20,000 nucleotides of DNA from an uncultured virus (IMG/VR IMGVR_UViG_2548877036_000001) (Duplodnaviria; Heunggongvirae; Uroviricota; Caudoviricetes), in IMG/VR virus record IMGVR_UViG_2548877036_000001; one strand, given 5' to 3'. The notes beneath the pieces were generated by a model that was not told where the DNA came from, ran no database searches, and worked only from the letters and a program-made list of their open reading frames with translations. Made by a program: the position numbers and the translations under genes. Shown here one piece after another: positions 1 through 20,000 of the stretch; positions within the stretch are counted from its first letter, which is position 1, and the number at the start of each line of letters is the position of its first letter.

Positions 1-408
1 GGTCGGTACACCGATCGAGGCCCAGAACGAGGAGTTTCCACGCAGGTACACCAAGTTCGCCGCGACCAGCAGGTCCGCCGATTCCGCTCCGGATCGCACC
101 TTGCCGATCGAGTCGCCGGTGGCGGCCTGGACGGTCTCGGTCACTTCGAAGCGGGCCACCGCGGTGGTGACTTGGCTCTCGACATGAACGAAGCCGTTGC
201 TGAGCTCGGAGCGTGCGTCTGCTACCGCGGCAAGCTCCATCACGGACAGCTCACGTTCGGGCGGGGGTGGCGGTAGCACCGGATCCCGCAGCACCAGCCA
301 GGCGACGATCGGCACAGCTGCCAGCGCCCACACGAGCGCGATCACTAGTCCGCTACGTGCGGCCTTCTGCTTCAGAGTCAGTCCGGGCAGTTCCCACATT
401 TCGCGCAC
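1..408 (-). CDS. Membrane-anchored protein of unknown function (partial, runs off the window start)
   Basis: Not in the ORF track. Manual translation from GTG 408 (RBS GGAGAA at 415-420; alternative ATG 399) gives VREMWELPGLTLKQKAARSGLVIALVWALAAVPIVAWLVLRDPVLPPPPPERELS...VYLRGNSSFWASIGVPT, open to base 1. One TM helix, a Pro linker and a beta-rich domain. Confidence 0.75.
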   Translation of the reverse strand, partial: MREMWELPGLTLKQKAARSGLVIALVWALAAVPIVAWLVLRDPVLPPPPPERELSVMELAAVADARSELSNGFVHVESQVTTAVARFEVTETVQAATGDSIGKVRSGAESADLLVAANLVYLRGNSSFWASIGVPT

Positions 409-523
409 AGTCGCTTCTCCCTTGTCACTGGTCCCCTGCGTGGGGTCGCGGCGGAAGTTATCCGTTGTGCACGAGGAGTCCCGACAGCGGCGCGGGCATG
501 TGAGCCAAGTGGCGGGGCTGCGG

Positions 524-1750
524 TCAAGGAGATGGCATTCTTACTCGTCGGGCGGCGTTAATCACCGCGGTACGTACGGCGCTGTCTGTGGGGTTTCCGG
601 CCCGTATCAGGGCGGTGAGCGCCCGCTCGTACTCTTCTCCCGGGTCAGAGGCTACTTCCTTTGACAAGATGGCGATCGTAGCGTTGAGGGTTAGCACATC
701 TAGCGATTGACCGAAGCTCCACATGCTGTCAGCCCACGGTTCCCCGTAGACATCTGCCAGCTGCTTGTTGATGTCCACTAATGCGTGGCGCAGAGACAGT
801 TCATGTGCTTTATCGACAGTCAACGTGGTTTCGTCTTCGGGCCAATTGAAGAAAGCTTCGAACGCTGGCTTACCCCGATAGCGTCCGCGACCTCCGTCGG
901 CATTGGCCACGAGGTATTGGGTGGCGCGGTGGCGATGTTCGTGCGGGAAGGCGTACACCCTGAGGTCTTGAACGATCCAGCGTCCCCAAAGTTCGCGGCT
1001 TACGGCGTTGGCGATGCGCTGCGCGGTCTCTGGCTTGAGTGCTGACAAGGCACGATCGGCTTCAGTGAATAAGCCGACGCCGCCGGCAGTTGATGAACGC
1101 AGCTTCCGCGGCGGGCGAATAAGGCGGCCGCGCTCATCCGGTGTGGGACTGCTGCCGTACTTAGCCACAATCCGCGCCAGCTGGCCTCGCGCGTGATCTT
1201 CCCCCAAGACCGGCCTGGACCAACGCGGATGTTCCATCTCAAGCCGCACCCTCAGATAGGCAGGTGAATACTCGCATAGTTCAAGCAATGCCGGGGACGC
1301 GGGGTCGCGCTCCTCTAAAATCTCGCGTATCTGAGATGGTATGTCAGAGAACAAGATTGAACCGCCATTGGCGAGTAGAGCCGCGTACTGCCGGATGAGG
1401 TGAGCTGCCCGGGCTTCGACGAGACCGTCAGGGAGCTGGCGCGGCAGCCGTTCGCCGTAAATTCCGCGGGCGAGCACCGCCTCACGGCTCGTACGGTCGC
1501 TATTTCCGCGGAATTTCTCGATCAGGCCCATACGATCACCCCTTCTCTCCTGAACCGTCAGCTGGAGACCAAGTGCGTCGGCGATGTCAGCGACGATTCC
1601 TATTTCGCCGCGTGGATGCCCGGCCTCGATCTTGGAGATGGACTGGCGCGTAACTCCAGACCGCTCCGCCAGATCGACAAGGCTCCAGTTCTTCGCCGTT
1701 CGCGCCGCCTCCAAGGCGCGTCCGATGCGCCACACATCATCCTTGGTCAC
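524..1750 (-). CDS. XRE/HTH_3 (HipB-like) DNA-binding domain fused to a ~335-aa domain of unknown function
   Basis: N-terminal IGRALEAARTAKNWSLVDLAERSGVTRQSISKIEAG...IADALGL is a canonical XRE HTH. Long open frame; promoter directly upstream. Confidence 0.85.
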   Translation of the reverse strand: MTKDDVWRIGRALEAARTAKNWSLVDLAERSGVTRQSISKIEAGHPRGEIGIVADIADALGLQLTVQERRGDRMGLIEKFRGNSDRTSREAVLARGIYGERLPRQLPDGLVEARAAHLIRQYAALLANGGSILFSDIPSQIREILEERDPASPALLELCEYSPAYLRVRLEMEHPRWSRPVLGEDHARGQLARIVAKYGSSPTPDERGRLIRPPRKLRSSTAGGVGLFTEADRALSALKPETAQRIANAVSRELWGRWIVQDLRVYAFPHEHRHRATQYLVANADGGRGRYRGKPAFEAFFNWPEDETTLTVDKAHELSLRHALVDINKQLADVYGEPWADSMWSFGQSLDVLTLNATIAILSKEVASDPGEEYERALTALIRAGNPTDSAVRTAVINAARRVRMPSP

Positions 1751-1798
1751 TTGAGGTAGCGTACGCGCACTGATTCCAAACGGTCAACGTACGTTAAC
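1751..1798 (-). promoter_or_regulatory. SigA-type leaderless promoter of the XRE gene with an overlapping palindromic operator
   Basis: Minus strand TTGACC (1787-1782), 18 nt, TACGCT (1763-1758), 7 nt, GTG start 1750. Palindrome GTcAACGTACGTTaAC (1783-1798) overlaps the -35. Confidence 0.65.
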
Positions 1799-1940
1799 GC
1801 GGCGCGGTCGGGCCACGGCTAAAGCGGTAGCTAGGACCTGCCTGTATCTGACACCAACTGCGGGTCGCTCACACACCGCTACACATCACGACGGTCAGAC
1901 CGGGCGCGACTACCAATTCTTCAGGGGCTGGTAAACCTAC

Positions 1941-2975
1941 TCAGTAACGAGGCATCTCGTCACCGAGTGAGTTCTTCTCCCCAGGATCGTCCGAGGTGTT
2001 CAGGAAGTCCTCTGATGTGTCGATCAGGTTGTCGAGATATTGGCGAGCGTCGATGACCGCCTGATGCTTCTGAAAGTCCGGCTCATGCGCCCACGGAGCG
2101 TGCACGGCTCCCTGCCATGCGTCGGCGGCGCGGTACGCCTCGATCGCAGCTAGCACTTCATGTGGACTGCGGCTGGGATACTCGTCGGTCACCAGCCTGC
2201 ATTCGCCGCCGCTCTCAAATGCCTTGGCGAGCTTCTGCTCCGGTGTTTCCGATTCCAACTTCCGCGCAATCGCGAACACCGGATACGGCCTTCCACCCCA
2301 CACCCCCTTTAACGAGTGGGTTCCGAGGAGATATGCCTTGCGTTCGCGCTTGTCCTTGCCGTCGTTGTAGTGCTTGAACAGAAGGTGGGCCACTTCGACG
2401 GTCAGGACGAAATAGCCACGCGCGGCGAACTTCAAGACGCGAAACCCCGTGTCGATGCTCGGCCCGACAAAGTCCATCGCGAAATTGACCACGAACTTGC
2501 CCTCGGTGTCGGCCTTGTTCAACATCGTCTCGTTGATCTGCTCTGGATCGAGCTGTGATCCGCTCTCGGAAATCTGCACTGTGCGAGGGATCGCGACGCG
2601 CCGATCGGGTGCCGGAACCGTTGCCAGGAAGGCCCCGCCTTTGAGGGTCATCGGCGTCTTGACGAGTAGATGTTGGGTCTCGAACTCAAGCATGGTGTCA
2701 GTCCATGCGTCGACGGCGTCGCTGCAGTCCTTCTCCGACTTGATCCGGATCGAGAAGATCAGCTCGTCACCGATGGCCTTCCACAGCGAGAGCCGGCCCT
2801 GCAAATCCGGATACAACTCGACGATCCTTGCCGCCAGCAGCGACGGGAACTCTGTATAGAAGGCCAGGAACGTCGCAACCCACCTGGCCTCGCTCTTCTG
2901 CTTGAACTGCGTGGAGTTCTGTAGGTCGCAAGAGAGAAAGAGAATGGAACCGTCTTCGTTGAGACCAGCGGCCAT
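1941..2975 (-). CDS. Divergent class III nucleotidyl (adenylate/guanylate) cyclase-fold protein
   Basis: Motifs in the expected order: LFLSCDLQNST (metal Asp17), WKAIGDELIF (Lys66, metal Asp70), DFVGPSIDTGFR (equivalent to DxxGxxVNxAxR), LKGV. Confidence 0.7.
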   Translation of the reverse strand: MAAGLNEDGSILFLSCDLQNSTQFKQKSEARWVATFLAFYTEFPSLLAARIVELYPDLQGRLSLWKAIGDELIFSIRIKSEKDCSDAVDAWTDTMLEFETQHLLVKTPMTLKGGAFLATVPAPDRRVAIPRTVQISESGSQLDPEQINETMLNKADTEGKFVVNFAMDFVGPSIDTGFRVLKFAARGYFVLTVEVAHLLFKHYNDGKDKRERKAYLLGTHSLKGVWGGRPYPVFAIARKLESETPEQKLAKAFESGGECRLVTDEYPSRSPHEVLAAIEAYRAADAWQGAVHAPWAHEPDFQKHQAVIDARQYLDNLIDTSEDFLNTSDDPGEKNSLGDEMPRY

Positions 2976-3496
2976 CAGGTGAGCAGGCCGAGAAATTCGG
3001 CACGGACCCTCGCCGCTGGAACAGACACCTCGAAGTGCCGGGCGACTGTCGCCAAGTTGTGGTTCGACTCGGCGAACACCTTGCTGAACGCGGGCGCGGG
3101 CATCAAGAGATTCGATGCGAATACATTCGCTTGCGTCTCAGCGGGATTGCGGCCCAGCCGGGTAAACCTGGAGACCCGCTCACCGGTGAGATGTGTGTCG
3201 GGGGCCCGGTTGTGCAGGAAGTAGTGCCCGAGCTCATGGGCGATCGTGAATCTGTCGCGCAGCCGTGAGGTGTGGGTAGGGATGATCACGGTGAAGTCGC
3301 GGGGGCTGCGAATTTCGAGCGACTCGACACGTTCGTCAACAACGATGTCGCCGCCGAGCTTGTTCAGCAGAGCATGCACGTCAACGTGGCCGCTCTCATC
3401 GATGACCTCGTGCTGGCACGCGATTTCCTCGGCATACGCCGCGATCGCGGAGTACGACAACTTCGACAGCGGTGCCTGAACCGCAGCTTGAGTCAT
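2975..3496 (-). CDS. ImmA/IrrE family (Peptidase M78/DUF955) zinc metallopeptidase
   Basis: RDRFTIAHELGHYFLH (HEXXH), ETQANVFASNLLMP, ARHFEVS. Start moved from 3520 to ATG 3496 because GGAGGTGA is properly spaced there. Stop overlaps the cyclase ATG (TGATG). Confidence 0.9.
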   Translation of the reverse strand: MTQAAVQAPLSKLSYSAIAAYAEEIACQHEVIDESGHVDVHALLNKLGGDIVVDERVESLEIRSPRDFTVIIPTHTSRLRDRFTIAHELGHYFLHNRAPDTHLTGERVSRFTRLGRNPAETQANVFASNLLMPAPAFSKVFAESNHNLATVARHFEVSVPAARVRAEFLGLLT

Positions 3497-3815
3497 CACG
3501 CTCACCTCCACCCCAATCATCCTCCAACTAGTGGGGATCGGAAACCTCCCCAGGCTGCGAGCTACATCGCACAGCTTGCCTTGCCGTGACCTGGCGAAGG
3601 GGGTGATTCACCAGATTCAACCGCAGCGTAGCGCCCAGGATCTGCCGGCGACTCTCGACACTCTGCACACCGCTGTTTGTGCACAATCGGTGAGAATCAC
3701 CCAAAATCCGGGGACGTGACATGAATTCGCGACTTTCATCATTTCCGCAGGTCAGGCGGTTTCGCGTCAACGAGGTCCGACGCACGAACACGCGTGCAGC
3801 TACCTGAAATGTGCG

Positions 3816-4670
3816 GTGACGTGCCACGATGTGTTTGTGGCAAAGAGATACCGGCTCGTTTGCGCGCTGGCTGCCGCTGCTGCAGCGGTGTCAGCGTGCT
3901 CTACAGCCGTGTCCGGAACACCGGTCTCTGATACGCCAAATGCGCCAGCCGCCGGCGCCGCTGTCTCGGCTACACCCAGCGGGGTGACCACCCGCTGGAT
4001 CGATGTCTCCGGACAGGGTGTCATCGTGAAGGACTCCCGCGGTACGCAATTTGGTGCGCTCCCCTACCCGGGAGCCGTCATCGCCCAGCGCCAAACCAAT
4101 GGATCCACGAAGGAATGCACACTGGGTCCCGCTGTTGCGGACAAGAGCACGAAGCGGACCGGGTTTGTCGGCGCCGGACACTGCGACAACTCCCCCGGCG
4201 GTCAAACCTTCGTCTTCGCAGACTCCGAAGGTGCTGAACCGGTCCCTGTCGGGGTGTACGCCAACTCCAAGGATGGGCCAACTCCGCTGGGCTACAGCGA
4301 TTCAGCGGTGATTTGGTCCAAAATCCTGGACCCGAGATCCACCCTCATTGCAGGCACCTGGCCAGTGGATGGCGTCATGCCATCCAGCGACGTGCGCAAG
4401 CTGCGCGCAGGGACACCGATCTGCATCGACGGAGCAGTTTCCGGCGTCATCTGCAGTCCGCTGATCGCAGCCGATGACTCATACATCCGCTCCGTGCCTA
4501 TCACCCAGCACGGAGACAGCGGAGCCCCTGTGTTTATCGTCGACGAGCAGACCCGACACGCGACACTGATCGGCATTGTCAGCGGCACCGAGAACGGCCA
4601 AGACGAATCGACCTTTCTCGAAGCTGAGCTGACGAGGCTTGGCGCCACGGCACTCACCGCAACCCCTTAA
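3816..4670 (+). CDS. Lipoprotein serine protease, S1 (trypsin/alpha-lytic-like) family
   Basis: Signal peptide with lipobox VSAC (Cys codon 3897-3899). Triad motifs GAGHC, DSAVI, GDSGAP. True start probably GTG 3831 or 3837. Confidence 0.85.
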   Translation: MTCHDVFVAKRYRLVCALAAAAAAVSACSTAVSGTPVSDTPNAPAAGAAVSATPSGVTTRWIDVSGQGVIVKDSRGTQFGALPYPGAVIAQRQTNGSTKECTLGPAVADKSTKRTGFVGAGHCDNSPGGQTFVFADSEGAEPVPVGVYANSKDGPTPLGYSDSAVIWSKILDPRSTLIAGTWPVDGVMPSSDVRKLRAGTPICIDGAVSGVICSPLIAADDSYIRSVPITQHGDSGAPVFIVDEQTRHATLIGIVSGTENGQDESTFLEAELTRLGATALTATP

Positions 4671-4718
4671 TCCGCGCCGCGGCCTTCACCTGCGCATTTC
4701 CGCTGGCATCCTGAACCC

Positions 4719-6062
4719 ATGCCACAAACGACAGCCAGCGGCTTCGATATGTCTTTCCTCGATAGTGGGCAAACGGCCGGCGTGTTTTCGGACATCGCCT
4801 CCGCGACAGACACGTGGAACACACAGTTGGGTGCGCACATCGACGAGCTCGCACAACTCTCCGACAGCGAGACAATCTCGGCGGCGATCAACCAACTAGG
4901 CCGGGCCCGTGAAGGACTCAGCGCCGGCGGTTACGCCCTGGCGGCCAGCAGCGCGGCGCTGGCCGCACAGAAGAGCGCCGATGATCAGTGGCGCAGGGCT
5001 CCACAGGACGACGAGCTCGAGGAAGCACGCCGCGCCGTCACCGAAGCCAGCAAGGAGCTGGCGGCGGCCGCCGACAGCCAAGCGGCAATCGCGGCCGAAG
5101 CCAAACTGAAAGCCGCCATCGAGCATTCGCGTGACTTGAATGAGCGCCGCCGGCAAGCCGACAAGGATTTCGTCGATGCCTCCGGAAAGGTTCAAGAGCG
5201 TCTCCGCGAGTTCAACCCTGAGGAGGGGAAGAACAAGAAACAGAAGGACAAGAAGGACAACGAAAACGGTCGAGCGGTGCCGGGCAAGAAGCCTGAGCTT
5301 AAGGCCAGCGCATCTCCTGCTCCGTCGAATCATCGCGCCCCTGCTGCGCCCGGAGCGCCAGTTACCGCTCCATCCTCGCCGGCCGCACCGTCTGGATCCC
5401 CCAGCTCCGGGTCGCCCGCGTCAGACGCCGCACTGACCGCGCTTCTGCAGCGCACCGGTCAGCTTCCGCCTGCCCAACCGGCTCAGCAGCAGCAGCCGCC
5501 GCAGCAACAGCCTCAAACTGCACCGGCCGCCGCGGCTGGACCGTCGTCAGCGCCTTCACCGGTCAGCAACCCAAAGAGCAAGGTAGAAGGTGCGATCAAC
5601 ACCGACGACATTCCGGGCATCGCCGCTGCACCTGTCCCCATGGCCATGGGTCCTGTGGCCGGCCCTGCGCCCGCCGCAGCGGCATCGGCCGCGCCGGCAC
5701 CTGCGACCAGCGGTAACTCCGCAGCGGACCTGTCCACCGACAGCAATGTCAGTGGCCGTCCCGACGCCCAGCGTGGCGCCTTCAATCAGCCCCACACGTC
5801 TGCCTCGGGAGCCACCGGTACCGCAACCGGCGCAGGAACCGGTACCAGCACCGGCCTCAACCAGAAAGGCATGCAGGCCGCGGGCATGCCCGCCACAGGT
5901 ATGCCCATGGCCGGCATGCCGATGGCACCCGGGGCCGCTGGCAGCCGTGGCGGAACGGTCAAGCCGGTACAAGCGCACCAGGACAGCAACGTCTATGAAG
6001 AGGGCGTTGTACGCGGCGGCACTATCGCGCAGAACCGCCCCGACTTCACTGAAAAGGGCTAG
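4719..6062 (+). CDS. Ala/Pro/Gln-rich protein with a helical N-terminus, PPE/EspB-like putative ESX substrate
   Basis: ~165-aa amphipathic helical N-terminus (…WRRAPQDDELEEARRAV…), long low-complexity linker, and a GMPMAGMPMAPGAAGSRGG tail typical of PPE/Esp proteins. No PPE or WxG motif. Confidence 0.6.
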   Translation: MPQTTASGFDMSFLDSGQTAGVFSDIASATDTWNTQLGAHIDELAQLSDSETISAAINQLGRAREGLSAGGYALAASSAALAAQKSADDQWRRAPQDDELEEARRAVTEASKELAAAADSQAAIAAEAKLKAAIEHSRDLNERRRQADKDFVDASGKVQERLREFNPEEGKNKKQKDKKDNENGRAVPGKKPELKASASPAPSNHRAPAAPGAPVTAPSSPAAPSGSPSSGSPASDAALTALLQRTGQLPPAQPAQQQQPPQQQPQTAPAAAAGPSSAPSPVSNPKSKVEGAINTDDIPGIAAAPVPMAMGPVAGPAPAAAASAAPAPATSGNSAADLSTDSNVSGRPDAQRGAFNQPHTSASGATGTATGAGTGTSTGLNQKGMQAAGMPATGMPMAGMPMAPGAAGSRGGTVKPVQAHQDSNVYEEGVVRGGTIAQNRPDFTEKG

Positions 6063-6175
6063 CCGGTCAACGCACGAGGCTGAACTGATGTGCGGGCGGC
6101 ATCTCACTCCAGGTCCTCGGTCTGCAACCCAAGCATCCCGGGGGCTTGATTTAGCGCTCGCCTGGCTCGGACTGG

Positions 6176-6805
6176 TCAGTGCGTGTAGGCGTCGAAAACC
6201 CCGCGGAGACGTTGAAGCGCTTCCTCCCTCTCGCCGGCCTCCTCATACCAGCCGTTCGCAACCTGTTCGGCGATTACAGCCTCAGGAGTGAACTCCCTCC
6301 CGAACAGGCAGTCGCCCACCGCGTAGTCGAACCCCACATCGCGGCTAAAGCCGGTGCCCCCGAAGAGGGCGATGCCGTTCCTCTCGCAGTAGGTCAACAG
6401 GCCGTCCGCTATGTGCCAGGAGGCGCCGTCGAACCAGAAAACACCACTGGCGTGCGGGAGTGTCTTGCCAGTGGACGTCTCCGTCACGTTGTGAAATTCG
6501 TAACTCTCCGGTCTGTTCGCCACGAGTGCCACCAACTCTGCGGGCACACCTCTGAACACTTCGAGCTGTGCGGCGTAGTCGCCGTCGTAGAAGTTCAGGA
6601 CGCTCTCGTGCTCATAGGTCAGCAAGAGAACCTTGCCGTCGTCAGCGAAGAACCAGCCCGACGACTGTCCACCGCCGTCGTTCCACGCGTACCGCGTGCC
6701 GCCCGGGACCTCGACCGATTCGATGTCATTCCATTGGTCGACGATCGCCGCCCGGCGACGCACCTCGTCGATCGGTGTCTGCTTCAGATCCTCCCATGCG
6801 CTCAT
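6176..6805 (-). CDS. Hypothetical acidic, aromatic-rich protein (possible immunity-type protein)
   Basis: Globular-looking ORF with WNDGGGQ, YEHES, FRGVP and SGVFWFDG motifs. Start likely ATG 6805 (leaderless, TGa-CAGGAT 7 nt upstream) rather than TTG 6841. Confidence 0.75.
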   Translation of the reverse strand: MSAWEDLKQTPIDEVRRRAAIVDQWNDIESVEVPGGTRYAWNDGGGQSSGWFFADDGKVLLLTYEHESVLNFYDGDYAAQLEVFRGVPAELVALVANRPESYEFHNVTETSTGKTLPHASGVFWFDGASWHIADGLLTYCERNGIALFGGTGFSRDVGFDYAVGDCLFGREFTPEAVIAEQVANGWYEEAGEREEALQRLRGVFDAYTH

Positions 6806-6885
6806 GCGCCGAATCCTGTCACAGGACAACAGATGCAACATTCATCAACCGACTCTACGTAAGGGCACACCACTTTCAGGGCACC

Positions 6886-6927
6886 AAAAAGAACCACCCC
6901 GCAGCGCGGGAGCGCATACGGGGCGGT
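6886..6927 (-). terminator. Intrinsic terminator ending the minus-strand ESX-like operon
   Basis: Minus strand ACCGCCCCGTA-t-GCGC-tccc-GCGC-TGCGGGGTGGT followed by TCTTTTT, ~30 nt after the stop at 6959. Confidence 0.8.
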
Positions 6928-6958
6928 ACCTGTGGATAGGCGCTGGCGCGCCGGGTGT

Positions 6959-7273
6959 CTAGATGGCTGCGATGGCCGCGGAACCAGCTGTGCCGAGCGC
7001 CTCGAAGGCGACGTTCTCGGTGGTGGTCTCCGCTGCCCGTTCGCCGAGCTGCTCGATGCCGGCGCCAAGCATGGCGATGAATTCCGCTGTGGTGGCCGCG
7101 TTCTGCGCGGTGGCTTGCACAGAGTCGGCGTCATTGCCCGGCGGCGTGCAGGCCGCGGCGATTGCCGTTGCGGATGACGACGCAGCGGTGAATCCGGTGG
7201 TCTCGGCGACCAGGCCGCCGACCTGGCCGACCACGTCGGCGAAGCTGCTCACTCCGGTGATTGCACTGGTCAT
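6959..7273 (-). CDS. PE-domain-like protein (~100 aa)
   Basis: Size, Ala-rich helical pattern, central TPPGNDADS resembling the PE-domain P(A/P)GxDxxS turn, RBS AGGAG. Lacks the PE dipeptide and YxxxD/E. Confidence 0.65.
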   Translation of the reverse strand: MTSAITGVSSFADVVGQVGGLVAETTGFTAASSSATAIAAACTPPGNDADSVQATAQNAATTAEFIAMLGAGIEQLGERAAETTTENVAFEALGTAGSAAIAAI

Positions 7274-7412
7274 GGTTGGTATCTCCTGCTGTCGGCGAAT
7301 AGATGCTTGCTGTCATTCTGGCACGATAAAACCGGCATGACTACCGGCAAAATATGGCTTCTGGAGCGAGTAGTCGCACGTTCGGTGCTGAAAACGTGTA
7401 TGCCACAGACAT

Positions 7413-7595
7413 TCAATTGGCTCGAATTCGAGGCGCTTCCAGGCTCAACGGCTTACCGGACTCACCATCTTCGGTCATGAAATAGATCGAGGACATGATG
7501 TTTGCTGCTAGCTCCGCACCAGTGCGTTCGACCACTGGGCCACTCAAACGCACCAGCGGCCAGCCGCCGATGACGTGGACGTTGACCTGTGTCAT
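7413..7595 (-). CDS. Small protein, weakly EspD/EspH/YbaB-like
   Basis: ATGA-coupled to the upstream gene. VNVHVIGGWPLVRLSGPVVERTGAELAANIM resembles the beta-beta-helix core of that fold. Confidence 0.45.
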   Translation of the reverse strand: MTQVNVHVIGGWPLVRLSGPVVERTGAELAANIMSSIYFMTEDGESGKPLSLEAPRIRAN

Positions 7596-9637
7596 CGCTG
7601 CACCTGCGCAGGCACAGGTACGCGCAGCGCATTGCGCAGCATGTACCGGGCGCTGTCGATATCTCCGACTTCCTTGTCGGCGATCGCCGCTGCCAGCAAG
7701 AAATGCACCCAGGCTTCAGACCGCTCGGGGTTCCCGAACTCCCCTGACCAGCGCTGCTGCCAGACGTGATCCTCGAGCCAGGTCGCGGTCGCGCGTGGAG
7801 CACCCCACAGCCTGAGCAGGTACTCGATAACCGCGTCGACGTCTTCGGTATCGATTGCGTCGACCTCGGTGCGCGCTTGCGAACCGGGAATAACGTTCAC
7901 CTCGGCCAGTTCGTGAGCGCCCAATACCAGCACGTCAGGCTGCTGTGACGCGGAGGGATCCGAGCTGACTACCGAGTCGAATGGTGCCACCAGCCCCAGC
8001 GCGACCGCATCGAGCAATGGGCGCCACGGTTGATCGCAGCCCAGCCAGCGCTGCACGAAAGAGTCGGGAACCAGGGTGATCAGTGGAGTCAGATTCGGCT
8101 GCGCTTTGATGCCTCGGGACAGGAAGCCCAAACCGTCGCTGGTGACGAACACAGCTTGTGAGGCGCTGATCCCGACGGCGACGTTCGTGAGCACGCCGGC
8201 TCGCTGATGCATGCGGATCAAACCCGCGGTGATGGATGCGGCGACGTGCTGTAGGTCTGTCGCATGCGCCATTCCGCGGGCCTCGGTGCCGAAGTCGCGC
8301 AGCTCGTCGTCGGGGGCGCTCAAGTCGGGCCGGAACGCCTTCCCTTTGGACCGCTCGGCGACTGCCGCGGCCCAAGACCCGCTCGCACCTGTGGATGGTG
8401 CAGCAGCTGCGGGCGGCATCCCGACCATGGGCATCATCGGCGTGCCCGGTCCGGCGGCGGCCGCGACCGGGGTATGTCCATTCGGTGTGAGCGTCGAGCT
8501 GGCGGCTCCGGCATCACCCGATGAGGCGTGTGTCTGCGCGGATGGAGTCAGCGTGTCGGGCCCCGTGGCCGCTTCTCCGGATGAGGCCGTAGTGGTGGGA
8601 GATACCGCGGCCGGAGCCGCCGTTGTCGCGGGAGTGGTCGGCGGGTTGTGCGGCTTGCCGTCGGGCCCGGTCTCTGACTCTGGGGCGCTCGGCACCGAGT
8701 GACGACCGGTTTCGTTAGCCGCGCTCTTGGCTCCGAGACCGGCTGGGCCACCCAGGTGCGCACCCGATCCTGATTCTGTCCCCGGCAGGTCGACGCGGCG
8801 GGCGTTGGACAGCGAAGCGCCCTGGCCGGTCAGCCCAGCGTTTGTCGTGAGCTTCTTGAGGGCATCCTCGGTGATCGGGACGCCCTGACCCTTGCCCTTC
8901 ATCAGTTCCTGGATCGCCTGCTGCGCCGATTGCACTGCGGGCTGCGCCATCTGGCCGATGTTGGGCATCTGCATGTTCGGCGGCTTCATCATCTGGCCGG
9001 CCACGTTCTGCAGCATTGACCCCAGAGCACCGTCGGGCATACCGGGAACGATGGGATTCGAGCTCGATGTTGGCGCCATCGTTGACGGAATCTCCGGCGC
9101 CGCGCCTTTCTGCACACCGGCCACCAGTTGATCCTGGGTCGACTTGTGGTTCTTACCCAGGGTGTTGGCCTGATCCTTGGCTTGCTGCAGCAGTTCGTCG
9201 TACTTCTGCTGGAACTCGGCCTGGTTCTTGGGCGAGGTGGGCCCACCCGAGCTTGCGTAGGAGGCAATCAGCTCCTCTACTGCGGCTTCGAAGTTGACCA
9301 CCGTGCCGTTGAGTTGCACCTTGGTGTTCAAGATGTCCTGGGCCATGACGCTGACGCCTTGTCCCATGTTCAGTTGCTTGAGCGCACGGTCGAAGTTCGC
9401 ACGCTGGTCCTCGGTGAAGTCTTCCAGCAGTGCTGTGGGCGTCTCACCGGTGGCGTTGGCCTCGATGAGCGCGAACATCGTGGAGGCTGTGTCCGAGGTA
9501 CCCACCGACTTGGCCGACTCCTGAAACAGCTCGAGCACCTTCTGCGCCGTCATGGACTCCGAGGTGACCGGGTAGTTGGACCCGATGATCTCCGCTGCGT
9601 GCGGAGTGGTTACCGGTGGCATGTCAGGCGTTGTCAC
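7592..9637 (-). CDS. EspK-like ESX secretion-associated protein
   Basis: Helical N-domain (GSNYPVTSE…), Pro/Ala/Thr-rich linker, and a C-domain with VAVG…VFVTSDGLGFL…P like the EspK C-terminal domain. RBS AAAGGA. Confidence 0.65.
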   Translation of the reverse strand: MTTPDMPPVTTPHAAEIIGSNYPVTSESMTAQKVLELFQESAKSVGTSDTASTMFALIEANATGETPTALLEDFTEDQRANFDRALKQLNMGQGVSVMAQDILNTKVQLNGTVVNFEAAVEELIASYASSGGPTSPKNQAEFQQKYDELLQQAKDQANTLGKNHKSTQDQLVAGVQKGAAPEIPSTMAPTSSSNPIVPGMPDGALGSMLQNVAGQMMKPPNMQMPNIGQMAQPAVQSAQQAIQELMKGKGQGVPITEDALKKLTTNAGLTGQGASLSNARRVDLPGTESGSGAHLGGPAGLGAKSAANETGRHSVPSAPESETGPDGKPHNPPTTPATTAAPAAVSPTTTASSGEAATGPDTLTPSAQTHASSGDAGAASSTLTPNGHTPVAAAAGPGTPMMPMVGMPPAAAAPSTGASGSWAAAVAERSKGKAFRPDLSAPDDELRDFGTEARGMAHATDLQHVAASITAGLIRMHQRAGVLTNVAVGISASQAVFVTSDGLGFLSRGIKAQPNLTPLITLVPDSFVQRWLGCDQPWRPLLDAVALGLVAPFDSVVSSDPSASQQPDVLVLGAHELAEVNVIPGSQARTEVDAIDTEDVDAVIEYLLRLWGAPRATATWLEDHVWQQRWSGEFGNPERSEAWVHFLLAAAIADKEVGDIDSARYMLRNALRVPVPAQVQR

Positions 9638-9719
9638 GAGAAGGTCCTTTCGCTGGTGCGGTGGCGACGATGATCACCGGAAGACAACGTGATAGCCCGC
9701 GCAGGCGCGAGAACACGGA

Positions 9720-10670
9720 TCATGCTGCGTTGACGACTCGGACGAACTGAGATCCGGGCGTGACGTTGGAGAACATGACGTTGGTGCCCGACTGTTGCGC
9801 CTCGACGACCATGCCGTCGCCGACATAGACCTGTACGTGCTTGCTCGGGTCGGTAGGAAACGCAAGGTCGCCAACTTCCGGCTCGCTTACCAGCTGACCA
9901 GCCGCGTACTGGTTCCCGGAACCGTGAGGAATGCTCACACCGGACGCCTGCGCGATCAGATACTTGGCCAGCCCCTGGCAGTCGTATCCGATCTTGTTGT
10001 AGTCCCCGGCTGCGTCGGCGGCACCACCGTCATGAATGCCCTGTGTGGGGCCGTTGTCATCACCCCCGCCCCACGCATACGGGATCCCAGCGGCCACCAC
10101 CTGCTTGGCGTTGTCGATGATGCGCTGCTGGAACTCGTTCTTGCCGACGCTGGTCGGTCCGGCCTTGCCTGCGCCTCCTGGCACCGATAGACCCTTGCCC
10201 GCACCCGAACCAACCGCGCTGTCTCCGTTACCGTTGAGCACATTCGAGATCGCGTTTTTGAGCGTGGGATCGGACAGCGATGACGGAAGTCCCTGCCCAG
10301 CTGAGGCAGCAGGAACCTGCGGCATCTGGGGCATGCCCTGCCCCATCTGACCAGCGGAGCCGAGTAGTCCAGAAGCCATCTGCCCCAGCGCCGGCAGCAC
10401 ACTGGCACCCATGCCGGAGATCTCGGAGGACCCGTTCTTGTCGATCGCGGTCTTACCCGCCGAATCCTTCTTGGTCTTCCCGATTCCGTCGCCGACCTTA
10501 TGCACGCCGCGCTTGGTCTGTTCGGAAGTGTCGTCGACGGCGGTGGACAGGCGGGGATCAACCATTCCCGGCATCGGTTTGCCGTCAAGGCCTGTCGGCA
10601 ACCCTTGCTGTGCTTGATCGCTCGCTGACTGAATGAGTCCGTCATCGGTGCTAATCGATGGTGTGGTCAT
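9720..10670 (-). CDS. NlpC/P60 (C40) peptidoglycan endopeptidase, RipA/RipB-like catalytic domain, no Sec signal
   Basis: PYAWGGG…GPT, GYDCQGL (Cys), GDLAF, HVQVYVGDG (His), VEAQQSG (Glu). Confidence 0.9.
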   Translation of the reverse strand: MTTPSISTDDGLIQSASDQAQQGLPTGLDGKPMPGMVDPRLSTAVDDTSEQTKRGVHKVGDGIGKTKKDSAGKTAIDKNGSSEISGMGASVLPALGQMASGLLGSAGQMGQGMPQMPQVPAASAGQGLPSSLSDPTLKNAISNVLNGNGDSAVGSGAGKGLSVPGGAGKAGPTSVGKNEFQQRIIDNAKQVVAAGIPYAWGGGDDNGPTQGIHDGGAADAAGDYNKIGYDCQGLAKYLIAQASGVSIPHGSGNQYAAGQLVSEPEVGDLAFPTDPSKHVQVYVGDGMVVEAQQSGTNVMFSNVTPGSQFVRVVNAA

Positions 10671-10675
10671 GGCCG

Positions 10676-11038
10676 CTAGGCCTCCTTCACCTTCGCAGCG
10701 CCGTGGCTGGCGATCGCGGAAAGCCCAGAAACGAGGGACTCAAGATCGCTGATCACGTTGCCCAGCGAGGTATTGGCGGCGCCGATCTGTTCGTCGGCCT
10801 TCGAAACCGTCGTTCCCACCGTGCTGAGTGTGTCGTTGTAGACGGGGGCGATGAGTGTGCCGGTCGTGGTCCCAGAGGAGGTCACGCCCCTACTCGCTTC
10901 GGCATGGAGTGCCTCTGTGGCCCTCTTTCCCTCGGCGCTCTTGGCGTCGATCTCGCTGCGGATCGAAGCCAGCTTGTCGAGCATCTGGCGGAATCTGTCG
11001 GTGTCCTTGATCGAGACCGAGGCGTTGGTGGGTGTCAT
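10676..11038 (-). CDS. WXG100-like helical hairpin protein (120 aa)
   Basis: Real start ATG 11038 (RBS AGGAGAGG), not 11143. Two amphipathic helices around IAPVY. Confidence 0.65.
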   Translation of the reverse strand: MTPTNASVSIKDTDRFRQMLDKLASIRSEIDAKSAEGKRATEALHAEASRGVTSSGTTTGTLIAPVYNDTLSTVGTTVSKADEQIGAANTSLGNVISDLESLVSGLSAIASHGAAKVKEA

Positions 11039-11061
11039 GGGTGGTGTCCCTCTCCTGCGGC

Positions 11062-11397
11062 CTAGGCCTTGGCGATGTCTTTGGCTGCTGCGGCGTCTGC
11101 GCCGGTGATCTTGGTGAACTTTTCGGTCATGGTTTTCGCGCATCCGTCCGCGGAGCCACAGACAGCGGTAATTGCCGACGACGCCGCGGTATGCCAGGAA
11201 CCCAACGCATCGAGCAGCGCGTGATAGATCGGCGCCGGCTCTCCGTTGGTGGTCAGCGATTTGGCCTCTTCACGAGCCTTGGTGACGATGGCCTCAAGCT
11301 TGGGACCGAACGTACGCAGATTAGCCACCTCCTGCTCGATCGCCTCAACCTTCTTCGGAAAAGCGTCGCGGTCCGCGATGGTGATGTTGTCGCTCAC
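11062..11397 (-). CDS. WXG100-like helical hairpin protein (111 aa)
   Basis: RBS AAGGAG then GTG. Two helices around PAPIY. Resembles the downstream neighbour. Confidence 0.7.
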   Translation of the reverse strand: MSDNITIADRDAFPKKVEAIEQEVANLRTFGPKLEAIVTKAREEAKSLTTNGEPAPIYHALLDALGSWHTAASSAITAVCGSADGCAKTMTEKFTKITGADAAAAKDIAKA

Positions 11398-11630
11398 TTC
11401 TCTCCTTAAGCCAGGGCGTATCTCTTCGATGCACTATTTGTTGCCTGCCTCACCCAACATGCAGGTTAATGAGCAACATGTGCCCGCATTTTAGGGCCAA
11501 TTAGCGCATCAACCAGGGCCCGAACACGATGAAGCGCAGATTTGCCACTCCGGGGATCAACAACCGTTCAGAGGAGATCGGCCTGTAGCCAGCCAATGTC
11601 ACGTCCCCGCTAGCCCGGAAACCGACAGGA

Positions 11631-11765
11631 TCACCAGCCGATGCAGACACGCTCATTGGTTTCCGGCGACTCTGCGCTTCCCTGTTCCGGCGCGCGGTGG
11701 CGACCGGTGTACTCCTCGATTTCAGGGGCAGCTTCTACGTCCAGCGGTGCATTCCGGTCAAACAT
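11631..11765 (-). CDS. Small 44-aa protein below the ORF-track cut-off
   Basis: AGGAGG, 4 nt, ATG. MFDRNAPLDVEAAPEIEEYTGRHRAPEQGSAESPETNERVCIGW, stop TGA at 11633-11631. Confidence 0.6.
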   Translation of the reverse strand: MFDRNAPLDVEAAPEIEEYTGRHRAPEQGSAESPETNERVCIGW

Positions 11766-12046
11766 GGGGCCTCCTGGGGAATTGTCGGTGCAACTGGAGC
11801 AGCGTGCGCCGCGGAGCAGCTACATGGCGTGCCGGACACGTCTATCGACGAGGCGACCGCGCACCCTCGTCGTACGAAGGCAGGCACAGGGCTTCGGATT
11901 TCACGAGATGCACACAAGCCCCACCGGACATTCAGCGAACGCGGTGTTCGTGAAAAGGTCATCCGACACAGGCAGTGGCGACAGGAGCACTCCGGCGACG
12001 CCTGAGCACACGAGCGATCAGCGTTGAACCAATGCTGACCAATGCC

Positions 12047-12118
12047 CCAGCCTCGTAGGCTGGAACCGACTCGGTGGCGCGGGGTTCCCGGGCGGGTCGC
12101 ATCTCGCCACCGAGTCGG
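12047..12118 (-). terminator. Tandem stem-loops right after the phage-like operon (terminator or RNA-stabilising element)
   Basis: Perfect 14-bp inverted repeat CCGACTCGGTGGCG (12066-12079 / 12105-12118), 3 nt past the stop at 12122, plus CCAGCCT-cgt-AGGCTGG (12047-12063). No U-tract. Confidence 0.6.
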
Positions 12119-12121
12119 AGG

Positions 12122-12490
12122 TCACGGAAGGCCGCTGCTAGGTTGGCCGAAAGCATCTCGTGCTGAAAATGCTGATTTGGAAAATCCAGCCTTCAGCGCC
12201 GCGACCTCACGCTCAAGCCGTTCGTTCTCCTCGATCAGCTCTGGGAGCATCGTCCGTGCTGCAGAGACGAACGCAGCATCGCGTTGCAACTGCGCGTAAT
12301 CCGCACTGTCGAGCTCGATCCCAGCGAGGTCCACCGAATAGATCAAATCTGTGGACTTGTAGTCGTCCGGGTCGGACAAGAAGGTGCCTGCACCGACGGA
12401 GAGCACTTCGTCGTCATTTTCACCGACCTCCCAGGGGCCCTCCGTTACCCCATCCAGGACCGCCCGTGCGCGCGTTGTCAATTCACTCAT
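12122..12490 (-). CDS. Ead/Ea22-like phage protein
   Basis: Start ATG 12490 (ATGA overlap). VTEGPW…DAAFVSAARTMLPELIEENERL is the Ead/Ea22 signature. Confidence 0.7.
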   Translation of the reverse strand: MSELTTRARAVLDGVTEGPWEVGENDDEVLSVGAGTFLSDPDDYKSTDLIYSVDLAGIELDSADYAQLQRDAAFVSAARTMLPELIEENERLEREVAALKAGFSKSAFSARDAFGQPSSGLP

Positions 12491-12762
12491 GACTGAACCT
12501 CGTATCGATAGTGCTCGCAGGGTTTCCGGTCCGGCCTGACGGTCCCGGGCGGGTCGCTCGCGCAGTAACGGGCCGGGTAGCGATAGTCCCGCAGTACCGG
12601 AACCTGGGTTTCGCGGTCGCCCCACTCGGTGAATATCTCAGGCTCACTGTGAAACTCGGCATCAAGGTCGGTGCAAGTCGATATCGGCGCGAGGTTACGA
12701 TTAGCATCTCGGTCCGCCCAGATCTGTTCGCGCTCAGCACACGTGATTTTCATCCACACCAT
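12487..12762 (-). CDS. Phage-like hypothetical protein
   Basis: Coupled at both ends (TGATG at 12762, ATGA at 12487). MVWMKIT…CEHYRYEVQS. Confidence 0.65.
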   Translation of the reverse strand: MVWMKITCAEREQIWADRDANRNLAPISTCTDLDAEFHSEPEIFTEWGDRETQVPVLRDYRYPARYCASDPPGTVRPDRKPCEHYRYEVQS

Positions 12763-13034
12763 CAATGGACCCCTTCCGCACATAGAGCCGCGGCGAGAAG
12801 TGTGGCAGCTTGTTCGCGAGCCTCGGTGGGCGTAAGCCAGGTGCCATGTAAATCGACACGGCTGCCCAGAGTGCTCGCGCCGGTTTTGGAAGATCCGAAA
12901 AAGTTCCACGAGCCTGACCCCCGGGCCGCGGGCAGTTCAACCACCGCGCATCCGCGCGATTCGAGCAACGTCGCCGCTGTGTCTTCGATTGCGCTTGCGA
13001 GGGTTGTCCAGACCCGCCCAACGCCTGATTTCAT
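12762..13034 (-). CDS. Phage-like hypothetical protein
   Basis: Coupled overlaps. C-terminal LTPTEAREQAATLLAAA motif of a kind common in actinophage small proteins. Confidence 0.65.
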   Translation of the reverse strand: MKSGVGRVWTTLASAIEDTAATLLESRGCAVVELPAARGSGSWNFFGSSKTGASTLGSRVDLHGTWLTPTEAREQAATLLAAALCAEGVH

Positions 13035-13387
13035 ACTGTGTCCTCGTTCGTTTCCGGTTGAATCAGGGCGTCACGCACCGCTCGTTCGATTCGCCTGTGC
13101 TGCAAGACATCCTCGGCGTCCTGGCAGTTGAACAGAGTTGTTCGGCAAATCACGACATGCCACCCTGGAATCCACAGGTAATGAACTGATTTAGCTCGCA
13201 TCATCACCGCGGCCAGCACTGGACGATTCGACAGGTAGTTAGCGTCCTTGGGCCATAACTTCCACGTCGAGAGATCGACCTTGGCTGACACATAGATCAG
13301 TATCAGTACAGCCGCGGCGGCAACAGCCAATCCCCCGATCAACACGGGGATGACCAGCAATCCCATCCAAAAATCGTGTGACATCAC
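13031..13387 (-). CDS. Hypothetical membrane protein
   Basis: Long N-terminal hydrophobic segment. 4-nt overlaps with both neighbours. Confidence 0.7.
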   Translation of the reverse strand: MMSHDFWMGLLVIPVLIGGLAVAAAAVLILIYVSAKVDLSTWKLWPKDANYLSNRPVLAAVMMRAKSVHYLWIPGWHVVICRTTLFNCQDAEDVLQHRRIERAVRDALIQPETNEDTV

Positions 13388-13569
13388 TGGCCCACCAGAG
13401 TCAGCGGATGCCGCGCCTTGTGCCCTTGGCGGTAATCGATGTAGAGCACGGGTTCGAAGATCAATTCGCAGACGAACTTCCGCAGGGCCTGCCCACGGAG
13501 CGCTGCATGATCCTCGAAACGGTCTCCCCTGCCGATATAGCTGGCAAAAATCTTCTGAGTCACACTCAC
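13384..13569 (-). CDS. Hypothetical protein (61 aa)
   Basis: RBS GGAGG then GTG, promoter upstream, coupled to the next gene. Confidence 0.6.
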   Translation of the reverse strand: MSVTQKIFASYIGRGDRFEDHAALRGQALRKFVCELIFEPVLYIDYRQGHKARHPLTLVGQ

Positions 13570-13581
13570 GGTGCCTCCAAT

Positions 13582-13623
13582 TTCTCTATTTTAGAGAATA
13601 GCGATGAGGTTTGGGAGTTGCAA
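13582..13623 (-). promoter_or_regulatory. SigA-type promoter with an inverted-repeat operator
   Basis: Minus strand TTGCAA (13623-13618), 17 nt, TATTCT (13600-13595). Inverted repeat TTCTCTA-ttt-TAGAGAA (13582-13598) lies over the -10 and start site in an AT-rich patch. Confidence 0.6.
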
Positions 13624-13647
13624 GCAAAACGAAGATCTGCGGCTACA

Positions 13648-14106
13648 TCATCCCAACAGGACGTGACGGAGCCTGTGCAGCGGTGGTGGTACAGGTGCGC
13701 CAGCAGCGGACAGCGCCGCCCGGAAGGACCGACTGAATTCCACAGTCGACCAAGGCTCTCCGGCTGGGTTGAGGAACAACAGGGTGTCCGGCTCCGGTTC
13801 GCACCCAACCAAATGCTCTCGAATCTGCTCAACAAGCACCTCGGGCAGCTGAATCTCGGCACTTGGATGCTTGGACGGCTCGAAACCAGTTCCAGACGCA
13901 TCCACCACAACGCGCCACCGCACATACAGAGTCATCCCCGCTGCGCCATCGACGATGTCCTCGCGCGAAAGTGCCAGCACCTCACCAACGCGCAGCTGGC
14001 AGTACGCGATGAGAAGGACCGGCAAGCGCATGCCCACGGGCAGGTGATTGGCAATCTCGACGACCTCTTGGACTCTGAGGTTCCCTCTGCGGGAGCTGTC
14101 AATCAC
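13648..14106 (-). pseudogene. Truncated tyrosine recombinase catalytic domain (no N-terminal binding domain, no catalytic Tyr)
   Basis: LIAYCQLRVGEVLALSREDI (Arg box), PSKH (Lys), LLF, LHRLRH (HxxR), then a stop five codons later. Confidence 0.7.
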
Positions 14107-14142
14107 CGGTCAAGCCTATCCCGCGACCAGTGACGCCCACGT

Positions 14143-14466
14143 CTATCGAAGCAATGACGCACTGATGCCATGCTCCCGATCCAAATGTCGCTGATGGAGC
14201 AGTGTGAGCTCCCCAGAAGCTTGAACGACCAGCAGTTCACCGCATTCGCCGCAGAGAGTGGCGCTTGGACCGCTCCCGTCGAACCCTTCTCCGAACTTGC
14301 CTACGAGGACGCTCCGATACCCAGACCGGACGCCACGCAGCACCGGGTTGCCACTCCAGTCCGCACCCCACACCGCGACAACGCCGGCGGGAACGGGCTC
14401 ATCCAAGTCGGCGATCTCCGCGTCTGTGAGCCGCTGCCCTGGCTGAAATTTACCGGGAGGCATCAT
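14143..14466 (-). CDS. Hypothetical protein with a C-terminal C2H2-like metal-binding motif
   Basis: CGEC…HQRHLDREH. ATGA coupled to the upstream gene. Confidence 0.6.
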   Translation of the reverse strand: MMPPGKFQPGQRLTDAEIADLDEPVPAGVVAVWGADWSGNPVLRGVRSGYRSVLVGKFGEGFDGSGPSATLCGECGELLVVQASGELTLLHQRHLDREHGISASLLR

Positions 14467-14702
14467 GCGTCTTTCGGTGCCTCGGCTAGGACGACGATCT
14501 CGTCGTCGGCATAGTCCCAGTCACCTGTCGTGCCGCCTTCGAGCGCACTGAAGAACCATCGGCCACCCTGGCGCCAACCCAGATACGTCGAGGCCTCATC
14601 GAGAGTGTTCCAACAGTCCCAGTCGTCGTCGTTGAAGGCGATTACATACTGGGCGCCGGCTACCGCGGCACAAGGTTCGATGATCGAATTCGGTATCTGC
14701 AC
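14463..14702 (-). CDS. Hypothetical acidic, Trp-rich protein
   Basis: RBS AGGAG then GTG. Coupled to the downstream gene. Confidence 0.65.
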   Translation of the reverse strand: MQIPNSIIEPCAAVAGAQYVIAFNDDDWDCWNTLDEASTYLGWRQGGRWFFSALEGGTTGDWDYADDEIVVLAEAPKDA

Positions 14703-14734
14703 AGAGAAACTCCTGAGTCGTCTTGGCTTTCAGA

Positions 14735-14956
14735 TCACTCCGACGCTGATCTCTCGGTTATGCGCACCGGCAGCGTGATCGCCGAGTACGCAACCGCTGC
14801 GGCGGATAAGTAGCTTGCTATCGGCCAATACCCAAGAGGGTGCGATGTAGGTGTTAAGGCCCACATGATGAACGCCGCGGCGGCAAGAATCTGCAGCAGT
14901 GCTAGCGCCCACTTGGTCAGGAATCCGCCCCACTTGATCTCGATGTTCAGGTCCAT
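14735..14956 (-). CDS. Small two-TM membrane protein
   Basis: Two hydrophobic segments. RBS GGAGAAG. Overlaps the upstream stop. Confidence 0.6.
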   Translation of the reverse strand: MDLNIEIKWGGFLTKWALALLQILAAAAFIMWALTPTSHPLGYWPIASYLSAAAVAYSAITLPVRITERSASE

Positions 14957-15495
14957 TTGTACTTCTCCATTCTCGGGTTGTTGTTGCGAATAACGTGGTC
15001 GTACAACGCCATCGCCGCTTGGGACAGTTTGGGTGCGGCGTCGCCCTCATAGGCTTCCGAGGCTTGCCGGATCGAGACGAGCATCGGATCAGGAGCGGTA
15101 CCGTAGTCAGGCTTTTCCATCTCCCCTCTGACCTTGATGACCGGATACCGTGTGATCCACGATCCGCGTTCATCGATGTACTCAATGGGGTCGAATTCCG
15201 CTGCGGCATCATGGTGGTCGGCCGGATCGTGTTCATGAAACCACCAGCCGCCGGTCGGGCAATCCTGCCAGAAGACGACGCCTGCGCACTCGACACAGAT
15301 GGACTCATAGACGACGTGCTGGCGTGAAGCAGAACGTCGGGATTCTCTCAGCTCTCCCTCTAGCTTCTTGAGCTCGGCGATAAGGTCGGGCATCCATTGG
15401 CGGAAAGACGAAAGTACCTGCGCTGTTTCGCGATTTAGGGCATATGTTGGGGCAGCCGCCAACGCGCGTTCGGCTCGTTCGATCAATTCACTCAT
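14947..15495 (-). CDS. Phage-like hypothetical protein (coiled coil plus CxxC…C…H cluster)
   Basis: Start ATG 15495 overlapping the helicase stop. MSELIERAERALAA…CVEC…DCPTGGWWFHEHDPADHHD. Confidence 0.7.
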   Translation of the reverse strand: MSELIERAERALAAAPTYALNRETAQVLSSFRQWMPDLIAELKKLEGELRESRRSASRQHVVYESICVECAGVVFWQDCPTGGWWFHEHDPADHHDAAAEFDPIEYIDERGSWITRYPVIKVRGEMEKPDYGTAPDPMLVSIRQASEAYEGDAAPKLSQAAMALYDHVIRNNNPRMEKYKWT

Positions 15496-18400
15496 CGCTG
15501 CACCTCTTCCATCCTGGAGACCCATTCGATGGGCAGTCCACTCTTAGCGGCAGCGCACTTGACCGAATACCCTTGATCCAGAAGTGCTTTGGCCCAAGTC
15601 TCGCCTTCAGGTGTCACCGGTGGCGTGCTGACCATTCGCGCGCTTCGCCGTGTGGGCGATTTCTTCGGACCGGGCTTCTTCGGCGGTGGCACCGGAGGCG
15701 GAGTCAGGTCGCCATCCAGCGACTCGAACCAGACACGCACGAGTTTGGCTTGGGCGATGGTTACCGGCCTCCCGCTCACTGGCGTGTTGGCGGTGCTGCT
15801 GTATCCGAGTGCAGCCGTCAGCTGCTTAGGTGTCCAACCTGCCGCCATGACCTTATCGAGCAGCGCCCAGGTGGGCTCTGGATCATCGACTTGTGCGTTG
15901 TAATCACGTATCCCGAAGCGACCTCGGTCCCGTTGCACCGTGCGTACCGCACGCACGTCATCCGCAGTGAGGTCAAGCAGTATGCGCCTGTGCAGCGCGC
16001 TGCACCTGGGCTCCTCTGCTCGCTTGACGAGCAGCGACACTAGACCTCGTGAGACACACGCGGCAGCCGCGATCGCGCCGATCGTGAAGGTGGCATCGGA
16101 ACGGTCCTTGCTCGTCTCCATCGCTAGGAGGCCTTGTAGATGTTCACGAACGTCCTGCGCGGGCACCCACCCGTCCCGGTAAACGGCTCGCCGCTCAGCG
16201 GCGGCGCGACGCATGTAGCTGCGGTTCTCAGTGACGCAGACAACGCAGCGGCATCCCTGGTGGTATCCGCGAGTGCTGTGATCTGTAACCCCTGACTTCG
16301 GACCGGTAATCATGTCCGTGCCACCCTGGCCCGGTGAAGTCCAGGTCCATCCGGTGAAGCGTTCGATGGTGCTGTCTTGTGGTCGAACGTCTCCGCGATT
16401 GCGCCGGGACCGCGTAGCCGCACACCACTGGTACAGCTCGAATCGGTGACCTTCGACGTACTCGACTGTTCCAACCGGCATCCGCGCCAACGTTCCGTGC
16501 CGGGCGATGTACTGCAGACACGCTAGTTTCGCTATTTGCCAGCGGGTTTCCGCTGGTTTCCACAGGAATCGACGCTCACCCTTGTGGCCGGTCGGGGTCG
16601 ACGCCAACAGCACCGCTTCGAGGATTGGTGGCAGTGTTCCGTAGATCTTGCGGCGCCGAACACTTCCGAGCCAGGCGTCGAGGTCGACATCGTCTTCGAC
16701 GTGTCCGTCGGGGACGTCTGCGTGACCTTCCCAAGCCACGAAGGACCGAAACGCCGCCACGCCGGCTTGATCGGCCTCTGACAACGGATACCAATCCCAA
16801 CCCGGCATCTGCAGAAGTGCCTCGGCGATCCAACTGTCCAGTTCATTGTCCCAGAACTTGCATAGCTGCGCTGCCACCCACAACCGAAGTGGGCGGTTCA
16901 GTCCGTCAACGTATCCCGCGAAAATGGACTCACCGGGTGCCGTGTCGTCGAGGTTTCCCCGATTGACGCAAATAGCTCGGAGCTGGTCCAGGGTTCGCTC
17001 GTCGGACGCCGCTCGCGCGTCCCACCGCCAGCCGTTGACCGAATCGAGCCGCTTGCGGCGCTCCTCGTCGAGGAGACCGTCCCGGAACAGAATGCGCTGC
17101 AGCGTCATCCAATGTCCGAGATCGCTAGACAAGGTGGTGATCCGCGCGGCTGATCCCAACCGTTCGGCCTCTTCGCACAGCCGTTCAAAGTTGCGCTCCC
17201 ACACCGAAGACGTGCGTTGCAGCAGGCGCGTCATTATCCTTCCGGGCTGGTCGCCGGTGACCTCCAACCAGTCCAGAGCAGTTGGGTCGATGCAGCCGTC
17301 GACACCCGTACCGCGTGCTCTGTCAATGTCGAATCCAACACGCGAGTCATGCGCACGTAGCCCATGCAGCACTCGCCAGACGTGGGTGTATGACGACGTG
17401 GACAGCTGGTCCTGATCATCTGCGTCGGGATCCAGCACGAGTGGAATGACGATGGTGCCGTGGGATTTTCCGGGATGGCGGCGAAGTGCCCGGCCGATAG
17501 CCTGGATGATTCCCACCTGGCTGGTACGTGGGTCGGCGAAGACCACGGCGTCGACCGCGGGCACGTCAATACCCTCACGCAGACACTGCGACGAGGCAAC
17601 CACCGTGACTCGGTCTGATGGTGAATTGGCGAGCCTGTCAAGGATCTTCACACGCTCCGAGTCACGCATCGAACCATCAACTGCGAGTCCATAGATGGGT
17701 GTGCCGTCCACGTCGCCGAGTGCACTGACGCGTCGTGCGAATGCCTGTGCGGAATCGACCCGATTGTGGAAACTCAGGATGCGCCTCACGCCGTATCGGC
17801 GCACTACATCGACCAGCGCGGCCAGCCCGGCCCGTTCTCCAGTTGCTTGCCCGGCGGGTTCGGTTGTGGTCGTCACCAGCACGCGATAATCGGACAGCAA
17901 TCCAGCGCTCACAGCTTCCCCGACGTTCAGGGTGTACGCGATCTGTCCGAACAGCGCGGTGTCATCCATAGATCGGGCAACCGCACTCGCGCCGGACAGG
18001 TCGTCGATGGTCTCGGCCCTGCCACGGCCTTTCAACACAATCGGCGTCGCCGTCGCGAATACCCGGCGTCGCGCTGGCACACCACGCGGATCGAGCACCG
18101 GAAGAAAGGTCGCGTTAGTGCGTCCAGCCAGGTGGTGGGCCTCGTCAGCGAGCAACAGGTCCAGGGGCCGCCGGCTGCGCGTCAAACCGACGGCGTCAGC
18201 CACCGCCTGGGAGGAGTGGTAGGTGGAGACCACCAACGACAGGGACATGCTGGATTCGTCAGCACGGTCTAGGAATGCGGCGACCACCTCAGCTCGGGTT
18301 GTTACGTTGCCGTCTTGATCGTGTTGGCCATGGAACGGATCGACGCCGTCAACGCCGATTTCCGCGCGCCCAGCGTCCGTTGTCGGATCTGAACACACGG

Positions 18401-18668
18401 CAAGCACGCGCATGCTGGGGATGACGCGACGCCATTCGGCAATTGTCTGCGCCACTAGCGCAATACTGGGCGTGAACACCGCAACTGTGCGCGCACCGAT
18501 TTCGAGAGCGTGCCACGGTCCGATGAGGGTCTTTCCTGTACCGCAGGCCATCCGCATCTGCGCTCGCTCCCCTGCGTTGGCTAGCGCGTCGAGGGCGGCT
18601 CGCTGGTGTGGGCGAGGTTGCAGCGCAGCAGCACTGATCGGCGCATGGTCTTGCAACGATGCGGTCAT
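15492..18668 (-). CDS. SF2 DEAH helicase (ResIII-like + Helicase_C) with helicase-associated repeats and a C-terminal Zn-finger/HTH region
   Basis: LQPRPHQ (Q motif), MACGTGKT, DEAHH, ATATP, LREGIDVP, QAIGRALR. Repeated L..W...QR…L…GW.W units. Confidence 0.9.
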   Translation of the reverse strand: MTASLQDHAPISAAALQPRPHQRAALDALANAGERAQMRMACGTGKTLIGPWHALEIGARTVAVFTPSIALVAQTIAEWRRVIPSMRVLAVCSDPTTDAGRAEIGVDGVDPFHGQHDQDGNVTTRAEVVAAFLDRADESSMSLSLVVSTYHSSQAVADAVGLTRSRRPLDLLLADEAHHLAGRTNATFLPVLDPRGVPARRRVFATATPIVLKGRGRAETIDDLSGASAVARSMDDTALFGQIAYTLNVGEAVSAGLLSDYRVLVTTTTEPAGQATGERAGLAALVDVVRRYGVRRILSFHNRVDSAQAFARRVSALGDVDGTPIYGLAVDGSMRDSERVKILDRLANSPSDRVTVVASSQCLREGIDVPAVDAVVFADPRTSQVGIIQAIGRALRRHPGKSHGTIVIPLVLDPDADDQDQLSTSSYTHVWRVLHGLRAHDSRVGFDIDRARGTGVDGCIDPTALDWLEVTGDQPGRIMTRLLQRTSSVWERNFERLCEEAERLGSAARITTLSSDLGHWMTLQRILFRDGLLDEERRKRLDSVNGWRWDARAASDERTLDQLRAICVNRGNLDDTAPGESIFAGYVDGLNRPLRLWVAAQLCKFWDNELDSWIAEALLQMPGWDWYPLSEADQAGVAAFRSFVAWEGHADVPDGHVEDDVDLDAWLGSVRRRKIYGTLPPILEAVLLASTPTGHKGERRFLWKPAETRWQIAKLACLQYIARHGTLARMPVGTVEYVEGHRFELYQWCAATRSRRNRGDVRPQDSTIERFTGWTWTSPGQGGTDMITGPKSGVTDHSTRGYHQGCRCVVCVTENRSYMRRAAAERRAVYRDGWVPAQDVREHLQGLLAMETSKDRSDATFTIGAIAAAACVSRGLVSLLVKRAEEPRCSALHRRILLDLTADDVRAVRTVQRDRGRFGIRDYNAQVDDPEPTWALLDKVMAAGWTPKQLTAALGYSSTANTPVSGRPVTIAQAKLVRVWFESLDGDLTPPPVPPPKKPGPKKSPTRRSARMVSTPPVTPEGETWAKALLDQGYSVKCAAAKSGLPIEWVSRMEEVQR

Positions 18669-19558
18669 GCCGCCACCTGCTGTTCGCCACGCAGTTTGGC
18701 CATTGCCCTCTCAACAAGGTCACGAACTTTGACGACCGGAACCCGGTACTCGTCGGCGACTTCGTTCACCGACCGCGGCACCCCGGTAGCCAATCCGAAC
18801 ACATCGGAGATGACTCGCCTCTCGCGGTCAGAGAGCAGCGCCAGCAGGTCCGAAAGCTGCTGCGAGGCCATGGCGTGAGCGTCATCTCGGTCGCCGCTGT
18901 CCTGTCCTGCCACGACGTCGAGGAGGCTGGACGATTCATCTCGACCGCCCTCGAACAGTGGGGCGTCCAACGAGACCGCTCGCGACATCATGGAGTGCAT
19001 CTGCACGACACCCATCACGCTGACACCCATTGCAGCGGCCAGCTCTGCGTCGGTCGGGGCCCTACCGAGGTCGGTCTCCAGTTGATAACGCATCGCGAGC
19101 ATCCCTCTGCATCGTTCTTGGTCGGCGGAAGACAATGCAGCCGGGGTCGCCCCGGTGATCGCACGCTGCTGACGGAGCCGCACCCAATACAGCGCGTACG
19201 TGGAAAACTTGAATCCCTGTGTGTAATCGAACTTCTGGACAGCACGAATGATGCCGAGCATCCCTTCAGCGGTGAGGTCTTCCACCGTCAGCAGCGCGCC
19301 GGAATCCATCCCGGCTGCGCGCTTGCGTGCCCACCACGCGGAAAGCCGAATGTTCGCTGTCACGAAATGCTCAAACGCCGCTCGACCATCCGCGGCCACC
19401 AGTCGCAACTGTGCCGGGGTGTAGCGCGAGCCCCCTTTGCCAAGTAGGAACTGTGCATACAGGCCAGCCTCGATCCGCTTGGCAAGCTCCACCTCTTGCT
19501 CTGCCGTCAACAAGTCAGGCAAGTCCTCGGGGATCTCTACCTGCTTCACCAGGTGCAT
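18665..19558 (-). CDS. Sigma-70 family RNA polymerase sigma factor, SigA/SigB-derived, divergent
   Basis: Region 1.2 LLTAEQEVELAKRIEAGLYA, region 2 ANIRL…EGMLGIIRAVQKFDYTQGFKFSTYA, region 3 LGRAPTDAELA…SLDAP, region 4 LSDRERRVI…FGL. Start likely ATG 19558. Confidence 0.9.
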   Translation of the reverse strand: MHLVKQVEIPEDLPDLLTAEQEVELAKRIEAGLYAQFLLGKGGSRYTPAQLRLVAADGRAAFEHFVTANIRLSAWWARKRAAGMDSGALLTVEDLTAEGMLGIIRAVQKFDYTQGFKFSTYALYWVRLRQQRAITGATPAALSSADQERCRGMLAMRYQLETDLGRAPTDAELAAAMGVSVMGVVQMHSMMSRAVSLDAPLFEGGRDESSSLLDVVAGQDSGDRDDAHAMASQQLSDLLALLSDRERRVISDVFGLATGVPRSVNEVADEYRVPVVKVRDLVERAMAKLRGEQQVAA

Positions 19559-19565
19559 AGCACGC

Positions 19566-19819
19566 TCACCTGTCCTCGAGGCGTGACACGATCGCATGCG
19601 GACCGTAGATGACGTACCCCTCCCGGACACCCCCGGTGGCGGGATCGTCTACGCGGCAATAGAACCTGAGCAGTTCCTGTCCGAACCGGTCTTGATGTGG
19701 TTCAGCGTCACGTAGTACCTCTGTGGTGAACACGCGAGATTCGTCTTCGCCCTGGGGCCGCGCCCAATGCTCGAAGAAGTCTCCCGCCCGAAGCTGATCT
19801 GCGCGGATCTCCGAAGTGC

Positions 19820-19823
<4 letters not shown>
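19566..19823 (-). CDS. Phage-like hypothetical protein
   Basis: Start ATG 19823 (ATGA overlap). IRADQLRAGD N-terminus typical of small SH3-like beta proteins. Confidence 0.65.

Positions 19824-20000
<177 letters not shown>

Follow-up and report, generated by a model that had tools for sequence, protein, structure and literature searches.

Organization of the gene pair

The window analysed here is a 20,000-nucleotide stretch of DNA from an uncultured virus of the Caudoviricetes (IMG/VR IMGVR_UViG_2548877036_000001). Two genes that meet at a shared base, and a third gene downstream of them, are described:

2975..3520, minus strand: gene of a minimal M78 peptidase of the ImmA/CapP type, 181 aa from the first ATG (3520)
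1941..2975, minus strand: gene of a divergent class III cyclase-fold protein, an ORF of 344 aa
2973..2977, minus strand: TGATG junction as read from the sequence, with base 2975 common to both genes
524..1750, minus strand: gene of a 408 aa protein with an N-terminal XRE HTH (HTH_3, 9.3e-11, residues 13-65), outside the conserved module

At the junction, which reads ...ACC TGA TGG CC..., the TGA of the peptidase gene occupies 2977..2975 and the ATG of the cyclase gene 2975..2973, giving a 1-base overlap. An earlier, sequence-only reading of this DNA had placed both ORFs correctly, and the TGA/ATG overlap that it claimed is present as this one shared base. The end that it gave for the pair, 3496, is the second in-frame ATG of the peptidase gene, an alternative start that has GGAGG 8 nt 5' of it and gives a protein of 173 aa; this start is more likely than the ATG at 3520.

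The same reading described the peptidase as having no XRE and no GAF, which holds for the peptidase protein; in the surroundings, however, the XRE-type HTH gene lies 190 bp downstream of the pair on the same strand. As a third component of the module this gene was ruled out, having no homologue in 80 related genome loci. Comparison of the 13 ORFs around the pair with PADLOC matched only a helicase and a sigma factor and no recognised defence system, and no PycTM or PycTIR effector was found next to the pair within the window using the ORF list, Pfam and PADLOC. Four RNA runs lack positions 524-3700 altogether and therefore do not bear on expression.

The cyclase-fold protein and the peptidase

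Conservation figures for the cyclase were taken from alignments A1 (38 close sequences) and A3 (37 distant sequences, 19-31% identity), as some catalytic-motif string patterns were too strict to use. Those for the partner peptidases were taken from alignment A2 (35 sequences), and alignment A4 covers the C-terminal extension of the cyclase. The features within the two proteins are:

2259..2966, minus strand: cyclase homology domain, residues 4-239, class III cyclase fold
2925..2927, minus strand: D17, first predicted metal-binding Asp, at the end of strand beta1 in the motif LFLSCDLxxST (invariant in A1, at least 90% conserved in A3)
2766..2780, minus strand: W-K66-x-x-G69-D70-E hairpin, with the second predicted metal-binding Asp and a Lys at the base-specifying position
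2439..2474, minus strand: D168-x-x-G-P-S-I-D175-x-G-F-R179 helix motif, from conservation in A1 and A3
2307..2309, minus strand: K223 in the LKGVW motif, at the position of the class III triphosphate-binding Lys (at least 90% conserved in A1; K and G invariant in A3)
1944..2258, minus strand: C-terminal extension, residues 240-344, with helices packing on the core followed by a disordered tail (from the model and the limits of the cyclase matches)
1944..2021, minus strand: acidic tail DTSEDFLNTSDDPGEKNSLGDEMPRY, with a terminal conserved acidic-x-x-Pro motif (from alignment columns)
3224..3238, minus strand: HELGH zinc-binding and catalytic motif of the peptidase, residues 95-99 (H95, E96, H99), as read from the sequence
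3137..3139, minus strand: E128 of the peptidase, third zinc ligand, in the motif E..AN.FA..LLMP (an invariant column in A2)

Structure comparison of an AlphaFold2 model of the 344 aa protein (pLDDT 86.6, pTM 0.86) assigned residues 4-239 to the class III cyclase fold, with structural alignments to class III cyclases at 10-19% identity. A structure search of the model was the test by which the sequence-only reading had let its cyclase assignment stand or fall, and with the fold found, D17 and D70 present and the catalytic set nearly intact, the assignment to this fold stands. In profile searches the protein gave nothing at E<=1 against Pfam, NCBIfam and PADLOC (so no PF00211, PycC or RmrT model), the cyclase part of 10 family members gave nothing at E<=0.01 against PADLOC, and the family profile A1 gave 0 matches at E<=10 among PDB sequences. 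A precomputed Pfam domain was carried by 0/120 homologues among the matches listed, where two homologues had a UniRef name containing 'Guanylate c...'. In a protein atlas the 30 nearest clusters all lack a common Pfam family; the nearest named clusters there were PF00211 (0.91) and DUF2652 (0.90), which are leads only. The family is large, taking in 1,467 of 1.84 billion cluster representatives at E<=0.001, and has no Pfam, NCBIfam or PADLOC model.

The residues at the catalytic positions are invariant in the 38 close sequences and invariant or at least 90% conserved in the 37 distant ones. D17 and D70 sit in the expected secondary-structure elements of the model (beta1 and the beta2-beta3 turn, respectively), with a strand-turn-strand at residues 63-78, and D17 is presumably a metal ligand, judging from the class III motif pattern. 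K66, G69 and D70 are invariant in A1, as are the G, D and E of this hairpin in A3. In canonical class III cyclases, helix alpha4 carries the transition-state Asn and an Arg in the pattern N-x-x-x-R. Here the Arg is kept as R179, and the position of the Asn, which we take to be that of D175, is an invariant Asp in both A1 and A3; an Asn variant of the D175 motif was found in 0 of 171 family members scanned. Because of this replacement the chemistry may differ from that of class III cyclases. In the helix motif as a whole, D168, G171, P172, S173, D175, G177, F178 and R179 are invariant in A1, and the D, G, F and R in A3. An insert at residues 121-165 is specific to the family (P121, P123, D124 and N148 invariant in A1). 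Purifying selection acts on both genes: against four relatives, dN/dS was 0.12-0.16 in the cyclase gene and 0.18-0.24 in the peptidase gene.

The C-terminal extension of ~100 aa with an acidic tail, noted earlier from the letters, does exist, with ~105 aa past residue 239. The cyclase matches stop near model residues 239-266, and the extension is outside every one of them. In the full model the pLDDT is 85-94 at residues 271-320 and 53-62 at residues 321-344. The extension folded alone (alignment A4, 114 aa) gave a pLDDT of 66.4 and a pTM of 0.37, too poor for a fold search, so no fold is assigned to it. It is at most a candidate for the cleavable regulatory part that the sequence-only reading had suggested. 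P342 is at least 90% conserved in A1 and A4, and the C-termini of relatives run ...L-E-E-x-[AP]-P-L-G. Over the final 40 aa, the median net charge is -6 in 53 peptidase-linked homologues versus -3 in 26 unlinked ones, these sequences not being phylogenetically independent. A regular expression for the tail motif, too crude for counting, matched 21/53 linked and 6/26 unlinked homologues. The motif is conserved only in the window's own branch of the family and is absent from four sequences examined from a distant branch in which the cyclase bears a Nudix-like end; it therefore cannot account for the family-wide partnership described below or be a universal contact or substrate.

The peptidase matches Pfam Peptidase_M78 (PF06114) at 1.1e-18 over residues 77-174. 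Its best profile match is PADLOC capP (1.1e-25, profile positions 8-149 of 242) and its nearest solved structure is CapP 7t5t (1.3e-16; 291 aa versus 181 aa here). H99 is invariant and H95 and E96 are at least 90% conserved in A2, and HExxH is kept in 52/53 peptidases from genome loci and in 10/10 viral copies, the one copy lacking it being that of L046. With the HELGH at residues 95-99, these matches confirm the stand-alone HEXXH peptidase of the IrrE/ImmA kind that had been proposed. The M78 HExxH domain of the CapP/IrrE-type regulator peptidases is thus present, and the protein stops after it: CapP's HTH-like linker and C-terminal GAF are absent, neither an HTH nor a GAF part was found with Pfam or in the capP match, and the partner peptidases in general, at 163-193 aa, are a bare M78 domain. 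Fifteen PADLOC RmrA models also match the peptidase, at 3.8e-17 to 5.2e-07, over their protease part; these profiles are 357-400 positions long, of which the window peptidase matches only about 194-294 (positions 194-294 of 380 in one of them), and it has no Pfam HTH.

Conservation of the pairing and its neighbourhoods

The linkage of peptidase and cyclase, which the sequence-only reading had held up for a neighbourhood survey, is conserved across phyla, with a pairing in 133/159 assessable related loci. The peptidase lies directly upstream on the same strand in 53/79 assessable genome loci (80 loci, with the search repeated using a profile), directly upstream in 10/10 assessable prophage or viral loci (of 11), and directly upstream in 70/70 assessable metagenome loci of the distant branch (of 80; 44 clusters at 80% identity). 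The pairing recurs far beyond chance and is a family trait. In 46/51 related pairs with assignable starts, the two genes overlap or are separated by a gap of <=12 nt.

No third conserved gene was found in the window's branch among ORFs of >=70 aa within 5 kb, nor a conserved small ORF (>=25 aa, within 800 bp either side; the widest sharing was 3 loci), which leaves the cyclase as the peptidase's only constant candidate partner. This bears on the reading that the peptidase is an ordinary ImmA-type anti-repressor, which would cut the XRE protein of 524..1750, with the cyclase either unrelated cargo or controlled through its transcription, as in CapH/CapP operons. Such an arrangement would agree with CapP as best profile match, since CapP cuts an HTH repressor according to the text of bioRxiv 10.1101/2022.04.27.489752, with the XRE gene so close downstream, and with the HTH or CI-type genes that adjoin the pair in two other loci (L011 and L089). 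However, a cognate XRE/CapH repressor gene was not found as a partner, the window's XRE gene having no homologue in the related loci; no HTH family recurs among the neighbours in genome and metagenome loci; and the peptidase-cyclase overlap persists where no HTH gene is nearby. We consider the anti-repressor reading very improbable.

The 26 loci without the peptidase form one chromosomal clade of Phenylobacterium and related alphaproteobacteria, at a conserved chromosomal site with synteny common across the clade (pdxJ/acpS and spoT flank it in L051). Such a fixed place would be expected of housekeeping second-messenger signalling, and the Asp in place of the canonical Asn would suit a non-cyclase with the cyclase fold, be it another nucleotidyl transferase or a pseudo-enzyme, whose protease partner acts like a chaperone; a Crp-type cNMP-binding regulator also adjoins the pair in one locus (L030). 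Either possibility is very unlikely, as it is precisely in the chromosomal clade that the peptidase is missing, and the module is patchy in occurrence (3/301 genomes in one family sample) and carried by phages and plasmids.

The neighbourhoods of the homologues, in which the sequence-only reading had proposed to look for a defence-island context, are those of a mobile accessory or defence-type module, with prophages, plasmids and integrases, and with PycTM effectors in the sister branch. Prophage copies include ones from Arthrobacter and Microbacterium. The copy on plasmid pMYCCH.02 of Mycolicibacterium chubuense NBB4 has RES-Xre, PIN and IS110 genes as neighbours, and copies on viral contigs lie among tail, holin, endolysin, integrase, terminase and CI-repressor genes. 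Neighbours in the genome loci include integrases, SIR2-like, DruA, GmrSD_C, RVT and WYL/CHAT genes, and those in the metagenome loci integrases/recombinases, restriction-modification S subunits and a KAP NTPase. Ordinary housekeeping genes make up about half of the Pfam-matched immediate neighbours in the genome loci.

In the Nudix-fused branch, a gene matching Pfam PycTM adjoins the pair in 17/44 representative loci, 15 of these above the gathering score (64 immediate neighbours searched of 166 called ORFs). Two of these effector genes match PADLOC PycTM at 2e-27 and 5e-28, and CBASS 2TM effector models at 1e-35 and 9e-39. In the window's branch a PycTM gene adjoins the pair in 2/53 loci (L068 and L075) and in none of the remaining 51 (101 immediate neighbours searched of 434 called ORFs), and jackhmmer searches with the PycTM-like ORFs of these two loci gave self matches only. 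Since the cyclase matches no PycC, Pfam cyclase or NCBIfam model and the family profile no PDB sequence, its kinship with Pycsar rests on the fold and on the effector adjacency in the other branch.

The 51 loci without an effector gene would need none if the order of events were reversed, with the cyclase as the sensor and its nucleotide activating the peptidase as an effector that cuts host or phage proteins, so that the two-gene form would be complete. The retention of catalytic residues in nearly all peptidase copies would fit this order. However, a bare M78 domain of 163-193 aa offers no room for a nucleotide-binding domain, and the candidate ligand-binding GAF, a separate part of CapP in the text describing that protein, is missing; in the sister branch a 2TM effector stands alongside the peptidase, which is therefore not the sole output there. 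The reversed order is unlikely.

The same 51 loci are also consistent with a toxin-antitoxin pair resembling Rosmer, which we regard as possible, if doubtful. The cyclase-fold protein would be a toxin acting through an ATP/NTP drain or a cyclic-nucleotide flood, and the ImmA-type peptidase a co-translated antitoxin acting through binding or constant cleavage. Such a pair would help plasmids and prophages to persist and might make phage infections abortive, an equally tentative proposal that overlaps our preferred reading (below) minus its signal-to-effector step. The RmrA matches to the protease part, the antitoxin-first order of two genes with overlapping stop and start, and the location of the pair on a plasmid amid other toxin-antitoxin pairs and in prophages all point this way, and the tolerated dead-HExxH copy (L046) fits neutralisation through binding. 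ImmA-protease antitoxins are moreover a known hub for unrelated toxins in RosmerTA systems (PMC10440598). On the other hand, the RmrA HTH is missing from the window peptidase, the cyclase matches no PADLOC model, RmrT included, the separate membrane effector of the sister branch points to signalling, and the literature searched yielded no toxin that is a class III cyclase.

Proposed role and comparison with known systems

The pair is an unnamed mobile module that is widespread among phages and plasmids and looks akin to Pycsar, an anti-phage system. Our preferred reading, to which we give an even chance of being right, is that it is a Pycsar-related, protease-controlled nucleotide-signalling module of defence or addiction, of which the window holds a minimal, effector-less form. 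The sequence-only reading, which had offered a protease-gated cyclic-nucleotide switch or a toxin-antitoxin pair, is thereby supported in part, on the points of fold, linkage, mobile setting and the lack of a published description in the literature searched. From the gene structure, fold, residue conservation, linkage and mobile context described above, we infer an enzymatic activity, control of the cyclase by the protease, and the defence or addiction role. The downstream protein, as a highly diverged class III nucleotidyl cyclase, most likely turns NTP into a cyclic nucleotide, and the upstream minimal peptidase would be its obligate, co-translated partner. The peptidase most likely controls the cyclase post-translationally, through binding or clipping, and nucleotide synthesis would be released only upon a cue, for instance infection by a phage or damage to DNA. 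In the sister branch the adjacent PycTM/2TM membrane effector would read the signal. As the window form has no dedicated effector gene, its output would have to come from the nucleotide flood or NTP drain itself, from a receptor encoded elsewhere, or from the peptidase.

Several observations weigh against this preferred reading: 51/53 loci of the window's branch are effector-less, one copy (L046) has lost HExxH, a clade of 26 loci is without the peptidase, the surroundings in the window contain no recognised defence system, and housekeeping genes are common among the neighbours. More specifically, but with much less assurance, we suggest that a new Pycsar-like lineage could use the M78 peptidase to sense phage or DNA damage, the peptidase directly licensing the cyclase by proteolysis or release, and that in the two-gene form of actinobacterial plasmids and prophages the unleashed cyclase could itself bring about killing or arrest, without a separate effector. 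If so, a protease sensor would be a post-translational trigger for cyclic-nucleotide immunity, versus the transcriptional switch of CapH/CapP. We know of no account of how Pycsar-type cyclases are silenced and how infection triggers them. In the family described here a candidate regulator comes with the cyclase, since across several phyla a minimal protease gene is tightly joined to the cyclase gene. Should the protease gate the cyclase, nucleotide immunity would have a control logic of a new kind, and a family without a Pfam, NCBIfam or PADLOC model would gain both name and function; should the pair be a toxin-antitoxin system instead, it would be the first with a toxin of class III cyclase fold, as far as we have found.

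No description of a pair of M78 peptidase and class III cyclase was found in the text of the literature searched, and the sequence-only reading had likewise not recognised the pairing. The closest parallels are each partial. The canonical class III cyclases (P. aeruginosa CyaB, Spirulina CyaC, Rv1900c and Ma1120) have the same fold as the window protein, and the positions of both metal Asp residues, the Lys/Asp base-specifying pair, the Arg and the triphosphate-binding Lys match; the window protein differs in its 10-19% identity to them, its lack of a profile match, the Asn to Asp replacement, the insert at 121-165, and the absence of a sensory or membrane domain.

CapH/CapP of CBASS, like IrrE/DdrO and ImmA/ImmR, resembles the pair in its peptidase (the capP and 7t5t matches, with a zinc site of HExxH and Glu) and in belonging to a nucleotide-signalling operon. 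CapP is described in the text of bioRxiv 10.1101/2022.04.27.489752 as a peptidase with an HTH-like linker and a GAF that cuts an HTH repressor, whereas the window protein is the peptidase domain alone, of 173-181 aa. A conserved HTH substrate gene is missing here, and the peptidase gene overlaps the cyclase gene, whereas CapH/CapP lie upstream of the operon that is repressed.

RosmerTA, too, is a mobile pair of genes with an ImmA-type protease domain at its centre, found on phages and plasmids of actinobacteria. RmrA proteins frequently bear an N-terminal HTH, and ImmA-protease antitoxins form a hub with many unrelated toxins, one of them on a Gordonia phage; in the text of that paper the word cyclase occurs once, solely within the spelled-out name of the GAF domain (PMC10440598). 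The pair described here differs in that the peptidase lacks the HTH and is paired with an enzyme of cyclase fold, which is neither a membrane-depolarising RmrT nor any other of those listed.

The likeness to Pycsar, a PycC cyclase with a PycTM or PycTIR effector, and to its relatives Pucsar and 'Clade F' Pycsar lies in a class III cyclase-fold enzyme carried on mobile elements and, for Pycsar, in the PycTM/2TM-type gene that adjoins the pair in the Nudix-fused branch and in 2/53 loci of the window's branch. The text on Pucsar (10.64898/2026.08.12.744502) mentions no M78 peptidase partner, and its Figure 1A and Table S1 may show this lineage; the text on Clade F (PMC13069673) does not mention such a partner either. 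The window's cyclase, in contrast to that of Pycsar, is not recognised as PycC, has Asp for the transition-state Asn and has no effector beside it in the window, and the family to which it belongs differs from the Pycsar-type systems in having a constant partner, the M78 peptidase.

Gene layout of the window

The minus strand of the window carries three successive open reading frames (ORFs) of 181, 344 and 408 aa. The first two share one base, the peptidase stop TGA being located at 2977..2975 and the cyclase ATG at 2975..2973.

Features of the window
2975..3520, minus strand: M78 peptidase ORF, 181 aa
1941..2975, minus strand: cyclase-like ORF, 344 aa
524..1750, minus strand: XRE-HTH ORF, 408 aa, after a gap of 190 bp from the cyclase ORF
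15492..18668, minus strand: SF2 helicase with three HA domains, 1,058 aa, its helicase part matched by PADLOC type IIG/type I restriction enzyme and PbeA models
18665..19630, minus strand: sigma-70 family gene, overlapping the helicase gene

The true start of the peptidase is likely ATG 3496, the position adopted in the earlier sequence-only reading, since GGAGG is located 8 nt upstream of this codon, whereas ATG 3520 directly abuts the GGAGG. The 408-aa XRE protein has an N-terminal HTH (HTH_3, 9.3e-11) and approximately 340 aa without a Pfam match, and a homologue of its gene is absent from all 80 related genome loci. Because it carries an NlpC/P60 gene (9720..10670), the HA-domain helicase and the sigma factor, the window looks like a plasmid (mycobacterial) or a conjugative element; no recognised defence system was found near the pair within it. 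In RNA-seq runs labelled as the species of the best DNA match, reads were observed only below approximately 523 and from approximately 3709, and in one run (X22), with small read numbers, five reads had a loose end at 3709. The sequenced strain seems to be without all three genes (HTH, cyclase and peptidase), and the gap between approximately 524 and 3709, bounded by few reads, suggests that this stretch was inserted or deleted in the manner of a cassette.

The peptidase and the cyclase-fold protein

The 181-aa protein is an M78 (ImmA/IrrE) zinc peptidase (Pfam PF06114, 1.1e-18, residues 77-174), with HELGH at residues 95-99 and E128 as third ligand. It matches the PADLOC capP profile at 1.1e-25, but only over positions 8-149 of 242, and 15 PADLOC RmrA models in their protease part only, while the NCBIfam spr1629 repressor/antitoxin model is matched weakly and in part, far under its cut-off. 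The solved proteins nearest to a profile of 35 partner peptidases are CapP (7t5t, 1.3e-16) and IrrE (3dte, 4.1e-08). Judging from these matches, the peptidase is a bare catalytic domain. The partner peptidase of a Dokdonella locus (L046:5378-5938) reads AQMLGH where others read AHELGH and has thereby lost its zinc site; the pair is kept there, and DruA adjoins it. In some loci a second, longer M78 paralogue (191-235 aa) is found directly 5' of the pair (L002:2605-3177; L081:9811-10386, the M. chubuense plasmid; L093:345-1049; L098:3615-4277; L099:1311-2015; L101:308-1003; L106:1479-2141); the window is without one.

The 344-aa protein had zero matches at E<=1 in Pfam, NCBIfam and PADLOC, a profile of its 38-member family had zero matches at E<=10 among PDB sequences, and none of 120 relatives among the matches listed had a Pfam domain on record. 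An AlphaFold2 model built from the 38-member alignment (pLDDT 86.6, pTM 0.86) was compared using Foldseek, revealing class III adenylyl/guanylyl cyclases with probability 1.00 (E 1.9e-8 to CyaC 1wc4; TM 0.76 to CyaB 3r5g; 165 matches at E<=0.001). The class III cyclase assignment first proposed from motifs is thus borne out at the level of predicted fold, and on this model the protein is a cyclase-fold enzyme overlooked by sequence methods, with predicted activity. The residues that we take to be the class III catalytic positions are D17 (LFLSCDLxxST), K66, G69 and D70 (WKxxGDE), D168, D175 and R179 (DxxGPSIDxGFR), and K223 (LKGVW); across 38 close sequences they show little or no variation, and they are also conserved among 37 distant sequences with 19-31% identity. 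A constant deviation from the class III pattern is that Asp presumably occupies the transition-state Asn position in this family, and no Asn variant of the DxxGPSIDxGFR motif was found among the 171 family sequences scanned. In comparisons with four relatives, with dS near saturation, purifying selection acts on the cyclase gene (dN/dS 0.12-0.16) and on the peptidase gene (0.18-0.24) of the window.

Residues 240-344 extend beyond every cyclase match, with helices that are confident only within the whole-protein model, and end in an acidic, disordered tail. In the window's branch the C-terminus consists of an acidic stretch and, after it, a short motif that reads ...D-[DE]-[LM]-P-x-x in Mycobacterium-type copies and ...L-[ED]-[ED]-x-[AP]-P-L-G, sometimes with extra residues after it, in most other actinobacterial ones; P342 is at least 90% conserved in alignments of this branch. 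The median net charge of the last 40 residues is -6 in 53 peptidase-linked homologues versus -3 in 26 unlinked ones (Mann-Whitney p = 8e-5, uncorrected for relatedness of the sequences). The tail may be a regulatory handle of the window's branch; the motif is absent from the four Nudix-fused sequences inspected, and the tail therefore cannot account for the family-wide partnership with the peptidase.

Linkage and mobile setting of the pair

A word-indexed search gave 235 cyclase relatives, and an exhaustive phmmer search of cluster representatives gave 1,467 at E<=0.001, 624 at 1e-10 and 46 at 1e-30.

Cyclase loci with the peptidase directly upstream
Genome contigs: 80 loci, 79 assessable, 53 linked
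IMG/VR viral contigs: 11 loci, 10 assessable, 10 linked
Metagenome contigs (distant branch): 80 loci, 70 assessable, 70 linked

One genome locus (L048) was left out as its upstream DNA was too short, and one viral locus ends at the contig edge. The metagenome loci form 44 clusters at 80% identity, and nine of the 10 unassessable ones show an edge-truncated peptidase. At the 53 genome loci the gene immediately upstream, in the same orientation, is a homologue of the window peptidase gene; a profile search returned the same 53. For 51 of these pairs starts were assigned heuristically; 33 overlap, and 46 overlap or have a gap within 12 nt. The linked genome loci are from Actinomycetota, Alpha- and Gammaproteobacteria, Verrucomicrobiota and Victivallales. 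The coupling first noticed in the window thus recurs among homologues, and the pairing is a hallmark of a large family. The 26 unlinked loci (within L044-L080) form one clade of Phenylobacterium, other Caulobacteraceae and unclassified alphaproteobacterial MAGs, with common synteny and a different conserved C-terminal domain of its own (...NYxxxTPLFL...WAPPYI...). In one of these (L051:5746-6921) the peptidase-less cyclase-like gene is flanked by pdxJ/acpS and spoT.

The minimal M78 peptidase and the cyclase-fold enzyme, whose catalytic set is kept, are co-translated and inherited as a unit on mobile DNA. Plasmid pMYCCH.02 of Mycolicibacterium chubuense NBB4 carries the same pair with 75% DNA identity, beside a second ImmA/IrrE gene, RES-Xre, PIN, TcmP, an MPN protein and IS110. 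On viral contigs the pair is found amid tail fibre, holin, endolysin, integrase, excisionase, terminase and CI-type repressor genes; these positions, close to the lysis cassette or the ends of the prophage, are the usual sites of accessory genes. When 301 genomes from the family of one carrier were sampled and searched with a profile, three had the cyclase gene.

Neighbouring genes, mechanism and known systems

When all ORFs of 70 aa or longer lying within 5 kb at the linked loci were clustered, the two genes of the pair were the only ones shared, with no third gene, and no small ORF within 800 bp was common to more than three loci. Since no HTH substrate is conserved, the cyclase is the sole constant candidate partner of the peptidase. 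In the window's branch, Pfam analysis of 101 immediate neighbours of 53 loci (from 434 called ORFs) gave PE-PPE, integrases (L023, L031), a phage capsid with GmrSD_C (L027), SIR2-like (L017), DruA (L046), WYL with CHAT (L047), a reverse transcriptase (L009) and many housekeeping genes (rpoC, L7/L12, nusG, PNPase, PEPCK); PycTM (PF18967) adjoins the pair in only two of the 53 (L068, L075). A Crp-type regulator (cNMP_binding and HTH_Crp_2) directly 3' of the pair in an Arthrobacter locus (L030:7125-8021) was seen just once and could be due to chance.

The distant cyclase homologues P0258 and P0260 have a C-terminal NUDIX-like domain (residues 295-411 and 336-425, respectively; also L093:1653-3080) for which PADLOC gives a match, at best 8.3e-12, to the single-gene candidate PDC-S07; this candidate may be related to the peptidase-cyclase module or represent a piece of it. 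Among 64 immediate neighbours of 44 representative loci of this Nudix-fused branch (from 166 called ORFs), a PycTM match adjoins the pair in 17 of the 44, 15 of them above the Pfam gathering score, in most cases as the next gene downstream in the same orientation. Two of these effector genes match PADLOC PycTM (2e-27, 5e-28) and CBASS 2TM effector models (1e-35, 9e-39); the cyclases beside them do not match a PycC model.

We give about even weight to a protease-controlled signalling module related to Pycsar, in which the cyclase-fold enzyme would make a nucleotide signal, the peptidase would control the cyclase after translation, and the module would act in defence or addiction. The co-occurrence of peptidase and membrane effector in the Nudix-fused sister branch argues for a peptidase that senses or restrains ahead of the signal and against one that is the sole output. 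For the effector-less form in the window two close options exist: the cyclase could be harmful in its own right once released, or a receptor could be encoded elsewhere. Distinctly less probable is a toxin-antitoxin pair of the Rosmer type, a reading that shares ground with the signalling one; ImmA-protease antitoxins are already known to be paired with numerous unrelated toxins (PMC10440598). The peptidase as receiver of the signal, an ordinary anti-repressor, and housekeeping or non-cyclase roles share the remaining probability.

The pairing of an M78 peptidase with a class III cyclase was not found described in the literature searched. Among known systems, Pycsar with its newer offshoots, CapH/CapP and RosmerTA come closest, and the window pair is missing a defining feature of each. 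CapP has, beyond its peptidase, an HTH-like linker and a GAF domain (bioRxiv 10.1101/2022.04.27.489752), whereas the window protein is without both. The accessible text on Clade F Pycsar (PMC13069673) and that on Pucsar (preprint 10.64898/2026.08.12.744502) mention no M78 peptidase. The Pycsar-2 subclade of the same preprint, which has TM effectors and carries an AGS-C domain at the C-terminus, may overlap the Nudix-fused branch.
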